Source: a virus. From it: a stretch of DNA of 48,539 bases. The position numbers and the translations under genes are program-made. Positions 1 to 48,539 of the stretch are shown one piece after another (the stretch's first letter is position 1; each line of letters begins with the position of its first letter). The stretch is taken from the IMG/VR virus record IMGVR_UViG_3300024520_000006, positions 1 through 48,539 of that record, one strand, 5' to 3'. The notes under the pieces were generated by a model. The model saw nothing but the letters and a program-made list of their open reading frames with translations, ran no database searches and was not told where the DNA came from.

Positions 1-110
1 TAGCATTCGGAGGCATTGAACAAATCAATCCACTGTTCTTCGGGGAACAAAGAGTTAATGAATCAGATTTTCCATCAGGTGTAGACGTTCGTGGTCAAGC
101 TTTGCCTGAT
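1..110. repeat. 110-bp direct terminal repeat, copy 1 (identical to 48430..48539); circular-assembly overlap
   Basis: Bases 1-110 (tagcattcggaggcattgaac...caagctttgcctgat) recur exactly at 48430-48539; one ORF reads through both copies in the same frame. Confidence 0.95.
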
Positions 111-1133
111 GCACAATCCTATATCAATCGCCGTAGAGATATGTCCAGTTCTACCCTTCAAGAATTTTTGCCCGGAGAGGATTACGGTGCTCGATCTGCT
201 TATGGTGTAGCTGCCCCTCCTGGTGCTCAACTCAATCCAGCCTTCTTTAGAGAGATTACGCCAGCTTCAGAAAAAGAGGTAACTGTTGATAGCCCTAATG
301 TTATGGACAGATATCAATATGGAATGAGTGATACTAGAAGAACTGGTACTGTTACCACACCTAGTCAGACCTTATCTAGCGTAGCCGCTGGTACAGCAGG
401 TGAGTTCGGTGTACCTATAGACATTCTCTATGGAGTAATTAATGCCACCTCTGGTTGGAACCCAAAGGCTGTTGGTAATGCTGGTACAACCTACGGACTT
501 GGTCAAATTGAGGAAGGCTTTATCAATAGGAATGCTGCTCAAGACCCCACTGTGGCACTTCGATATGTGGCTAGGAGCCTCGCTTCTGATTATCAGAGAT
601 ATGGTGCATGGGAACTTGCCGCTCTTAATTACCATGAAAAAGGAGCCGCAGATAAACTCATTGCTGAGGGTACTATAGACAAGACCAACAAGGACTGGTT
701 GGGTAACGCACTGGAATCCTCAGCTAAATCTGGTCTAGGTAATAACATCTTTGATTTTGCAGGCCTTGCAGCTACACCTACCTCTCGTAGTGGAAGCGGA
801 GGTGGAGGGCCTAAGATCCCTGCTTTCCAGGAACCAGATAAGGCTACCCTTCGAGAGATATCCCGTAGAGCGGTAGAGTCTGTGTATGGTAGAACTACTG
901 AAAATGAAGAACTGGAAGGGTTCGTAGACCAGTTGATGGCAGGGTATAAAGAAGCCTATGAGCAATCGGTTATCCAGTTACAGGGTGGTCAGTCAGTACA
1001 GGTAGATCCACAGGCTCAGTTGATAGACCAGCTACGAGGTTCTGGTGAAGGTCAATTCCGTGTTGAACGTGACCAGCAACGATCCATGATGGATAACGTG
1101 GGTGACTGGGCTAGAATCTTGCAGGAGGCATAA
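1..1133 (+). CDS. C-terminal part of a wrap-around ~607-aa internal virion/ejection protein with SLT-like (lytic transglycosylase) domain; continues from 47739..48539
   Basis: Frame of ORF 102..1133 stays open back to base 3 and matches the open frame 47739..48539 once the repeat is collapsed. GVPIDILYGVINATSGWNPKAVGNAGTTYGLGQI...ALNYHEKGA resembles the SLT signature (ES..NP...GLMQ...AYNAG). The TTG start at 102 is a linearisation artefact. Confidence 0.8.
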   Translation, partial: AFGGIEQINPLFFGEQRVNESDFPSGVDVRGQALPDAQSYINRRRDMSSSTLQEFLPGEDYGARSAYGVAAPPGAQLNPAFFREITPASEKEVTVDSPNVMDRYQYGMSDTRRTGTVTTPSQTLSSVAAGTAGEFGVPIDILYGVINATSGWNPKAVGNAGTTYGLGQIEEGFINRNAAQDPTVALRYVARSLASDYQRYGAWELAALNYHEKGAADKLIAEGTIDKTNKDWLGNALESSAKSGLGNNIFDFAGLAATPTSRSGSGGGGPKIPAFQEPDKATLREISRRAVESVYGRTTENEELEGFVDQLMAGYKEAYEQSVIQLQGGQSVQVDPQAQLIDQLRGSGEGQFRVERDQQRSMMDNVGDWARILQEA

Positions 1134-2899
1134 TGGCAAATGAAGCATTCTGGCAATGGTTAGTAGGGATGGGGGTTATACAAGGCGACCCTAACTATTA
1201 TGCATCTGGTTCAGCCCCCCCGGAAGAAATAGAACATGCCCTCCGTACAGCATGGAGCGGTATAGAGGTCGCCAATAGCCAAGGCACTAAGGACCAATTC
1301 TGGTCAGGCCTTGAGGTAGGTGGATATATCGAAGGTGATCCTAACTATTACTCATCTGGTCAAGCTACGCCAGAGGAGTTTGATAACGCCTTTAGCACAG
1401 CCTCTAACCCCGTTTCAGATCAAACCCCTGTGGAACCCGTCAGTGGAGAGCCTATTAATGAGGAACCTGCTAATACAGGATCCGATGGTGATATATGGTC
1501 AGACCTTGTTAACGCAGGTATTCTGCAAGGTGATCCTGATTGGTACAGTTCTGGTCAAGCTTCGGAAGCCGAATTCTCCAACGCTATTTCTGTGGCTTTT
1601 AAAGGTACTGACCCTAATAGTGAACTGCGGAAAGGCTTCATTGATTTCCTCTTCGCCAAAGGTGGAGCACAAGGTGATCCCAATTACTGGTATGGTCTTG
1701 CATCTGATTCGCCAGAAGTCTCTAGCCTTACTGAACTAGCCTTTACAGTAGATGTAGCTGGCGGGGGAGAAGATGTAGAAATCAAGGCTCTCCCACAGAA
1801 TGCTCGCCTTGTTAATGTCAATGGTGAGATTAGAGCCATATGGGATTTGGGTGATGGGCTCGGTCATGCATGGTACTCTATTAATGAGGACCAGCTACAG
1901 GATTTATATGGGGAAAACTGGCAAGCTTATATTACTGAGACCTTAGGTACTGAGGGTGCCTATAATGCCAAGTACGGTGACTTCTATTGGGGCAATGTAG
2001 CAGAGATAAACCTTACAGCAGATAACCCTTGGGAAGACCTTAAGGCAAGAACTTTTGAGGCTTTCGGGTATGTAGCTGGGTTCGATGATCCAGAGGTTAA
2101 GCGCCTCATTCTTCAAGGTCATTTTGAAACATGGTCTAGTGATGAGTTCCTTGCTCATTACCGCAATACTGAATACTATCTAGGCACTACTCAAACCCAA
2201 CGTGATTGGGGTCAGTATGGGGAAGAGGAAAAGAGTCAACGGATTGACTCACGATCCGCTCAACTGGTAGAAGAGTATCGAGCATTGTATGGAGTGGATC
2301 CCATAGATGGGATTAACAATGCAGAAATTCGGGCAGCGGCTGAAGCTATAGAATCTGGTGAATCCTCTGCGAGTGAGTGGTCGTACAACCAGAGAAGGGA
2401 AGCGGAGAAAGTAGAAAACTCTCCTGCCGCCCGAGCATTGGTAGATGAAGAAAGAGCCCAGGGGGAATCTGAAGTTTCCATTGAGAACCGTGGGGGTTTT
2501 GCTAGAGAGCGATGGGAATACTGGATGGGATCAACCCCCCTACCACCTGCCTTTGTAGACCGATGGGGTAGAGACCTTTATATGAACAACGCCTCTGAGG
2601 ATGATCTTGAAACCTCACTTCGAGAACTATCCGCAGGTACTTGGCAAACTAAGCCAGAGAACATCGGGTGGGGTGAATGGGCCTCTCCTGTTAAGGCAAA
2701 CATTCGTAACCTCTTGGAGCTCTCCTCTGTGGATGATAATGACCCGCTATTGAATCGTGTCCTAGACCAAGGATTATCCGGTCAGGATGCTACGCTCGCA
2801 ATCAGAAAAGACCAAAGGTTCCGAAGTACCAATAGAATGTTTGATGAACTTGCCCAAGGCGCACAAGCTCTGGGCCGCACGTTTGGATTTATAGCATAA
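1133..2899 (+). CDS. 588-aa virion-module protein of unknown function with four N-terminal GDPNYY repeats
   Basis: Long ORF; ATG overlaps the upstream stop (TAATG); four ~45-aa repeats W..L...G.IQGDPNYYSSGQA..EEF.NA in the first ~200 aa; sits between ejection-type proteins and the scaffold. Confidence 0.8.
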   Translation: MANEAFWQWLVGMGVIQGDPNYYASGSAPPEEIEHALRTAWSGIEVANSQGTKDQFWSGLEVGGYIEGDPNYYSSGQATPEEFDNAFSTASNPVSDQTPVEPVSGEPINEEPANTGSDGDIWSDLVNAGILQGDPDWYSSGQASEAEFSNAISVAFKGTDPNSELRKGFIDFLFAKGGAQGDPNYWYGLASDSPEVSSLTELAFTVDVAGGGEDVEIKALPQNARLVNVNGEIRAIWDLGDGLGHAWYSINEDQLQDLYGENWQAYITETLGTEGAYNAKYGDFYWGNVAEINLTADNPWEDLKARTFEAFGYVAGFDDPEVKRLILQGHFETWSSDEFLAHYRNTEYYLGTTQTQRDWGQYGEEEKSQRIDSRSAQLVEEYRALYGVDPIDGINNAEIRAAAEAIESGESSASEWSYNQRREAEKVENSPAARALVDEERAQGESEVSIENRGGFARERWEYWMGSTPLPPAFVDRWGRDLYMNNASEDDLETSLRELSAGTWQTKPENIGWGEWASPVKANIRNLLELSSVDDNDPLLNRVLDQGLSGQDATLAIRKDQRFRSTNRMFDELAQGAQALGRTFGFIA

Positions 2900-3759
2900 T
2901 GCCTGAAGGATTTGACGCCGTAGAATCATTGTACCAGTTCTTCCCATGGCTTCGACAACTGGAAGGTATTGGTGAACTGCTTGTCTCCTTTGTGGAACAG
3001 GATACGCCGCCAGAAGCTATTGCGGCTGGGATCAGGGATACTGATGTGTATAGGACTAGGTTTGCTGGTATGGAATCCAGACGGCAACAAGGCCTAAGTG
3101 CTATTAGTGAAGCCGCTTATCTTGACCTTGAGGAATCATACCGTACTTTGCTAAGGGATTATGGAGTATCTGGTAGTCTTGCTCCTGATATACAAAGTCT
3201 TAGAGATTTTTCAGCAGGTCTTATATCTGAGGATATCTCTGCCTCTGAGTTAAGTCGCCGCCTTGATGCTGGTTATGCTCAGGTAGTGGATAATGGGGAA
3301 TTTGTAGGGGCTGCCTTTGAACAGTTTTATGGCATACGTCCCACAGAGGAGCAACTCCTTCTCTATGCCCTTGACCCTGATAGGGGTCTTAAGGACATTG
3401 AGAACGCAGTTGAGGTATCTCTGATTGGTGGAGAATCATTCCGATATGGTCTTAACATCAGTAGAACCAGAGCCGAAATGTTGAAGCAATCCGGTGTCTC
3501 TAGAGAGATGGCACGTTCCGGGTTCGCTGACATAGCAAGAGAGACTCCACAGCTACAGACGCTAGCCCAGCTACATAACAGGAACCCTCTGAGTCAAACT
3601 GACTTGGAGAATTTGGTCTTCCATGATGACCCCGAAATAGCCAAAGAAAGGTTCCGTGTTTTTGAGACTGCACTAAACGAGTTTGGCGGTCAAGGCCGTG
3701 CAGCTACCACACAAGAGGGTGGCTTGCTGGAGCTAGTTGACCGAGACCGTTCGGTATGA
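2899..3759 (+). CDS. 286-aa virion-module protein, function unknown
   Basis: Long ORF, TAATG overlap with the upstream gene, co-oriented in the late operon; no motif recognised. Confidence 0.75.
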   Translation: MPEGFDAVESLYQFFPWLRQLEGIGELLVSFVEQDTPPEAIAAGIRDTDVYRTRFAGMESRRQQGLSAISEAAYLDLEESYRTLLRDYGVSGSLAPDIQSLRDFSAGLISEDISASELSRRLDAGYAQVVDNGEFVGAAFEQFYGIRPTEEQLLLYALDPDRGLKDIENAVEVSLIGGESFRYGLNISRTRAEMLKQSGVSREMARSGFADIARETPQLQTLAQLHNRNPLSQTDLENLVFHDDPEIAKERFRVFETALNEFGGQGRAATTQEGGLLELVDRDRSV

Positions 3760-3816
3760 TAGTCTTACAAGAAGTCCTCTATAGGGATCCCGTCCTGTAG
3801 AGCGGATGAAGGGAGA

Positions 3817-4416
3817 ATGAAGATGGGAAAGTTCGAGGATCTAATTCAGCAAGTCCGAGATGGTGACATGGAGGCACTGGATACCTTGCAAAAGGAATTC
3901 AGTGGTTCTAACCTCAGAGACCAGATTGATGCAGCCGTCCAAAGTGCGAAGGACAATGAGCCTTACATTAGAGAAGGTAAGTTCAATGCCCTTAAAGCAG
4001 GTATGGGTGAAGGTATTAAACTGACACTTGAGGATCTCGAAGATGTTGAGACCCAAGACTTTTCAGAGGATCTTCTGAGGAGTAAGGCTGATGATAAGCA
4101 GGTTAGGATGGAAGCGTTCAAACAAGACGCAGCCAACTCAGCCGGCTTTGAATCGGTAGAGGAATACGATAAAGCGATGGAAGCCGTGAAGCAGACACAA
4201 TCCACAAATAGGCAGGGTCTTGAAGCCCTCGGTGGGGCTACTGCTTCCAGCAGCGGAGGTCAAGCACCACCCGCAGAGCCAGTGGAGCCATGGGACGCAA
4301 GTCTTGCGGCTTATGAGGAAGCGAAGAAATCAGGGTCTACTCAAGACAAGGCCCATGGAATCGCCGCTCATGCTCTGATGGCCGCACAACACCCAGCAGC
4401 GGAGGACCTTCCTTAA
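3817..4416 (+). CDS. Candidate scaffolding protein (199 aa; true start may be the ATG at 3823)
   Basis: Acidic, helix-prone, low-complexity C-terminal half; located just upstream of the capsid gene; GGGAGA precedes the second ATG with better spacing. The call is based on position and composition only. Confidence 0.5.
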   Translation: MKMGKFEDLIQQVRDGDMEALDTLQKEFSGSNLRDQIDAAVQSAKDNEPYIREGKFNALKAGMGEGIKLTLEDLEDVETQDFSEDLLRSKADDKQVRMEAFKQDAANSAGFESVEEYDKAMEAVKQTQSTNRQGLEALGGATASSSGGQAPPAEPVEPWDASLAAYEEAKKSGSTQDKAHGIAAHALMAAQHPAAEDLP

Positions 4417-4697
4417 TGAGTCAAGCAGGTTGCGAAGAATGTATCCCATATGCCTGGCGTCGCCAGGTAGTTAAAGGGGTAGAATGCTGCGTAACTTGCG
4501 GTCGCATTATAGAGGGCCACGAACTGACAATTGTGACTACCGCACCACCACCACCTCGCCGACACGAAAACCCGTGGGCTAGAGGGATCCGTAAGGACGA
4601 GAGAGGTTTACCTTATCTCGATGCTAATGGGCAACCCCTTAAGCTTGGTGAGCCTTTTAATCCTCGTACATATGGCAAACTGACCGTAACGGTCTAG
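4416..4697 (+). CDS. 93-aa Cys-rich (zinc-ribbon-like) protein, unknown function
   Basis: TAATG overlap with the upstream gene; CEEC...CCVTC cysteine pairs; sits between scaffold and capsid genes. Confidence 0.6.
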   Translation: MSQAGCEECIPYAWRRQVVKGVECCVTCGRIIEGHELTIVTTAPPPPRRHENPWARGIRKDERGLPYLDANGQPLKLGEPFNPRTYGKLTVTV

Positions 4698-4713
4698 AGA
4701 AGGAGATAACATA

Positions 4714-5829
4714 ATGGCTGTCCAGACTGGCCGGAGAGGAACCTATGATTCAACCGTAGGTACCCGCTTCGACATCGAGGACCTAGTCTATATGATTTCC
4801 CCCTTCGATGTGCCTTTCTTGGGAACCTATGGAACGGATCGTGGATCTGTCCTTGGTTCTGAGGAAACAGTTCAGACAAAGGTCGAATGGCTTGAGGATG
4901 AATTGGTTCCAGGTAGTGACGCTCTGAGTGGTGCGGCTGTTACAGCCGATGTCTATATCACCGTTGCTAACCGGACCTACTTCAAAGCGAACGACCTCAT
5001 CCGTATTGATGATGAGTATTTGAGGGTTACTGGAGACGGTACCACAGCAGATACGCTCCTTGTTGAGCGTTCCTGGGGTGCCCCTGTAGCAGCCTCTCAC
5101 GCTGATGCATCAACGGTCCTGATTTTGGGTACGCTACCTGTGGAAGGTGATGATCCGGTTTCCGGTATCAATTTCACCCGAACACAGCCGTATAACATTA
5201 CCCAGATTTATCAGGACGAGGTTGAGGTTACTCGTACTGAGGAAAAGAAAGGCAAGTATGGTGTCAACTCTGAAGCCGCTTATCAAATCGCTAAGAGGCT
5301 GAAAGAGGGCGCCATCAAGCTCGAAAGGAACATCATCCTGGGTACCAGGAATGATGATAGCTCTGCCAAGAGGCGTTCGATGGGTGGATTGGATTACTAC
5401 GTCAGTACTAATACCGATTCAACCACTACCATAATGGCTGCGGATAAACTGCTCGACCAGATGCAGTCCGTATTCAATACTGGTGGTAACACCGATCTCC
5501 TCGCTCTCGGTGGTACACAGAAGCGGAAGATTTCCGCATGGGATTCCTCTGACATCAGGTTGTCCAGGGACGAAAATGTCCGTGGCGCTGTTGTTGATTG
5601 GTTCGACTCTGACTTTGGAAGGATCTATATGGTCCTTAATCGTTGGGTGCCGCTCCGGTTCGCATTCGGCCTGGAACGTCAGTACATCTCCATGCAGTGG
5701 TTTGACCGCTTCTTCACTGAGGCCCTTGCTAAGACGGGTGACCGTCAGCAGTGGCAGGTGGTGCATGAAGTCAGCATGAAGGTCAAGAACGAGAAGGCAC
5801 ACTTCAAGTTCACGGCTCTCGAAGCATAG
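4714..5829 (+). CDS. Major capsid protein (HK97-fold; resembles the DUF5309/SU10-type family, from memory)
   Basis: 371 aa, SD GAAGGAGA upstream, follows the scaffold-like gene. Has the insertion LIRIDDEYLRVTGDGTTADTLLVERSWGAPVAASH that I associate with this capsid family, and is followed by a strong hairpin. Confidence 0.8.
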   Translation: MAVQTGRRGTYDSTVGTRFDIEDLVYMISPFDVPFLGTYGTDRGSVLGSEETVQTKVEWLEDELVPGSDALSGAAVTADVYITVANRTYFKANDLIRIDDEYLRVTGDGTTADTLLVERSWGAPVAASHADASTVLILGTLPVEGDDPVSGINFTRTQPYNITQIYQDEVEVTRTEEKKGKYGVNSEAAYQIAKRLKEGAIKLERNIILGTRNDDSSAKRRSMGGLDYYVSTNTDSTTTIMAADKLLDQMQSVFNTGGNTDLLALGGTQKRKISAWDSSDIRLSRDENVRGAVVDWFDSDFGRIYMVLNRWVPLRFAFGLERQYISMQWFDRFFTEALAKTGDRQQWQVVHEVSMKVKNEKAHFKFTALEA

Positions 5830-5838
5830 ACGTTTGTG

Positions 5839-5860
5839 AGGAGGGGCTTCGGCCCCTCCT
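5839..5860 (+). terminator. Post-capsid hairpin (9-bp GC-rich stem, TTCG loop); leaky terminator or mRNA stabiliser
   Basis: AGGAGGGGC-TTCG-GCCCCTCCT read directly, 10 nt after the capsid stop; only a weak T-rich tail (tacttact). Confidence 0.45.
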
Positions 5861-5879
5861 TACTTACTGAGAGGTTAAT

Positions 5880-6116
5880 ATGCCAACAAGAACAGAAATC
5901 CGAAACATGACTAAAGCTCAAAAGGTAGATTTTGCCTGCGAGTTTTTCGAGGATACAGGGAATCTTCGTCAAGAGATGGAAGCTCTAAACGGGGATGACC
6001 TTAGGGAACTTCTTTTTGATAATGGTGCAGGTGATGAACCTGTAGAAGAAGAAGTAGAAATGCCAGAGGTTGAAGCTAAGTCAATTAAAGGCCCACTGGA
6101 TCTAGGTAGTGGATAA
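5880..6116 (+). CDS. 78-aa acidic protein, unknown function (possible head accessory protein)
   Basis: ORF with SD GAGAGG upstream, fills the gap between the capsid and glycosyltransferase genes; very acidic C-terminus. Confidence 0.6.
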   Translation: MPTRTEIRNMTKAQKVDFACEFFEDTGNLRQEMEALNGDDLRELLFDNGAGDEPVEEEVEMPEVEAKSIKGPLDLGSG

Positions 6117-6119
6117 TCC

Positions 6120-6869
6120 ATGGGTAACAAGTCTAAAAGAGGGCCAAAGCCTGTCACTGTTTCAATAGGGTATTGTCACCCTGAGCATGTGTCGGCTTTT
6201 TTTCATGACTCCCTTATAGGTTTGTTACAAAGAGAATGGCACAGAGTACAAGGAATTATCTCTGTGCTATCAGGCCCTAAAGTGGATATGGCTCGTAACC
6301 ATATCATGAAGCGATGGCTTAAAAGTACCGATACTGATTACCTCCTGATGGTAGACACTGACATGGTATTACCGCCTGATACCCTTGATATTCTTATTAA
6401 CCATGATAAAGACATAGTAGGCGGTCTATGTTTTTCTGGCATGGGTTCGGGTGGTTCAGTTAAGCCTGTCATCAAAGTAATAGAGGAAAACGAAATACTA
6501 GTCCTATGGGATTACCCTACTGATACCCTTGTCCAAGTAGCCGCAACAGGAGCAGCATGTGTCCTTATCAAGAGGAAAGTAGCAGAGGGTGTATGGCAAG
6601 CGAGAGGCAAGGACCACCCTATGCCTTGGTTTGCTCACGGTATGCACAAGAACGTCCAGATAGGCGAAGATGTAGCCTTCTGTTTAACCGCTGGCAAAGT
6701 CGGATACGAGGTATGGGTAGATACTGGCCTCATTATTCCACACGTTAAGCCAAGGCTAATAGCTGATGGGGACTACGTTATCTCTCTATCAAGGGAAGAC
6801 CATCCTAACTATGAGTATCGAGAAAAGGTACCAATATATCAGGAGATCCTAGATGGCAACTCTGACTAG
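6120..6869 (+). CDS. GT-A fold (family-2-like) glycosyltransferase
   Basis: DYLLMVDTDMVLPPD (DxD), DIVGG, GAACVLIKRKV, PWF....GEDVAFC: the order and spacing are typical of GT2 enzymes. Confidence 0.75.
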   Translation: MGNKSKRGPKPVTVSIGYCHPEHVSAFFHDSLIGLLQREWHRVQGIISVLSGPKVDMARNHIMKRWLKSTDTDYLLMVDTDMVLPPDTLDILINHDKDIVGGLCFSGMGSGGSVKPVIKVIEENEILVLWDYPTDTLVQVAATGAACVLIKRKVAEGVWQARGKDHPMPWFAHGMHKNVQIGEDVAFCLTAGKVGYEVWVDTGLIIPHVKPRLIADGDYVISLSREDHPNYEYREKVPIYQEILDGNSD

Positions 6870-7746
6870 TACGGTTGTTGACCGAGTCCTCAATAAGTTT
6901 CGATACAAAGACCCCGTCCTTACTCTTAATGGAGCTATCACCAATGTTCAAACTGATCCAGCAGTAAATGACTTCCTCCCTAGCATTGGTAAAGGGTCTA
7001 TCATTCAGGTAAATGAGGAATACATGCTGGTGACAGCAACCTCTGGAACCGGTCCAATGACTCTTACTGTGGTAAGAGGTTGGCTAGGATCTACAGCCGC
7101 TACAGCTTCTAACTTTGACCCCGTATACGTTAACCCACGGGTATTGGGTACAGAGGTAATCGACTTCATTAATGAATGCCTAGATACAATTTATCCAAAA
7201 CTTACTGTGGTAAGTTCAACCGCCCTTACCTATAGTGGATCTACTATTGGTTATGAATTGCCCGTCGATGTTGGTTTTATCCTCAGGGTTGATGGGCAAG
7301 TTGATTCCACAGCTAAGTACTGGAAAGAAATTAAGGATACCAAGTACAACCCTCAGGCTGATACAACGGATTTCCCTAACGGTAAAGCTCTGATGGTTCA
7401 TGCTTCTATGGCTGCTTCTTCCAAGATGAGAGTTATTTATGGCAAACCGTTTACTAGAGTTACTGCCACCTCAGATGACCTTGAGGCTGTAGCAGGGTTA
7501 CAAGTTTATATGGCTGATATACCTTATTACTATGCCATGCATAAACTAATGGCTGATAAAGAAGTGGATCGTACTGATAGCTCCGGTGCAGCTAGCCATC
7601 AACGAGCGCAAGACGTTCCAGGGTTCCTCTCGCTTCGTACAGCAGACTGGTACAAAGTTCGTTACAGAGAGTTGCTAGAGAGTGCCCGAACTCGTCAGCA
7701 ATTCGAGATTAAACGAGGTCTTGGTGTAGGAGGGTACGGTACCTAA
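6853..7746 (+). CDS. 297-aa structural protein (adaptor or decoration candidate) sharing a ~70-aa module with the capsid protein
   Basis: SD GGAG 7 nt upstream; GSIIQVNEEYMLVTATSGTGPMTLTVVRGWLGSTAATAS parallels capsid LIRIDDEYLRVTGDGTTADTLLVERSWGAPVAAS. Confidence 0.7.
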   Translation: MATLTSTVVDRVLNKFRYKDPVLTLNGAITNVQTDPAVNDFLPSIGKGSIIQVNEEYMLVTATSGTGPMTLTVVRGWLGSTAATASNFDPVYVNPRVLGTEVIDFINECLDTIYPKLTVVSSTALTYSGSTIGYELPVDVGFILRVDGQVDSTAKYWKEIKDTKYNPQADTTDFPNGKALMVHASMAASSKMRVIYGKPFTRVTATSDDLEAVAGLQVYMADIPYYYAMHKLMADKEVDRTDSSGAASHQRAQDVPGFLSLRTADWYKVRYRELLESARTRQQFEIKRGLGVGGYGT

Positions 7747-10286
7747 TGGCGTTAGCAGAAGGTGTAGGCAGTAAGTGGTCAATCGGTATTGATGGCAAGG
7801 GCTATATGATTTCGACTCTGGATCAAGAGTCACCCTTTGAATACCGCAGTTTTGCAGAACAAGCTGTACCTCTAAGAACGCCACGAATTGACACTAGCCC
7901 TGAGCCAGGTGAAGCTTCTCTAGGGGATCTGTGGGTCAGGTCTCAACATGATTGGTCCGGTGGCATGGGTCAGGACATTCTAGATGGTGAGAACTCAAAT
8001 CGGCTTATGGCTCAGGAACTTGCAGGGTATGATCCGTTTATAGAAGGCGGTTTGGCAAAGGCTTCCCCAGCTATACTTGACCAAATCACTGGAGTAACCG
8101 GTTTTGGCCCTATGGTATCTTTGGGTGACCTTATGTATGTCATCACTGGCACCAAAATACATAGGTGGGATGAGACAATAGTGGAAGAGAACGTAACAGT
8201 TACTACTCGTTATGACACAGAAGGCTTCCATCATAATTTTCTAGGTCATGGGGATTATCTCTATTGGGCTACAGCCAGCGGTATCTATAGAGTCTTAACC
8301 ACTGACTCTTATGGAGTTTGGTCTGAAGCTGAATCGCTAGTAAACAACCTTACTAACTGCACCGTACTTGAGTTTGGTAAAGGTAGATTGATAGCTTGTA
8401 GAGCCAATGATATCCACATCATTGATGACCTAACCTCTGCTACCTCGGGAGCTACAGCCCACTATACCCATATAGATACTTCCTGGATATGGAGTGATGC
8501 TGACGAATTAGGGCAAGGATTCTATATAGCTGGCAACAGTGAGTCCGAATCTAAATTATACCTTATGTCATTCGATACCACAGATGCCTCTGCTGGTCTT
8601 ACTATAGGGATCCCAAGAGAAGTATGGAGAGCTCCTGCAGATGAGAGGATTCTTTGTGTGGAATCTTATGCCGGTTCTGCCCTACTTATTGGTACTACTA
8701 GAGGTGTAAGGAATGTCATTGTAATTGACCAAGACGGTAATGTAGTTGTTGGCCCAGTGATTGAGGTTCATGACAGGGCTAAGGTTGCAAGTATCGCTAC
8801 TTGGGGTCGATATGCTTTCTTTGGTTATGGGTTCCTTAATGAGTTTACTAATCAAAACGCCTTCATGGCCAAGCTAGATCTAAGTACTTTCTCTTTTGCT
8901 GCTCCCTATAAGATTACCTATTACCAAGGTAATACTGATTACCATGCTTATATACCCCCATGGTACTCTGAAGGTAAAGCTCCAGTGATGTCATTAAATG
9001 ATACAGGTACGGCTACCTGGAATGGAAGAATACCAGAGGAGAACAAGAAACTATCTAACGTAACCACTGGTATATCAACAGGCGTTATCCGGTTCGGATC
9101 AGATGTGGAGAAAGAGGTAAGGTCTCTTGAAGTTGGTATTGATCCAGCTAGTGTCTCTGTCTTAGGTTTTACATCGGATATGCCTATAGCTGCAACACCT
9201 GATGCTATCGCTGAACTTGGGGATGTTATATTCCAAATTAGTGCTAATTCGTGGGCAGCAGGTGTTGGTGGGACTACCTGGTTTATGCAAGGCAATAATG
9301 ATACCGATTATCGTTGGCGAATTAGGATAGATAGTAACCGTTATCTTATTGTTCAATGGGTAGATACTACAGACACCATTAGAACTGCTACCTCTACTGT
9401 AGCTGTACCTAATTGGGATGGCTCAGACCACATCTTTATACGGATCATAGGTCTAGATGGTACTAACTCATCCGTTAGTTTCAAGTACTATGAGGGGTTC
9501 CCCGATAATGAGTACCCGGATAGTGCTGATTGGACCACTATTGATGATGTGACAATAGGGCCGTATCCAATTAAGACAGCCGGCGGATATGACACCTATC
9601 CTATAAAGCTCATCTATGACTATGATGTCTCTGGTAGACCATTCCTTTATGCCTTCGATGCGTGGGCTAATTTATACACCACTAACACCTATGAACCAGT
9701 AATCAAATTTAGGCCTACTAATCACTATCCTGATATTGCTGGAGTCTATTGGACCTTAGCCGATACTTGGAAAAACTCTCCACGTTTGAAGGTTCTATAT
9801 AATCCAGATGAGCAGGGCTGGAAAAGATTAACCGACCAGATATATAGTCCTGTAGAGCCCAATATCACTTTGACCTTCCCTGATAATATGGTTATACGAT
9901 CCATACAATTAAGGCTTACTTCTTCTGTTGTCAATAATGAGGGACCGGTACATGGGATCAAGAGTTGGCGATTGACTTCAGAGCCTGTACCTACACCCAG
10001 ATATTTCAGGTACTATGTGCCTATTATGTTGTATGACTCCATGACCACTCTTGATGGCCACAGAATAAGTAGACAAGGGTTAGCTGATGAGTACTTAGGG
10101 TACTTAGAAACCCTATACCGTAATGGTACTGCATTCGATTTCCAAAAACCTCAGGGTTACCTTGATCCAACAGCCTTAACAAGAGTTCGGATTGAAGAAA
10201 TGGAATTCAAATCATATGCCCCGCCTGAAGGTGCTTCAGGGTTTGGCGGTATTGCTTTGGTAGTATTGAAAGAGGTAGCAACATGA
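7746..10286 (+). CDS. 846-aa tail protein (nozzle or tubular-B type candidate)
   Basis: Large ORF with TAATG overlap to the upstream gene, beta-rich sequence, lies between the head genes and the lysis cassette. Function is inferred from size and position only. Confidence 0.65.
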   Translation: MALAEGVGSKWSIGIDGKGYMISTLDQESPFEYRSFAEQAVPLRTPRIDTSPEPGEASLGDLWVRSQHDWSGGMGQDILDGENSNRLMAQELAGYDPFIEGGLAKASPAILDQITGVTGFGPMVSLGDLMYVITGTKIHRWDETIVEENVTVTTRYDTEGFHHNFLGHGDYLYWATASGIYRVLTTDSYGVWSEAESLVNNLTNCTVLEFGKGRLIACRANDIHIIDDLTSATSGATAHYTHIDTSWIWSDADELGQGFYIAGNSESESKLYLMSFDTTDASAGLTIGIPREVWRAPADERILCVESYAGSALLIGTTRGVRNVIVIDQDGNVVVGPVIEVHDRAKVASIATWGRYAFFGYGFLNEFTNQNAFMAKLDLSTFSFAAPYKITYYQGNTDYHAYIPPWYSEGKAPVMSLNDTGTATWNGRIPEENKKLSNVTTGISTGVIRFGSDVEKEVRSLEVGIDPASVSVLGFTSDMPIAATPDAIAELGDVIFQISANSWAAGVGGTTWFMQGNNDTDYRWRIRIDSNRYLIVQWVDTTDTIRTATSTVAVPNWDGSDHIFIRIIGLDGTNSSVSFKYYEGFPDNEYPDSADWTTIDDVTIGPYPIKTAGGYDTYPIKLIYDYDVSGRPFLYAFDAWANLYTTNTYEPVIKFRPTNHYPDIAGVYWTLADTWKNSPRLKVLYNPDEQGWKRLTDQIYSPVEPNITLTFPDNMVIRSIQLRLTSSVVNNEGPVHGIKSWRLTSEPVPTPRYFRYYVPIMLYDSMTTLDGHRISRQGLADEYLGYLETLYRNGTAFDFQKPQGYLDPTALTRVRIEEMEFKSYAPPEGASGFGGIALVVLKEVAT

Positions 10287-10603
10287 CCGATGAGACCCTG
10301 AGTAGGAGAGAGGCTGACAGCCATCTTACTCAGGTAATAAAGTTGGTACGAGATACCAACTCAAGGACCATCATCATTGATGAACGCCTCAAAGAAATTA
10401 ATGGTACTGTATCCAGACATAATGAGGAACTTTTTGGTAACCAGCATACTGTTGGTGTAGTAAGAGAGTTGGAAGAGATCCATGACTTTATGGTATCTAC
10501 TAAAAGCGGTATCAAGATAATGATTACCTTACTTAGTGCTGTAGGCATAGGTAATGTCCTTCTACTCATCTCTTTAGTATCCAAGATAGGAGAGACAAAT
10601 TGA
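10283..10603 (+). CDS. 106-aa protein with a single C-terminal transmembrane helix (holin or lysis-accessory candidate)
   Basis: ATGA overlap with the upstream gene; IKIMITLLSAVGIGNVLLLISLV hydrophobic segment; immediately precedes the endolysin. Confidence 0.6.
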   Translation: MTDETLSRREADSHLTQVIKLVRDTNSRTIIIDERLKEINGTVSRHNEELFGNQHTVGVVRELEEIHDFMVSTKSGIKIMITLLSAVGIGNVLLLISLVSKIGETN

Positions 10604-11397
10604 CTGTACCTGTATTCTTCCCTAACTCTGAGTGGATAGGTTCAATGCGTCAAGGTAAAGAGTGGCGTGGTGAAACCGCTCCTATTCTTGTGATCCATAC
10701 TCTTGAAGGAAACTATTGGCCTGATCCTCAACGCTGGGAATCGCCATCCCATATTGTATGTAATCCTAATACTGGCGAGATCAAGCAATATGTATCCATG
10801 AACAAGGCTGCCTATTCAGTAAGAGATAATGCGTTGGAAGATGATTACCCAACTTGGCAAGTCGAATTGTGGGGTAAAGCAGCCAATGTACCAGGTTATT
10901 CTGATGAGTGGTATCAAGGAGTAGCTAACCTTTTAGATACTTTCCACGATGTTTACAACATTCCTGTGGTATTCGCCGACTTCTCCAATGTAAGCTACGG
11001 TGCAGATGCTCCACAGAGAATGACTGACGAGGCAATCCGTGCTTTCTCTGGGTTCCTTGGTCATTGTCACATGGGTAAGGGAGTCGATACTCATTGGGAC
11101 CCAGGGGAACTGGACGTGGAGAAAGTTAAAGGCTTTATGAAGGAGAGGGATAGTGTGTGGGCTAATGACATAACCGACAAGACTTGGATGACCATGTTTC
11201 ATAACGGTGTACCTGGGGTTAGTGGGTTTGGTAGGTACTATTGTTCAAACGATGGAACATATGTATGGCCAAGTAATGCGCCATGGGGATCTGACCCCCA
11301 TCCTACTGCGCCAGACGGGCAAGCCAACTACGATGAGAAGGTAAACGCTCTTAACTATTTGCTGCAAGGATTCGCAATAGCAGCAGGAACAGGATAG
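10600..11397 (+). CDS. Endolysin, N-acetylmuramoyl-L-alanine amidase (Amidase_2/PGRP-like) with extra C-terminal domain
   Basis: TTG start behind SD GGAGAG; ILVIHTLEG ... GHCHMGKGVDTHWDPG fits the Zn-ligand pattern of T7-lysozyme-type amidases; flanked by membrane proteins. Confidence 0.65.
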   Translation: MTVPVFFPNSEWIGSMRQGKEWRGETAPILVIHTLEGNYWPDPQRWESPSHIVCNPNTGEIKQYVSMNKAAYSVRDNALEDDYPTWQVELWGKAANVPGYSDEWYQGVANLLDTFHDVYNIPVVFADFSNVSYGADAPQRMTDEAIRAFSGFLGHCHMGKGVDTHWDPGELDVEKVKGFMKERDSVWANDITDKTWMTMFHNGVPGVSGFGRYYCSNDGTYVWPSNAPWGSDPHPTAPDGQANYDEKVNALNYLLQGFAIAAGTG

Positions 11398-11402
11398 AGA
11401 CC

Positions 11403-11612
11403 ATGAAGAAACTGTGGGATAGAATTTGGAATGCAGAACCTGTGATTTTCTCAGGTGCACTGGCTACTACATGGACAGGTGTCGTTACCTTCGATAAGGT
11501 ATCCGATGATTTCTCCATCAATGTATGGATATACGTTATAATGATTGCGGTAACTATATTCTTGACAGCGATCACTCGTAATCAGGTTGAGGTCTCCAAC
11601 GATTCAGAGTGA
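11403..11612 (+). CDS. 69-aa protein with two transmembrane helices (holin candidate)
   Basis: Two hydrophobic segments (VIFSGALATTWTGVVTF, VWIYVIMIAVTIFLTAI); last gene of the late arm, next to the endolysin. Confidence 0.6.
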   Translation: MKKLWDRIWNAEPVIFSGALATTWTGVVTFDKVSDDFSINVWIYVIMIAVTIFLTAITRNQVEVSNDSE

Positions 11613-11906
11613 ATCTAGCTCAGAATCAATATCCTGTATTACGTTTAAGGCGCCTCTCGTAGACGTTATCATTGCGGAAACGCCCCCTTGCTGTCGTATA
11701 CGCTGAAGCATTAACCGCTGTCTTGGTTTGAGCGTAGACTCTTTCCCAGGTACTTTGACTTCAAAGCCTATGAATCTACCTCTGTAGCATCCCATGATAT
11801 CTGGTAGACCAGATACCTGAGATGCTGATCCATGAATCTTGAACCAGAAACCGCCTCGGCGTTTCAAGGTTTTGATAATTAATGAGGTTAATTTGGTTTC
11901 ATTCAT
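11604..11906 (-). CDS. VRR-NUC / PD-(D/E)xK nuclease
   Basis: GLPDIMGCYRGRFIGFEVKVPG matches the VRR-NUC core (PD...E.K); its 3' end overlaps the convergent holin-like gene by 9 bp. Confidence 0.7.
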   Translation of the reverse strand: MNETKLTSLIIKTLKRRGGFWFKIHGSASQVSGLPDIMGCYRGRFIGFEVKVPGKESTLKPRQRLMLQRIRQQGGVSAMITSTRGALNVIQDIDSELDSL

Positions 11907-11913
11907 AAGAAGA

Positions 11914-11944
11914 AGGAGGGAGGAGCACTGGTCTCCTCCCTCCT
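11914..11944 (-). terminator. Perfect 12-bp SD/anti-SD hairpin (AGGAGGGAGGAG-7 nt-CTCCTCCCTCCT); terminator and/or translational lock
   Basis: Read directly; on the minus strand it is followed by TCTTCTTATG, so the ATG of the VRR-NUC gene lies 7 nt after the stem. Confidence 0.55.
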
Positions 11945-11982
11945 GCTAGCAGAGCGAGCCTCCGAGAAGGTCTCACCAATTG

Positions 11983-12011
11983 ATTCTATAGCTCATCTTC
12001 GTCGAGGTCAA
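11983..12011 (-). promoter_or_regulatory. Sigma70-like promoter candidate TTGACC-17-TAGAAT
   Basis: Minus-strand hexamers at 12011-12006 and 11988-11983, spacer exactly 17; lies in the last codons of the SSB-like gene, upstream of the hairpin and nuclease gene. Confidence 0.4.
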
Positions 12012-12723
12012 TCTCCTCATCGTCGTCCTCATCTTCGAGAGCTTCGAGGATTTCTGCTTTCTTCATGCCTTTTTTGTATACGCCTTGCTCTCTGGCATAG
12101 GCACGGAGCTCCTTGATTCCGAGGTCGTGGAAGTCTACTTCGTCATCTTCCTCATCCTCGTCGTCCCAGTCCTCATCTTCCTCGTCTTCCTCATCTTCTT
12201 CATCTTCCTCGTCGTCCTCTTCCTCATCTTCGTCAGAGTCTTCCGAGTCATCTTCCCAGTCGTCGTCTTCCTCTTCCTCCTCATCTTCTTCCTCTTCCTC
12301 AAGGAGAGCTTCGGGGAAAATGTCATTGATTTCGGAACGAGTCTTACCTTCATATTCCCCATCAACAACTTCAATACCACAGGTACGACCGACAAGGCGA
12401 TTGAGTGGGATATTCATGGTTGAGTCTTTGACTTTCACACCAAGTGACTCAAGGACTGCACGGAAGTTCCACAATGCCTTTGCTGTTAGCACATTGTTAT
12501 ACCAGAACCTTTGTCCTTCGTACTTCTCGTGATCCACGATATCGAAAGTCCACTTGACCATGGGGTCACCGGCTTTGGATTTCGTTGTCTCTACGCTAGA
12601 GACCTTTGCCTTGTAATTACCCTCTGCTATTCGGGCACGACGCTTGGCTCTGGATTCAACGCCCTTAAAATCAACCTTAACGACGTTCTTATCAGAGGTT
12701 CTTTTTGTTTTCTTAGCCATCAC
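11986..12723 (-). CDS. SSB-like protein (resembles DUF669 family) with ~55-residue poly-Asp/Glu tract and HeH/SAP-like motif
   Basis: The N-terminal 140 aa resemble phage DUF669 ssDNA-binding proteins (from memory). Then EEEEEDEEEEEDDDWEDDSEDSDEDEEEDDEEDEEDEEDEEDEDWDDEDEEDDE, then IKELRAYAREQGVYKKGMKKAEILEAL, then a second acidic tail. Adjacent to the Sak4-like ATPase. Confidence 0.65.
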   Translation of the reverse strand: MMAKKTKRTSDKNVVKVDFKGVESRAKRRARIAEGNYKAKVSSVETTKSKAGDPMVKWTFDIVDHEKYEGQRFWYNNVLTAKALWNFRAVLESLGVKVKDSTMNIPLNRLVGRTCGIEVVDGEYEGKTRSEINDIFPEALLEEEEEDEEEEEDDDWEDDSEDSDEDEEEDDEEDEEDEEDEEDEDWDDEDEEDDEVDFHDLGIKELRAYAREQGVYKKGMKKAEILEALEDEDDDEEIDLDEDEL

Positions 12724-13547
12724 TTACCTTTCTCGGCTCGTTCTATTTTCCTCACCAACTTGGGGATGGTGACATTGTAGGCATGACGAGGAAGCCACGG
12801 TTTGCTTGCGCCTAGTGGTGTTACTCGTTCGCCAACCAATAGGTCAGGGTCTCTGAAAGTTACCCCATACCTTATTGTGTCGGATTCTTCATCTATCTCC
12901 TCTCCTTCCTCATCTTCCAAAAATGTTCTTGCCAGAATGCTGGGCTTTTCGGTCACAAAACTGCGGATCGAAGGCGAGAAATCTGGTACCTTATCAACAC
13001 CAAGTTTCTCAGCTTGTTCCTCATTCAATGTGCGTTCCTGAGCGGTATAGATAAGGTGCATGTTTCTAGTCTGACACACTTCTTCCAATTCCTCCATGAA
13101 CTCAGTAATGAGAGTACCCAGCCTACCCCACGTTCGTTGATCTGTGGTACCAGGTGACCGTGCTTCATCCCTAGCTTCCTCATCTTTGTTGATATACCTG
13201 AGGCCTACTCTGACAAGGGCAGACATGGTATCTACTACCACAGTTTGTCTGTCGTGATCCGCATACCTCAGGTAGTGGATGAAGTCATAGGTGTCTTTCC
13301 AACGTAGTGGACGATACGTCCCATCTTTATTACGTGGAAATACCTGAAGGTCCTTCTGTTTACGGACAGTCATTGTGCCCTTCTCTGCCTCAAGTAAAAT
13401 AACTTTAGGGCCCGTACATGCAAGGGCTGTCTTACCTGACTTCACTCTACCCCATACCATCATATAGATAAGAGAGGGTGATGTGGTAACTGGTACTATT
13501 CTCGATTCAACCAGTTTGATTCTGCGTTCCCGTTTACTGTCTGCCAA
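12720..13547 (-). CDS. Sak4-like RecA-fold ATPase (AAA_24-type recombination protein)
   Basis: Walker A in MVWGRVKSGKTALA, Walker-B-like TVVVDTMS; ATGA overlap with the downstream gene; classic ATPase/SSB/exonuclease neighbourhood. Confidence 0.7.
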   Translation of the reverse strand: MADSKRERRIKLVESRIVPVTTSPSLIYMMVWGRVKSGKTALACTGPKVILLEAEKGTMTVRKQKDLQVFPRNKDGTYRPLRWKDTYDFIHYLRYADHDRQTVVVDTMSALVRVGLRYINKDEEARDEARSPGTTDQRTWGRLGTLITEFMEELEEVCQTRNMHLIYTAQERTLNEEQAEKLGVDKVPDFSPSIRSFVTEKPSILARTFLEDEEGEEIDEESDTIRYGVTFRDPDLLVGERVTPLGASKPWLPRHAYNVTIPKLVRKIERAEKGK

Positions 13548-14547
13548 GTTTCCTCCCTTCCAGGTAAGTACTCGGCTGATACTTTGTTCTCCTCATAAAC
13601 TTTCCGTCTCCTCCCATGAGTTCTACCATACAAAGTTCGTGGTAATCACAATCCCAATCACAGGACATAATCATGGTACGAGTCCAAGGGTCCTCATCAT
13701 TATCTTCCATGAAGTCATACCAAGCGGCCATCTCTTGCATGGTATAGTCAAGCTCCTCGACCAGACGATTCTCTATTTCCTTGGGCTTAACTATCTTGGT
13801 CCTCTTGAAATACTGATTGGAACCCTTGAGCGTACGGAGTTGTGTCTTCCATCTGTCTGGTATGTTTGGCCAGTCTTCCGAATAGTATTCTTTGAGGAAG
13901 GTAGCAAGGGTGTAGTAGTCAGTGTCCATACGCCGCTTACTGATTGACCCATCCTGATTGATTGTCGGTATCGTTGGTGGCTTCGTCTTGATGTAGTTGT
14001 ACCCAAATGTATCTACCTCTAAGCCTGCGATACGCAAACCCCAAGGGTATAACCCAGATTGTAGATCCTGCATCCTGAACTCAGCGGATGGCACAGACTT
14101 CGTGGTCTTATGGTCCCACACTATTGTTTGCTTTAGTACCTTGTCATAAACTATGAGATCAGGCTTGAAAGAAAACTCATGGCCATTAGGGTGCTCGACT
14201 ATGAAGGTCTCCTCAACATGGAGAATCTCCCAGTCCTTGTCATCGTCCTTCCAGTGATAGAGGTAGGCTTTAATCATCCGCTCTACTTCACTGGGTAGAT
14301 CCCCGTAGAACTCTCGTTCCTCAAGTAGAAGGGTATTGAATTTCTTAGTCAAAGCCTTATGGGCTATTCGCCAATCCCTACCCATGTAATGGTACTGGAG
14401 ACATTCGTGCATCCATGTACCTCTACGAAGTGGCAAGGATGGGAGTCTTGTTTCCAAACCTTCGACCATACTGTAATAGTACTGCCGCTTACATCGCCTA
14501 AACTTCTTAGCCGACGATGGAGATATTTTGATGAGGGTTTCTTCCAT
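13534..14547 (-). CDS. Cas4/RecB-family PD-(D/E)xK exonuclease with Fe-S cysteines
   Basis: FKPDLIVYD...IVWDHKTTK nuclease core; N-terminal Cys (RCKRQYYY) plus C-terminal CDWDCDYHELC, as in Cas4/AddB-type clusters. Confidence 0.75.
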   Translation of the reverse strand: MEETLIKISPSSAKKFRRCKRQYYYSMVEGLETRLPSLPLRRGTWMHECLQYHYMGRDWRIAHKALTKKFNTLLLEEREFYGDLPSEVERMIKAYLYHWKDDDKDWEILHVEETFIVEHPNGHEFSFKPDLIVYDKVLKQTIVWDHKTTKSVPSAEFRMQDLQSGLYPWGLRIAGLEVDTFGYNYIKTKPPTIPTINQDGSISKRRMDTDYYTLATFLKEYYSEDWPNIPDRWKTQLRTLKGSNQYFKRTKIVKPKEIENRLVEELDYTMQEMAAWYDFMEDNDEDPWTRTMIMSCDWDCDYHELCMVELMGGDGKFMRRTKYQPSTYLEGRKLGRQ

Positions 14548-14606
14548 TGCTCGCTCTCTTTGCTAGCTGTTAGTCTAATATACCTCAGTGAGATACGTCA
14601 ACTACC

Positions 14607-17030
14607 TTACAGTTCAATGGCCCCTTCAGACCAGAACTTTCCAACCTTGACATCAGCCTTAATCGGCACGGTCAATAGGCATTCAAACTCTTTTTCCAGG
14701 GGAAGGTTTTCCATCACCTCTACAATACGAGGAATGACATCATCCAGTGCTTCTTCCCGAATCTCAAAGAGGATAGAGTCATGAACCGTCCCAATTACTT
14801 TAGCCACAGATTCATCAAGCTCACCGTTTAGTTGGACCATGGACATCAACATCATATCCGATGCCATAGACTGGACTGGTGAATTGATAGCCTGACGTTC
14901 AGCCTCCCCTCGGATTCCTTGTTCCTTAGAGTTGATGTCCCACAGATGTCTCTTCCTACCTATGGGTGACATAACGTACTGCCTGCGTTGGGCGGCTCTC
15001 CTCTGTCTACCATGCCATGGGTACAAACCTCTAAAGTTCTGGAAGAATGAGTCCCGATAATTCTTTGCCTCTGCATCGGTAACATCTATACCGTAGTTGG
15101 TCTTGGAATACTCTACGAATTTCCGGTAACCCATTCCATATACGAACCCGAAGTTGACAGCCTTGGCCTTCTTTCTAATCTCCTGTGTAATTTCAGGTCG
15201 AGAGAGGCCAGTCGTTGCCATAGCTGTTTCGGTATGGATGTCCCGACCGAGGTGGTAGGCTCGTAGCATTGTTTTATCCTGGGAAACGTGAGCCACAATT
15301 CTGAGTTCGACTTGGGAATAATCCGCCTCAACAATTCGCCATCCCCTACGACCTCCAATGATGCCTCGTATAAAGGTGTCTCTAGGGACTTGTTGCAGGT
15401 TAGGGTTAGAGGATGAGAGTCTACCTGTAACTGTATGGAACGGCTTGAAGGTAGAGTGTAAACGACCTCTTCCGTCCATTCGCTGAGCCCAGTTCTCAAA
15501 GTAACGAGAACGGTATCCATTCCATTTTCTATATTCGAGGATGGCATCTATCACTCCACTTTCATCTAGATCATTGAGCCTGACTAGTACGTCCTCTGCT
15601 GTAGAGGGTTGGCCAGACGGTGTTGCTTTCAAAACAGGGAACTCCATCTTGCTATACAGAAGGCGTCCCAATTGCTGTGGACTGTTCGGATTGAATGGTC
15701 TCATTTCTGAAGGAACAAACTCTTGGATCAGTTCAACCTGTTCCTCAATGTTTTTCTCGGTCTTGGCTCGGCGTGCATTGAACTTCTCTCTGTGGATAGG
15801 TACGCCCCGTATTTCTACATCAGTTAAGGTATTCACAGCGGGCATCAGTAGCTTACGAAAGAGCCTGTTTGATAGAGGCTCAGCCTTCAGTTTCTTTTCA
15901 AGCTTGAGGCCTAATCTCAAGGTGTAATCTGCATCCTGCCCACCATACTCAACCAAATCATTCAATGGGGTAAGGTTAGTATGTTTCTTATTGAGGAGGT
16001 CTTTGTAAGCAGGGGCACCAAGATATACCTGCGATGCAAACCCAAGATCCTTACGGTTGTTTTCATCCAGTGCATAGATAGCACCCATGGTATCGAAGTA
16101 TTGCCGCACGTTAATACCCATAGCATGGAACCATTCTTCATCGAACTTCCCATTGTGCATGTACCATTTACCAGACTCAATGTAAGGTTTGAGAAGGTCT
16201 ATCACCTTCTGTGGGTTTTTCCATCGAGAACCTTCAGTCCACAGTGGTATGACATAGGCTCGACCAGGGGTAACCGATATGTTAATTGCGGATAGCTTGG
16301 CAGTTGAATCCCAAGGATAGAGACCACCGAACTCATGTTCCGACCAAGTCTCAAGGTCTATTGCTCCTCGCTTTGCCTTCTTGAGGTCTGCAATCAGGGC
16401 GCCAAGAGTTTCCTTGTTATTGACCGCTATACTACGGGTAGCTGGAATACCTTCTTCGTCATACACTAGCCTCTTGAATACTAGCAGGGCCCCCCTAAAG
16501 GCGTCTAGGTATCTTGGATTACGGAGGACGGCGGCTGGCTGTAGAGCAGCCACGAAGGTAGCACCTCCGTATTCATAGCTTGTACCGTTACGGCTCGTAA
16601 TCCCTTTGAGGCCCAGTGTCGCCTTGAGACCGCTGTTTCCAAGAGCGAGTCCAAACTTTGGCCTGATTCGTTGAACCTCTCTCTGGAGATAGAGATCCGA
16701 ACAGACTCGTATTTCCCTGTCCGTAGGTGAGCGGTAATCTTCAGGTCTACATTTAACCGCTCCGGATATGAAGAAGTTGGTTTTGTCAAGGCCTATCCTT
16801 TCTAGTTCTTCCCATAGGAAGCTTGATTCTACGATCGACGGGTCAGTAGCCACAACCATAAGACGTCCATGAGAGTCGTCTTTAGTAGGGATGGTTATGG
16901 GTGAACATATCTCATAAGCCTCCTCATGGAGAGGACACTCAGAACACTCGGGATCCTCTAACTTTGTTAGTGTGGATCTCAGCTTCCCAAAGGAGGTCTT
17001 TGCCTTCTTGTTTTCGGTACTCGTTCCCAT
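14607..17030 (-). CDS. Family-A DNA polymerase with 3'-5' exonuclease and an N-terminal degenerate family-4 UDG-like domain
   Basis: Pol motifs ADYSQVELRIVAH (A), RKKAKAVNFGFVYGMG (B), TVHDSILFE (C); exo motif AIDLETWS. N-terminal ~190 aa align to family-4 UDG (CSECPL...AVKCRP...VC...QPAAVLRNP). Strong SD GGGAGGTGA precedes the ATG. Confidence 0.9.
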   Translation of the reverse strand: MGTSTENKKAKTSFGKLRSTLTKLEDPECSECPLHEEAYEICSPITIPTKDDSHGRLMVVATDPSIVESSFLWEELERIGLDKTNFFISGAVKCRPEDYRSPTDREIRVCSDLYLQREVQRIRPKFGLALGNSGLKATLGLKGITSRNGTSYEYGGATFVAALQPAAVLRNPRYLDAFRGALLVFKRLVYDEEGIPATRSIAVNNKETLGALIADLKKAKRGAIDLETWSEHEFGGLYPWDSTAKLSAINISVTPGRAYVIPLWTEGSRWKNPQKVIDLLKPYIESGKWYMHNGKFDEEWFHAMGINVRQYFDTMGAIYALDENNRKDLGFASQVYLGAPAYKDLLNKKHTNLTPLNDLVEYGGQDADYTLRLGLKLEKKLKAEPLSNRLFRKLLMPAVNTLTDVEIRGVPIHREKFNARRAKTEKNIEEQVELIQEFVPSEMRPFNPNSPQQLGRLLYSKMEFPVLKATPSGQPSTAEDVLVRLNDLDESGVIDAILEYRKWNGYRSRYFENWAQRMDGRGRLHSTFKPFHTVTGRLSSSNPNLQQVPRDTFIRGIIGGRRGWRIVEADYSQVELRIVAHVSQDKTMLRAYHLGRDIHTETAMATTGLSRPEITQEIRKKAKAVNFGFVYGMGYRKFVEYSKTNYGIDVTDAEAKNYRDSFFQNFRGLYPWHGRQRRAAQRRQYVMSPIGRKRHLWDINSKEQGIRGEAERQAINSPVQSMASDMMLMSMVQLNGELDESVAKVIGTVHDSILFEIREEALDDVIPRIVEVMENLPLEKEFECLLTVPIKADVKVGKFWSEGAIEL

Positions 17031-17355
17031 AGTTCACCTCCCTTATTCCTGCATTGATAACTAATTGGGCACAGGAAATACAAGGTAAGTGAGTGGTATA
17101 TAAGACCGAACCATTGGTAGATATTCCATGCTTGGCTGCGAACACAATGGCGTTTGCCTCAGCATGTACTGACCTATCACAAGCTGTAAGGTCATCGTGT
17201 GTGCAATGAAGTAACCCAGCAGGTGCCCCATTGTATCCTGTGGAAACGATTCTCTTGTCCTGTACCAGTACGGCACCTACATGCAGGCGTTTACAGGTAG
17301 AGTACATCGCCACCACTTTAGCTATATCTAAATAGGCAATGTCATCCATGCTCAT
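16939..17355 (-). CDS. dCMP (deoxycytidylate) deaminase
   Basis: HAEANAI ... PCISCA zinc motifs with typical spacing. The ORF-track start at 17382 is a TTG, so the first ATG (MSMDD) at 17355 is preferred. The 3' end overlaps the polymerase start by 92 nt. Confidence 0.85.
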   Translation of the reverse strand: MSMDDIAYLDIAKVVAMYSTCKRLHVGAVLVQDKRIVSTGYNGAPAGLLHCTHDDLTACDRSVHAEANAIVFAAKHGISTNGSVLYTTHLPCISCAQLVINAGIREVNYGNEYRKQEGKDLLWEAEIHTNKVRGSRVF

Positions 17356-18091
17356 TTTGTAACCTTTCAATTTCGGGCTCAAAGATATGGAGGGAAGATA
17401 TGTGCATAACGAGTGGTCCCATATCCACGTTCATCATGTGTGCCAAGTGTTGTTGAAGGCGGGCGGTCATATACACATCGTCCCTGAAATAGCGGAACCA
17501 ATCACATGACCTCATGTAGTACACAACCTTGAGTTTGCCATCCCTAAGAAGGAAGTGATATCCAAGAGTACATGGCACTCTCTCACCCAGTACATCAGCG
17601 GCATACAAATCCTCAGGAAACCACACTGGTAGATATGCTTGGCGTGTATGGGGTCTCATCATAAGGAGAGACTTGAGGTTATCTAGTGTGCCATAATCAA
17701 ATCGAATACCTGCCCTGTGAGGAGGATAATATCTCTCCATATAGGTATGGCTAAATAGCCCTCCACCCTTGTGTTCCTCTACTCCCTGTTCATACCAAGG
17801 CCAGTTCTTGTACTGTTCACCAGGGTTCAAAGGGTTACCAGACATACGTTCTTGGAAGTGATCCTCTGCCCATGGGAGATTTGGCTTAATGGAAAATTGG
17901 AGTTGGTCTACAGTACTGGGTACTCTGTTCCATTTGAAAGAAACATCTTCCAACTCAAAGGTCTTAGTCATAGGTAAATCAGGATCACGGAATGACTGCC
18001 ACTCACCTACATCTACAACCTCACCATGTTCTATGAAGTCAAGGCCTATATTCTCAAGTATTCTACCGAACCAGTCTTCCCTATAGTACAT
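17342..18091 (-). CDS. ThyA-superfamily pyrimidine 5-modifying enzyme, dCMP-hydroxymethylase-like (Asp at the base-selecting position)
   Basis: RQAYLPVWFPEDL, nucleophile VPCTLGY, LLRDGKLKVVYYMRSCDWFRYFRDD, SSLHIF. Cys-to-Asp spacing is 31 residues, as in T4 gp42 (C148-D179) and E. coli ThyA (C146-N177), both recalled from memory. Confidence 0.75.
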   Translation of the reverse strand: MYYREDWFGRILENIGLDFIEHGEVVDVGEWQSFRDPDLPMTKTFELEDVSFKWNRVPSTVDQLQFSIKPNLPWAEDHFQERMSGNPLNPGEQYKNWPWYEQGVEEHKGGGLFSHTYMERYYPPHRAGIRFDYGTLDNLKSLLMMRPHTRQAYLPVWFPEDLYAADVLGERVPCTLGYHFLLRDGKLKVVYYMRSCDWFRYFRDDVYMTARLQQHLAHMMNVDMGPLVMHISSLHIFEPEIERLQNEHG

Positions 18092-18650
18092 TCTTTACCC
18101 TTCCGTGTACTCCCAAGAAACTACCCCTTGGGTTATCAAACCACCACCCTTGTAAGTTGTGGCGCTTAATGAATCTGGTTGTATCACTATCCTCTATTGA
18201 GTCATGGAATGTATCGTGTACCAGTAACATAGAATGAGGTGGCGAGTGATTGAACCACAGACTCAACTCTTCCTTCCTACGTGAAGGTTCTGAATCCAGA
18301 ATTACAAAGTCCGCTGTCACCATATCTAAGTAACCCGGTTGGCCTAACTCATAATTAAACTGTGGAGATGGAGGAACATTCTCCACCATATCTAACCATC
18401 TCTCCTGATGGTCAAAGGTTATTAGTCTCTGAGTATCTTTCATAACACTTAGGACCCTACGAGTTACATACCCCTGACCTAGTCCTGTCTCTATGATAGT
18501 GGCTGTATCATGGAGGGATTTTGTTACATACTTAGCCACATTACAGAACTCCAACTCAGGGCTCATGATATTCCAAGCATTGAATCCTGTCCACTTACCT
18601 GAGAACTCCACTTCATCTACCAATGGGGCCTCGTTAACCCAAGGATTCAT
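18081..18650 (-). CDS. Class-I SAM-dependent methyltransferase-fold protein, substrate unknown
   Basis: Motif I IIETGLGQGYVT, acidic post-beta-2 TFDHQE, ADFVILDSEP; resembles small-molecule O-methyltransferase-type (Methyltransf_24-like) proteins; overlaps both neighbours. Confidence 0.6.
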   Translation of the reverse strand: MNPWVNEAPLVDEVEFSGKWTGFNAWNIMSPELEFCNVAKYVTKSLHDTATIIETGLGQGYVTRRVLSVMKDTQRLITFDHQERWLDMVENVPPSPQFNYELGQPGYLDMVTADFVILDSEPSRRKEELSLWFNHSPPHSMLLVHDTFHDSIEDSDTTRFIKRHNLQGWWFDNPRGSFLGVHGRVKNVL

Positions 18651-19479
18651 AGTAACCTTCTACCTTCCCAAAGTTTAGCTCTCCCACTGGAGTAGAAGGA
18701 ACGAAAATCCCCTGTTGATATTCCTCATAGCGTCTGCGGATTCGTTTGAATGGCCCGTACAGTTCTTCCTCTACTGTCTTACCATCTCGTTCAAACTCCA
18801 GAACTTTTTGCCACCATCGGTCAATGGATTTCCAAGTAGGAGTAACGGGCTCACACAAAGTCAGTTCTTCCATCAAATCTGGCTGAGTATAAAGGTAAGG
18901 GAGACATTTAAAACTATGGAGTTGCATTACGTCCAAGTGCCACTGGAGACGAATACGCTCGGGCGAACCTTCACTGATTTCCCTTGCGAGAACATGGACA
19001 AGAGCCATGTCCAAGCCAAGCATGTAGGCATTGTAACTAACCCTAGAGTGTATGGTGAGCGTAGGTATGACCTTGTCATTTCTATCTGATCCTCGGAAGG
19101 TGGCTGCCAACAAACAATTACCCCACTTATGCTTTCGGTCGGAGCGGGTAACGTGCTTGAAGTGGACGTTTGTGATAACTCCGTTCCTACCCTTATCTTC
19201 GAGGATGATTCGTGACCGCTTGATAAACTCGGCAGTTTCATATCCGTCGAGGTATTCCCTTGTAAGTCTCGTCCAGCGGGATGGGTTAAGCCATACTTCC
19301 TGGAGGTCAAATTCGTATGCCATTGAGTCAGCCTCCAAAATGACATTGTTAAGGTTTGTACCGATACCCAGTTCAAGGTCTACCTCCTCTTTATCTAAAT
19401 GCCAGCGGGTAACATCATGCCACAGTTGAGTTTGATCTTTGGCTCGGAGTACTTTAAAGCTCATGGCTAGACCACTCAT
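18634..19479 (-). CDS. ~281-aa uncharacterised enzyme, possibly a second, highly divergent ThyA-fold protein
   Basis: KWGNCLLAATF ... TLTIHSRVSYNAYMLGLDMALVHVLA can be laid over ThyA APCHAFFQF ... [27 protein letters not shown] by eye. Start is uncertain (ATGs at 19491, 19479, 19464); 19479 has GGTGGTGA upstream. Confidence 0.45.
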   Translation of the reverse strand: MSGLAMSFKVLRAKDQTQLWHDVTRWHLDKEEVDLELGIGTNLNNVILEADSMAYEFDLQEVWLNPSRWTRLTREYLDGYETAEFIKRSRIILEDKGRNGVITNVHFKHVTRSDRKHKWGNCLLAATFRGSDRNDKVIPTLTIHSRVSYNAYMLGLDMALVHVLAREISEGSPERIRLQWHLDVMQLHSFKCLPYLYTQPDLMEELTLCEPVTPTWKSIDRWWQKVLEFERDGKTVEEELYGPFKRIRRRYEEYQQGIFVPSTPVGELNFGKVEGYYESLG

Positions 19480-19876
19480 GGTCACCACCATGGTTAAGGT
19501 CTAGGGTGCAGTACTGATAAGGCCCATAGCCTCTGAAATTTCCACAAGCAAATGGCTTTCCAGTCTCTGGATACTTGATCCAGTCCCTGTCCTTTACCTC
19601 TCCCCATGCAGACTCAAGGCAACCCGATAATTGATAGCCATTAGTGTTGCAGTAACTGGCAAGGTAGATCATGATGTCACCAATTGCGTCTACTGCTGCT
19701 GCTCGGTGCTCCTGTGAGGTGCCTCTGATCTGTTGCTGTGCTTTAAGGTGTGCGTGTGCTAGCTCTCCGACTTCTTCAGTCAACCCTAATAGCGCATCGT
19801 GCGCCTGTTGATTGGGGAAATTATGACTCAACCACTCCAGATGCTCATTCTGAAATTCATGTAGGTCATGCATCAT
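19454..19876 (-). CDS. mazG: MazG-like all-alpha nucleoside triphosphate pyrophosphohydrolase
   Basis: LTEEVGELAHA and AVDAIGDIMIYL metal-binding helices, about 140 aa; overlaps both neighbours. Confidence 0.8.
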   Translation of the reverse strand: MMHDLHEFQNEHLEWLSHNFPNQQAHDALLGLTEEVGELAHAHLKAQQQIRGTSQEHRAAAVDAIGDIMIYLASYCNTNGYQLSGCLESAWGEVKDRDWIKYPETGKPFACGNFRGYGPYQYCTLDLNHGGDHEWSSHEL

Positions 19877-20510
19877 TGATGATCTCCTTACCTTTGTCTA
19901 TGTAGTATTGGTCAGGCTGGTCTACTGGAAACAAACCTTTTGGCTGGAAAAGTGATTCAATCCTGTGGGCTACATACCTCACCCGAGATTCACCATAATC
20001 CCAGAATCCCATTTGATATCCGTCGTACTTCATGAGGAGAGAGACCATGTTGTAGGTCGCAGCTACCTTCTCCCTATGCTGATAGATGTGGTTACCTCTG
20101 GGATCAGTATTACTACCACGATATGGCTTATTGGTGGAAGTCATAATAGTAAGAGTATCAGGATGCTTTAACCTGTGGAGAGATTGGAGAGGGTTACGAA
20201 GGCGAGTGAATCCTCGTATCACAGGACCATATATAAGCTCGGATATTTCAGGTGTGCGATCCAGTATATAAATCTTCCCACTCCTATGGGACCGCTCTAT
20301 ATGTTGGGCATTCCATTCGTTCCAAGTTTCATCCCATTCCTTCATCCTACCTGATGGTGATTTGACGTACTGGCATAGGTCGGGACCCATCCACCCAGCC
20401 AAAGCATAGGCAAGGGTTGTCTTTCCACTGGAGTCGGGACCTTCTAGGATAATTGTTGCCACGTTCTGCTCACTTTCTGAGATTCGTAGTGTAATATACC
20501 ACTGTTTCAT
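19866..20510 (-). CDS. P-loop (d)NMP kinase, thymidylate-kinase-like
   Basis: Walker A ILEGPDSSGKTT, LDRTPEISELIYG resembles the Tmk DR(Y/F)..S motif; ATGA overlap with the SNF2 gene. Confidence 0.7.
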   Translation of the reverse strand: MKQWYITLRISESEQNVATIILEGPDSSGKTTLAYALAGWMGPDLCQYVKSPSGRMKEWDETWNEWNAQHIERSHRSGKIYILDRTPEISELIYGPVIRGFTRLRNPLQSLHRLKHPDTLTIMTSTNKPYRGSNTDPRGNHIYQHREKVAATYNMVSLLMKYDGYQMGFWDYGESRVRYVAHRIESLFQPKGLFPVDQPDQYYIDKGKEIINDA

Positions 20511-21949
20511 CTGTCAACTACGAGGAGTTCCGGATCATCCATAACTAATTTCTCCAGATTCTTCTTCTGACGGAGAGCTTTGAATACCAAGCCATCTATC
20601 GTGTTGACCATATGCAGGTGGTAGAATGTTACTGGTGTTTTTTGTCCTGCTCTATCGAGTCGTCCCCTTGATTGGACATAGTGATCCCAGCTATAGTCGG
20701 TTGAGTAGTAGATGGCATGTGAACAGGCATGTTGTAATCCGTCGAGTGCTTCACCCGCAGCGATCTGGATGACAAGGATTCTGGTCGCATCTTGCTTCCT
20801 AAAACTATCAACCGCTTCTTTCCTCCCTTTAGCCGTGATGCCACCTCTAATTTGAACCAAGCCATAGCGGCTAAGTCCATCTCTGATTTGGTTAAGTTCC
20901 CATTTGAATCTGGCAAAAATAATCACCTTCTCTTGTGCTTCCATAAGGTCATCTACTAAACTGAATAATACGGCTAACTTATCTCTCTGGAAATCAACGA
21001 CCTCACTCAACTCATCGTGGATGGATCCGCTTGTCATCTCTTGTAGTCGAAGGAGTTTGGTCAGTACAATTGGGGCGTCTATCAGGTGACGTTTCCATAC
21101 TACCATCCCATCTTCTGCAAAGGAATCGTATGCTGACCGAGCCGACTTGTTCATAACCACAGGGATGATCTCGTCGGTTACAGGAGGGAGGTCAAGGCAA
21201 TCTCTCTTCCGTGCCGTAGATATCCATGGACGATATCGTTCTTGAAGGTCTTCCACGTTTTGGTAACCTCGAAGTTCGTATCCTGTACGCCCACCCCACA
21301 TACCGTAGCGGTAACGGAATCGGGTCCAAGACATAGCATCACCTTTGACTGGGTCACGCCATATCTTCGGATCAATAACCTTGAGTTGACTATAAAGGTC
21401 CAGATAGTTCTTACTGACAGGCGTCCCCGAAAGGAGGCAAACGTGCCTAGCTCGGGATCCCAAACGGTGAGTAGCTTTGGACCTCTTAGCTGTGGCGGAC
21501 TTAACTTTCTGGCTTTCGTCGAGGATGAGTAGGTCGGCATCATATTCCTCCAGTGCTTGCATGATGGCCCAGTCTTTGTCTCTCTTGATTGCGGCTTCGT
21601 AATTGAGGATAATAAACCGAAGCGGAGAACTTCGATCTCCATACCACTCAATTTCTTCTCGGATTTGATCTGCCTTTTCTATTACTTTTCCCTGTGGTAT
21701 CAGGGTACTTTGATGTACCCCAAGATGTTTTTCCATTTGTGCTGGCCATACTTGCATAGCATTGATGGGGCACAGAACAAGTACCTTGAGACCACCCTCC
21801 TTTAGATACAAGGCAGCGGCGAAGTCAAGGGCTGTTTTCGTCTTGCCCGTTCCAGGCTCCCAAAACAACGCTCCACTGCCCTGTTTCCAAAGCCTCTTAA
21901 GACCCCTCCGCTGGTGCTTAAAAGGCTTGGACTTAAATCGGTACTTCAC
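20507..21949 (-). CDS. SNF2-family (superfamily 2) helicase/translocase
   Basis: Motif I WEPGTGKT, motif II LILDESQKVK, motif VI QSRGRLDRAGQ. Confidence 0.85.
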   Translation of the reverse strand: MKYRFKSKPFKHQRRGLKRLWKQGSGALFWEPGTGKTKTALDFAAALYLKEGGLKVLVLCPINAMQVWPAQMEKHLGVHQSTLIPQGKVIEKADQIREEIEWYGDRSSPLRFIILNYEAAIKRDKDWAIMQALEEYDADLLILDESQKVKSATAKRSKATHRLGSRARHVCLLSGTPVSKNYLDLYSQLKVIDPKIWRDPVKGDAMSWTRFRYRYGMWGGRTGYELRGYQNVEDLQERYRPWISTARKRDCLDLPPVTDEIIPVVMNKSARSAYDSFAEDGMVVWKRHLIDAPIVLTKLLRLQEMTSGSIHDELSEVVDFQRDKLAVLFSLVDDLMEAQEKVIIFARFKWELNQIRDGLSRYGLVQIRGGITAKGRKEAVDSFRKQDATRILVIQIAAGEALDGLQHACSHAIYYSTDYSWDHYVQSRGRLDRAGQKTPVTFYHLHMVNTIDGLVFKALRQKKNLEKLVMDDPELLVVDR

Positions 21950-22317
21950 ATGCCATCACCCAGTTTGCGGCGATTGTACTCATCTATAACTCTGTTATCC
22001 ACAGCTAGATGTTCACCCTCAAGTAGGTATTCAAACCCCATCTCTTTGGATAGGGATATCAACTCTATGGTACGTTGATTAGCGGGCGTGATTACTGGCT
22101 CATCATCAGCTAGTGGTTGGTTGGGCCAGTCAGGGTGTTCACTTGGGGACCTACTTGATATAATTCCCACCATTGTATCATCATCAACCGTTACTGTGGA
22201 ATACTCTACGTCCGACGCATCGACTTCCTCCTCAGTAGCAAGAACCATAACTGCTGTTAGATCCTCAATTACCTCTATTAATTGGTCGATCTTATCCTCT
22301 AAACTCATCCTCCCCAC
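21946..22317 (-). CDS. 123-aa acidic protein, unknown function
   Basis: ORF overlaps both neighbours by 4 and 13 nt in a coupled operon; no motif recognised. Confidence 0.65.
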   Translation of the reverse strand: MGRMSLEDKIDQLIEVIEDLTAVMVLATEEEVDASDVEYSTVTVDDDTMVGIISSRSPSEHPDWPNQPLADDEPVITPANQRTIELISLSKEMGFEYLLEGEHLAVDNRVIDEYNRRKLGDGM

Positions 22318-22664
22318 ATCCTTTCTGCTAGTAAGGGGTTGTTTGCCAGTACGTGATAATTGGAATCAAAGATGCGGCAAACAGGGCATCTATTGACGTC
22401 CCAGTATGGGTCCCAATCAAAGACCCGAAACTTACGACAGTACGGGCACCATAGCCTCCCTCTCTGATTGTTCTCCCATAGATCCTCATGAGTAAGCCGT
22501 GATGCAGGGGGCCCATAGCCAACCTGTCTACTAACTATGGTGTATTCAAAATCAGGATGCTCTTTCTTAAGGACCTCGATAATCTTCTTGGCATCTCGAT
22601 ACCTACGTACCAGTTTGCCACGATTCTTACCTTCAAAGTCCGTAACAACAAGCTTCCACCTCAT
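22305..22664 (-). CDS. Zinc-ribbon protein, unknown function (start uncertain: 22664, 22688 or 22742)
   Basis: CPYCRKF...CPVCRI; the ATG at 22664 has AAGAGGT 9 nt upstream, while the longest form would overlap the primase by 38 nt. Confidence 0.6.
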   Translation of the reverse strand: MRWKLVVTDFEGKNRGKLVRRYRDAKKIIEVLKKEHPDFEYTIVSRQVGYGPPASRLTHEDLWENNQRGRLWCPYCRKFRVFDWDPYWDVNRCPVCRIFDSNYHVLANNPLLAERMWGG

Positions 22665-22704
22665 TTTGTGCTTACCTCTTTGTACCATCTTCGGGTACTT
22701 GAGG

Positions 22705-24633
22705 TTACCCTTCTTGTTCAATATCAGGGGCTCGCTCCGCAAGATAAAACCTCTTTGCCTTTCCTATAGTTCGTACGGCGATTGTTCCATCATTCAATAG
22801 TGGGGCCATGTCTGCCCTTATCTTCTTTTGCCCGACACCCATAGATGCCTGGAGATTACGGTATCCGAGCCCATCAGGCCCAGCTTCACCCAGAATGGCA
22901 AGGATCTTATTGTCTGTACCGACAACTCCCGACGCTTGCCATTCATACCCTGATTCTCCAACGTCACCCATATTGAGGATAAAACCTGTCGGGGGAGGAG
23001 ATAGACGCTCACGGAATTCCCGCTCCACGACCACCTGGATACCTGATTCACTAACCTTAGCTTCGAGATATAAGGCTGCCTCAAGCCATCCGTATATAGT
23101 TGTGGAACCCAAGAGCTTGATCCCTCCAGCGCCTCTACCTTTTCGATCAGAACCTCCTTTGCCCCAATGGTGTACGACCACCACTGCACAGTTGTAGAGG
23201 TTCCTAACACGAAGAAGCCATGAGAGGATGGGACGCATTTCCTTAGCATTATTTTCATCGGCACCCCCTATCATGAGGTATAGCGGATCGAACACGATGA
23301 GTTTGGCACCCTCTTTCTGGATGACCTCCTCTATCGCATCTCGATCCTGTGGATTACTCATATCGAAACCAAAATCGTTATAGAAGATAAGAGGTATAGA
23401 CGGCGGGAACTGTACCACAATCTCATCTTTATTACCCTGAGAAACTTTGCCTGAGTGTAACCCACGTTGGTAAGTCATTTTCCATAGTCTGTCTCGTAAC
23501 AAGGACATAGAGTTCTCTTGCTGGACTACAATGACAGGGCCCACCCCTTTAGGGTTAACCTCAAATTGCCCCATGAATGGGGAGTTGGAAGACACACTGA
23601 TGGCTAGGTCTAGAGATATGAGGCTCTTATAAGATTTGGGCAAACCAGCAATAATGCCATGGGATCCAAGTGTCCACCAGTCATTAACAAGCCATGCTGG
23701 TTCAGTAACTTTGGAACCAAGGAGATCGGCATAGGAGATAAGTCTTGGCCGCAAACGCACAAGGCCTGTTTGCTGATCGACTTCCCTCTCGGTGCCAGTA
23801 TGGAGATGTGCTTTCTGGACTTCACGCCAGAGGTAATCATCAGCGTTTCGCCGTTCCTTAAACTTATTCCAGACAGATCCTCTGACAACGAGGAAGACTT
23901 CTTCTGGTTCGAGTCCGGCTTCGAGGAGGCGACATTCGAGTTCCCACAGTCGGTCACTTCTGTCTCCTTCGGCTTGCTCTCGCTTCTCTCCAAGTAGTTC
24001 ACGTCCTCGTACATCAAGCCTATCCCAGATACGTCTTGTAATGCTTTCTGCCGATTCGGCCGGGAGGATAAGAGATTGGACCAGTGGATCGAGGTTATGC
24101 GACTCCACTCCTTTGACGAATTCCTCAATTTCTGCGACGGTAAAGGTCTGCTCATTGTCCCAAAGTTTCCTTACTCTCTTGGGGGTGGGGTATTTGTAAT
24201 TGTAGGTACCTGGTATACGGAGGACTTTAGTAAGATGCCATCCACCCTTGTCCGACCCGGTGGCATAGGTGAGTCGTCTATTGAGATCCTCAAACTTCTT
24301 AGGAGATACTGGTCGTTTGAGTTCCCATAACCCTTGGTATCTGCCGGGGCTTGTTTGTATTGCGATAGTGGGCTTAAGGTCAAGGGATCTAGGGTCAACT
24401 GCATCAAGGTCACTGTATAACCATCTGAGTCTTCCAGTGTTGCTTTTAAGACGACGGGGGCTTTGGAAGACATTCGGGCAGTAATAACTGTCCGAGTCGG
24501 CGGGGTGATCGGGTATCTTCTCTTCCGTAGGCCATGTATACGCATCAGGTTCTATCCATTTGTCTGTTTTGTAGGGCGTGAATACGTACCCAGTTTGAGT
24601 ACCCCATACCCTTCGGAGGAAAGAGTTGGACAT
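22705..24633 (-). CDS. Bifunctional primase-polymerase / RepA-type (AAA_25-like) replicative helicase
   Basis: N-terminal LYSDLD...IAIQTSPGRYQGLWEL...VLRIPGTYNYK (prim-pol/RepB'-like). C-terminal Walker A AGLPKSYKS, Walker B LIVFDPLY, VVVVHHWGKGG. Confidence 0.8.
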   Translation of the reverse strand: MSNSFLRRVWGTQTGYVFTPYKTDKWIEPDAYTWPTEEKIPDHPADSDSYYCPNVFQSPRRLKSNTGRLRWLYSDLDAVDPRSLDLKPTIAIQTSPGRYQGLWELKRPVSPKKFEDLNRRLTYATGSDKGGWHLTKVLRIPGTYNYKYPTPKRVRKLWDNEQTFTVAEIEEFVKGVESHNLDPLVQSLILPAESAESITRRIWDRLDVRGRELLGEKREQAEGDRSDRLWELECRLLEAGLEPEEVFLVVRGSVWNKFKERRNADDYLWREVQKAHLHTGTEREVDQQTGLVRLRPRLISYADLLGSKVTEPAWLVNDWWTLGSHGIIAGLPKSYKSLISLDLAISVSSNSPFMGQFEVNPKGVGPVIVVQQENSMSLLRDRLWKMTYQRGLHSGKVSQGNKDEIVVQFPPSIPLIFYNDFGFDMSNPQDRDAIEEVIQKEGAKLIVFDPLYLMIGGADENNAKEMRPILSWLLRVRNLYNCAVVVVHHWGKGGSDRKGRGAGGIKLLGSTTIYGWLEAALYLEAKVSESGIQVVVEREFRERLSPPPTGFILNMGDVGESGYEWQASGVVGTDNKILAILGEAGPDGLGYRNLQASMGVGQKKIRADMAPLLNDGTIAVRTIGKAKRFYLAERAPDIEQEG

Positions 24634-24642
24634 TCGTCACTT

Positions 24643-24843
24643 TCAGGACGGAGGGGGAATGGACCCGGGAGGCCATACTTGAGGCATATCGTCTTTGTGA
24701 ATAAGGTAGTAATACCCTTTAAGCCCTACTTTTGAGGCTTCGATATTACCGCTCTTAATATGGTATTGAACGTCCCTAACCTTAACATTGTGCTGGTCAG
24801 CAACATCTCGGGTAGTACGCCAGTCGGATAGGTCTCTACTCAT
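24643..24843 (-). CDS. 66-aa helix-turn-helix (excisionase/MerR-like) DNA-binding protein
   Basis: TTRDVADQHNVKVRDVQYHIKSGNIEASKVG is a typical small HTH; first gene of the replication operon. Confidence 0.6.
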   Translation of the reverse strand: MSRDLSDWRTTRDVADQHNVKVRDVQYHIKSGNIEASKVGLKGYYYLIHKDDMPQVWPPGSIPPPS

Positions 24844-24862
24844 AGGTTCTCTTTCGTCGGAT

Positions 24863-24897
24863 ATTATACTGTATCATAGACCACTATGCGGTGTCAA
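24863..24897 (-). promoter_or_regulatory. Perfect TTGACA and TATAAT hexamers but with a 23-nt spacer; promoter-like, non-canonical
   Basis: Minus strand TTGACA (24897-24892) and TATAAT (24868-24863) read directly; sits between a terminator hairpin and the HTH gene, but the spacing is wrong for sigma70. Confidence 0.25.
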
Positions 24898-24909
24898 ATC
24901 CAAGGAGAA

Positions 24910-24940
24910 GGGAGAGCGGGGTTATCCATTCCGCTCTCCC
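24910..24940 (-). terminator. Intrinsic-terminator-like hairpin (10-bp GC stem, 11-nt loop), possibly bidirectional
   Basis: GGGAGAGCGG-11 nt-CCGCTCTCCC, flanked by A-rich sequence on one side and TTTT on the other; 24 nt after the stop of the 132-aa gene. Confidence 0.6.
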
Positions 24941-24963
24941 TTTTCCTCGCTGTACGAGTCAAC

Positions 24964-25362
24964 CTACTTCTTGGAAGCAGGCTTTCTGGCACGTTTCTTA
25001 GCAGGAGCCTTCTTGGCTGGGGCCTTTTTCTTTGCGCCCTTCTTGCCTCCGCCCTTCTCATGAGAGTCCTCTTTCCAGGCCTTCATGATTCGGACAAGCT
25101 CTGCATCCTTCCAGTTGACCCAGGTGTAACGGGCTTTAGGCTCACGCTCGGCGAGTTTCAAGTCCCCGCTTGTGGCCTTACGCCGCAACCAGGCACGGAA
25201 GGTCTTGGGATTGGCACCAAGCTTTTCAGCAACGGCTGAAGCTCCGATACCCTTTGGCTTCGACTTGGCTGATGCCTTCTTTGTCGTTGCCTTCTTCGTC
25301 TCCTCTTCCTCATCGAGGTCATCAAAGTCCTCATCAAGGTCAAGGTCATCAAAGTCAGTCAA
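24964..25362 (-). CDS. 132-aa DNA-binding protein: acidic N-terminus, HTH-like core, PAKK-type lysine-rich tail
   Basis: TTG start behind SD GAGGAGGAA; MTDFDDLDLDEDFDDLDEEEE...; VAEKLGANPKTFRAWLRR; tail KKGAKKKAPAKKAPAKKRARKPASKK. Confidence 0.7.
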   Translation of the reverse strand: MTDFDDLDLDEDFDDLDEEEETKKATTKKASAKSKPKGIGASAVAEKLGANPKTFRAWLRRKATSGDLKLAEREPKARYTWVNWKDAELVRIMKAWKEDSHEKGGGKKGAKKKAPAKKAPAKKRARKPASKK

Positions 25363-25400
25363 GGGTTCCTCCTCTGCTAGCTGACTTTCCTTACTGTTTA

Positions 25401-25429
25401 ATAGTACACTAATTGGTTATCGCTGTCAA
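25401..25429 (-). promoter_or_regulatory. Sigma70-like promoter candidate TTGACA-17-TACTAT
   Basis: Minus-strand hexamers at 25429-25424 and 25406-25401, spacer 17; about 35 nt upstream of the 132-aa gene start. Confidence 0.5.
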
Positions 25430-25666
25430 CTCCTCTCTGATCCAAGGACTGGGCTCAAATGGTGTAAGCACCAACTCTTGTGGTTTATGGCCACTAGCCC
25501 CTGGGACCTTCTGTTTGAACTTATGGCCATTCATGATGTAACTACCTACTTCCCACAGAACCCATACTAGTTTCTCTGTGGTGTCATAGAAGGCGATTCG
25601 ACCCTCTCGGTCAGAGCCTTTGAGTCGTACCCAGTGGCCATGTTTCTTAAAAGAGGGTTCACTCAT
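25409..25666 (-). CDS. 85-aa early protein, unknown function
   Basis: Start taken at the ATG directly behind the cassette SD (MSEPSFKK...). The ORF-track extension MGYCQWEEPT is the translated SD and begins with TTG. Confidence 0.7.
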   Translation of the reverse strand: MSEPSFKKHGHWVRLKGSDREGRIAFYDTTEKLVWVLWEVGSYIMNGHKFKQKVPGASGHKPQELVLTPFEPSPWIREELTAITN

Positions 25667-25895
25667 CGTCGGTTCCTCCCATTGGCAGTAGCCCAATCCA
25701 TTGCAGGTTTGGCCACACTCGGTCGTACCATTCTCCCTTGTCCCACTCGACGGTCAACTCGAAGTTGTAGTAATCCCGTCGATCCATCGCTGTGACCGTG
25801 CAAGCGCCCATTGTCTCTACCGTGATACGGTCGCCCGCTTTGAAGTCGTTGGGAACCCATTCGCCTGGAGGTAACTGGGTTTCTCTCTCACTCAT
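25659..25895 (-). CDS. 78-aa early protein, unknown function
   Basis: Start MSERETQ behind the cassette SD; ends ...GGTDDE with its stop overlapping the next start (ATGAGTGA). Confidence 0.7.
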   Translation of the reverse strand: MSERETQLPPGEWVPNDFKAGDRITVETMGACTVTAMDRRDYYNFELTVEWDKGEWYDRVWPNLQWIGLLPMGGTDDE

Positions 25896-25921
25896 TGTCG
25901 GTTCCTCCCAACGCATCCAAC

Positions 25922-26200
25922 TCAATAGTCATATTGGTACGCCCTCCCACACTCGATACATTCCGTGTACGACGAACCGTTTTTCAGAGTGAACACAGGT
26001 ATGAACTGGTGGCGACATACCTCTTTGGGCTTGTCGGTTCCTCCCAACGCAGCATCCACAACAGGCACCAGACGTGACCCGCCGCAGCTAGGGAGATGTT
26101 CCTCTAGTCGCCCAACGAAATGCCCACCCATAGCGATTGCGTTATAGTGCTTGTCGATGTCGTGTTCGCATCGTTCGATTCGGTAGGTTTGGTCACTCAT
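25922..26200 (-). CDS. 92-aa early protein, possibly a fusion of two cassettes (Cys/His-rich)
   Basis: Start MSDQTYR behind a variant cassette; an internal in-frame copy is read as DAALGGTDK; the C-terminal half has C.H...C..C. Confidence 0.65.
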   Translation of the reverse strand: MSDQTYRIERCEHDIDKHYNAIAMGGHFVGRLEEHLPSCGGSRLVPVVDAALGGTDKPKEVCRHQFIPVFTLKNGSSYTECIECGRAYQYDY

Positions 26201-26363
26201 TGTCGCTGCCCTCCACTTGAATAACAGCGATGATGGCCCCCTGTTTGCCTCCCTGATACGGAGTGTCTGAGTTCGGGTGATACGTCACACCGGGAGCGAT
26301 ATGAACCGTGTCACCTTCCTTGTCCTTGATCTCTACCCATCCGGGCATCAGTCGGTCATTCAT
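26193..26363 (-). CDS. 56-aa early protein, unknown function
   Basis: Start MNDRLMPGW behind TTGGAGGAACCGACAATG; ends ..VEGSDNE with ATGAGTGA overlap onto the next gene. Confidence 0.65.
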   Translation of the reverse strand: MNDRLMPGWVEIKDKEGDTVHIAPGVTYHPNSDTPYQGGKQGAIIAVIQVEGSDNE

Positions 26364-26392
26364 TGTCGGTTCCTCCAAAGTATCAAACATCA

Positions 26393-26533
26393 CTAGCAAT
26401 CACTCCAATGCCCTATACCGCAATTCGACCAATCACAAGTATCGCACGCCACATACTCGCCATAATGAATATCAACAAACGAACCACCGCACTTAGGGCA
26501 GCCACTATCGACCGCGGGTATCGGGTTGTGCAT
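26393..26533 (-). CDS. 46-aa zinc-ribbon protein (not in the ORF track)
   Basis: Hand translation gives MHNPIPAVDSGCPKCGGSFVDIHYGEYVACDTCDWSNCGIGHWSDC; the ATG lies directly behind the cassette copy GTTGGGAGGAACCAACAATG. Confidence 0.6.
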   Translation of the reverse strand: MHNPIPAVDSGCPKCGGSFVDIHYGEYVACDTCDWSNCGIGHWSDC

Positions 26534-26571
26534 TGTTGGTTCCTCCCAACTCGTTAATCGTGTCAGCAGGT

Positions 26572-26946
26572 CTATTTCTCCTTCCGGACGCCCTTGAAAG
26601 TGCCTCCCGAACGCTTCACGCTCGTGAATCGGCCAGTAGTTGTATCACGTTTCGTCCAAAGACCTGTAGAGGAGTTTTGCACCTGGGTGCGATTCGTTAC
26701 AGCGCCCTTGCCGGTTCCTCCCAACGCATCCAACAAGTCAGCCAACTCAGACCACTGCTGTCGAAACTCGTAACGTCCTTGTCCAATGTCGTCGTAGTTC
26801 CATGCGTCTGCGATAGCCTGTAGGCGGGTATCAGGAACCAGTACGTCACGGTTCTTCAGATACGAAACAAGTTCGCTGTCGTTGGCGAGATAACTTCCGG
26901 TTGGTAGGTCGGGGTTCGTTAGGTCGATTCGGTACAGGTCACTCAT
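26572..26946 (-). CDS. 124-aa early protein, unknown function, with an internal cassette scar
   Basis: Start MSDLYRI behind GGAAGGAACCGACAATGAGTGA; an internal in-frame copy is read as LLDALGGTGK. Confidence 0.7.
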   Translation of the reverse strand: MSDLYRIDLTNPDLPTGSYLANDSELVSYLKNRDVLVPDTRLQAIADAWNYDDIGQGRYEFRQQWSELADLLDALGGTGKGAVTNRTQVQNSSTGLWTKRDTTTGRFTSVKRSGGTFKGVRKEK

Positions 26947-27025
26947 TGTCGGTTCCTTCCTCGATCGCTGCTGCCGGTGCAGCCAGTAACGTAACCATAA
27001 TGATTGTGGTGAATAGTGTCCTCAT
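26939..27025 (-). CDS. 28-aa hydrophobic micro-protein (not in the ORF track)
   Basis: Hand translation gives MRTLFTTIIMVTLLAAPAAAIEEGTDNE; ATGA overlap with the upstream stop, and its own stop overlaps the next ATG through the cassette. Confidence 0.45.
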   Translation of the reverse strand: MRTLFTTIIMVTLLAAPAAAIEEGTDNE

Positions 27026-27255
27026 GTTATATCTCGATCCAGAAAGTCCATGGGGTCTCCCCACTCACCTTCTAGTTTCATTGTGTCTGCCTCTTGGTTA
27101 CGGATAATATGCTCAGCATACTCTCTCCGCTCCCGTTCGTCAGCCAACTGTTTTTGAACCTCATCTAATCGTGGTATGAATAGAAATTGCCATACAACCC
27201 ATGCTGTCACAATAACAATGAGGATGGATCCAACTACAAATTGTTCCACAGTCAT
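27022..27255 (-). CDS. 77-aa membrane-anchored coiled-coil protein
   Basis: N-terminal TM segment VVGSILIVIVTAWVVWQFLFI followed by a charged helix; ATGA overlap with the upstream gene. Confidence 0.7.
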   Translation of the reverse strand: MTVEQFVVGSILIVIVTAWVVWQFLFIPRLDEVQKQLADERERREYAEHIIRNQEADTMKLEGEWGDPMDFLDRDIT

Positions 27256-27512
27256 GCTGGGTGCGTCTCCCCTCTTCTTGATCTACCGTGCCTGTTTACT
27301 TCTATTGCTCCTACAATACCATACTCGCCCAAAAGAGACTCGACTTGGCGTATAGTCCAAATGTTGAAATTTATCTCTGGCTCAAATGACTCCTTGATGA
27401 CATTTCCGTTGTAGTCTTCCATTGTATAGGTGTATGTGCCTTTGTCAAGTAGTTTCCGGAACAGAACTTTATGGTCCCTGGACTGGAAGTGGATCTTGTC
27501 TATCTCTTGCAT
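27252..27512 (-). CDS. 86-aa early protein, unknown function
   Basis: ORF in a coupled chain with ordinary globular composition. Confidence 0.7.
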   Translation of the reverse strand: MQEIDKIHFQSRDHKVLFRKLLDKGTYTYTMEDYNGNVIKESFEPEINFNIWTIRQVESLLGEYGIVGAIEVNRHGRSRRGETHPA

Positions 27513-27531
27513 ACCTTGTCCTTTCGCTTGG

Positions 27532-27708
27532 TTAGTGGGACCCAGATAGGACCCAGGCTGACAATGTTGGTTCTGTTGGCGTGACTATTATAGGGTCTGG
27601 TGGAAGTAGGTTGAAGAATGAGAGGATCAGATAGCCGACTATCATGATGGTGAAAAGAATGATCCAAGCCATTACGACCTTTTTGGCGAGTTCGATTATG
27701 GTTATCAT
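27532..27708 (-). CDS. 58-aa single-pass membrane protein
   Basis: Start at the internal ATG (MITIIELAKK...), which forms an ATGA overlap with the upstream stop; TM segment MAWIILFTIMIVGYLILSFF. Confidence 0.55.
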   Translation of the reverse strand: MITIIELAKKVVMAWIILFTIMIVGYLILSFFNLLPPDPIIVTPTEPTLSAWVLSGSH

Positions 27709-27902
27709 CCGTGGGCACAACCGATCTGACCGCACTCTCCGCAGTAATCGTCATCATCAAGAGGTGTTACATCATGAAGATCAACATGGTGCCGACGATC
27801 ATCACCAACCATAATGTAAATCCCGCAATGGAAATGCTCATCACACTTCGCTTCCCATTCAAAGGCAATGCCTTTCATTGTATCAACTTGAACTGCCATC
27901 AT
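27705..27902 (-). CDS. 65-aa Cys/His-rich early protein
   Basis: SD AAAGGAGA upstream of ATGATG; C..H.C ... CGECGQIGC. Confidence 0.7.
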   Translation of the reverse strand: MMAVQVDTMKGIAFEWEAKCDEHFHCGIYIMVGDDRRHHVDLHDVTPLDDDDYCGECGQIGCAHG

Positions 27903-28165
27903 CTAATCTCCTTTGGGTCTCTTTCTGTAGGTGTTTCTTCAGGTGTTTCTTTCACTGGGTCTATGGATGCCCAGAACTCCAAGGGTACTGCGGAAACACT
28001 CACCCTGGGTCGACTCACACCCCCCCTAGGGGGTGGGTGAATGAGGCGCCCAGTGAAAGTCTTGATGTTACCGGTTTGCCGTATTGTTTGGGTTTTGTGT
28101 TTTCTTTGTTTTTGGGAAGTTTGAGGTACGTTTTGGTTTCTTTTCTGTTTTCTTGATTGTGTCAT
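27899..28165 (-). CDS. Doubtful 88-aa basic low-complexity ORF in an otherwise non-coding CA-rich stretch
   Basis: MTQSRKQKRNQNVPQTSQKQRKHKTQ...; the stop forms ATGA with the next gene and GAGGAG lies 13 nt upstream, but the composition is atypical for coding sequence. Confidence 0.3.
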   Translation of the reverse strand: MTQSRKQKRNQNVPQTSQKQRKHKTQTIRQTGNIKTFTGRLIHPPPRGGVSRPRVSVSAVPLEFWASIDPVKETPEETPTERDPKEIR

Positions 28166-28278
28166 TGTAGTTTTGGTCTCCTCTCGGCGTGCCCAGGCTT
28201 ACAGGGGGAGCCGCTATATGTCGTTGTGAGTCGTGAGACTGTAATTGAATTTCCAATCCTTAAAAACGATTCTACGCT

Positions 28279-28599
28279 TTAGGTAGTTTTTGGGAGTTCG
28301 GGGTCATCTCGCTCAATTCGGTACAAAGAAACTTCGTGGTTCATGAGAACACATTCCATTTGGTAAATGGGGTGCCAGATACCCTCTATTGGTTCGAACC
28401 TCTTATATTTCTGTCTGGCTAGTTCTTTGAATTCATTGGCCTCATTTTCATCGAGGGCTCGGAACATAGCAAACCCATCTTCCTCAGGGTAGAGGATCTG
28501 GTCCAAATTAGACAGAAGGTTGGCTTGGTTGAGAACCTCTACTCTGCTTGGTCCCAAAAGTAATTGGTCTCTGGGTGAATTTGTGTTAGACGTGGTCAT
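28279..28599 (-). CDS. 106-aa early protein, unknown function
   Basis: Start taken at the internal ATG (MTTSNTNS), which forms ATGA with the upstream stop. Confidence 0.65.
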   Translation of the reverse strand: MTTSNTNSPRDQLLLGPSRVEVLNQANLLSNLDQILYPEEDGFAMFRALDENEANEFKELARQKYKRFEPIEGIWHPIYQMECVLMNHEVSLYRIERDDPELPKTT

Positions 28600-28778
28600 A
28601 TCATCCCCATTTGTAGTAGTGGGCTGATCTGCCCGCAGTAGCATTTGCCATCAGGCTCGATACCGTTCCCATCGTCGGGGCAGTAGAATACATGTCCATC
28701 AGGTGATACGTCCCATCCCAAGTCTGCGAAACCATTATCCTCGAGAAATTGTTGCCAATCCATTGTGTTTCCTTTCAT
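28596..28778 (-). CDS. 60-aa early protein, unknown function
   Basis: ATGA overlaps at both ends of the ORF. Confidence 0.65.
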   Translation of the reverse strand: MKGNTMDWQQFLEDNGFADLGWDVSPDGHVFYCPDDGNGIEPDGKCYCGQISPLLQMGMI

Positions 28779-29089
28779 TTCTTTCTGGTTGTCGGTGTTG
28801 TCTTTTTGGCGGGTGTTTTGGTTGCTGGCTTTTTCTGTGTCTTCGGCTTCGGCGGGATCTTTGGACCCTTACGTGTCATCTTTGGATGGTCAGCAAAGAA
28901 GGTCGTTAAGGCCTCATCTACAATTTCTCCAATGCTTGCGGGCCAATCTTCTGTCTCATCGGGACGTCTGGTCATGGGTCGGTCCATGTAGTCAAGGTAA
29001 TCATCAATACTGTTCCGCATTCTGAGCGTAACTCGGGTATTGAACTGAACCTTTACATCTTCGTTGCGGATACGTTGTGGGCTAGCCAT
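28775..29089 (-). CDS. Ribbon-helix-helix (CopG/Arc-like) DNA-binding protein with a basic PAKK-type tail
   Basis: VKVQFNTRVTLRMRNSIDDYLDY fits the beta-strand/helix pattern of RHH proteins; tail KGPKIPPKPKTQKKPATKTPAKKTTPTTRKK; SD GGAGGA upstream. Confidence 0.6.
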   Translation of the reverse strand: MASPQRIRNEDVKVQFNTRVTLRMRNSIDDYLDYMDRPMTRRPDETEDWPASIGEIVDEALTTFFADHPKMTRKGPKIPPKPKTQKKPATKTPAKKTTPTTRKK

Positions 29090-29091
29090 GT

Positions 29092-29331
29092 TTAAATTTC
29101 CTCCAGCATTGCTTGATGGTATTCTTCTATTACGGTTGGCACTATTGACTCATGGAATTCATCTTGACGAAGGTCTTCCCTGAGTGTTTGGTCCATGAGT
29201 TTTTGCATACAGGTTTCATGGATCCAATTTTGTGTGTTGTGGTGAAGTCTTACCACTTTGTCTTTACCTGCGATGATGTACTGTTGGCACTCTCCACATC
29301 GTTGAGTGTACCTAGCGGTAAAAGATTTCAT
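29092..29331 (-). CDS. 79-aa Cys/His protein, unknown function
   Basis: CGEC ... HETC; ATGA overlap with the upstream gene. Confidence 0.65.
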   Translation of the reverse strand: MKSFTARYTQRCGECQQYIIAGKDKVVRLHHNTQNWIHETCMQKLMDQTLREDLRQDEFHESIVPTVIEEYHQAMLEEI

Positions 29332-29561
29332 GATGGTTGGCCCGCTTCTTTGTCTCGCTCTTGGCCCATCTGCTTAATGACGGTTCTAAGAGTCAAACCC
29401 ACTCGGTCGTAGTCTTGGTTGGTACAATCATTGCCTTCAGTAACAAACTGGTTGCAAACGGGGCACTTGACATCATCTCCGGCCAACCACTTATTGAGTT
29501 GGCGTCGTGGCTTGAGATGAAAAAGCGATTCGGCCTCAAACCTGATGGATGCATTGCTCAT
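29328..29561 (-). CDS. 77-aa early protein (zinc-ribbon CPVC...C)
   Basis: Start at the internal ATG (MSNASIRF), which forms ATGA with the stop of a better-looking 57-aa ORF in another frame. Confidence 0.55.
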   Translation of the reverse strand: MSNASIRFEAESLFHLKPRRQLNKWLAGDDVKCPVCNQFVTEGNDCTNQDYDRVGLTLRTVIKQMGQERDKEAGQPS

Positions 29562-29731
29562 CGGGGACGACCTTCCATCATACGGTCCCAAGACCTGATG
29601 TTGTCGAGTCGTTTGGCTTTGAGTTCTTGAGACTGGGCGTGTGTCATACTGGGCCAGTGGCCAAACTTCTCGATGAACTCCTCGTGAATATGTTGGCATT
29701 CTTTACAACGGCATAGCGGCGTGTTGTTCAT
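29558..29731 (-). CDS. 57-aa Cys/His protein (not in the ORF track)
   Basis: Hand translation gives MNNTPLCRCKECQHIHEEFIEKFGHWPSMTHAQSQELKAKRLDNIRSWDRMMEGRPR; SD GGAG 7 nt upstream; ATGA overlaps at both ends. Confidence 0.55.
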   Translation of the reverse strand: MNNTPLCRCKECQHIHEEFIEKFGHWPSMTHAQSQELKAKRLDNIRSWDRMMEGRPR

Positions 29732-29805
29732 AGTTGGACTCCTAATGTGAATAGATAGATGGCGAAAAGTATGATAAGGGCTATGATGTTACGGTATCGG
29801 CTCAT
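29728..29805 (-). CDS. 25-aa transmembrane micro-protein (not in the ORF track)
   Basis: Hand translation gives MSRYRNIIALIILFAIYLFTLGVQL; strong SD in TAAGGAGAATCATG; the stop overlaps the next ATG (ATGA). Confidence 0.45.
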   Translation of the reverse strand: MSRYRNIIALIILFAIYLFTLGVQL

Positions 29806-29813
29806 GATTCTCC

Positions 29814-30077
29814 TTACTGGAACATGTGAGGGGCTTCCATCCTCATCATATGTTCCATTTCAACTCGGTCCTTGTATTCCTCGGGATCTATTTTGCCAGT
29901 GCCTCCACACATCTCACAACGAGTATCATAGGCTCCGGAGAAATAATCGTCCCTCATCTCTTGATTCCAGTCGGGTCCATTGAACTCGTCGGACGTGATT
30001 GCTATCCCATGGAGAGTTCTAGTTCCCCTCCCTCGACAATCCTCACACCAATCATCTGATACTTGGACGGTTTTCAT
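29814..30077 (-). CDS. 87-aa protein with two DnaJ-type CxxCxGxG zinc-finger motifs
   Basis: CEDCRGRG and CEMCGGTG; SD GAGGAGGA upstream. Confidence 0.75.
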   Translation of the reverse strand: MKTVQVSDDWCEDCRGRGTRTLHGIAITSDEFNGPDWNQEMRDDYFSGAYDTRCEMCGGTGKIDPEEYKDRVEMEHMMRMEAPHMFQ

Positions 30078-30093
30078 AGTCCTCCTCTACCTC

Positions 30094-30177
30094 CTATCGG
30101 CAATCAGTATGATGGCCAATGTCTTTCTCGTATTCCGTGTTAAGTTCGCATCCACAATGGGTACAATGGGTATACAT
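30094..30177 (-). CDS. Possible 27-aa Cys/His micro-protein (not in the ORF track)
   Basis: Hand translation gives MYTHCTHCGCELNTEYEKDIGHHTDCR; fills the gap between coupled genes, but no clear SD. Confidence 0.3.
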   Translation of the reverse strand: MYTHCTHCGCELNTEYEKDIGHHTDCR

Positions 30178-30180
30178 GGA

Positions 30181-30288
30181 CTACTTCCTGTCTCGTATCT
30201 GTTCTTGGATGATGAATATGGCTGGAATGACAAAGCAGACCAACACAACGACGGACATACTTACAATGGCTTCGGTCAATGTTTGCAT
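30181..30288 (-). CDS. Possible 35-aa transmembrane micro-protein (not in the ORF track)
   Basis: Hand translation gives MQTLTEAIVSMSVVVLVCFVIPAIFIIQEQIRDRK; its start overlaps the upstream stop (TAATG). Confidence 0.4.
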   Translation of the reverse strand: MQTLTEAIVSMSVVVLVCFVIPAIFIIQEQIRDRK

Positions 30289-30494
30289 TATGATGGATTT
30301 TCGTACTGGTAGATCGCTTCAAAGCGGGCATGGAAGGCAAACTGTTCGATTGCTTGGTCGATGTTGTCGTGGTCCTCGCAGATACCATTCAGAAGCTCAT
30401 TGATATGGGCCTTGAGTTGGAGTCGTGCGTAGGCCAGATCATCAAAGTAGGTTGGTAGGTCTATCTCTCGTTTGATGGTACGTGTGTCTGGCAT
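30288..30494 (-). CDS. 68-aa early protein, unknown function
   Basis: Start at the internal ATG (MPDTRTIKRE); the N-terminal extension in the ORF track overlaps the upstream gene. Confidence 0.6.
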   Translation of the reverse strand: MPDTRTIKREIDLPTYFDDLAYARLQLKAHINELLNGICEDHDNIDQAIEQFAFHARFEAIYQYENPS

Positions 30495-30511
30495 TGGCTT
30501 CTCTCTTTTCT

Positions 30512-30868
30512 TTAGGTATCGTGGCTTGGATGAATGATACGAATGGCTGCACACTCTTGGTCATCGTCATCAAAACAGATGGCGTAATCAATTAAATGCA
30601 ATGGGCATAGTGACTGTGTAAGGGCAAGGCTTGTGAAATCTTCTCTGGCCCAACGGTCAGCTTGAAGGCTCTTTACACAGTTAGCCAAAGTCTTATAGAG
30701 GGTCAAGCCAATATCTTCGTTGCCATAACTAAGCTCGGCTTCGTAGTGGGCTTTTATTTCTTCTTTCGATGGCGTTATGATGAATAGGTTGCGGATATGG
30801 GCGCAAGCATTCTCATCCTCTTGCATGTATCGGTTTAGCAAGTTCGCATTTGGATTGCGATACTTCAT
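30512..30868 (-). CDS. 118-aa early protein, unknown function
   Basis: Strong SD GGGAGGTGA upstream; ordinary globular composition. Confidence 0.75.
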   Translation of the reverse strand: MKYRNPNANLLNRYMQEDENACAHIRNLFIITPSKEEIKAHYEAELSYGNEDIGLTLYKTLANCVKSLQADRWAREDFTSLALTQSLCPLHLIDYAICFDDDDQECAAIRIIHPSHDT

Positions 30869-30882
30869 GGGTCACCTCCCTT

Positions 30883-31107
30883 CTAATACTCGTTGCTTGT
30901 AGAGGTATAGAGAACTTTGCGAATGGCCTTACGTGCTGTTGGATCTCTGTAAGCAGATGGCCCCTTCGTCTTGACTCTACGTTGGCGTTTATGCACTTGG
31001 CGTAAGTCTTGTGAGCGTGGGGCCAGCCGATACTCATAGATTCTGTCATAGTCTGACTCGGTGAGTGATGGACGTTCATTATTCGGGCTCGTATGCTCTG
31101 CTTGCAT
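30883..31107 (-). CDS. 74-aa basic early protein, probably translated from a leaderless mRNA
   Basis: The ATG (MQAEHTSP...) lies 7 nt after the -10 of promoter 31114..31142; the longer ORF-track N-terminus would run through that promoter. Confidence 0.6.
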   Translation of the reverse strand: MQAEHTSPNNERPSLTESDYDRIYEYRLAPRSQDLRQVHKRQRRVKTKGPSAYRDPTARKAIRKVLYTSTSNEY

Positions 31108-31113
31108 ACTTTC

Positions 31114-31142
31114 AAGATAGCACACATGGGTTCCAGTGTCAA
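31114..31142 (-). promoter_or_regulatory. Sigma70-like extended -10 promoter TTGACA-17-(TGTGC)TATCTT
   Basis: Minus-strand hexamers at 31142-31137 and 31119-31114, spacer 17; shares the TGTGCTAT extended -10 with the late promoter at 34513..34541. Confidence 0.55.
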
Positions 31143-31187
31143 TGCCTAATTTAAAATTATTGATGAGGTATGATGGTAATCCCGGTA

Positions 31188-31348
31188 GGCCATTTTGGGC
31201 CAAACCTTATACTGGTAAGGCCGTACGTCGGCCATAAACTTGTGTGGCCTCGATAACGCCCATTTATCAGTTGGAAGGCCAATTAATTTCTGTGGGATGG
31301 CCAGTGGAAGGCCATTGGCTGGCCATAACGCTTAGTTACCAGTTGGCC
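31188..31348. repeat. Array of 10 GGCC-core sites (mostly RGGCCAW; TGGAAGGCCAWT twice) in a non-coding region
   Basis: GGCC counted at 31188, 31198, 31219, 31230, 31246, 31277, 31299, 31310, 31321 and 31345; under 1 is expected by chance in 160 bp. Confidence 0.8.
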
Positions 31349-31377
31349 TGCCATACTGCTCATAGCCACTCCGCACC

Positions 31378-31420
31378 GCAAGAAGCTAGCTAGCACTTGC
31401 GTACTAGCTAGCTCGCTTGC
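31378..31420. promoter_or_regulatory. Long imperfect palindrome built from GCTAGCTAG units (10+5 bp stem, 10-nt loop)
   Basis: GCAAGAAGCTAGCTAG-cacttgcgta-CTAGCTAGCTCGCTTGC, just downstream of the HTH gene stop; no U-tract, so operator-like rather than a classic terminator. Confidence 0.5.
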
Positions 31421-31431
31421 GAGATAGAGTG

Positions 31432-31644
31432 TTACTCGCTTTCTTCTTCTTCTGTATCGCTTGTGAAGTGTTCGACAAGCTCGCTTGTGAGCTTTGCGCT
31501 CAAAGCGTATGCTTTCTTAGCGTCTCCCCACCGATTGTTCTTCTGCTCTGCTGAACGTGCATGATTGCGTCGAAGATACGCACGAATCGTTTTCTGATTC
31601 GTGTCTGTAGCTTCAGCAATCTCAGCGATTGACATGTTCGACAT
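31432..31644 (-). CDS. 70-aa HTH protein, paralogue-like to the core of the 132-aa protein at 24964..25362
   Basis: SIAEIAEATDTNQKTIRAYLRR compared with SAVAEKLGANPKTFRAWLRR; acidic C-terminal tail. Confidence 0.7.
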   Translation of the reverse strand: MSNMSIAEIAEATDTNQKTIRAYLRRNHARSAEQKNNRWGDAKKAYALSAKLTSELVEHFTSDTEEEESE

Positions 31645-31661
31645 TCGCTTTCTCGCTTTCT

Positions 31662-31882
31662 GCTAGCGCTAGCTCTCTTGCTAGCTCTTGAGTATGACTC
31701 TACACTAGCTAGCAAGCTATGTCAATGACTATAGAGTAATCATTCGCATAACTAGATATCATTGATTGCTAGATAGATAGCTCGCTCATGCGCTTTACGA
31801 TATGTAAAGAATGAGTGTGAGCGTATAGACAGCTATCAATATGTACTCAAGTAAGTGCTAGCTACAGCAAGCAAACGCTAGC
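31662..31882. repeat. Cluster of GCTAGC palindromes in an AT-rich non-coding region (six here, three more at 31385-31412)
   Basis: GCTAGC at 31662, 31668, 31680, 31708, 31857 and 31877, plus 31385, 31389 and 31407; also the tandem CGCTTTCT CGCTTTCT and GCTAGCTCT(C)TTG twice. Confidence 0.8.
31697..31725 (-). promoter_or_regulatory. Sigma70-like promoter candidate TTGACA-17-TAGAGT
   Basis: Minus-strand hexamers at 31725-31720 and 31702-31697, spacer 17; the leader to the HTH gene crosses three GCTAGC sites. Confidence 0.45.
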
Positions 31883-32014
31883 AATTGCAAGCACTAGCAG
31901 AACGAACATGTGTTCGATTCTGTTTGACACGGGGACTTTAAACTGGCGAAACACAGGATACTATGAGGTACCTTCTCGGTCCGTCCCGGAAATTCTAGAA
32001 AAATTTTTGCCGCA

Positions 32015-32200
32015 TTACTTTCTCGGCCTACCTCTGGTGCGGCCATAAGTGATAGGGCGATGGCTGAAACAAGTGCCTTTAAGGTTGTACCTACTGAGGA
32101 TAGTGAGACAGCCATCTGAGGTACAGGTTCTTACCTCGTCTGAGGTTTCGAGTTTTCTACCCCTGGTTGGGAGATGTGTAGTTCCGTGCATCATGTTCAT
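32015..32200 (-). CDS. 61-aa zinc-finger protein with a C-terminal AT-hook-like GRTRGRPRK; first leftward gene
   Basis: CTSDGC...CFSH; RGRP core; SD GAGGAA/AAGGA upstream; lies directly downstream of the strong promoter 32238..32266. Confidence 0.55.
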   Translation of the reverse strand: MNMMHGTTHLPTRGRKLETSDEVRTCTSDGCLTILSRYNLKGTCFSHRPITYGRTRGRPRK

Positions 32201-32237
32201 ATCCTTGTTCCTCTGCTAGCGTTTTTGCTATGGTCGT

Positions 32238-32266
32238 AGTATAGTCGATATCTATGCCAGAGTCAA
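32238..32266 (-). promoter_or_regulatory. Strong sigma70-like leftward promoter TTGACT-17-TATACT
   Basis: Minus-strand hexamers at 32266-32261 (inside the first terminase codons) and 32243-32238, spacer 17. Overlaps, face to face, a plus-strand TATAGT (32240-32245) 8 nt before the terminase ATG. Confidence 0.6.
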
Positions 32267-34509
32267 GACCAATGCCATTCCATCAGAAAGGGAAACGTCT
32301 TTCTGTGGAAGCAAAGGCATGGTTCTATGAGGAAGTCAAGAAGGGTAGAAATCCTTACCGGCTTGGGGAGCTCTTGGGAGTTGGGCGGGGAACGATACGT
32401 AGGTTGATGGTCTCTATGAATGAGGCTTACGGGGGTACAAGCCCTACTGAGACTGCTAAGAGAATCGCTATGGATTCTGGACCTGATGGGGGGTACCCAG
32501 ATCCTAAGAGAAACCACGATCAGTTGGTGCATCCGCAGGCTATACAAGCGTGGCATGAATTTGGGTACTGGCGTAACTTGATGCTCGGTAGACGCCACAT
32601 TCCTTGGCAGATTGAGATGGTCCAGATTTTGATGGCTTGGTGGGAGTCCGGACAAGCTACTGCTGGTACTGTGGAGTCTGAAGTCATCAAGGGTATTGTG
32701 AATACGCCGCCGGGTGGGGGTAAGTCAACCACAATAACGCATGACTTTCCCGGCTGGTTGATTACCCGGAACCGTGATATTCGGATTGCTTTGGGGGCAC
32801 GCACGACTGGGCAGTCCTCTAAGTACACACGCCGGCTGCGTAATACGTTGGAGAAGAACGTACTCCTGAATATTTACTATGGCAGGTTTAAACCGCTGGA
32901 GCCAGAAGAATGGAGGGCTGACCGGTTCATTGTCGATGGAGTGGAGGGGCATGAAGCAACCATGGACTACAAGCTGGCTCTAGCGGGGTTTGATCCGACG
33001 GCTGGAGAAATCAAAAGACGCCTCAATAACCCAGAGGACGATATCCACCAGATCCTGAGTGATATCCAGACGGCGTTCTTGACCGGTGAGAAGGAGTCTA
33101 CTGTTGCCTCACTCTCTCAAGATATGGGCTTTCTCGGTGGGCGATTCGATATCAACCTGTGGGACGATCTTGCCGATAAGAACAATTCTAAAACGGCTGA
33201 GCAACGTGAGGCAACTACTGAGTGGTGGTTTTCTGAGGCTGAATCGAGATGTGAGCCTGGGGGCCTCGTTGCCTTGATCGGTACAAGGTTTGGTAAGTTT
33301 GACATCTATGCCCACTGTAAGAACCTCACGTATCAGACGGATGATGATGTTGATGAGGCTACTCTCAACGAGGTTACCTCACAGTTTACTGAGGAAGAGA
33401 TGCAGCAGGTTCGGGAAGAATTGGAACGGGAGCTTGTAGATAAGTATGGCAAGGACTACTCTGAATTAGCCACGCCAGATATATCCGGTGGAATGCGTAA
33501 GAGTAGGAAAGTATACCGCTACTACAAGTTCCCGGCCCATGATGAACAAGCCTGCCAGAACCTTCTCTCCATTAAGAACAGTGACCACATTGAATGTGTG
33601 CTTGATCCTAAGCGATTCTCTTATACGCACCTGCGTAAGGTGCAAGCCGCTGACCCGAGAAAGTTCAATCTCACGTATCAGCAGTCGGATGAGGAGACGA
33701 GTGACAACCTCGTACAGAAGGTATGGCTAACAGGGGGTGTCGATGATGACAACATCACCTACCCCGGTTGCTACAACTATGAGAGGCGCTTGCTACAGAT
33801 ACCAGAAGATGTGGATCCTGCTGACTGCTTCTCTATCGCTACGCTAGACCCGTCTGCTCAGAATTGGTGGTCAGTCCAGTGGTGGATCTATGATACGGCA
33901 AATGATAAGGATTATCTCATCAACCTTGTGCGAGCCCGCCTGACTTCTGGAGGGTTCCTTGACTATGACATCAAACGAAGGGTATTCACAGGGATAGCTC
34001 AAGACTGGCAGGAACAGGCTAAAGCGATGGGTTGGCCGATATCTCTGTGGATCATTGAACAGGCCGCTGCCCAGCGATATATCTTCCAGCACAAGTGGGT
34101 CAACCAGTGGATGCAGACACACCACACCACAATCAAGGGGCATGAGACCCATAGGAATAAGGCTGACCCTGAGCATGGTGTAGAGGGCAGTCTTCCAGGT
34201 AGGTTCCGACTGGGTAAGGTAGATTTGCCGTTTGACCAGAATGACCTTCCTACAAGAGTAACCGTCAATGAGTTTGCTAAGGAATTGACTGAGTATCCTG
34301 ATTCACAGACGAATGACATGGTTATGGGGTACTGGTTCTTTGACTTCAACCGGTTAATCCTCCCCGATTCGATGCGGGTATCAAGGGCCAGTACCCCTAG
34401 GCAACATATATACCGTGACTCGCTTCCTGATTACATGGTTGGTAAAGAGAGTGAACCCACAGGTATGGGGCACTCATCCGTTCGTAACTACAGACGCAGG
34501 CAAGACTAA
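32254..34509 (+). CDS. terL: Large terminase subunit with an extra N-terminal HTH domain
   Basis: Walker A GIVNTPPGGGKST, ALIGTRFGKFDIY, C-terminal nuclease-like half. N-terminal LSVEAKAWFYEEVKKGRNPYRLGELLGVGRGTIRRLM is an HTH. 751 aa is unusually long. Confidence 0.85.
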   Translation: MPESRPMPFHQKGKRLSVEAKAWFYEEVKKGRNPYRLGELLGVGRGTIRRLMVSMNEAYGGTSPTETAKRIAMDSGPDGGYPDPKRNHDQLVHPQAIQAWHEFGYWRNLMLGRRHIPWQIEMVQILMAWWESGQATAGTVESEVIKGIVNTPPGGGKSTTITHDFPGWLITRNRDIRIALGARTTGQSSKYTRRLRNTLEKNVLLNIYYGRFKPLEPEEWRADRFIVDGVEGHEATMDYKLALAGFDPTAGEIKRRLNNPEDDIHQILSDIQTAFLTGEKESTVASLSQDMGFLGGRFDINLWDDLADKNNSKTAEQREATTEWWFSEAESRCEPGGLVALIGTRFGKFDIYAHCKNLTYQTDDDVDEATLNEVTSQFTEEEMQQVREELERELVDKYGKDYSELATPDISGGMRKSRKVYRYYKFPAHDEQACQNLLSIKNSDHIECVLDPKRFSYTHLRKVQAADPRKFNLTYQQSDEETSDNLVQKVWLTGGVDDDNITYPGCYNYERRLLQIPEDVDPADCFSIATLDPSAQNWWSVQWWIYDTANDKDYLINLVRARLTSGGFLDYDIKRRVFTGIAQDWQEQAKAMGWPISLWIIEQAAAQRYIFQHKWVNQWMQTHHTTIKGHETHRNKADPEHGVEGSLPGRFRLGKVDLPFDQNDLPTRVTVNEFAKELTEYPDSQTNDMVMGYWFFDFNRLILPDSMRVSRASTPRQHIYRDSLPDYMVGKESEPTGMGHSSVRNYRRRQD

Positions 34510-34512
34510 GAC

Positions 34513-34541
34513 TTGACCAACCCCTGCGGGTGTGCTATAAA
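34513..34541 (+). promoter_or_regulatory. Sigma70-like extended -10 promoter TTGACC-17-(TGTGC)TATAAA for the late arm
   Basis: Hexamers at 34513-34518 and 34536-34541, spacer 17, TGc immediately 5' of the -10; lies in the gap after the terminase stop. Confidence 0.6.
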
Positions 34542-34569
34542 TACAAGCAATGGTTTTAGGAGTGTACCA

Positions 34570-34878
34570 ATGTCCTTGACAAAGAGAAGTCGCCCAAATC
34601 GGGTATCAATAGATATATCCTCCATCACTACTACCGAGATAGTCGCAGCCGTCGCCGGCAAACATATTGTGGTTCTTAATGTGGTTATCACTGTAGCCTC
34701 CGGTCAGACCATCGTTTGGAAACGTGGAACTACTGTCATCTCTGGTCCAGTTCCTGAGAGTTATACCGCTGGTGACGCTCATGCTGGTCTCCTTGAAACG
34801 GGGCCCGCTGAAGCTCTTAACCTCACAACCACAAGCACTGGCCAGGTATCTGGTCACTTGACATACGTGCTGGTATAA
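34570..34878 (+). CDS. 102-aa virion-module protein, unknown function
   Basis: Start moved to the ATG behind SD TAGGAG (MSLTKRS...), because the ORF-track start at 34513 coincides with the promoter -35. Confidence 0.65.
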   Translation: MSLTKRSRPNRVSIDISSITTTEIVAAVAGKHIVVLNVVITVASGQTIVWKRGTTVISGPVPESYTAGDAHAGLLETGPAEALNLTTTSTGQVSGHLTYVLV

Positions 34879-34879
34879 C

Positions 34880-35254
34880 ATGACCCTAGACCCTCAACTC
34901 AAGCCTAAGGCACAGGGGATTCGGATTCGTCACAAGACGTTAAAAGGGGTGCTTCTAGTTGTGAGGGATCAAAAACGTCCAATACCCAACCCTCACAACT
35001 ATAAGCTCCCTATTTGTTCGTCCTGTATGGTACCACATGATGTAAAGACCTATCACCTCCAGCTTGATGATGAAGGTACTATTATTGTATCTAAGACCGT
35101 ATATGAGAGGTTGTCTGCCCTTGACGATAGGGCTGGGTTTGAGACCTCTAATACTGTCAACAGTCCACCTACCCAGACACTTCAGATACCTATAGCAAAG
35201 AAACTGATCCAGGCATTTGACCCAGTAAAGGAGCAAGTGGATGCCAAGAACTAG
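34880..35254 (+). CDS. 124-aa protein, unknown function; C-terminus carries one copy of the tail repeat
   Basis: ORF in the late operon; IPIAKKLIQAFDPVKEQ matches the L.Q.LI.AFDP repeat of the fibre. Confidence 0.6.
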   Translation: MTLDPQLKPKAQGIRIRHKTLKGVLLVVRDQKRPIPNPHNYKLPICSSCMVPHDVKTYHLQLDDEGTIIVSKTVYERLSALDDRAGFETSNTVNSPPTQTLQIPIAKKLIQAFDPVKEQVDAKN

Positions 35255-35459
35255 GAAGATTGCTGAGCTTGAGGCTGAGCTTGAGACCTTACAACTTGAG
35301 AAGGGTAAATACCTTGACAAGTCAAGATCCAGAGCCAGAGCCATCTCGGTACAACTCAACAAGCTTATAGCTGAGGATAAGGCGAAAGCCAAGATTGACG
35401 CTATGAGTGACGAAGATAGGGTGGCTATGGCAGCGGCTCTTGCTGGGGGAGATAACTAA
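35241..35459 (+). CDS. 72-aa coiled-coil protein
   Basis: IAELEAELETLQLEKGKYLDK heptad-like pattern; overlaps both neighbours. Confidence 0.6.
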   Translation: MPRTRKIAELEAELETLQLEKGKYLDKSRSRARAISVQLNKLIAEDKAKAKIDAMSDEDRVAMAAALAGGDN

Positions 35460-35905
35460 TGGCTACTGTAGTACATGATGATTTTAGGGATGGCCAGCTA
35501 GGTACTCCGTCAGCACCACTAACCACTGTGGACTTTGATGCTGATGCCATTGACATTGCACTTCTTGACCAGACGGACTCAGGCGCTATTGTAGCCGCTA
35601 CGAGTAATTACGGGTCTGTAGATACGGCTGTTGTGGTAGCAGATAGGGCAGACTCATCCGATGTCCCACTTCTGTCCAAGACTGTGGGTGTTGTTGCCAC
35701 CGGTGTGTTTGATGCCGCTAATGTGACATTCAATACCATCACAGGTGATGCGGCTGATTACTTGACATTGTACCACTACAATGCAACGCCAGCTAACGCA
35801 GCCCTGATTGTAACGTGGGACTCTGCGACAACGGGGCTCCCAGTCACACCGAACGGTGGAGACATTACAGTAACATGGAATGCTTCAGGTATCCTTCAAA
35901 TCTGA
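35459..35905 (+). CDS. 148-aa beta-rich virion protein, unknown function
   Basis: TAATG overlap with the upstream gene; composition typical of small tail or fibre accessory proteins. Confidence 0.7.
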   Translation: MATVVHDDFRDGQLGTPSAPLTTVDFDADAIDIALLDQTDSGAIVAATSNYGSVDTAVVVADRADSSDVPLLSKTVGVVATGVFDAANVTFNTITGDAADYLTLYHYNATPANAALIVTWDSATTGLPVTPNGGDITVTWNASGILQI

Positions 35906-35915
35906 GTGAGGTACC

Positions 35916-37196
35916 ATGCCGAGCCAACGAGATAAGTGGTTAGGTCAACACCGTGGCAGAATGGTACCTGGTAAGTGGGAGCAACGGGATCAAGTAAGAG
36001 CCATCCTTATGGGTATCATTGGGGATCCGTCTGCTCTTGATATCTTAGGTCGTAGTACTGGTGTAAAGAGGTACAGACCTTTTTCCTCTGAGGCGTATCC
36101 AGATTTAGTGGATATGCTGATAGAGGCATTTGACCCCATTGTTTCACCTCCAACTCTGGCTACTTATCCAGAGATAGCTCAATCCTTAATAACTGCTCTT
36201 GAACCTCTGATTGTTAACCCTACGGGTACACAAGAGATTCAGCCTAGTTTGGCTCAGAGTGTGATAGCGGCATTTAACCCTGTTATCACAGTATCGGGTG
36301 CAGGGTTGTGGCCAGATGCCTTTATGTCCTATACACCTCAGTTAACTCCCATTGTTTTAGATGGTGTGGATACTCAGACTATTCAAAATCTCTCCTTTGA
36401 GGATTTCTATAGGACAGGTGGGGCATCAGGCGGTAGACCAATTACCCTAATCAATTGTAATAACATAACCATTCGCCGCATTGATACACGTGGTTGTACT
36501 ATGGGTCTTGTTTATGCTTACAATTCCACGAATATCACCATCGAGTATATCCGTATAGAGAATATAGCTAAGGAGTTTGCTGGTTGGGTTGGTGATTGGG
36601 AAGAGGATCGTGGCCCTTATAGCTACTTTACCAATGAGAATGATTGCAACGTATACCAACTTAATGGTGTGAATGGGTTTGATATAACACACTTGAAGGC
36701 TAGATATGGAAACTTTTTCGATGGTCTTTCCCACTTCGCTTCCAGTAATGGGATAGTGGATGATGTTCAGGTTGAGGGGGCTCGAACCACAGATCAAATA
36801 ACCTCTGATGGACAGGACTCAGTAATATGGACTTCTGACTCTGGCACTGGTGTCATCATGGGAGATGGTGATGGGGCTAATGTTACCGTAAAGAACTCCT
36901 CTTTCCTAAATTGTGGTCAAGTAGGGTTTGCTACCGCTGGTGGATCATTCTGTGAGTATGACAATGTTGTGGTATACCAGCAAGCCGCTATAAGTCCGCT
37001 TCAGGTATACAATACCGCAGGTTATGTATGGGGTCAATACTCTGTTTGCTCGGACCACTCAGTAACTAACACTAGAACCTATGCCGAAGAAGGGGGAGAG
37101 TTTTGGGACGGAGGTAACTGCGGGTCTATTGATGTCACAGGATCTATCTTTGGGGATGGTACACTTGTGCCAGAGAACTATAAGGTAAGTTTGTAA
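35916..37196 (+). CDS. Tailspike/depolymerase candidate with right-handed parallel beta-helix; N-terminus has three tail repeats
   Basis: NCNNITIRRIDTRGC, YNSTNITIEYIRIENI and NVTVKNSSFLNCG are typical beta-helix rungs; the N-terminal repeats are at 36096-36305. Confidence 0.6.
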   Translation: MPSQRDKWLGQHRGRMVPGKWEQRDQVRAILMGIIGDPSALDILGRSTGVKRYRPFSSEAYPDLVDMLIEAFDPIVSPPTLATYPEIAQSLITALEPLIVNPTGTQEIQPSLAQSVIAAFNPVITVSGAGLWPDAFMSYTPQLTPIVLDGVDTQTIQNLSFEDFYRTGGASGGRPITLINCNNITIRRIDTRGCTMGLVYAYNSTNITIEYIRIENIAKEFAGWVGDWEEDRGPYSYFTNENDCNVYQLNGVNGFDITHLKARYGNFFDGLSHFASSNGIVDDVQVEGARTTDQITSDGQDSVIWTSDSGTGVIMGDGDGANVTVKNSSFLNCGQVGFATAGGSFCEYDNVVVYQQAAISPLQVYNTAGYVWGQYSVCSDHSVTNTRTYAEEGGEFWDGGNCGSIDVTGSIFGDGTLVPENYKVSL

Positions 37197-40100
37197 TGGC
37201 TGTTGGCTCTATTTACACAGCCCGTGCTCCTGCAACGAGTCTCATATCGAATAACAGCCTCGCTACGGAGCAGCAACTCACCTACGACACCGAGGTTGAC
37301 ACATCTGCTGATGTGACGAGGCAGTCAGGCAATCAGGCGTACCGTATTCAGAACACGGGCCGCTACCTGATACTCACCACAACATCGTGGAACGGTATCG
37401 ACCTTGGGAACAACAACCGTGCTGTTGTTCGTACCCAAGTCAAGGTCGGTGGCACGAACCTGACTGGCATTTCAGGTAACGCATCCGGGTATCTGCGTGA
37501 CTCAGGTTCCGCAGATGAATGCCACGTTATTACGGCTTCGTATGTTGACCATACGGTTGTTGGTTCGTCGGCAGATGACGTAACAGTGTGGGTCCAAAAC
37601 TTCGGTGACACGTCTGTTGCGTTGGCTGACCAGATAGCGGATTCGTGTGGCATCCAGATTATACGGTTGGATGACGGGGCTGATTGGATACAGGTCCGTA
37701 GGGCCGCTGCTCAGTCGTTGACATCGGCGCAGGGTACGGGTGTCGGTATCCCCGCTGATGCAGCTTTTACGACCATCTCGTTTGACACGCAGGACGTGGA
37801 GACTGACTCGGCAGTTGCCGAATGGGTGTCCGGAACAGATGTCACGCTGAAATCGGCGGGCCATTACCTAGTCATCTTGAACACATTCGGGCAGACATCA
37901 GGCACGACCCGTAACGGTGCCATCCACAAGTTGATGCTCAACGATGCCAATATCAACGGTGGTACGTGGGGTTTGAACATGTCCCGCGGTTCGGACGGTT
38001 CAATCGAGTCGTGGGCGGCGTTGCCGGTCATTCTTGATGTGGCTGCGAACGATGTGTTGACGGTTGATACGGTGGCTGTCGGTGAAACCTCGACTTCGTA
38101 TTCGATGGAGGAAGTGCAACTCACCGCCATCAAACTGCCCGACACCGCAGACTACATTCGCACCAGGCACTCCACAGCCAGGGACGGTCAGACAACGGGT
38201 GTGTTCCCACAGGACGCCGAGGACGAGGACGACCTTGGTATTCACTCGACGGTTACGAACACTGACCGGATCAACGGCACCGCCGACGACCACGACATGC
38301 TGCTGTTCGGTGCATGGTTCACCACACAAACGTCAACCACAAACTCTACCCGTGTCACCCATCATTTCCGGTGGTCACGAACAGGAACTATTGTTCAGTA
38401 CGGGTCGGGGTTGTCGTTTCACCGTGGCGATCAATCGACTACGGGGTTGAAGTTCGGTGGCCGTGCCGCAGGTATCGCAGCGAAAGCGTTGGGGTCTACG
38501 GAGTACATGTCGCTCGATATGCGACTCGAATCCGGCACAGGTGATCAGACGAGAGACTTCCCTGCCAACCGTGTCGGGATCACAGGTGTCGCACTCGATA
38601 CGCTTGCAGGTGTAACTGCACAGGACATTTCTCCGAGTTTAGCCTCCAGCTTAACAGCCGCCTTTGCCCCTGTTGCTTCAGTTGGGGCTGTTGATATTTC
38701 ACCCGCTTTAAAGGCCCAACTGATAGCTACTTTTGCACCTTCTGTTAGTGCTATCACCTCAATGAATCTGGCAATTAATGCTGGTGGGAATGATGGGTTT
38801 GGATTTTCACCAACTACCTTTAGTGCTACTGGTACAGTAGAGACCGTTGGTGATGATGGTGACGCATCTCATATGTATTTCAGGTTCCAGCTTACAGATG
38901 ATCTTGTAGGTGCAACCATAGATTCAGCCGTTCTCAAGATGTGGGTAGACGGAGCTACTACTGATGTGGAAATTGATGTTGTTGGTGATGATTCCGATAA
39001 CCCCTCTGCTCCTACATCGTGGGCAACCCTTGATGGCATTACGCCCACTACAGCCACAGTAAAGTGGATACTGGATACTGCTGGAGGTGATGCTGACCTT
39101 ACATCTCCAGATATAAAGGCCATTATTCAAGAGCTAGTAGATTCATATGGGCCACTTGATACAGAGTATATCCAGTTTGTTCTTGACCCTGATGCTTACA
39201 CTAATACGGACGTTAAAGCCGTTCATATGTATGAGTCCGTAACATACACTGAGCCTCGACTTGAGATTACCTATACGCCATCTTCCTCCTTGGATATTAC
39301 TCCAGCCATAGCTTCACAACTTATCACGGCTTTGTCTCAGACAGTTACTCCCGGGTTAGTGGATATTACTCCAGGCTTATTGCAACAGTTGGCGGTAGCT
39401 TTTGATCCTTCACTAACTACCACAGTAAGCGTGTCTCCTTCCTTGGCTGTTCAACTCATTCAAACCTTCTTGCCAACCCTAACTACAGGGCCGGTTGATA
39501 TATCGCCTAGCTTGGCTCAGCAGTTAGCTCTTGGATTTGATCCCACTGTCACCCCTGGGAGCGTGGATATATCACCAGCACTAGCTCAGAGGTTGGTACA
39601 ATCCTATGATCCGACTCTCACAACTACTGCGGACATCATACCTACTTTGATCCAACAGTTGATAGTGGGCCTTGATCCAACTCTTACCTATGTAGCGGAT
39701 ATTACACCGGGGTTGGCTCAGGAACTGGTTAATACCTTTGACCCCTCAATAGCTGTAGGGGCTGTAAACATTAGTCCTGCATTAGTACAACAACTCCTGA
39801 TAGCCTTTAATCCAACTCTGACAACGGGTTCTGTGGATATTAGTCCCGCCTTAATGTCTCAGTTGATAGTTACTTTCTTGCCTCAATTGGATATGAATCT
39901 TCACCCAGGTTTGGTTCAGGAATTACTGATCGCTATAGACCCTACCCTTACTTATGTGGTAGATATAGTCCCCGGTTTGGTACAGCAATTGGTTGTCACA
40001 TATGATCCTGTGGTAGCACCTGGGGCAGTGTTTATAACTCCTGCCTTACTACAAACGCTTCTTGTAGGTGTTGATCCTGCTATAGGTGGAGGTATTGTTA

Positions 40101-40351
40101 TTTATCCTGATGTTGCAAACCAACTCGTTTTAGCGTATGATCCGACTGTAGATTTAGGTGCAGGATCAACTCAGGATATAATACCAGCCATCATGCAACA
40201 GCTAACCTCAGCCAATGACCCTACAGTAGCACCGGGGCCAGTGGCAATTGAACCGGGTCTACTTCAAGCTCTTTTAAACGGGTTAGGCCCAGAGCTTGGG
40301 GGCGACGATCAACCTAGAGCTACTACTACAATGAGTGATTGGAGCGGTTAG
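37196..40351 (+). CDS. 1051-aa tail fibre: GC-rich N-terminal block, central beta-sandwich-like domain, C-terminal array of ~22-aa repeats
   Basis: Size, position before the portal and after the tailspike, and repeat architecture; TAATG overlap with the upstream gene. Confidence 0.65.
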   Translation: MAVGSIYTARAPATSLISNNSLATEQQLTYDTEVDTSADVTRQSGNQAYRIQNTGRYLILTTTSWNGIDLGNNNRAVVRTQVKVGGTNLTGISGNASGYLRDSGSADECHVITASYVDHTVVGSSADDVTVWVQNFGDTSVALADQIADSCGIQIIRLDDGADWIQVRRAAAQSLTSAQGTGVGIPADAAFTTISFDTQDVETDSAVAEWVSGTDVTLKSAGHYLVILNTFGQTSGTTRNGAIHKLMLNDANINGGTWGLNMSRGSDGSIESWAALPVILDVAANDVLTVDTVAVGETSTSYSMEEVQLTAIKLPDTADYIRTRHSTARDGQTTGVFPQDAEDEDDLGIHSTVTNTDRINGTADDHDMLLFGAWFTTQTSTTNSTRVTHHFRWSRTGTIVQYGSGLSFHRGDQSTTGLKFGGRAAGIAAKALGSTEYMSLDMRLESGTGDQTRDFPANRVGITGVALDTLAGVTAQDISPSLASSLTAAFAPVASVGAVDISPALKAQLIATFAPSVSAITSMNLAINAGGNDGFGFSPTTFSATGTVETVGDDGDASHMYFRFQLTDDLVGATIDSAVLKMWVDGATTDVEIDVVGDDSDNPSAPTSWATLDGITPTTATVKWILDTAGGDADLTSPDIKAIIQELVDSYGPLDTEYIQFVLDPDAYTNTDVKAVHMYESVTYTEPRLEITYTPSSSLDITPAIASQLITALSQTVTPGLVDITPGLLQQLAVAFDPSLTTTVSVSPSLAVQLIQTFLPTLTTGPVDISPSLAQQLALGFDPTVTPGSVDISPALAQRLVQSYDPTLTTTADIIPTLIQQLIVGLDPTLTYVADITPGLAQELVNTFDPSIAVGAVNISPALVQQLLIAFNPTLTTGSVDISPALMSQLIVTFLPQLDMNLHPGLVQELLIAIDPTLTYVVDIVPGLVQQLVVTYDPVVAPGAVFITPALLQTLLVGVDPAIGGGIVIYPDVANQLVLAYDPTVDLGAGSTQDIIPAIMQQLTSANDPTVAPGPVAIEPGLLQALLNGLGPELGGDDQPRATTTMSDWSG
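39290..40303 (+). repeat. ~15 tandem coding repeats of ~66 nt (22 aa), consensus VDI(S/T)P(S/A/G)L.QQL(I/V)..FDPTLTTG.
   Basis: Read from the translation: VDITPGLLQQLAVAFDPSLTTTV, VDISPSLAQQLALGFDPTVTPGS, VDISPALAQRLVQSYDPTLTTTA, ADITPGLAQELVNTFDPSIAVGA and others. Confidence 0.85.
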
Positions 40352-42060
40352 TGGACGAGAAACAGATCCTCAATCATCGAATGGAGCTCCTTGACTATTG
40401 GCGAGAAGCTCATTCTCGTTGGGATATCCTTCTTGATGTATACCATGGAAATTATGACCAATTATGGCCGGCTGAGTTTCGTAGAGGTGAAGTCCCTAAG
40501 GTAGCTAACTGGATCAAGTTAGGTTGGGATCGCTATTCAAAGATGGTGGGTAAGATCCCTACCAATCATGTACCGCCTAACAGTCTACAGAGGATCACTC
40601 AACGTAGGGCTGACAAGGTAGAACATATCCTTACTCACTACGATAATCAGTCCAGTATCAATAGCCTTATGAAGTGGTACTCTTGGTATCTTGTTGGCTT
40701 TGGTGCTTCTGCTATCGGAGTGATGCCAGATCCTGTACTTAAGGGCCCTAGGTACTTTGTCAAAGATCCTCGTATTGTTCTCCCTGAGCCAGGTGCTGGT
40801 AGCATACCTCTATCCTCTACTGCATATGGCATGTTAAGTGAACCTCAAATGCATACCATGAGTATGGGTAGCGTGGTCTTGAATGAATCTATGACTGCCT
40901 CATCTGTCCTTGATACATATGATGGTATACCTGAGGTAGAAAGAGCTTTAGGTATGTCAACCGGCCTTACTCCTGTATCTGTTATCACTTATATGGATAA
41001 AGAAGTAATGTCTCTCCTTGTTAACGAGGAAAAGGTTTTTGAGGTTGGTCATGAATTAGGCTTTGTGCCGGTGCGTATGACTTCACAATATGTGCCTAAT
41101 CAGCTAGGGGGACAGAGCCAGTTTGAACAGAACATTGGGTTGGTGCTTGCATACATAAGGATCCTTAATCAGAAGCTTACCTATAATGGTAATGTGGTTT
41201 GGCCATGGTTGGTTATCAGAGGCCTTAACAACATTGACCACCAGGAACGAGTCATTGAGATTATGGACCAGCAAGGTAATGCTGAATTCCTGTCTCCACC
41301 TGGAGAGCTCCAGATTGAAAGAGACCTTGATGTCCTTGACCGTTTGATTCGTGTTATGAACCATGATACAGAATCCCTACAAGGTGAAGCTCCAGGCTCT
41401 GGTACAGTTACGGGTCGTGGAGTACAAGCCTTGAATCAAGATGCCACTCAGATGGTTCTTGATTATTGGGACCTCATGAAACCTGACGTTGAATTTGTTA
41501 AGGCTGCTGCTCTTGCCATTGATGAGAAGATTTATCCTAATGTCAAGAAAGAAATCTATGGCAAAGCTAAGGGTGAACAATTCCAAGATACCTATACGCC
41601 CCGTAAAGACATCATGGGGTATAGGAATGTAGCTGTTGATTTTGGTATTGGAGTTGGTGGACTTGAGGGCTTTACCGAATTGATGCAAACCGCTGCTCAA
41701 GGGTTTGTGGATGAACAAACTGTTATGGAGAATTTGCCATATATCAAGTCTGTATCTGAGACTAGACGTAAGGTTTTGCTTGACCGTCTGGAAAAGATTG
41801 TCTTTGAAATGGTAGCTCAACAAGCTCCCGCTTCTCTCATTAACCATATGACTGAGTGGATGAAAGCAATTCAAGAGGGTAAGGAACCATATAAGTGGAT
41901 CAATGAAAACCCATTCCCCGAACCTCAAGAACTAGGCGCTCCGGGTGAGGGTGCTCCAGGTGCACCTCTGCCGCCAGGCGCTGCACCCGGAGCTCCTCCA
42001 GCAATACCAAACATACCATCTCCATCACAACTACTGGCACTAGGCCAAGGGAGGCAATAA
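40351..42060 (+). CDS. Portal protein candidate (the ORF-track start at 40339 is a TTG; the GTG at 40351 has SD GGAG 7 nt upstream)
   Basis: About 570 aa, Pro/Gly/Ala-rich C-terminal tail, followed by very large internal-protein genes. The call rests on size and synteny rather than a motif. Confidence 0.55.
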   Translation: MDEKQILNHRMELLDYWREAHSRWDILLDVYHGNYDQLWPAEFRRGEVPKVANWIKLGWDRYSKMVGKIPTNHVPPNSLQRITQRRADKVEHILTHYDNQSSINSLMKWYSWYLVGFGASAIGVMPDPVLKGPRYFVKDPRIVLPEPGAGSIPLSSTAYGMLSEPQMHTMSMGSVVLNESMTASSVLDTYDGIPEVERALGMSTGLTPVSVITYMDKEVMSLLVNEEKVFEVGHELGFVPVRMTSQYVPNQLGGQSQFEQNIGLVLAYIRILNQKLTYNGNVVWPWLVIRGLNNIDHQERVIEIMDQQGNAEFLSPPGELQIERDLDVLDRLIRVMNHDTESLQGEAPGSGTVTGRGVQALNQDATQMVLDYWDLMKPDVEFVKAAALAIDEKIYPNVKKEIYGKAKGEQFQDTYTPRKDIMGYRNVAVDFGIGVGGLEGFTELMQTAAQGFVDEQTVMENLPYIKSVSETRRKVLLDRLEKIVFEMVAQQAPASLINHMTEWMKAIQEGKEPYKWINENPFPEPQELGAPGEGAPGAPLPPGAAPGAPPAIPNIPSPSQLLALGQGRQ

Positions 42061-42239
42061 TGCCAATGATTAGAAAAGGAAGCAAGGGTAGTAAGGAAGA
42101 GGGTGGAGGTTCCGCTCCTAGCGGTGATGGCGGTAACGTCAATTACCGTAAGAATGAGGGAACCTCTGATGATAAGGTCGGTGGAGTTCCCACAGTAGAG
42201 ACCAACCACAAAGCTCTTAATAAGAACCTAGGGAAGTAA
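42060..42239 (+). CDS. 59-aa Gly/Lys-rich protein (not in the ORF track)
   Basis: Hand translation gives MPMIRKGSKGSKEEGGGSAPSGDGGNVNYRKNEGTSDDKVGGVPTVETNHKALNKNLGK; TAATG overlap with the portal stop and its stop abuts the next ATG (TAAATG). Confidence 0.5.
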   Translation: MPMIRKGSKGSKEEGGGSAPSGDGGNVNYRKNEGTSDDKVGGVPTVETNHKALNKNLGK

Positions 42240-42740
42240 ATGACCGACCGTTCAGGTCGAGGTGGAGCAAGGGTACCAGATGGAGTACCTCGACCAGCAT
42301 CTGTTCCGTTCGCTCAGGGACCTAATAGGTCTGACCTGAGTGCTTTGCCAGGTACACCAGGTACACCAGTACCTACTGATACCCCTACTGTGGCTCATGG
42401 TGATGCTGGGCCTATTCGTAGGTCTTTGTCTCAAATTCCATTGGACTCACTCAATGCTCAGAATGGTAGTCTCCTAGGGAACCCTACACAGTTCCCTGGT
42501 GAGCCTGTTACTTCTGGTATTAGCAATGGTCCAGGTGCAGGACCTGAGAGTCTTTTACCTAGTCCTGATAAACTGAACCAAGAACTATCCGCACAGCAAG
42601 TCAAATCGTGGTACCCGATGCTTATGCGCTTGGCATCATTGCCCAATGCTACTACTCAGACGAAGATCCTTGCTCAAAGGTTACGGGCTCAACTAGGTAT
42701 TCAACCTCATCAAGTCCCTAAGTTCCCAGGGGAGAGGTAA
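42240..42740 (+). CDS. 166-aa Pro/Gly-rich virion-module protein, unknown function
   Basis: ORF tightly packed between coupled genes (TAATG onto the next gene). Confidence 0.7.
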   Translation: MTDRSGRGGARVPDGVPRPASVPFAQGPNRSDLSALPGTPGTPVPTDTPTVAHGDAGPIRRSLSQIPLDSLNAQNGSLLGNPTQFPGEPVTSGISNGPGAGPESLLPSPDKLNQELSAQQVKSWYPMLMRLASLPNATTQTKILAQRLRAQLGIQPHQVPKFPGER

Positions 42741-45700
42741 TGGGTTGGCAGGACAGATTCAAAAAGGTATTTGAAGGTGCAGCAGATATAGCCTCTGCTC
42801 CTATTGGCTTTGCTATTGACCTTGCCCGGGTCCCTCTTGATGAGGAGATAGGTCTTGGTGATCCTTTTGCTACGGGCTTTGGTCAAGTCTCAGAAGGCTT
42901 AGAGGATGTATTTACTAGTACAGGCCTTGCTACGGTTAGTGGGTTTGTTAAGGAAGTAACACCAATAGATGACGTTATTGGTGAGGTCTTTAAACAAGGT
43001 GAGTTGATTTATTCCAATGAGATGCAAACGGCTCTAGGTCAAGTTCCTCTAGGCCTTGATAGTGTAATCCCTGGCCTTGAGCCTGGTGATGCATCCATAT
43101 CTCGTGTAGGTGGTGCGGCTTTGGGTGGGGTTGCAAGTCTTGTACCTGGCGGTGAAGAGGCTACCCTTGATGTTAGTAACCTTTACAAGAGGACGGAATT
43201 CAACTCACCTGGTCAAATAACGATAGGTAATCTGTTTGGATTGTGGGATATGCCTGACTACCAGAGGGAAGAAGTTATGGGCGGTATAGCCTTCAACTTT
43301 TCTACTGGTGTTATTGATGCCGCACTTCGTTGGTGGACCCAACCTGAAATTTTAGCAGGTAAAGCTGTTAAGGTAGCTAGAGCAAGATGGAGCCCTGACA
43401 CAGCTAGAAAGCTTACCCTGTTTCAAAGGGCTTATGGCATGGATGCTGCTGTACCACAGTGGGTTGATGAGGGTGTAGAGTCAGCCTTTGATTTGAAAAT
43501 TACAGGGTCCAGAGGTCGGTCACTTTATACTGTGGTCCGGAAGTCCGAGCTAGGGGATGCAACACGAGACCGAGCCCTGTACTTGATGGCAGATGAAGAT
43601 GAGGCTTTACGTTACGCTAGCAACCTGTATGCCAAGAACGCCGATGATGCGCCTCTACTTCTAGAACTAGACCCAGAGGATCTCCCTGTAGTACTCGATG
43701 ACTTCAGTTCCCCATCATTCGGTCCAGATGGGTTCCCAGAGCAAGCAAACCTCATTACTGTTACAGATAGCCTTGGCGGTAAAGTAAAGAACGCTCGTCC
43801 ACTTAGTCAGGCTGAACTTGATTTTACCCGACATCTTGATGATGTACCTGAACACCTTAAACCAGCTACTCGTTTGAATGAAACCTTATATACCCCTGAT
43901 GGCCAAGCGATTGAGCCAGGGGATCTGTACCACCTCAATGATTTACATACTGAGGTAATGGGACTTAAGGAAGCTTATGGGGTTGGTGGTGAGTCTGGTG
44001 CCATCAAATACATGCAGGCTATTCGTGCCCAAAAGAATGGGGGTACAGACTTAGTTAATTACGTCCTCGGTGATAAAAAAACTACCATGGCTATCAATGA
44101 TATGGTTGGTAATACCGCTGATTATAACCGTAGGGTATACTTCGACAATGTGCCTGGTGGCCATGTTATTGCGGATCTTATGTCTAATGCTACTAGTTAC
44201 GCTGAGGGAAGAACTATCCTTGCAGCTGCTATGGGTCTCGGCATTCAAATACCAGATGCAGTTACCATTCCGCCTCAGAGCCTTGCTCGACTTAAGGCTC
44301 TAACTCAGGAACTAGATGACCTTGCCTTAGGTCCAGAGGTGTACGCAAAGAGGCAGATGGCATATCACGGTATGATGTCTAATAAGGCCAAGATGGGTAC
44401 GGCTGATTATGATATCCTTAAGGAAGCGGTTCAGGAAGAGATTGACCAAGTCTACAATCAGATGGAGATGGCTAATTGGTATGATGCTATGTCCAAGAAA
44501 GCTGTATTAGATGCTCCTCCCCGTTATTCACGATTGACCACAACTAGGGAATCTATACGGTCTTCCAATTGGTATCAGAATAGTTCTCTCGCTAGGCCTC
44601 TCAGGTCTGTAAATCAGAAACGACCTCACCCTTGGGTTAATGTCCATGATACCAATGCTGATGTTCATGTGGTTAGACAGATGGAAGAAGCCCACTCCCT
44701 CTTAGGTGAAACCTATATTAGCTCAGAACGGGCTGGGTATTGGAGAGAGAAGTGGATGTCCGCTGTCTCTGAGCAGGAAAAGGTTCGTATTGCTCATGCT
44801 ATGGATGAGGAAATAATTGAGGCTGCTGCTCGTAGAGGAGGCATGAGTAAGGAACAAATTCAGAAGGCTTTGGAAAGTGCCCGTAGTGGTAGAACCTCGG
44901 CTGGAAAAATTTTAGCCTCTCGCCGCTATTCACCTGACTCAGATACGGACCTAGTTAGGTGGTATGATGAAGGTACTGGTGAGACTATAGAGATGCACAT
45001 GCCTCTCCTTGGTACACAATTGCAGAACTGGATCCCACTTACTGATGTTAAGGAATTGAATAGAGTGTCCAGTGCCGTCGGTAAATGGACTACTCGTTTT
45101 GGGTCCGCAAGAGATGTCCCCATTGAACTATTAGAATCCTTCTACAATGTATGGAAGCCAAGCGTTTTGCTTAGAGGAGGCTGGCCAATCAGAGTCGTTG
45201 CAGATGAGCAACTCCGTATCCTTGCAAAAACGGGTAGTCTCCTACACCATCTTGCTGCTATAGAAGTAGGGGAAGTTCCACAGGCTCTAGCTACATTTGA
45301 TAGAGGTATTAGTGGGGGTCAAAGACTAGCTACCTTATTCGGTGCTCCTGCTTCTATAGGTACCCATGTGTCAGCTAGAGCGGCTGGTACTGTATCTAGA
45401 GGTACACAAAGACTAAGGATGATGGACCCTGAGTTTTATGATGACCTTCTGGATGCTGGTACTGAAAAGCTTGCCTCTGCTAGAGCAGCTTTCAATGGGC
45501 CTAATGCAACCATCAATCAGGAATTCGAGCTCCTTCTTGGTCGTACTGAATCAGGTATCTTTGACCACCTTGTATCGAAATCAACAGGCCAATGGTCCAC
45601 AGTGTCTAAGGGCAGTAAGACCTATACCCCTGCTTGGACCAGAGCCCTTCAGGATCAGATAGGTAGAGACCCATTGGCTAGGGTTATGTTGGAAGCATCC

Positions 45701-47746
45701 TTACTAGACGATACTGTAGAGGCTGTAAAAGACGCTGGACGGAAGTGGCTCAAGACTTCAGACGGTAGAGAGTACGCCACTCGTATGCCATGGCGAGAGG
45801 GTAACACCACCAAATGGGTTGATGATGTGGATGAACTCATTGATTATTACACGGTGGGCTATAACGAGGATCTCATTGATGGAGCCCTCAATAACAAGGT
45901 GACCGAATCCATGCTTTCCTCTGTGGATGAAGCATTGCGCCCTGAGACCATCCATGCTGAGATTGTAGATCAGACCCTCGGTAATAGTGAGGTTATTAAA
46001 CTCATGAGGGAAACATTATCTACCTCATTCGATTTGTATGGTAGGCTACCTACTGATACCTTGAGTCGCCAGCCATTCTTTAAGCATGTGTATGCCGCAG
46101 AGATGAAGCGGCAACGTAACCTCCTTGCCTCTCAAGGTGTAGACGTATTGGACGAGGCTGTAGTAGCCTCAATGGCTACACAGTCTAGAGCCTTTGCTCT
46201 ACAGCAGGTGAATGAGTACCTTTATAACTTAGCCGAAGCTAGTAGGTTCGCTGATAACCTCAAATTTATTTTTCCATTCTTTAATGCTTGGGAAGAGGTT
46301 CTTACTGTATGGGGTAAGATTGCTCTCCAAGACCCAAGCGTCATCGGTCGAGCTAAGTTATTGTGGCAAGCCCCTGATAAGGCTGGTCTCATGGTCAAGG
46401 ATGATGAGGGTAATGAATTCATCCAGATACAGATGAGTGAGAAGATGTCGGATAGTTTAGGCCTCACTGGCTGGCAAAAATATCTGGCTGAAGGTGGTAT
46501 GAGGTTTGGTAAGACTACATTTAACCTTATACTCAATAACCCGTTGCCTGGTTTTGGCCCTATTGTTCAAGCTCCAGTGAATGAGATTGTTAAGGATCGA
46601 CCAGACCTTGAAGAATCCCTCAAGTTTATCCTTCCTTATGGTGTTCAGGCCAACTCATTAGACCTGTTACTATCGCCAACCCTCAAGAGACTCCGAGCTT
46701 GGTATGGTGGCCCTGAGGCTGACAAGAGTTATGAAAGTCATTTTGCCAATGTTGCATCATGGATGGACTATGAATATCGTGCAGGTATCCGTAGTGATGC
46801 TCCTACTCTTGATGAAGTACATGGAGCCGCAAGAGCCTTGTTCACAATCCAAACAGTGGCTAATTTTACCTCACCTGCTCAACCTATATTCGATTCACCA
46901 CTGAAGCCATATATAGATATATACCGTGACCTCCAGGAGAACTATGCTAGTGATGCGGATGAGATTTTCATTAACCAGTTTGGTAGTGAATTTATCAGCC
47001 TTACCCTCAGCCGCACTAGTTCTATAACAGGGATCCCGCCTACACTGACAGCCCATGAAGCTAGAGAACCAGTAGAGGCTTTGATTACTAAGTACCCCGA
47101 GTTCGGTAGGTTCATTATCGGTGAGGACTCGGCGACGGGTGAATTTTCCACAGCAGCTTTCGCATGGCAGTTGAGTAATCCTCCCACCGATGATCCTAAG
47201 TTCAGGGATGAAGCTGAGCGTAGGTACCGTATCTTGACCTTGGACCCAGATACTGGTACTATCGAAGAAGCCGACAAGAGGCTTGGATGGACAGAGTATA
47301 TCAAGGCTATGGATATGATTGAAGTGGAGATGAAAACAAGAGGACTTGCTAGCCTTCGTGTTAAGGAAGCCGAACCTCTTGCTGCCCTTAAGCGGCAACT
47401 CACTCAATCTATAGCAGAGAAGTACCCAGCCTGGTGGAGAGACTTCAACCAACGTGATGGTCTCAAGTGGGATACTCGGATTAAGACCTTACGAGATATA
47501 TCCAAATCTCCTGTTATGGATGACAGAGCAGATATGGAAGGTGTTCGCCAATACCTAGATATGAGGTCTACTGTTCAGGCTGAGCTTAATAGGCGAAAGC
47601 AACTTGGAGGATCTGCTACTCTCTCAGCCCAGAGCAATCAAGATATAGCCATCCTGTGGGATTCAATGATATACAGTGTCCTAGCCGATAACATTTCTTT
47701 CTCCCCAATTTACTACCGATATCTGGAAGGTGATCCCGTTGGCTGA
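42740..47746 (+). CDS. 1668-aa giant internal virion/ejection protein candidate, function unknown
   Basis: Uninterrupted 5-kb ORF next to the portal and upstream of the SLT-like protein; I recognised no catalytic motif. Confidence 0.8.
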   Translation: MGWQDRFKKVFEGAADIASAPIGFAIDLARVPLDEEIGLGDPFATGFGQVSEGLEDVFTSTGLATVSGFVKEVTPIDDVIGEVFKQGELIYSNEMQTALGQVPLGLDSVIPGLEPGDASISRVGGAALGGVASLVPGGEEATLDVSNLYKRTEFNSPGQITIGNLFGLWDMPDYQREEVMGGIAFNFSTGVIDAALRWWTQPEILAGKAVKVARARWSPDTARKLTLFQRAYGMDAAVPQWVDEGVESAFDLKITGSRGRSLYTVVRKSELGDATRDRALYLMADEDEALRYASNLYAKNADDAPLLLELDPEDLPVVLDDFSSPSFGPDGFPEQANLITVTDSLGGKVKNARPLSQAELDFTRHLDDVPEHLKPATRLNETLYTPDGQAIEPGDLYHLNDLHTEVMGLKEAYGVGGESGAIKYMQAIRAQKNGGTDLVNYVLGDKKTTMAINDMVGNTADYNRRVYFDNVPGGHVIADLMSNATSYAEGRTILAAAMGLGIQIPDAVTIPPQSLARLKALTQELDDLALGPEVYAKRQMAYHGMMSNKAKMGTADYDILKEAVQEEIDQVYNQMEMANWYDAMSKKAVLDAPPRYSRLTTTRESIRSSNWYQNSSLARPLRSVNQKRPHPWVNVHDTNADVHVVRQMEEAHSLLGETYISSERAGYWREKWMSAVSEQEKVRIAHAMDEEIIEAAARRGGMSKEQIQKALESARSGRTSAGKILASRRYSPDSDTDLVRWYDEGTGETIEMHMPLLGTQLQNWIPLTDVKELNRVSSAVGKWTTRFGSARDVPIELLESFYNVWKPSVLLRGGWPIRVVADEQLRILAKTGSLLHHLAAIEVGEVPQALATFDRGISGGQRLATLFGAPASIGTHVSARAAGTVSRGTQRLRMMDPEFYDDLLDAGTEKLASARAAFNGPNATINQEFELLLGRTESGIFDHLVSKSTGQWSTVSKGSKTYTPAWTRALQDQIGRDPLARVMLEASLLDDTVEAVKDAGRKWLKTSDGREYATRMPWREGNTTKWVDDVDELIDYYTVGYNEDLIDGALNNKVTESMLSSVDEALRPETIHAEIVDQTLGNSEVIKLMRETLSTSFDLYGRLPTDTLSRQPFFKHVYAAEMKRQRNLLASQGVDVLDEAVVASMATQSRAFALQQVNEYLYNLAEASRFADNLKFIFPFFNAWEEVLTVWGKIALQDPSVIGRAKLLWQAPDKAGLMVKDDEGNEFIQIQMSEKMSDSLGLTGWQKYLAEGGMRFGKTTFNLILNNPLPGFGPIVQAPVNEIVKDRPDLEESLKFILPYGVQANSLDLLLSPTLKRLRAWYGGPEADKSYESHFANVASWMDYEYRAGIRSDAPTLDEVHGAARALFTIQTVANFTSPAQPIFDSPLKPYIDIYRDLQENYASDADEIFINQFGSEFISLTLSRTSSITGIPPTLTAHEAREPVEALITKYPEFGRFIIGEDSATGEFSTAAFAWQLSNPPTDDPKFRDEAERRYRILTLDPDTGTIEEADKRLGWTEYIKAMDMIEVEMKTRGLASLRVKEAEPLAALKRQLTQSIAEKYPAWWRDFNQRDGLKWDTRIKTLRDISKSPVMDDRADMEGVRQYLDMRSTVQAELNRRKQLGGSATLSAQSNQDIAILWDSMIYSVLADNISFSPIYYRYLEGDPVG

Positions 47747-48539
47747 TAAGCTAGACCGTATTTTATCTGAACTGGAGTCTGGTAGTGTTCTAGGCATTGA
47801 TGACCTAGAGGTTTTAGCTGAAGCCAATGATGGTAACCCTATTGTGGAGTTCTTGTTTGGCTCAGGTTCAAGTATTGTGGACTCTCTTTCGGATACAGCT
47901 AAGGCTACGTTAGATGAGTCTATTCAGGCACAAGGAGATAAAGGCATAGTAGTTTCTAGAGACTTAGGCCTTGTTTTAGATGAACCATTTTTTGGTGGAC
48001 CGGCTAAAGCCACAATAACTGCTGCAGGTGGAGCTGGCCCGGGAGTAGTGGGAAAAACTGTAAAAGTCACTTCCGCAGCTTCTAATTCTGGCCTTGGTCG
48101 AGCAGTATTCACATGGATGAGAAACCATAAACTTTTAACAGGTTTGGGTATAGCAGGTGCAGGGTTCTGGTCTATAGGGTCTGATGATGATCCTACTACT
48201 CAAGCGGTCCAGACAGCCACTGCACCTGACCAAGATATCCTCGGTGAGCAACCTAACGATTTCATTGTGATAGACCCTGCCACTGGTCAACAGGTACCGT
48301 TAAGTCAGTTGGATCCAGGTCTTAATGCTTCTGTTGGGGTTCAGGAAAGTTTCGGCGGGTCTGGGTCCTTTAGTTCTGAACTTCAGGCTTTTGCCCAAGC
48401 TCAAGGTCTTGATATCTCACAACTAGGTTTAGCATTCGGAGGCATTGAACAAATCAATCCACTGTTCTTCGGGGAACAAAGAGTTAATGAATCAGATTTT
48501 CCATCAGGTGTAGACGTTCGTGGTCAAGCTTTGCCTGAT
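47739..48539 (+). CDS. N-terminal part of the wrap-around ~607-aa SLT-like protein (continues at 111..1133 after collapsing the repeat)
   Basis: Frame is open from the TAG at 47682 to the window end; TTG at 47739 lies behind SD GGAAGGTGA (47725-47733); includes a TM-like segment LLTGLGIAGAGFWSIG. Not in the ORF track because the window has no stop. Confidence 0.75.
   Translation, partial: MADKLDRILSELESGSVLGIDDLEVLAEANDGNPIVEFLFGSGSSIVDSLSDTAKATLDESIQAQGDKGIVVSRDLGLVLDEPFFGGPAKATITAAGGAGPGVVGKTVKVTSAASNSGLGRAVFTWMRNHKLLTGLGIAGAGFWSIGSDDDPTTQAVQTATAPDQDILGEQPNDFIVIDPATGQQVPLSQLDPGLNASVGVQESFGGSGSFSSELQAFAQAQGLDISQLGLAFGGIEQINPLFFGEQRVNESDFPSGVDVRGQALPD
48430..48539. repeat. 110-bp direct terminal repeat, copy 2
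   Basis: Identical to bases 1-110. Confidence 0.95.

Follow-up and report, generated by a model that had tools for sequence, protein, structure and literature searches.

Two ThyA-like enzymes, one from a widespread uncharacterized family, in a viral module that probably makes an unusual pyrimidine

In metaviromes, a gene neighborhood composed of a deaminase, a ThyA with aspartate at the position of Escherichia coli Asn177 (Asp177), a PRA-PH/MazG protein, and DNA polymerase A (PolA) is statistically tied to cytosine-modified contigs (PMC8670742; bioRxiv 10.1101/2024.12.05.627091). In this MetaGPA work, a ThyA lay no more than 3 kb from 70% of the deaminases on cytosine-modified contigs and from 6% of those on unmodified ones; of the deaminase-near ThyAs, 85% were of the dCMP type, and PRA-PH and PolA were listed as neighbors. 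Published mutagenesis and metavirome studies treat the Asn177 position as the switch between dCMP and dUMP specificity, and the metavirome ThyA homologs that were tested produced 5-methyl-dCMP, not 5-hydroxymethyl-dCMP. Since this neighborhood is already in the literature for cytosine-modified (5mC-type) contigs, the kind of system is known. Here we describe such a locus in the window, the whole 48,539-nucleotide stretch of viral DNA that was analyzed (IMG/VR record IMGVR_UViG_3300024520_000006). One of its two ThyA-like enzymes belongs to a widespread, as yet uncharacterized family, and because such a family is part of the module, the phage probably produces a pyrimidine of an unusual kind. 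The candidate outcomes are 5-methylcytosine, 5-hydroxymethylcytosine, thymine made by a dCMP route, and 5-hydroxymethyluracil (5-hmU). Tentatively, a 5-substituted cytosine in virion DNA is the most likely.

As the original prediction had claimed, six co-oriented, overlapping genes on the minus strand span positions 16939 to 20510, directly upstream of a UDG-exonuclease-PolA gene (Table 1). All six proposed family or fold assignments were confirmed by Pfam and PHROG profiles or, for the methyltransferase (MTase) and ThyA2, by AlphaFold and Foldseek, and every quoted motif was found (HAEANAI, PCISCA, IIETGLGQGYVT, EEVGELAHA, DAIGDIMIYL, GPDSSGKTT, and LDRTPEISELIYG). Adjacent genes overlap by 4 nt (SNF2/kinase), 8 nt (kinase/MazG), 26 nt (MazG/ThyA2), 17 nt (ThyA2/MTase), 11 nt (MTase/ThyA1), 14 nt (ThyA1/deaminase; 41 nt with the TTG start), and 92 nt (deaminase/PolA). 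A Shine-Dalgarno-like purine run lies within the preceding gene for all module starts except that of the kinase, for which an ATGA stop-start overlap provides the coupling; strong Shine-Dalgarno sequences precede the MazG gene (AAGGAG) and the PolA ATG at 17030. The module genes are translationally coupled to one another and to PolA, a point in favor of modified cytosine. Coupling had been proposed for a unit of six genes; the coupling held, but the unit is longer, extending at least from a small gene (21946 to 22317) that precedes the SNF2 helicase through PolA (14607). The same-strand block extends from a primase (24633) to an SSB-like gene (11986). Promoter-like and terminator-like sites between 13 and 25 kb did not exceed shuffled controls. 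The genome had been described as podovirus-like; judged by their names or taxonomy, the cultured phages with the same module are siphoviruses.

Table 1. Genes of the module and its immediate neighbors in the window
Product	Length (aa)	Coordinates	Strand	Basis or remark
SNF2-family helicase, upstream neighbor		20507..21949	-	SNF2-rel_dom, Helicase_C
Tmk-like P-loop deoxynucleoside-monophosphate kinase	214	19866..20510	-	PHROG 761
MazG-type all-alpha NTP pyrophosphatase	139-140	19454..19873/19876	-	PHROG 715
ThyA2, divergent ThyA-fold protein	281	18634..19479	-	AlphaFold/Foldseek; start as in public gene calls
Accessory class I catechol/CCoA-type O-methyltransferase-fold protein	189	18081..18650	-	AlphaFold/Foldseek
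ThyA1, ThyA-family pyrimidine C5 transferase, cytosine-type active site	249	17342..18091	-	PF00303
dCMP-deaminase-family zinc deaminase	136-147	16939..17355 (ATG) or 16939..17382 (TTG)	-	PF00383
DNA polymerase A + 3'-5' exonuclease + N-terminal family-4 UDG-like domain	807	14607..17030	-	DNA_pol_A
Cas4/PD-(D/E)XK-type exonuclease, downstream neighbor		13534..14547	-	PHROG 1218

ThyA1 matched PF00303 with an E value of 1.6e-10 (41 bits; cutoff, 24.3). Its best single-sequence PDB match was MilA (E, 4e-10), and its family profile matched AfhB (7e-15), MilA (3e-14), thymidylate synthase (TS; 8e-14), and T4 dCH (1.5e-8). The nearest solved relatives, MilA and AfhB, use CMP or dCMP, which again favors modified cytosine. 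Cys146, Arg166, Ser167, Asp169, Tyr94, and His207 are retained; Asn177 is changed to Asp, Leu143 to Arg, Arg127 to Gln, His147 to Thr, Glu58 to Asn, and Tyr209 to Phe, and the chain stops about 17 residues past His207, without the C-terminal tail. Asp occupies the Asn177 position in the window ThyA1 and in all relatives examined (61/61 and 80/80), and the combination of Asp177, Arg143, Gln127, and a missing tail is invariant across about 140 ThyA1 relatives. In TS, this tail closes over folate and is required for its recognition; T4 dCH, like ThyA1, has no such tail. The enzyme of the 5mC phage Xp12 has 63 residues after His207, compared with a median of 12 in the ThyA1 clade. MilA, a CMP 5-hydroxymethylase (PDB 5b6d/5jnh), resembles ThyA1 in its Asp at 177 and in the C-T pair that follows the position of the catalytic Cys, but it differs in carrying Asp at Leu143 and in using a ribonucleotide substrate in a bacterial antibiotic pathway (mildiomycin biosynthesis). 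The Asp at the Asn177 position bears out the claim that the ThyA-like genes are not ordinary TS. The proposed T4-style hydroxymethylase was not supported: its marker, an acidic residue at Leu143, is replaced by an invariant Arg, and the tested metavirome homologs made the methylated product. Since this marker is absent and Glu58 is replaced, the chemistry of ThyA1 may differ from that of any characterized ThyA.

ThyA2 matched no Pfam or NCBIfam family and corresponds to PHROG 13667, "unknown function" (E, 1.4e-31); its nearest BFVD matches are labeled "uncharacterized protein." The predicted second, very divergent ThyA-like protein is nevertheless real. Its AlphaFold model (pLDDT, 92.4; pTM, 0.90) was searched against the PDB with Foldseek, and the top 50 matches were all ThyA-superfamily enzymes, led by the dCMP hydroxylase AfhB (9iqu; E, 1.5e-6), MilA, TS, and T4 dCH. 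Profile-profile comparison gave no sequence signal, a point against modified cytosine. Across the family (304 clusters at 50% identity; E ≤ 1e-3), the invariant residues include Cys122, Arg146, Asp157, and His188, whose spacing resembles that of ThyA Cys146/Arg166/Asn177/His207 when they are placed on ThyA numbering by predicted secondary-structure order and spacing. The position inferred to correspond to Asp169 is Tyr in the window lineage and Glu in the Serbin-type branch; the two branches align with an hhalign probability of 97%.

The two ThyA-fold genes form a near-constant pair. Searches through ThyA2 yielded 59 loci, 2 of them on contigs that end before the ThyA1 position; in the other 57, ThyA2 is always upstream of ThyA1, as it is in 66 of the 73 loci found through ThyA1. 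Overall, ThyA2 precedes ThyA1 in 90% or more of the loci, among them those of over 85 cultured actinophages. In these phages the pair is annotated only as "thymine synthesis," which counts against modified cytosine, and we found no report of modified DNA from them in the literature. Cultured carriers of the pair include Gordonia phages Cozz and Azira, Streptomyces phage Zuko, and Serratia phage Serbin. In the relative Manatee Spring (MW202455), a true ThyX (PF02511; E, 1e-58) adjoins the pair, so the purpose of the pair is not the formation of dTMP from dUMP. We consider it quite likely that the substrates of the ThyA1-ThyA2 pair are cytosine nucleotides and that the pair is not ordinary TS. 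An ordinary salvage or dTTP-supply cassette, in which ThyA1 would be a normal TS and ThyA2 a decayed paralog, would agree with databases that label ThyA1 "thymidylate synthase" and the gene set "thymine synthesis." However, the invariant features of ThyA1 and the ThyX of Manatee Spring argue against it, and a Cys/Arg/Asp/His set kept invariant over about 300 ThyA2 clusters indicates that ThyA2 is not decaying. On sequence grounds, this explanation is already disfavored, and we regard it as very improbable.

The O-methyltransferase is a lineage-specific add-on and not a core step, contrary to its suggested role as one of two extra enzymes of the pathway. The gene is sporadic: it was found in none of the 59 loci identified through ThyA2, and its homologs number only 18 among 5.8 billion proteins, those in other phages having unrelated gene neighborhoods. 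The junction at which it sits is an insertion hot spot. The protein scores just under the Methyltransf_24 cutoff (26.1 versus 26.3 bits), and its AlphaFold model (pLDDT, 92.7) superposes on the cation-dependent class I O-methyltransferases SafC, COMT, CCoAOMT, and TomG and on the tRNA ho5U O-methyltransferase TrmR (Foldseek E, 1e-9 to 5e-8; TM, ~0.65), with just 9 to 17% sequence identity. It carries no hallmark of any DNA base methyltransferase family.

The kinase matched PHROG 761, "thymidylate kinase" (E, 6.8e-13); NCBIfam dTMP kinase was matched only at the P-loop (E, 0.009), outside of which no PDB sequence match was found. From these profiles it looks like a thymidylate kinase and not like T4 gp1, a point against modified cytosine. 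A homolog was detected at the corresponding place in roughly half of related loci. The MazG protein matched PHROG 715, "MazG-like pyrophosphatase" (E, 1.9e-11), and, weakly, MazG-like proteins and human/mouse dCTP pyrophosphatase 1 in the PDB (E, 0.02 to 0.03). The deaminase (PF00383 E, 1.8e-23; PHROG 174 E, 8e-50) has the zinc motifs HAE and PCxxC. PolA contains DNA_pol_A (326 bits), exonuclease (58.8 bits), and UDG (47.6 bits) domains, and its N-terminal domain matched Thermus UDG 1ui0 (E, 5.6e-12), with Gln in place of the motif-B His. In related loci, the presence of the deaminase correlates with a UDG domain on PolA; one subgroup has the ThyA pair and kinase and no deaminase. The SNF2 gene (SNF2-rel_dom E, 3e-21; Helicase_C E, 5e-10) keeps its place in most related loci whose sequence reaches far enough upstream, and the Cas4-type exonuclease (PHROG 1218, "exonuclease"; E, 1e-57) follows PolA in most of those that reach far enough downstream and also in cultured phages. 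A single-sequence query found no DHFR in the window.

Palindromes containing C/G are strongly avoided in the window. CGCG occurs twice (40.6 expected), GATC 179 times (249 expected), and CCGG 78 times (116 expected), and AACGTT, ATCGAT, and TGTACA are absent (~10 expected for each). The mean z score is -2.84 for 4-mer palindromes and +0.19 for nonpalindromes, whereas in the 5mC phage Xp12 the mean z is +1.24, with no general avoidance of 4-mer palindromes. Because DNA that is fully 5mC or 5hmC withstands 82 to 90% of type II enzymes, avoidance of C/G palindromes would not be expected in a genome with every cytosine modified; their strong depletion argues against fully protected cytosines. The claim of a 5-substituted pyrimidine in virion DNA is supported only in part: the dCMP-type ThyA1 and the neighborhood tied to modified contigs favor it, but palindrome avoidance speaks against full cytosine replacement.

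Unprotected cytosines would suit an alternative thymidylate supply, in which dCTP would be converted to dCMP by MazG, to 5-methyl-dCMP by ThyA1/ThyA2, to dTMP by the deaminase, and to dTDP by the Tmk-like kinase, bypassing dUMP and leaving virion DNA canonical. The type of kinase and the annotation used in the field agree with this route, and a study of 5mC-selective deaminases proposes that those encoded in cis with Asp177 ThyAs convert 5mdCMP to dTMP. UDG activity in or beside the module points to selection for uracil exclusion, and the deaminase co-occurs with the PolA UDG domain. However, published data show the neighborhood enriched on contigs surviving modified-cytosine selection, the conserved second ThyA-fold enzyme would have no role, ThyA1 lacks the tail linked to hydride transfer (that is, methyl formation), and the DHFR query was negative. 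Relatives lacking the deaminase keep the pair, indicating that it is useful even without a dTMP-making step. We judge this supply route unlikely.

Less likely still is replacement of some or all thymine by 5-hmU or a derivative, with ThyA1/ThyA2 forming 5-hydroxymethyl-dCMP, the deaminase converting it to 5-hydroxymethyl-dUMP, and the Tmk-like kinase, which suits a uracil-type base, phosphorylating the latter. In vivo, 7 of 90 metavirome deaminases beside dCMP-type ThyAs converted 5hmdC to 5hmdU, tail-less ThyA1 is closer to hydroxymethylases than to methylases, and UDG-PolA fusions are typical of modified-thymidine phages (SPO1, SP10, SP-15, and YerA41). Palindrome avoidance is also consistent with 5-hmU DNA, which is still cut by ~92% of type II enzymes. 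Against this, neither a 5-hmU DNA kinase nor an aGPT-Pplase domain was detected in the six proteins, the acidic hydroxymethylase residue at Leu143 is absent, and the UDG-like domain has its motif-B substitution. The hydroxymethylase of known hmU phages is dUMP specific (Asn177), and the literature consulted thus offered no precedent for the 5-hydroxymethyl-dCMP route. We therefore consider thymine replacement improbable.

The observed folds, active-site residues, gene pairing, and synteny are best explained by rewiring at the cytosine level. A pre-replicative module would reshape the pyrimidine pool at the monophosphate stage, with two ThyA-fold enzymes, almost always found together, at its center; these would bind cytosine nucleotides rather than dUMP. 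The MazG-type pyrophosphatase would take dCTP back to its monophosphate and would probably do the same with dUTP. ThyA1, with its catalytic Cys, folate-binding Asp169, and Asp at the base-specificity position, would transfer a one-carbon unit onto C5 of dCMP and so make either 5-hydroxymethyl-dCMP or 5-methyl-dCMP. ThyA2, which has its own Cys/Arg/Asp/His set and no Asp169, may be a hetero-oligomer partner of ThyA1 or may perform a second step on its product. The modified dNMP would be phosphorylated by the Tmk-like kinase, with host NDP kinase completing the triphosphate route, the deaminase would shunt some of the (modified) dCMP toward thymine, and the coupled PolA would incorporate the product. 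We infer these substrates and this product, as well as the ThyA1-ThyA2 partnership and the DNA modification.

Among known systems, the flavin-dependent 5-hydroxy-dCMP synthases (RB69 gp48, DLP3 gp80, and HY126 AfhB; PMC13326640; PDB 9iqu/9iqc) have a ThyA fold, a dCMP substrate, and nonfolate chemistry, and AfhB is the best PDB match for both the ThyA2 model and the ThyA1 profile. Their structural similarity to ThyA2 is only distant (TM, 0.41 to 0.52), and their diagnostic Asp169-to-Asn change is missing: ThyA1 has Asp, and ThyA2, at the inferred position, has Tyr (Glu in the other branch). The predicted parallel to the T4 hmC pathway (gp42, gp56, gp1, cd, and td) is apparent in the enzyme set, since a ThyA homolog acting on dCMP (in the window, by prediction), a pyrophosphatase that removes dCTP (likewise predicted), a dNMP kinase, and a dCMP deaminase are common to both, as are two ThyA-family genes per genome. 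However, gp42 has Asp at Leu143, Glu60, and Arg-Arg where ThyA1 has Arg, Asn, and Arg-Gln; the window pyrophosphatase is MazG type and the kinase Tmk-like; and td is a dUMP-type TS, which the second ThyA-fold protein of the window is not. The Xp12/Pamexvirus 5mC pathway shares with the window an Asp177 ThyA, an adjacent dCMP deaminase, an NTP pyrophosphohydrolase, PolA, and a Cas4-type nuclease in the replication module. Xanthomonas phage Xp12 has a single ThyA that retains Arg126-Arg127 and the long C-terminal tail, encodes DHFR, and lacks the 4-mer palindrome avoidance; in the window there are two ThyA-fold genes, ThyA1 carries Arg143/Gln127 and has no tail, and DHFR was not detected. The MetaGPA papers describe no second ThyA-fold partner, and their characterized example, mSCD-B5, has an Xp12-like ThyA; the MetaGPA neighborhood shares with the window its genes, the Asp177 signature, and a deaminase directly adjoining ThyA and PolA.

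All six open reading frames of the original prediction were found on the minus strand where it had placed them, and its product assignments, made from sequence alone, were correct for each of the six.

Genes of the module, from the kinase to the deaminase (window coordinates)
Product	Position	Strand	Basis or remark
Tmk-like kinase	19866-20510	-	PHROG profile, E 6.8e-13
MazG-type pyrophosphatase	19454-19876	-	PHROG profile, E 1.9e-11
ThyA2, 281 aa	18634-19479	-	Start as in public gene calls; ThyA fold by predicted structure
MTase-fold protein	18081-18650	-	Predicted structure resembles cation-dependent O-methyltransferases
ThyA1	17342-18091	-	PF00303, 41 bits
Deaminase	16939-17382 (TTG start) or 16939-17355 (ATG start)	-	PF00383, E 1.8e-23

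From the SNF2 helicase/kinase junction to the ThyA1/deaminase junction, successive genes overlap by 4, 8, 26, 17, 11, and 14 nt. A Shine-Dalgarno-like run lies inside the preceding gene for every module start but that of the kinase, which is coupled to the gene before it through an ATGA overlap. In a search for an internal promoter or terminator that might split the unit, promoter-like and terminator-like sites showed no excess over shuffled controls. The coupling originally proposed stands, but its limit to six genes does not, since the coupled unit reaches at least from the DNA polymerase gene (PolA) back to a small gene that precedes the SNF2 helicase. A same-strand block wider than this unit runs from a primase-helicase through a Cas4-type exonuclease, a Sak4-like protein, and an SSB-like protein. 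Searched at the nucleotide level against 50,697 phage records, the region matched none, so relatives are detectable at the protein level only.

ThyA1 exceeds the curated PF00303 cut-off (24.3 bits), with an alignment covering residues 136-246 only. Its active-site residues were read from an alignment with E. coli ThyA (whose numbering is used), T4 gp42, and the Xp12 enzyme. Cys146, Arg166, Ser167, Asp169, Tyr94, and His207 are retained, and this catalytic set is invariant or nearly so in 61 plus 80 relatives, the exceptions being one Asp169->Glu and one Ser167->Ala change. The substitutions are Asn177->Asp, Leu143->Arg, Arg127->Gln, His147->Thr, Glu58->Asn, and Tyr209->Phe, and about 17 residues follow His207, compared with 57 in E. 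coli, 30 in T4 gp42, and 63 in Xp12. Asp177, Arg143, and Gln127 occur together in 61/61 sequences adjoining a ThyA2 gene and in all 80 loci found via ThyA1.

In published work, Asn177->Asp switches specificity from dUMP to dCMP, hydroxymethylases are recognized by an acidic residue at Leu143, and 5-hydroxy-dCMP synthases are recognized by Asp169->Asn. ThyA1 departs from canonical thymidylate synthase (TS) at position 177 (Asp for Asn), 58 (Asn for Glu), and 127 (Gln for Arg) and has its approximately 17-residue end in place of the folate-closing C-terminal tail. With these residues and the missing tail, ThyA1 is not an ordinary TS. Compared with the T4 gp42-type dCMP hydroxymethylases (dCH), ThyA1 shares Asp177 and a short C terminus, but position 143 is an invariant Arg rather than Asp or Glu, and position 83, which is not Trp in that type, is Tyr, Trp, or Phe. 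Xp12-type dCMP methyltransferase also has Asp177, but ThyA1 has no TS-like tail and carries Arg-Gln instead of Arg126-Arg127; single-sequence searches of the window found neither DHFR (Xp12 DHFR query) nor ThyX. The 5-hydroxy-dCMP synthase type (RB69 gp48 or the phage dCMP hydroxylase AfhB) does not fit, since Asp169 is kept in 139/141 sequences. By published marker residues, ThyA1 is not a clean fit to the hydroxymethylase, methylase, or hydroxylase class. By family-profile distance, AfhB, MilA, and TS are about equally far from ThyA1, and T4 dCH is further. Because only the Asp177 marker is present, with neither the Leu143 nor the Asp169 marker, and because AfhB, MilA, and TS are about equally distant, ThyA1 is assigned to a distinct, predicted cytosine-type subfamily whose product is not readable from known markers. 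The C-terminal tail of TS is needed for hydride transfer, and since ThyA1 is missing this tail, we lean toward a hydroxymethyl-type or other non-methyl product.

ThyA2 gave no sequence match in Pfam, NCBIfam, a PDB phmmer search, a PDB profile search, or hhalign against the ThyA alignment. When its predicted model (pLDDT, 92.4; pTM, 0.90) was compared with the PDB in Foldseek, the top 50 matches all belonged to the ThyA superfamily (TM, 0.41 to 0.52), with AfhB first (E, 1.5e-6), followed by MilA, thymidylate synthases, and T4 dCMP hydroxymethylase. In a viral structure library, the nearest matches were "uncharacterized" proteins. Structure prediction thus confirms the proposal of a divergent second ThyA-like protein, on which sequence searches alone were silent. 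Cys122, Arg146, Asp157, His188, and several Arg, Tyr, and Trp residues (ThyA2 numbering) are invariant across 26 to 59 homologs. These residues were mapped to ThyA by predicted order and spacing. The predicted strand-hairpin-helix-strand order agrees with that of ThyA, and the spacings Arg146-Asp157 (11) and Asp157-His188 (31) match Arg166-Asn177 (11) and Asn177-His207 (30). Because order and spacings run parallel, ThyA2 probably also has Asp at the base-specificity position. The inferred counterpart of Asp169, which is folate binding in ThyA, is Tyr149 in ThyA2 and Glu in a branch typified by Serratia phage Serbin; the Asp169->Asn change of 5-hydroxy-dCMP synthases is absent at this position. 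The family comprises 304 clusters at 50% identity among 1.84 billion representatives. Judged by sequence conservation, ThyA2 is a conserved partner and not a relic.

Among cultured phages, 85 genomes carry ThyA2, every one of them from an actinophage (Gordonia, 68; Mycobacterium, 9; Streptomyces, 4; Microbacterium, 2; and others), and the surrounding gene order is always helicase, kinase, MazG, ThyA2, ThyA1, deaminase, PolA, and Cas4 nuclease. The more divergent branch occupies the same position in Serbin and a Manatee Spring phage; the window and Serbin-type branches align with an hhalign probability of 97% (E, 1.2e-10), and the Cys, Arg, and Asp are conserved. ThyA1 lies downstream in 57/57 IMG/VR loci found via ThyA2 that include its position, two more contigs (59 loci in total) ending before that point and standing outside the count. 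Conversely, a ThyA2-family gene lies upstream in 66 of the 73 loci found via ThyA1 with enough upstream DNA. ThyA1 and ThyA2 are therefore a near-obligate gene pair, which suggests that they act as a complex or in two steps of one pathway.

The loci vary around the pair. In the Manatee Spring phage (MW202455), a genuine ThyX (L003:1839-2495; PF02511; E, 1e-58) shares one operon with ThyA2-type and ThyA1-type genes, and there, too, a deaminase ORF missing from the annotation runs into the start of PolA. Loci L017, L018, L020-L023, L025, L039, and L062 carry the pair, usually with the kinase, and have no deaminase; PolA in this subgroup is only about 615 aa long and is without the UDG-like domain. 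Since relatives that are deaminase-less are also UDG-less, the deaminase and the UDG domain come and go together. In the window, this putative family-4 UDG-like domain comprises the N-terminal ~190 aa of PolA (16461-17030, minus strand), with four Cys spaced as for a family-4 iron-sulfur cluster, a His->Gln change in motif B ("LQPAAVLRNP" versus "FHPAYLLRNP" in Thermus), and "ATDPS" in the motif-A region. The deaminase and PolA frames share 92 nt (16939-17030, both on the minus strand), and the PolA ATG is preceded by a strong Shine-Dalgarno sequence, AAGGGAGGTG. Similarly long deaminase/PolA overlaps were also seen in Serbin and IMG/VR relatives, and automated annotation of public contigs with identical sequence leaves the deaminase out. 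In the PDB, MazG weakly matches dCTP pyrophosphatase 1, and it has no match to the Pfam PRA-PH model.

The MTase-fold protein scored 0.2 bits below the cut-off of Methyltransf_24. The structure predicted for it (pLDDT, 92.7) superposes on SafC, COMT, CCoAOMT, TomG, and TrmR, a tRNA 5-hydroxyuridine O-methyltransferase (best fold match E, 1e-9), and an "ETGxGQG" motif and invariant Asp119 and His145-Asp146 mark putative SAM and metal sites. No homolog was found in 59 related loci, even where ThyA2 is 77 to 79% identical, and only 18 were found among 5.8 billion proteins. A few of these probably sit beside ThyA2 of close relatives as well; others lie among early genes, beside glycosyltransferases, or near NAMPT. 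Absence from the 59 loci and rare homologs in unrelated contexts rule out the MTase as a core modification enzyme. It is an accessory gene, so the proposal that two extra enzymes extend the chemistry beyond 5-hmC survives for ThyA2 and fails for the MTase. Near one MTase copy, on a related contig that likely has a ThyA2 gene, lies a WhiB-domain protein gene (L070:1559-1930), a hint that this phage group infects Actinobacteria.

At the ThyA2-ThyA1 junction, relatives (L019-L057) carry an Endonuclease_7/HNH gene, a LAGLIDADG homing endonuclease, family-4 UDGs, or a winged-helix protein (for example, L047:5837-6169, L050:4002-4388, and L033:5857-6393). The UDGs are free-standing, with GEAPG and HPAY motifs intact, and the winged-helix protein, which recurs, also has a coiled coil. 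Because the inserted genes vary in this way, the junction is an insertion hot spot. Elsewhere in the window, a candidate glycosyltransferase of the GT-A type (249 aa; 6120-6869, plus strand) is encoded immediately downstream of the gene for the major head protein. It matches PHROG 34859 "glycosyltransferase" (E, 2.3e-12) and, weakly, Pfam Anp1, and it contains "VDTD," which resembles a DxD motif; its target may be virion proteins or DNA. A homolog with 57% identity occurs on IMG/VR contig 3300025324_000018, where the ThyA pair is found too.

We consider it likely that cytosine nucleotides are the substrates of the pair and that it is no ordinary TS, and plain nucleotide salvage is highly improbable as the role of the module. 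Whether the virion DNA is modified was weighed against palindrome usage. CGCG occurs twice in the window versus 40.6 times expected under a Markov model, an approximately 20-fold depletion. GATC (179 versus 249 expected), CCGG (78 versus 116), and GGCC (140 versus 181) are also strongly avoided, as are CATG and GCGC, and AACGTT, ATCGAT, and TGTACA are absent (about 10 expected each); A/T-only palindromes show no avoidance. The mean z was -2.84 for 4-mer palindromes and +0.19 (sd, 1.7) for other 4-mers, whereas in the 5mC phage Xp12, analyzed identically, 4-mer palindromes were not avoided overall (mean z, +1.24). Fully 5mC or 5hmC DNA resists 82 to 90% of type II enzymes, and 5-hmU DNA only about 8%; palindrome avoidance therefore favors unprotected cytosines. 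These could reflect canonical DNA, with dTMP made via 5-methyl-dCMP, or a thymine-side modification arising by deamination of 5-hydroxymethyl-dCMP. The first, a dUMP-free route to dTMP, is possible but not probable. Several points count for modified DNA: the Asp177 signature with its published association, the coupling to PolA, the relative with a true ThyX beside the pair, and the relatives keeping the pair without a deaminase. Replacement of thymine by a 5-hmU-type base is compatible with the avoidance and is clearly unlikely. A 5-substituted cytosine in the virion DNA draws on the same favorable evidence, and the strong avoidance of C/G-containing palindromes counts against it; we hold it to be the likeliest of these outcomes, though somewhat short of an even chance. 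The avoidance could also be inherited or due to partial substitution.

A more specific proposal is that ThyA1 and ThyA2 constitute a two-component system, hetero-oligomeric or sequential, making a 5-substituted pyrimidine nucleotide undescribed in DNA, with ThyA2 chemistry new to the superfamily. As a joint reading this is a speculative and improbable one. At C5, ThyA2 might then work by, for example, a flavin-dependent or nucleophile-exchange mechanism; in the window lineage, the inserted O-methyltransferase might decorate the product further, to methoxy- or methoxymethyl-cytosine, for instance, and the glycosyltransferase candidate could perhaps also decorate the base. If true, an unrecognized DNA base would exist in hundreds of phage lineages, including more than 85 phages of Gordonia, Streptomyces, Microbacterium, and Mycobacterium that are in culture. 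Phage base modifications determine which restriction and CRISPR defenses succeed and have been a source of tools, among them 5mC-selective deaminases and hydroxymethylases. The question is directly testable because many carriers are cultured (the SEA-PHAGES collection and Serbin). Modified DNA would mean a new activity for a textbook enzyme family and re-annotation of hundreds of phage genomes; canonical DNA would establish a dUMP-free thymidylate route.

Literature searches on Gordonia phages of the CT/CV clusters and on related phages found no report of modified DNA, and the actinophage community labels these genes "thymine synthesis." The thymidine hypermodification set (Asn177 hydroxymethylase, 5-HMUDK, and aGPT-Pplase) was not matched: ThyA1 has Asp177, and the six proteins contain no such Pfam domains at E<=0.1. 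As candidate counterparts of the dCTPase, the modified-dNMP kinase, and the post-replicative glucosylation of T4-type dC replacement, which also keeps dCTP out of DNA, the window has the MazG-type pyrophosphatase, the Tmk-like kinase, and the GT-A glycosyltransferase candidate. In the MetaGPA metavirome work, 70% of dCMP deaminases on contigs enriched for modified cytosine, versus 6% on unmodified ones, had a ThyA homolog within 3 kb, 85% of those deaminase-linked ThyAs were predicted 5hmdC or 5mdC makers, and PRA-PH-type pyrophosphatases and PolA were other common neighbors; 5/7 tested ThyAs made 5-methyl-dCMP, which deaminases turn into dTMP (PMC8670742; 10.1101/2024.12.05.627091). The window matches this neighborhood, with a deaminase, an Asp177 ThyA, MazG, and PolA co-oriented within 6 kb. 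Xp12 and its relatives share this layout but have a single ThyA plus DHFR. Since both arrangements have been described, the kind of system is already known, as is the core logic of dCMP-type ThyA, deaminase, pyrophosphatase, and kinase. The MetaGPA and Xp12 papers and our literature searches nowhere mention a second ThyA-fold protein or a clade with Arg143, Gln127, and no tail. Compared with these systems, the module is real and coherent, and its new, widespread feature is the ThyA1/ThyA2 pair: a large clade, overlooked until now, in which a ThyA1 with an unusual active site (Arg143, Gln127, tail-less) is accompanied by an uncharacterized ThyA-fold partner.

Follow-up and report, generated by a model that had tools for sequence, protein, structure and literature searches.

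Does the thymidylate synthase (TS)-family gene carried on IMG/VR virus record IMGVR_UViG_3300024520_000006 serve the synthesis of dTMP, or does its product act on cytosine nucleotides, and in the latter case, which group is placed at C5? The question was raised by a first-pass annotation of the 48,539-nucleotide stretch analysed here (referred to as the window). The ORF was proposed to carry Asp in place of Asn at the base-selecting position, to belong to a branch resembling T4 gp42 dCMP hydroxymethylase, and to make a 5-substituted dCMP and not dTMP. A megablast comparison of 8 kb around the gene with phage genomes gave no match, indicating a phage without a close sequenced relative.

The plus-strand translation of 17342..18091 is riddled with stops and the ORF is that of the minus strand. 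Its product belongs to the thymidylate synthase superfamily: it matched Pfam Thymidylat_synt (PF00303) with E=1.6e-10 and 41 bits against a gathering cut-off of 24.3, and hhalign to a reference TS alignment gave a probability of 99.2% and E=2.4e-19 over 223 columns. The AlphaFold2 (AF2) model, with a pLDDT of 88, has the TS fold, and the best 50 Foldseek matches in the PDB were all TS-family structures (AfhB, E. faecalis TS, MilA), with E-values down to 4e-12. The nucleophile Cys174 lies within VPCTLGY. Two sets of relatives were used to assess residue conservation: 120 closest homologues of metagenomic origin, and an hmmalign alignment of 78 distinct IMG/VR and isolate sequences reaching down to ~40% identity. 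C174, R194, R150, Y117 and H235, which correspond to C146, Arg166, Arg126, Tyr94 and His207 of E. coli ThyA, are invariant in 78/78 sequences, as are Arg171, found at the L143 position, and His115. Asp197, at the D169 position, is invariant in both sets (120/120 and 78/78). Cys174 is directly followed by Thr175; this position (147 in ThyA) is Thr/Ser in the ORF family, gp42, MilA and AfhB, His in TS and Pro in Xp12 and PaMx74. The C-terminal tail is missing, 15 residues being present beyond the H207 equivalent compared to 58 in E. coli ThyA. The corresponding values are 11-29 for the ORF and its relatives, 58-64 for E. coli ThyA, Xp12 and PaMx74, 31 for gp42 and 15 for an AfhB-like protein. 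The equivalent of Glu58 varies with the alignment: hhalign and one MAFFT run place it at E76, another MAFFT run at N71.

Asp205 is the second Asp of FRDDV and is located exactly 31 residues downstream of Cys174. It was placed in the N177 column by phmmer against PDB chains (MilA and E. faecalis TS), by MAFFT with ThyA and gp42, by a profile search against the PDB and by hhalign to the reference TS alignment. Asp205 thus aligns with N177 of E. coli ThyA, D179 of T4 gp42 and the corresponding Asp in MilA and AfhB, and the alignments and the AF2 model bear out the initial proposal for this position. The landmarks it had relied on were also correct: C146 and N177 agree with the RefSeq record of E. 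coli K-12 ThyA, and gp42 does contain LIRDKKINAVVNMRSNDVVFGFRND, with C148 and D179, as well as GSLHVY. The residue is invariant in 120/120 closest homologues and in 78/78 of the distinct IMG/VR and isolate sequences; it is no chance substitution. The fold is established, and with it five residues that do not vary across the family: the catalytic Cys174, Arg194 and Arg150, which bind phosphate, Asp197, which binds the pterin, and the base-selecting Asp205.

An N177D change switches the preference of the enzyme from dUMP to dCMP (PMC8670742, PMC13326640), and the Asp/Asn rule has been used both in mutagenesis and in virome mining (PMC8670742, PMC13326640, bioRxiv 10.1101/2024.12.05.627091). With Asp205 at this position, the enzyme would be expected to act on a cytosine nucleotide and not on dUMP, and not to synthesise dTMP. 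The first-pass view of a dCMP-type enzyme agrees with the invariant Asp205 and the published rule, and a cytosine-nucleotide substrate is highly probable. When residues were counted along the phmmer alignment to PDB chains, Ser195 was found at MilA A176 and Arg150 at MilA K133. Both match the dCMP-preferring states of the ribo/deoxy switch of MilA (PMC6400193).

The second part of the earlier interpretation, the assignment to a gp42-like branch, was not supported. The ORF product and gp42 are 28% identical over 72 aa (35 bits), no better than the scores with other TS branches: 44 bits with Xp12 dCMP methylase, 43 with MilA and 35 with E. faecalis TS. The family stands at about the same distance from gp42, MilA, Xp12 TS and ThyA. 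The isolate homologues of the ORF were not among the tblastn matches listed for a gp42 query. The similar size, LLRDGKL and SLHIF, cited as marks of the gp42 branch, turned out to be superfamily-wide traits (e.g. SAHVF in AfhB). The hydroxymethylase signature derived from the T4 structure consists of Asp/Glu at Cys -3 (D145) and Ser at Tyr -2 (S94) (PMC6400193). It is absent here, as Arg171 takes the place of D145 and His115 that of S94. The NCBIfam TS equivalogs scored far under their cut-offs (46 vs 175, 31 vs 327), and the best NCBIfam match was the short archaeal TS family TIGR03283.

Resemblances to each of the characterised systems are partial. With T4 gp42 (EC 2.1.2.8; PDB 1B5E, 6L18) the ORF product shares the TS fold, the Cys nucleophile with Asp 31 residues on, Thr after Cys, a retained Asp169 equivalent, the absence of the TS-type C-terminal tail and the length (246 vs 249 aa), and the T4 pathway also includes a dCTPase and a dNMP kinase. 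Apart from the signature positions, Tyr209 and Arg127 are replaced by Phe and Gln in the ORF product. In T4 the deaminase gene is non-adjacent, a separate td is present and there is no neighbouring second TS-fold paralogue. The dCMP methyltransferases of Xp12 and PaMx74 also have Asp at N177, a dCMP-deaminase family gene directly after the TS gene and a nucleotide pyrophosphohydrolase upstream, and modified cytosine is enriched in virome contigs of this kind (bioRxiv 10.1101/2024.12.05.627091). However, these enzymes are 289-298 aa long, retain the canonical C-terminal region and carry Asn at 143 and Pro at 147. In addition, a DHFR gene (frd) adjoins their deaminase gene (cd), while none is found at the present locus.

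Of the solved structures, MilA, the CMP 5-hydroxymethylase of Streptomyces rimofaciens (PDB 5B6D, 5JNH), matched best in sequence (E=4e-10) and had the highest TM-score (0.68), and it shares Asp at N177 and Thr after Cys. It differs in having Asp at the L143 position and a ribonucleotide preference set by Ala176/Lys133 (Ser/Arg in the ORF product); it is 325-342 aa long and belongs to an antibiotic pathway of bacteria. The top Foldseek match by E-value was AfhB/RB69 gp48, a flavin-dependent 5-hydroxy-dCMP synthase (PDB 9IQC, 9IQU; PMC13326640), which is likewise short and tail-less with Asp at N177, Thr at 147 and Phe at 209. The change D169N is diagnostic of that activity (PMC13326640), and Asn is also present in the AfhB-like JK42 protein, whereas the ORF product keeps Asp197; AfhB has Glu at 143 where the family has Arg. 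With Arg at 143, Asp at 169 and no tail, the family, judged from its sequences, fits none of the three published product signatures (PMC13326640, PMC6400193). Stenotrophomonas phage AXL3, the DNA of which resists all G/C-containing restriction sites (PMC7504290), was considered as a characterised relative and set aside. Its protein belongs to a different TS clade with Asp at the L143 position, is 28% identical and has unrelated neighbours.

The genes surrounding the ORF are listed in Table 1; those for the deaminase, the pyrophosphatase, the kinase and the second TS-fold protein had been overlooked in the first-pass annotation.

Table 1. Positions in the window of the TS-family ORF and its neighbours, with the basis of each assignment.
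Feature	Position	Strand	Basis
Family A DNA polymerase (PolA), 3'-5' exonuclease and N-terminal UDG-superfamily domain	14607..17030	-	Pfam
dCMP/cytidine deaminase family protein	16939..17382	-	Pfam dCMP_cyt_deam_1 E=1.8e-23; PHROG dCMP deaminase
TS-family enzyme, 249 aa	17342..18091	-	Pfam, alignments, AF2 model, Foldseek
Class-I methyltransferase-like ORF, 189 aa	18081..18650	-	Pfam Methyltransf_24 E=1.6e-5, 26.1 bits vs cut-off 26.3
Cryptic second TS-fold paralogue, 285 aa (database entry 281 aa)	18634..19491	-	AF2 and Foldseek; PHROG 13667 'unknown function'
MazG-like all-alpha NTP pyrophosphatase, candidate dCTPase/dUTPase	19454..19876	-	PHROG 715 MazG-like E=1.9e-11
P-loop dNMP/thymidylate-kinase-like protein	19866..20510	-	PHROG 761 thymidylate kinase E=6.8e-13

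The conserved module has the order dNMP kinase, MazG-like pyrophosphatase, 285-aa TS-fold paralogue, TS(Asp), dCMP-deaminase family protein and PolA. The kinase and pyrophosphatase genes are syntenic with those annotated as thymidylate kinase and dUTPase, respectively, in phages Serbin, NoShow and Muddy. The deaminase gene, which immediately follows the TS gene in ~74/80 related loci, probably starts at ATG 17355, preceded by GAAAGG, and thereby overlaps the end of the TS gene with its stop codon by 14 nt. The polymerase matched DNA_pol_A (2.9e-97), DNA_pol_A_exo1 (7.9e-16) and UDG (2.3e-12), and the same architecture is present in a related contig. Pfam scans of the larger ORFs in the window detected no DHFR, ThyX or second canonical ThyA, and phmmer searches with the Xp12 and PaMx74 DHFR detected none in 80 related loci. 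The methyltransferase-like ORF sits between both TS-fold genes and overlaps each. It was considered as a conserved tailoring enzyme (e.g. for 5hmC O-methylation) and rejected: only 18 homologues were found, it is absent from 80 related loci, and elsewhere it occurs in unrelated contexts. It is an accessory gene outside the conserved module.

The 285-aa neighbour had no Pfam match. Its AF2 model (pLDDT 94) retrieved only TS-family structures as top Foldseek matches in the PDB (AfhB, E=1.4e-6), at moderate TM-scores of 0.45-0.56, and in BFVD uncharacterised viral proteins came first, followed by TS and dCMP hydroxymethylases. Cys122, Ser145-Arg146, Tyr149, Asp157, His188 and Phe190 are invariant, with Cys122, Arg146, Asp157, His188 and Phe190 kept in 92/92 sequences. 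The spacing is TS-like: Arg and Asp are 11 residues apart in both proteins, and Asp and His 31 residues apart compared to 30 in the TS-family ORF. A profile-profile sequence comparison of this protein with the TS family found nothing, and the proposed relationship is one of predicted structure and motif spacing. Tyr occupies the place of the pterin-binding Asp169 of TS, suggestive of a different cofactor or none. The paralogue is 86% identical to its nearest relative, compared to 79% for the TS gene. In related contigs its gene and the TS gene overlap, and it lies upstream of the TS gene in 66/76 related loci. In the other ~10/76 no paralogue was detectable, and the TS enzyme can therefore apparently work alone.

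Taken as a whole, the ORF product is read here as a dCMP-specific TS-superfamily enzyme of a pre-replicative cytosine-replacement pathway with 5-hydroxymethyl-dCMP as product, at a rough probability of 0.4. Cys174 would attack C6 of dCMP, the N3/N4 face of which would be read by Asp205, and methylene-tetrahydrofolate would donate the one-carbon unit to C5. Once the folate is eliminated, an exocyclic methylene intermediate would remain, to be captured non-reductively by water, giving 5-hydroxymethyl-dCMP with no reduction to methyl. The MazG-like pyrophosphatase would convert dCTP to dCMP and so exclude dCTP from DNA. The modified dCMP would be phosphorylated by the kinase and the resulting nucleotide incorporated by PolA, the presumed incorporating polymerase, while the deaminase would feed the thymidine branch. 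The TS-fold paralogue encoded upstream may be a partner of the enzyme or may carry out a second step on the cytosine nucleotide. The kinase/pyrophosphatase/TS/deaminase/PolA module resembles the pathways of T4 and Xp12 as well as the virome contigs in which modified cytosine is enriched (bioRxiv 10.1101/2024.12.05.627091), and a 5-modified cytosine is probably incorporated into the DNA of the phage.

As the C5 group, hydroxymethyl is proposed tentatively. Non-reductive capture appears most likely because the enzyme lacks the closing segment at the C-terminus, its active site is polar (Arg171, His115, Thr175) and there is no accompanying DHFR. The tail argument is weakened by tail-less TIGR03283-type proteins that are annotated as methylating TS, and the missing phage DHFR is weak evidence since the host enzyme could serve. 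Moreover, T4 D145N yields no 5hm-dCMP and an acidic residue at Cys -3 is held essential for hydroxymethylation (PMC6400193), so the invariant Arg171 at this position counts against it. Among deaminase-linked Asp-type virome TS homologues, 5/7 of those tested gave 5-methyl-dC in vivo and not 5hm-dC (bioRxiv 10.1101/2024.12.05.627091). This bears on a further possibility, somewhat doubtful as it stands: that the ORF product is a 5-methyl-dCMP synthase like those of Xp12 and PaMx74. The adjacent deaminase, selective for 5-methyl-dC nucleotides, would turn part of the 5-methyl-dCTP/5-methyl-dCMP pool into thymidine nucleotides, and through the two enzymes dCMP would be the source of both 5mC and T. 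Such an arrangement is consistent with the TS-then-deaminase order with gene overlap shared with Xp12 and PaMx74, with a non-acidic residue at the L143 position, and with the absence from the window of another detectable ThyA/ThyX for dTMP. In virome contigs with predicted modified cytosine, deaminases are also found alongside Thymidylat_synt, PRA-PH, DNA_pol_A and DNA_pol_A_exo1, as here (bioRxiv 10.1101/2024.12.05.627091). Against methylation, identity with Xp12 TS is only 28% over 138 aa, the ~60-residue C-terminal segment kept by all proven methylases is missing, position 147 is Thr/Ser and not Pro or His, and Arg171 is charged, not hydrophobic. The DHFR gene adjacent in Xp12 and PaMx74 is never seen in the 80 related loci.

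That none of the published signatures fits would be accounted for if the adjacent TS-fold proteins formed one system, as a heterodimer or as consecutive enzymes, with a C5 substituent that is neither methyl, hydroxymethyl nor hydroxyl. The exocyclic methylene could, for example, react with a nucleophile other than water, or the paralogue could further process 5hm-dCMP. The catalytic-type residues and TS-like spacing of the paralogue, its Tyr at the Asp169 position, its stronger conservation than that of the TS gene, and its gene overlap and co-occurrence with it are in keeping with this idea. It is nonetheless purely inferential, and the loci with no detectable paralogue, the moderate fold match and the negative profile-profile comparison speak against it; we regard it as unlikely. 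Equally unlikely is the broader proposition that the phage family, with Arg at L143, His at Tyr -2, no tail and Asp at N177, together with the paralogue makes an undescribed cytosine C5 modification, or a known one through a new mechanism. Very improbable is an ordinary TS, or a dUMP hydroxymethylase, working on dUMP supplied by the adjacent dCMP deaminase despite Asp205. The classical route to dTMP runs through a dCMP deaminase and then TS, and the homologues are all named 'thymidylate synthase' in the databases. Every family member, however, has Asp for Asn177, and the changes extend to His147, Leu143, Arg127, Tyr209 and the C-terminal tail. The low equivalog scores point the same way, and the putative dUMP hydroxymethylase YuA gp17 retains Asn.

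Asp at 177 is already an established mark of cytosine-modifying enzymes, and replacing "thymidylate synthase" by "dCMP-modifying enzyme" is a routine reannotation. What goes beyond it is a widespread family outside the methyl, hydroxymethyl and hydroxyl signatures that is paired with an unannotated TS-fold protein. For Muddy, NoShow, Serbin, Gordonia phages and STP12, a literature search on modified DNA found nothing relevant. Should the two TS-fold proteins indeed make a novel modification, Muddy and the other cultured carriers would hold an unrecognised non-canonical cytosine. If the DNA of the carriers has modified cytosine, this would bear on restriction evasion, host range, behaviour in sequencing and PCR, and the engineering of therapeutic-phage genomes. 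The ORF family comprises ~190 clusters at 50% identity and was found in 284 IMG/VR stretches, and its homologues are carried by ~100 cultured actinophages and proteobacterial phages. Its members include M. abscessus phages and the therapeutic Mycobacterium phage Muddy, and the module is present in cultured phages, Muddy among them. Further cultured carriers are NoShow, FF47, Serbin and the Gordonia phages GTE2 and Troje. The TS(Asp) gene is nearly always paired with the second TS-fold protein, which all public records label "hypothetical".

The TS-family ORF placed at 17342-18091 by the first-pass annotation was found there on the minus strand, with a Pfam Thymidylat_synt match; plus-strand translation of the interval is interrupted by stops throughout. 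The nucleophile of this TS homologue, Cys174, is part of VPCTLGY; Asp205 follows 31 residues later as the second D of FRDDV. That this Asp holds the base-selecting position was upheld by all alignments made. Asp205 fell on the column of E. coli ThyA N177 in phmmer alignments with MilA (CMP hydroxymethylase) and E. faecalis TS, in two MAFFT alignments, in a profile search against PDB chains and in hhalign against seven reference TS-family proteins (probability 99.2%, E=2.4e-19, 223 columns). The reference residues named for the comparison were present in the database records: C146 and N177 in E. coli K-12 ThyA, and in T4 gp42 (dCMP hydroxymethylase) C148, D179 within MRSNDVVFGFRND, LIRDKKINAVVNMRS and GSLHVY. 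Asp occupies the position in 120/120 closest database homologues and in all 78 distinct IMG/VR and cultured-phage sequences, down to ~40% identity. Judged from this invariance, Asp205 is not a chance substitution.

The AlphaFold model (pLDDT 88) has the TS fold. Its best 50 Foldseek PDB matches are all TS-family structures, headed by the phage dCMP hydroxylase AfhB, E. faecalis TS and MilA (TM 0.68). The comparison with ThyA and gp42 that had been proposed as a check thus gave Asp, not Asn, on the N177 column and a TS-family model. Catalytic and nucleotide-binding residues are retained: Cys174 (E. coli C146), Arg194 (R166), Arg150 (R126), Tyr117 (Y94), Asp197 (D169, pterin ligand) and His235 (H207) are invariant in the 78 sequences. 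The counterpart of catalytic Glu58 is probably E76, the N-terminal alignment being ambiguous between E76 and N71. On account of these residues, the protein is predicted to be an active, probably folate-dependent C5-modifying enzyme. By residue count from the phmmer alignment, MilA positions A176 and K133 correspond to Ser195 and Arg150. Since the A176S/K133R exchange in MilA reportedly shifts its preference towards dCMP and away from CMP (as cited in PMC6400193), a deoxynucleotide is the expected substrate.

Features of the TS gene region and of the wider window.
Feature	Coordinates	Strand	Remarks
P-loop kinase	19866..20510	minus	
MazG-like pyrophosphatase	19454..19876	minus	
Protein of unknown function (TS-fold paralogue)	18634..19491	minus	285 aa
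Methyltransferase-like ORF	18081..18650	minus	189 aa; class-I; Methyltransf_24 score just below cut-off
TS homologue	17342..18091	minus	249 aa; Pfam Thymidylat_synt E=1.6e-10, 41 bits (cut-off 24.3)
dCMP-deaminase family protein	16939..17382	minus	Probable start ATG 17355, overlaps TS stop
PolA with UDG and exonuclease domains	14607..17030	minus	
Recombination set	11604..11906, 11986..12723, 12720..13547, 13534..14547	minus	
Major capsid protein, SU10 type	4714..5829	plus	Pfam SU10_MCP E=5e-68

Cytosine specificity among TS-family enzymes is marked by N177D, in E. coli numbering. At residue 143 a hydrophobic side chain accompanies a methyl product and Asp/Glu a hydroxymethyl product, the T4 gp42 D145N mutant forming no 5hm-dCMP; flavin-dependent 5-hydroxy-dCMP synthases are marked by D169N (PMC13326640, PMC6400193, PMC8670742). 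With Arg at 143, Asp169 kept and Asp at 177, the query family follows the cytosine rule and carries none of the methyl, hydroxymethyl or 5-hydroxy signatures, as read from the aligned residues.

Residues at diagnostic positions (E. coli ThyA numbering) in reference proteins and the query family.
Protein	143	147	177	Residues after H207	Other
EcThyA	L	H	N	58	
Xp12 and PaMx74 (5mC phages)	N	P	D	64	DHFR adjoins deaminase
T4 gp42	D	T	D	31	
YuA gp17 (putative dUMP hydroxymethylase)	D	N	N	137	
AXL3 gp28	D	T	D	56	
AfhB-like JK42 protein	E	T	D	15	D169N
Query family	R (78/78)	T/S	D	11-29	Asp169 kept; 209 Phe; 127 Gln

The earlier inference of a cytosine-specific enzyme that makes no dTMP is therefore upheld, and an ordinary dUMP-using TS is improbable. 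Its assignment to a gp42-like branch did not stand: the TS homologue scores 35 bits with gp42, the same as with E. faecalis TS, against 44 with the Xp12 TS and 43 with MilA.

The TS homologue sits in a co-directional string of overlapping genes. Matching gene order was seen in Serratia phage Serbin, Mycobacterium phages NoShow and Muddy and a 48.9-kb metagenomic contig, and the deaminase directly follows the TS gene, with PolA next, in ~74/80 IMG/VR loci encoding the family. The architecture matches that described for virome contigs enriched for modified cytosine, in which genes for dCMP deaminases are found together with Thymidylat_synt, PRA-PH, DNA_pol_A and DNA_pol_A_exo1 (bioRxiv 10.1101/2024.12.05.627091). 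DHFR, searched for with the Xp12 and PaMx74 proteins, was detected in 0/80 of the IMG/VR loci; Pfam scans of the larger ORFs in the window revealed neither DHFR nor ThyX, nor a second canonical ThyA.

The 285-aa protein belongs to PHROG 13667 and gave no Pfam or NCBIfam match, nor did profile-profile sequence comparison match it to the TS family. A TS fold is nevertheless predicted with high confidence: its AlphaFold model has pLDDT 94, and all top PDB matches are TS family (AfhB, E=1.4e-6, then MilA, T4 dCH and TS). In BFVD, uncharacterised viral proteins come first, then TS and dCMP hydroxymethylases. Cys122 (WGNC), Ser145-Arg146, Tyr149, Asp157, His188 and Phe190 are kept in 92/92 family sequences. 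Read directly from the sequences, Arg-Asp spacing is 11 in both this paralogue and the TS homologue and Asp-His spacing 31 versus 30, with LH-x-F closing the motif in both. The paralogue is the more conserved (86% versus 79% identity to the nearest relative). Of the 76 loci with enough upstream sequence, 66 encode it ahead of the TS gene at a distance of <=2.5 kb. The two genes often overlap, and the paralogue is annotated hypothetical in each of 85 cultured phages.

In the proposed mechanism, Cys174 would add to C6 of dCMP, methylene-THF would supply the one-carbon unit to C5, and the exocyclic methylene intermediate would resolve to a 5-substituted dCMP. The phage kinase would phosphorylate this product and PolA incorporate it, the MazG-like pyrophosphatase lowering dCTP. 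Non-reductive capture giving a hydroxymethyl product is tentatively preferred, at a probability of roughly 40%, because the active site is polar and lacks the tail, residue 147 is Thr/Ser, the protein resembles MilA and AfhB, and no DHFR accompanies it. A strong, somewhat less likely rival is a methylase of the Xp12 kind, coupled to a deaminase selective for 5mC. It accords with the absence of an acidic residue at 143 in the query family, the tight coupling of TS and deaminase genes and the finding of no other thymidylate source in the window. There is also virome precedent: of seven Asp-type TS homologues from the virome contigs described above, five yielded 5-methyl-dC when expressed in E. 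coli, and 5-methyl-dC nucleotides were favoured by the deaminases linked to them (bioRxiv 10.1101/2024.12.05.627091). Less probable again is that the product is new or that two proteins act as one system.

The Asp-for-Asn reading is textbook and already applied at scale; hence the finding as first stated is a reannotation. The family itself (~189 clusters at 50% identity, E<=1e-30) is uncharacterised, falls outside current predictive signatures and has an unrecognised TS-fold partner. Available phages that carry it include Muddy, NoShow, GTE2 and Serbin. The therapeutic mycobacteriophage Muddy carries the whole module (KF024728.2 32651-40460, genes 44-50). Both RVPC and the Asp are present in its gp46, which is annotated 'thymidylate synthase'. 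Its gp45 and gp47 are both annotated 'hypothetical'; the former belongs to the dCMP-deaminase family, with 50% identity to the window's member, and the latter is the TS-fold paralogue. No report on modified bases in Muddy DNA was found in the literature.

The methyltransferase-like ORF sits between both TS-fold genes, overlapping each. It is absent from the 80 related IMG/VR loci and rare (18 homologues); other contigs place it beside glycosyltransferases or among early genes. The deaminase ATG, preceded by GAAAGG, is located 14 nt ahead of the TS stop codon (overlap 17342..17355). At its 3' end the deaminase gene shares 92 nt (16939..17030) with the annotated start of PolA. These overlaps suggest that translation of the genes in the string is coupled, or that PolA starts further downstream. 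In PolA the 3'-5' exonuclease domain is preceded by an N-terminal domain of ~175 residues that Pfam assigns to the UDG superfamily (E=2.3e-12); a related contig encodes the same fusion. By eye, ATDPS and QPAA replace the usual family-4 UDG catalytic motifs GE.PG and HP.., and with motifs so diverged in appearance the domain may have lost its activity or taken on another role. Downstream of PolA, the recombination set comprises a PD-(D/E)XK-type exonuclease, a Sak4-like ATPase, an SSB-like protein and a weak Hjc/RecU-like resolvase. It is common to Serbin, NoShow and related contigs, and the nucleotide module is thus embedded in a conserved replication-recombination block. Megablast of 8 kb around the TS gene gave no relative among sequenced phages. 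Equal in length to the longest contig that encodes the TS protein, the 48,539-bp window may be a complete or near-complete phage genome.

Follow-up and report, generated by a model that had tools for sequence, protein, structure and literature searches.

Gene content of the nucleotide module

The window, which is the whole 48,539 nt stretch of viral DNA that was analysed, contains on its minus strand a run of genes for nucleotide metabolism that terminates with the gene for a DNA polymerase I (Table 1). Two of these genes, designated here X and OMT, lie between a ThyA-like gene (THYL) and a MazG-like gene and each overlaps its neighbors, as an earlier note on this DNA had described and as the ORF coordinates confirm: the end of the MazG gene overlaps the start of X (19479 or 19491), X overlaps OMT by 17 nt, and OMT overlaps THYL by 11 nt. 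The longest ORF for X starts at 19491, but an internal ATG at 19479, with GGTGGTGA just 5′ of it, would lead to a product of 281 aa, and this is the start chosen in public gene calls (P0001, 100% identical to X). The peptides quoted before from the two products are also found in them, with IIETGLGQGYVT as residues 52–63 and ADFVILDSEP as residues 114–123 of OMT, and KWGNCLLAATF and TLTIHSRVSYNAYMLGLDMALVHVLA in the 281-aa form of X.

Table 1. Genes and codons discussed in the text, with their positions in the window.
Feature	Position (nt)	Strand	Description and supporting matches
DNA polymerase I	14607..17030	-	N-terminal UDG-superfamily domain; PF00476 (2.9e-97), PF01612 (7.9e-16), PF03167 (2.3e-12)
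dCMP deaminase	16939..17382	-	147 aa, TTG start; PF00383 (1.8e-23), MafB19-deam (7.7e-17), phrog_174 (8e-50)
THYL, short ThyA-like protein	17342..18091	-	249 aa; Asp at the Asn177 position; PF00303 (1.6e-10)
OMT, O-methyltransferase-like protein	18081..18650	-	189 aa, ATG start; PF13578, AlphaFold2/Foldseek
X, divergent ThyA-superfamily protein	18634..19491	-	285-aa ORF, ATG start; likely start at 19479 (281 aa)
X, putative specificity codon Asp157	19011-19009	-	
X, putative catalytic codon Cys122	19116-19114	-	
MazG-like nucleotide pyrophosphohydrolase	19454..19876	-	140 aa; phrog_715 (1.9e-11)
P-loop thymidylate-kinase-like dNMP kinase	19866..20510	-	214 aa; phrog_761, thymidylate kinase (6.8e-13); TIGR00041 (weak)
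GT-A-like protein	6120-6869		DxD motif; immediately after the major head gene

In related phages, the position of the MazG gene is occupied by genes annotated as dUTPase, MazG or NTP-PPase, and that of the kinase by genes annotated as thymidylate or polynucleotide kinase. The locus appears to encode together a T4-like set of genes for dC replacement (dCTPase, a dCMP C5-modifying TS homolog, dNMP kinase and dCMP deaminase), activities that are assigned from family membership only.

X and its partner THYL

X and OMT are both genuine genes rather than ORFs that arose by chance. Homologs of X amounted to 92 at E ≤ 1e-3 in a set of 5.8 billion proteins and, among representatives, there were 301 clusters at 50% identity; an alignment of 70 distinct sequences, 26–100% identical, retained 22 positions with at least 90% identity. 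THYL is located directly downstream of X in all 67 IMG/VR loci that reach past X and, reciprocally, an X-type gene precedes THYL in 67 of 73 THYL loci (48 X, 6 X2, 4 X3 and 9 X4). The pair also occurs in phages of Gordonia, Streptomyces, Microbacterium and Mycobacterium, where gp47 and gp46 from phage Muddy correspond to X and THYL, and phages of proteobacteria contain a homologous variant of X in the same slot. X is thus a core gene, the conserved upstream partner of THYL, and not an add-on: the earlier proposal of X as an extra tailoring enzyme of this phage does not hold, because the X-THYL pair is found in hundreds of phages that lack OMT. Six THYL loci remain in which THYL has the same Arg-Gln motif (see below) and nothing of the X type lies within 3.5 kb; this counts against taking a strict dependence between both proteins, or the supply by X of a missing arginine, as established. 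Likewise, there were no X-THYL fusions among the 150 best representatives of X, the longest of which is 371 aa.

X did not match any Pfam or NCBIfam model at E ≤ 0.1, and neither the X2 proteins nor Muddy gp47 matched PF00303 or the NCBIfam ThyA models at E ≤ 1; X did match phrog_13667, of unknown function (1.4e-31). The AlphaFold2 model of X (mean pLDDT 94.2) was compared with the PDB using Foldseek, and all 34 matches at E ≤ 1e-3 were TS-fold enzymes (TM 0.45–0.56), the best one being the phage dCMP hydroxylase AfhB (1.9e-6), followed by MilA, TS and the T4 dCH (gp42). The weak ThyA-like assignment made previously for the 281-aa protein was therefore right at the level of the fold, and no unrelated fold was returned from the PDB at this threshold. 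In BFVD, for which a few rows of the table were nameless, the best matches were uncharacterised proteins, including the X2 protein from PMBT14 (7.8e-9), and those with informative names were viral proteins of the TS or gp42 type. Counting against our preferred reading, the direct comparison of X with ThyA by hhalign gave E-values of 0.01–0.08, which are not significant by themselves; the Pfam and NCBIfam models give no match, and the sequence link of X to the ThyA superfamily runs only through X2, which is connected to X with a probability of 93.6% (E 2e-7) and to THYL with an E-value of 1.3e-3. As judged from the modeled structure and this bridge, X is a very divergent, unannotated branch of the thymidylate synthase/dCMP hydroxymethylase superfamily.

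The conserved positions of X include four residues, C122, R146, D157 and H188, each kept in at least 99% of the 70 sequences, and Cys122 is invariant in all of them (70/70) and present in the X2, X3 and X4 variants. Several profile-profile alignments, with weak E-values, placed X on ThyA in the same register, with Cys122, Arg146, Asp157 and His188 as the counterparts of Cys146, Arg166, Asn177 and His207; the respective spacings of +24, +11 and +31 in X compare with +20, +11 and +30 for the enzyme from E. coli. The register of the overlay that had been done by eye was thus correct, as two independent hhalign runs, with weak E-values, paired both Cys122 with Cys146 and Asp157 with Asn177. The Asp at the specificity position predicts a cytosine rather than a uracil substrate, in agreement with the cytosine preference established for Asp at this residue by the N177D work that PMC13326640 cites. 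One point against our preferred reading is that the Arg126/Arg127 pair is missing from X, where hhalign aligns N99 and G100 with these positions. In X, the folate ligand Asp169 is replaced by an invariant Tyr149, and Val stands at the position of Ser167. With its active-site residues predicted in this way, X is most likely a catalytically equipped member of the TS superfamily.

THYL has its best PDB match by sequence to the CMP hydroxymethylase MilA (4e-10) and is a candidate hydroxymethylase. Among 75 homologs of THYL, residues C146, R166, H207 and R126 were kept, as was D169 in 74 of them, and N177 was replaced by Asp and R127 by Gln in every sequence (75/75); the Arg126/Arg127 pair of ThyA is consequently an invariant Arg-Gln. 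Positions L172, G173 and F176 were mostly changed to Arg, His and Asp.

The O-methyltransferase-like gene at the X-THYL junction

The OMT product was suggested before to have a SAM-methyltransferase fold, and a class I fold of this kind is supported by the Foldseek comparison of its AlphaFold2 model (mean pLDDT 92.6), whose top PDB matches were cation-dependent O-methyltransferases: SafC (7.7e-10), CCoAOMT, COMT and TrmR, with E-values from 1e-10 to 1e-8. OMT itself scored 26.1 bits with Pfam Methyltransf_24 (PF13578), just below the gathering cut-off of 26.3, and some of its homologs were above it (27.6 bits for that from L100; matches are listed for P0093, P0094 and P0107). The 18 homologs share 19 invariant columns, and the SAM motif takes the form of a motif I, E54-T-G-x-G-x-G60, with E54, G56, G58 and G60 invariant, and an acidic residue after beta-2 (D80, conserved as D/E). 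A weak hhalign alignment with rat COMT (E 0.0078), which covered only motif I and beta-2, superimposed motif I and put D80 on E90. The candidate metal ligands are D119 and H145-D146, all three being invariant; D119 and D146 are presumably at the strand ends that bind the metal in COMT, where we placed them by eye against the motifs of this class. The D-x-x-K motif lacks its catalytic Lys (D119-S-E-P), and the position of the Asn metal ligand varies among T, C and A. OMT is probably a Mg2+-dependent O-methyltransferase with predicted binding of SAM.

The distribution of OMT differs from that of X. None of the 70 related IMG/VR loci contains OMT, not even L008 and L009, whose X products are 77–79% identical to that of the window, and the order X-OMT-THYL could be confirmed only in the lineage of the window, in L084 and L196, and in one contig from SRR31656008 (36–53% identity for OMT and 73–86% for X). 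This slot is thus filled by OMT in no more than a few close relatives. In another relative, L004, OMT localizes to the early region, outside of the nucleotide module, and in other phages the X-THYL junction contains genes for HNH and LAGLIDADG endonucleases, UDG-like proteins and small DNA-binding proteins. OMT is most likely a sporadic accessory gene inserted at this junction in one small lineage. In contrast to this reading, OMT is translationally coupled to both neighbors and has retained its slot while identity dropped to 36–40%; this persistence and coupling are as compatible with participation in the pathway as with a passenger. Its substrate could be a sugar or glycan or, possibly, a C5 hydroxyl or hydroxymethyl group of a modified base.

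The first of these options is that OMT acts as an O-methyltransferase on a sugar or glycan, has nothing to do with nucleotides and landed by chance in an insertion hotspot. It is the strongest of the alternatives that we considered, although less likely than not. Such an enzyme might cap a glycan on a virion protein, synthesized by the GT-A-like protein of the phage, or modify a surface glycan of the host. Distant homologs of OMT are fused to GT2 or WsaF rhamnosyltransferase domains (L086, L088, L095, L100), and others adjoin GT2 and GT1 genes (L005) or an NTP_transf_3 gene (L079). Nevertheless, 11 kb separate the GT-A gene from OMT and the two are on opposite strands, a relative bearing this glycosyltransferase (L102 and L016, from the same contig) had no OMT in the parts examined, and in at least four lineages OMT persists in tight coupling within the nucleotide operon. 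Additionally, its structural neighbors are catechol-type and not sugar O-methyltransferases.

The second option, advanced in the earlier note, is that OMT tailors the nucleotide pathway by O-methylating the 5-hydroxymethyl or 5-hydroxy group of the THYL/X product or of the DNA base, leading to a 5-methoxymethyl- or 5-methoxy-pyrimidine. This is chemically possible, and is consistent with the gene overlaps and with the conserved order described above, with structural neighbors that methylate a hydroxyl beside a second oxygen, including TrmR (5-hydroxyuridine in tRNA), with a flavin-dependent dCMP 5-hydroxylase as the nearest solved structure to X, and with the existence of ThyA homologs that make 5-hydroxy-dCMP (PMC13326640). 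We nevertheless found it unsupported and regard it as unlikely. Besides the absence of OMT from the 70 related IMG/VR loci, its early location in L004 and the homing endonucleases and unrelated small genes that occupy the junction elsewhere, all of the family-invariant residues, including those from the N-terminal segment, are shared with homologs that are fused to GT2/WsaF domains or adjacent to glycosyltransferase or nucleotidyltransferase genes, which points to a common acceptor of the sugar type. X also carries Tyr at the Asp169 position, where the 5-hydroxy-dCMP synthases have Asn. A full-text literature search retrieved no paper using the terms 5-methoxycytosine, 5-methoxydeoxycytidine or methoxymethylcytosine, so that the compound would be new and equally without precedent.

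Proposed pathway and comparison with known systems

The reading that we prefer, with a probability of about 0.6, is that X is a divergent catalytic enzyme of the TS superfamily that acts with THYL on C5 of dCMP, with OMT as an accessory. X would bind a cytosine-type nucleoside monophosphate, Cys122 would attack C6 and C5 would thereby be changed, in conjunction with THYL, both proteins forming one hetero-oligomer or catalysing successive steps. Together with the genes around them, they would constitute a T4-like pre-replicative pathway: MazG would convert dCTP to dCMP, X and THYL would convert dCMP to a 5-substituted dCMP that would be phosphorylated by the TMP-kinase-like enzyme, and the modified nucleotide would be incorporated by PolA, with the deaminase feeding the dT pool. 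The replacement of folate positions in X (Asp169 by Tyr149) and in THYL (Leu172/Gly173/Phe176 by Arg/His/Asp) suggests that the group added at C5, or the cofactor used, may be something other than the classical methyl or hydroxymethyl from CH2-THF.

More tentatively, and with the odds clearly against it, X and THYL could make up a two-component TS-fold system, perhaps by pairing in a heterodimer that has one active site, and would either carry out on dCMP a C5 reaction beyond any single TS homolog or use a non-folate cofactor. If this were true, hundreds of siphophages, with the therapeutic phage Muddy among them, would contain an undescribed DNA base, and OMT would cap it in the lineage of the window, yielding 5-methoxy- or 5-methoxymethyl-cytosine.

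Another possibility is that supplying dTTP is the sole function of the module, in a phage with unmodified DNA, and that THYL, with X as its helper subunit, produces 5-methyl-dCMP that the deaminase would convert to dT nucleotides, as proposed for Xp12-like phages. Five of seven ThyA(D177) homologs linked to a deaminase make 5mdCMP, and the linked deaminases prefer 5mC, bypassing dUMP (bioRxiv 10.1101/2024.12.05.627091); the kinase is TMP-kinase-like; and in Muddy and the Gordonia CT-cluster phages, which are well studied, the module has been read as "thymine synthesis" (PMC10353413). In agreement, none of the cultured phages with the X-THYL pair, Muddy and the Gordonia phages included, was described as having modified DNA in the papers that our literature search retrieved, a point that also counts against our preferred reading. 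Conversely, PaMx74, a 5mC phage like those tested in that bioRxiv study, contains a canonical ThyA that differs only by N177D, together with DHFR and no X, while THYL differs at R127, H147, L172, G173 and F176 and DHFR is missing from the module in the window. A bona fide ThyA or ThyX, which would be redundant under this reading, is additionally encoded by Huwbert and by two Manatee Spring phages, and around 10 of 67 loci had no deaminase match within the stretch examined; together with Asp177 in both proteins, this indicates that the module is not simply for dTMP synthesis. Moreover, the co-localization of ThyA(D177), deaminase, PRA-PH and PolA genes is reported to be enriched in, and to mark, metavirome contigs with modified cytosine (bioRxiv 10.1101/2024.12.05.627091), which ties this gene set independently to modified C. 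A dTTP-only role is accordingly doubtful. Lastly, X could be a pseudoenzyme, a subunit with the TS fold but no catalysis of its own whose role would be to regulate or stabilise THYL or to poison the ThyA dimer of the host, as might suit its far faster evolution (X, X2, X3 and X4 are barely alignable, whereas THYL is 38–46% identical in the same phages), the loss of the Arg126/Arg127 pair and of the folate ligand, and the frequent 4 nt overlap of X and THYL, common among subunits of one complex, but this is very improbable, because the residues that stay invariant despite the divergence are the catalytic Cys, the Arg, the Asp at Arg+11 and the His, which a scaffold would not need.

OMT shares with COMT, CCoAOMT, SafC and TrmR (PF01596/PF13578 clan) a predicted Rossmann fold, the Gly-rich motif I and the acid after beta-2 and, as placed by eye, it may also have an Asp at both positions that bind Mg2+ in COMT. 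It differs from the COMT class in the absent catalytic Lys, in a third ligand, Asn, that is not conserved even though His145 is invariant, in a family-specific N-terminal segment (W4, E7, W26-N27, S30-P31-E32, C36) and in its size (189 aa versus ~220 aa). Its distant homologs fused to WsaF-like and GT2 domains, found in soil contigs, may resemble the WsaE/WsaF-type methyl/rhamnosyl-transferases for glycan chains in S-layer or O-antigen synthesis and keep all of the OMT-invariant residues; OMT, however, is free-standing, is part of a nucleotide operon and is only ~30–38% identical to the fused forms. Regarding thymidine hypermodification, no aGPT-Pplase or HMUDK domain was found in X or in the P-loop kinase (Pfam, E ≤ 0.1).

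The nearest structural matches to X are the flavin-dependent 5-hydroxy-dCMP synthases (AfhB from HY126, PDB 9iqu/9iqc; gp48 from RB69; gp80 from DLP3), short TS-fold proteins acting on dCMP that illustrate that this fold is capable of non-folate chemistry (PMC13326640). Any connection of X to flavin enzymes would be through the structural proximity of its model to 9iqu/9iqc. The signature of these synthases is an Asn at the Asp169 position (D169N; PMC13326640), and it occurs neither in X nor in THYL, which have Tyr149 and Asp (74/75), respectively; additionally, the synthases match PF00303-type sequences and X matches none, and the module of X includes no arabinose or glycosyl-transfer genes. 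The 5-methyl-dC module from Xp12 and PaMx74 shares its gene set with that of the window, namely an Asp177 ThyA homolog, a gene of the dCMP-deaminase family, an NTP pyrophosphohydrolase and PolA. However, PaMx74 relies on one canonical ThyA-like enzyme and DHFR, with no X-type gene, and THYL represents a short subfamily of its own, in which the folate pocket is remodelled.

Finally, X shares the predicted fold of ThyA, T4 gp42 and MilA (PF00303 superfamily): the Cys opens a core strand, the Arg ends the next strand, the His is on the following strand, and the specificity residue lies at Arg+11, where the central helix begins, being Asp as in gp42 and MilA. Unlike these enzymes, X has no Pfam match, has lost the Arg126/Arg127 pair and shows the changes Asp169 to Tyr and Ser167 to Val; its first 100 residues are not alignable, and its last 90 make up a helical region that differs from that of these enzymes. 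Whereas ThyA, gp42 and MilA stand alone, X is nearly always encoded beside a second TS-like gene.

The nucleotide module of the window phage

The window corresponds to a public contig of 48,539 bp, is probably a complete phage genome and carries terminase, major head protein and tail genes as well as a replication block; ENA samples ERZ27250004, ERZ27250134 and ERZ27250054 also contain this phage. DNA searches of the module for near and distant relatives among cultured phages retrieved a single match, a 134-nt stretch of the deaminase gene; the window phage has no close cultured relative. A WhiB-like protein (PF02467) encoded by a close relative (locus L004, positions 1559-1930) is a hint that the host may be an actinobacterium, even though the G+C content of the window is only 47%. 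The nucleotide and replication genes form one minus-strand operon, and the genes for X, a divergent protein of the thymidylate synthase (TS) fold, and for a 189-aa methyltransferase-like protein are located where the earlier note had placed them, with the overlaps and peptides that it described. Public gene calls start X at position 19479, which yields a product of 281 aa; the residue numbering of X follows this form.

Features of the nucleotide module and of the head region in the window
Feature	Position (nt)	Strand
Major head gene	4714-5829	
GT-A-like glycosyltransferase	6120-6869	+
PD-(D/E)XK exonuclease	13534-14547	-
PolA with UDG and exonuclease domains	14607-17030	-
dCMP deaminase	16939-17382	-
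ThyA-like protein THYL	17342-18091	-
189-aa methyltransferase-like protein	18081-18650	-
X	18634-19491	-
MazG-like pyrophosphohydrolase	19454-19876	-
TMP-kinase-like P-loop protein	19866-20510	-
SNF2 helicase	20507-21949	-
Primase/helicase	22705-24633	-

The DNA polymerase I carries an N-terminal domain of the UDG superfamily (PF03167, 2.3e-12), whose first catalytic motif looks degenerate (VATDPS versus GE(A/N)PG in family-4 UDGs). The dCMP deaminase gene, which starts with TTG and shares 41 nt with THYL and 92 nt with the PolA ORF, was left uncalled on public contigs from this phage (L193 and L194). The GT-A-like gene immediately follows that for the major head protein, encodes a DxD motif (DTD) and matches phrog_34859 (2.3e-12) and, weakly, Anp1; its product could glycosylate virion proteins and might have some link to the glycan-associated methyltransferase family described below.

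Fold, catalytic residues and relatives of X

Pfam and NCBIfam yielded no matches to X, whose sole library match was phrog_13667 (1.4e-31), labeled as of unknown function; all 85 phage records with X annotate it as a hypothetical protein, and we found no paper assigning it. A Foldseek comparison of an AlphaFold2 model, built from 47 homologs (mean pLDDT 94.2, pTM 0.92), against the PDB produced 34 matches with E ≤ 1e-3, all 34 of them TS-fold enzymes; at the level of this model, the weak ThyA-like assignment of the earlier note was borne out. The top matches were the dCMP hydroxylase AfhB from phage HY126 (9iqu, E 1.9e-6, TM 0.45/0.56) and its FAD/dCMP complex (9iqc), followed by MilA, many TS entries and the T4 dCMP hydroxymethylase, while the BFVD ranking listed uncharacterised viral proteins, then a protein from phage PMBT14 (X2, see below; 7.8e-9) and then viral TS and gp42 proteins.

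A set of 70 distinct X sequences, 26-100% identical, shows conservation of 90% or more at 22 positions, among them C122, S145, R146, Y149, Y152, D157, Q186, H188, and F190. In the model, C122 lies just before strand 123-129, R146 and H188 at the ends of strands 140-149 and 177-188, respectively, and D157 in the opening turn of helix 153-168. The order and spacing of these residues (+24, +11, and +31 from C122 onward) agree with those of C146, R166 (+20), N177 (+11), and H207 (+30) in Escherichia coli ThyA, these equivalences being derived from spacing, secondary-structure order and hhalign rather than from superposition. Family-versus-family hhalign of X, or of X plus X2, with THYL/ThyA gave weak E values (0.012 and 0.016) but exactly the register expected from spacing, and so the observation in the earlier note of an Asp where ThyA has Asn holds, with D157 in the register of N177. 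The X profile alone aligned wrong regions of E. coli ThyA and THYL (E 0.26 and 0.084, respectively), and a PDB profile search with X retrieved only a chance match; none of these direct sequence comparisons of X with ThyA reaches significance by itself.

Together, the modeled fold and the catalytic core place X as a predicted member of the ThyA/dCMP-hydroxymethylase superfamily, and it is likewise predicted to work as an enzyme of this type. Yet X lacks the partner Arg pair, with Asn99 and Gly100 at the positions of Arg126 and Arg127, has an invariant Tyr149 in place of the folate-binding Asp169, and is not recognized by the Pfam model of the superfamily. X is therefore best described as a previously unannotated, fast-evolving variant clade of the TS fold, which keeps the catalytic residues but lacks the folate ligands, and whose hallmark is that it pairs, in a seemingly obligate way, with another atypical TS homolog. 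When the X profile was run against 1.84 billion representatives, it recovered 301 clusters, with no visible bridge to annotated TS and, among the 150 best representatives, no fusion proteins. An alternative identification of X as aGPT-Pplase, with the P-loop protein as a 5-hmdU DNA kinase, was rejected in view of the lack of Pfam matches and the TS-like fold of X.

The slot upstream of THYL is filled in proteobacterial phages by X2, a protein of 256-279 aa found in Serratia phages Tlacuache, Opt-155, and Serbin, Pseudomonas phages PMBT14, Almagne, and Lebethron, Yersinia phage P744 and Brevundimonas phage Strzyga, as well as in two Manatee Spring viromes. Its motifs GfCMQ and YYRSTE..KFlADL contain the Cys, the Arg-Ser pair and an Asp at Arg+11. 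Using hhalign, X aligned to X2 with a probability of 93.6% (E 2e-7), Cys on Cys and Arg on Arg, and X2 aligned to THYL in the correct register (E 1.3e-3), while a Pfam scan of X2 proteins and of gp47 from Mycobacterium phage Muddy retrieved nothing at E ≤ 1. Two GenBank records already label X2 as 'pyrimidine hmase synthase'. Of the two further variants, both from IMG/VR, X3 aligns to X with an E value of 4e-9, and X4 shares only the motif and has a weak link to X2.

Pairing of X with THYL and the methyltransferase-like protein

Searches with X patterns recovered 70 IMG/VR loci, and in all 67 whose contig continues past X the next TS-type gene is THYL, followed by PolA, usually with the deaminase in between, and then by the exonuclease. 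This gene order also occurs in Gordonia phage Yarn, Streptomyces phage KimJongPhill, Microbacterium phage Huwbert and Muddy, where gp47 is X and gp46 is THYL. In the reverse survey, 560 IMG/VR stretches were found to encode THYL relatives; among the best 80 of these 560, 73 had enough upstream sequence, and 67 of the 73 contained an X-type gene upstream of THYL (48 X, 6 X2, 4 X3, and 9 X4), with no X-type gene within 3.5 kb in the other six. Among the records of cultured phages, around 100 contain a full-length THYL, 85 contain X, and 17 contain X2. X is a conserved partner of THYL.

In 75 sequences, THYL retains C146, R166, D169, H207, and R126, but N177 is always Asp and R127 always Gln, and Arg, His, and Asp mostly replace the residues that contact folate, L172, G173, and F176; additionally, THYL lacks the last 50 residues found at the C-terminus of ThyA. 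THYL proteins without an adjacent X also display Arg-Gln, not Arg-Arg, which speaks neither for nor against the idea of a heterodimer with Arg complementation.

Muddy is a therapeutic phage (NC_022054; L105:6022-7691) in which gp47 is annotated as hypothetical and gp46 as thymidylate synthase; gp45, annotated as hypothetical, is also a dCMP deaminase (PF00383, 2.5e-18), and dUTPase and thymidylate kinase genes lie upstream of the pair. Its relatives FF47, Maco2/6/7, and JacoRen57 also have X. One IMG/VR locus (L075:6890-8820, IMGVR_UViG_3300025626_000036) contains two tandem X genes before THYL (hmmsearch 2e-61 and 3e-45).

The Rossmann methyltransferase-like call made in the earlier note for the 189-aa protein agrees with its AF2 model (pLDDT 92.6), which has a seven-strand Rossmann layout, with Foldseek and with motif I. 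Its Pfam Methyltransf_24 score was 26.1 bits, slightly below the cut-off of 26.3. The top 50 Foldseek matches were cation-dependent O-methyltransferases, except for a few titled only 'O-methyltransferase' or 'putative', and included SafC (7.7e-10), CCoAOMT, bacterial COMTs, norbelladine OMT and the tRNA ho5U methyltransferase TrmR. A PDB search with the single sequence gave no matches, and the profile retrieved only weak motif-I matches to KsgA-type enzymes. An N-terminal block and residues E54-T-G-x-G-x-G60, T63-R-R65, D119-S120, R125, E128, H145-D146, and P174-R-G176 are invariant in the family, and hhalign against rat COMT aligned motif I and placed D80 on E90, which renders plausible both a pocket for SAM and metal binding by two Asp residues; the catalytic Lys of COMT is absent. 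The 189-aa protein is a newly found member of a known fold.

Its gene overlaps both X and THYL, and the same three-gene order recurs in loci L084 and L196 and in a contig from SRR31656008, in which identity of the 189-aa protein drops to 36-73% while that of X stays at 73-86%; all this speaks for a role in the pathway. Against such a role, the gene is absent from all 70 IMG/VR X loci, even those of relatives whose X is 77-79% identical. In L004, which has a near-identical replication block, the homolog is an early-region gene located upstream of the primase. The X/THYL junction is an insertion hotspot, occupied elsewhere by HNH or LAGLIDADG nucleases, zinc-finger-like peptides, a free UDG-like gene (L033, L043, and L044) or a recurrent small protein, DNA-binding-like by eye. 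In the L161-L179 group (e.g., L161:3011-3442), a gene for a 131-143-aa protein, staphylococcal-nuclease-like by eye only, separates the X4-type gene from THYL.

Distant homologs of the 189-aa protein keep all the invariant residues; some occur in fusion with a GT2 or WsaF rhamnosyltransferase domain, and others adjoin GT2/GT1, NTP-transferase, radical-SAM or other methyltransferase genes. Large fusion proteins with GT-A/GT2-like and WsaF-like rhamnosyltransferase domains were seen in soil metagenomes (L086:3-2882, L088:5469-6974, L095:2410-3693, L100:3871-5118). A sugar or glycan substrate can be proposed tentatively for the 189-aa protein, whereas a nucleotide or DNA substrate is unlikely, the GT-A-like gene of the window also counting against the latter; other substrates take up the remaining probability. 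The interpretation in the earlier note stands only in part: the TS fold of X and the Asp-for-Asn exchange hold, but the object of interest is the pair formed by X and THYL, not that of X and the methyltransferase.

Possible roles of X and THYL

Most pyrimidine modifications that phages introduce before DNA replication begin with the TS fold, its known products being 5-methyl-C, 5-hm-C, and 5-hm-U and, since 2025-26, also 5-hydroxy-C. X and THYL both keep the residues of covalent catalysis, and both have Asp where dUMP enzymes have Asn; according to Liu and Santi, as cited in PMC13326640, N177D switches ThyA to dCMP. Three observations argue for a purpose other than simply making dTMP. Huwbert encodes, besides X and THYL, a bona fide ThyA (L003:8161-8964) 65% identical to the E. 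coli enzyme, and two Manatee Spring phages carry ThyX (L107:1839-2495; L111:6450-7082) besides the X/X2 and THYL pair, which speaks against the pair acting as the thymidylate synthase in these phages; additionally, a deaminase match is absent from the fetched stretch in around 10 of 67 loci. A NEB preprint (10.1101/2024.12.05.627091) reports that the presence of ThyA(D177), deaminase, PRA-PH and PolA in a 3-kb stretch is a mark of metavirome contigs in which modified cytosine is enriched, and that five of seven tested ThyA homologs make 5-methyl-dCMP, without stating whether the THYL type is among them.

We infer a T4-like route, in which MazG would convert dCTP to dCMP, X and THYL would produce a 5-substituted dCMP, either as a heteromer or acting one after the other, and the module kinase, with an assumed host NDP kinase, would raise it to the triphosphate for incorporation by PolA, while the deaminase would feed the dT pool. 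In literature searches, no publication on X, on X2 or on DNA modification turned up for Muddy, PMBT14, Serbin, Yersinia phage P744 or the Gordonia CT phages, and none using the terms 5-methoxy- or methoxymethyl-cytosine.

Some of the carriers are available in culture and tractable, namely Muddy, Gordonia GTE2/Emalyn, Pseudomonas PMBT14, and Serratia Serbin, and the function is therefore directly testable by LC-MS and co-expression. If X and THYL make a new base, this would add further chemistry to the TS fold, explain the modified-cytosine signal of metaviromes for such a gene set, and affect defence evasion and sequencing of therapeutic mycobacteriophages; if they only make dTMP, in a dUMP-free manner, they would still constitute an unrecognised two-protein thymidylate pathway. 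The 189-aa methyltransferase is of lesser weight, being either a passenger or an infrequent tailoring step.

With their altered folate positions, X and THYL leave room for a non-classical chemistry, for which the flavin-dependent 5-hydroxy-dCMP synthases are a precedent, although their D169N signature is absent from both proteins. Phage PaMx74, with 5-methyl-C DNA, has a canonical ThyA changed only by N177D, together with DHFR and no X, and in this it differs from the phages with THYL.
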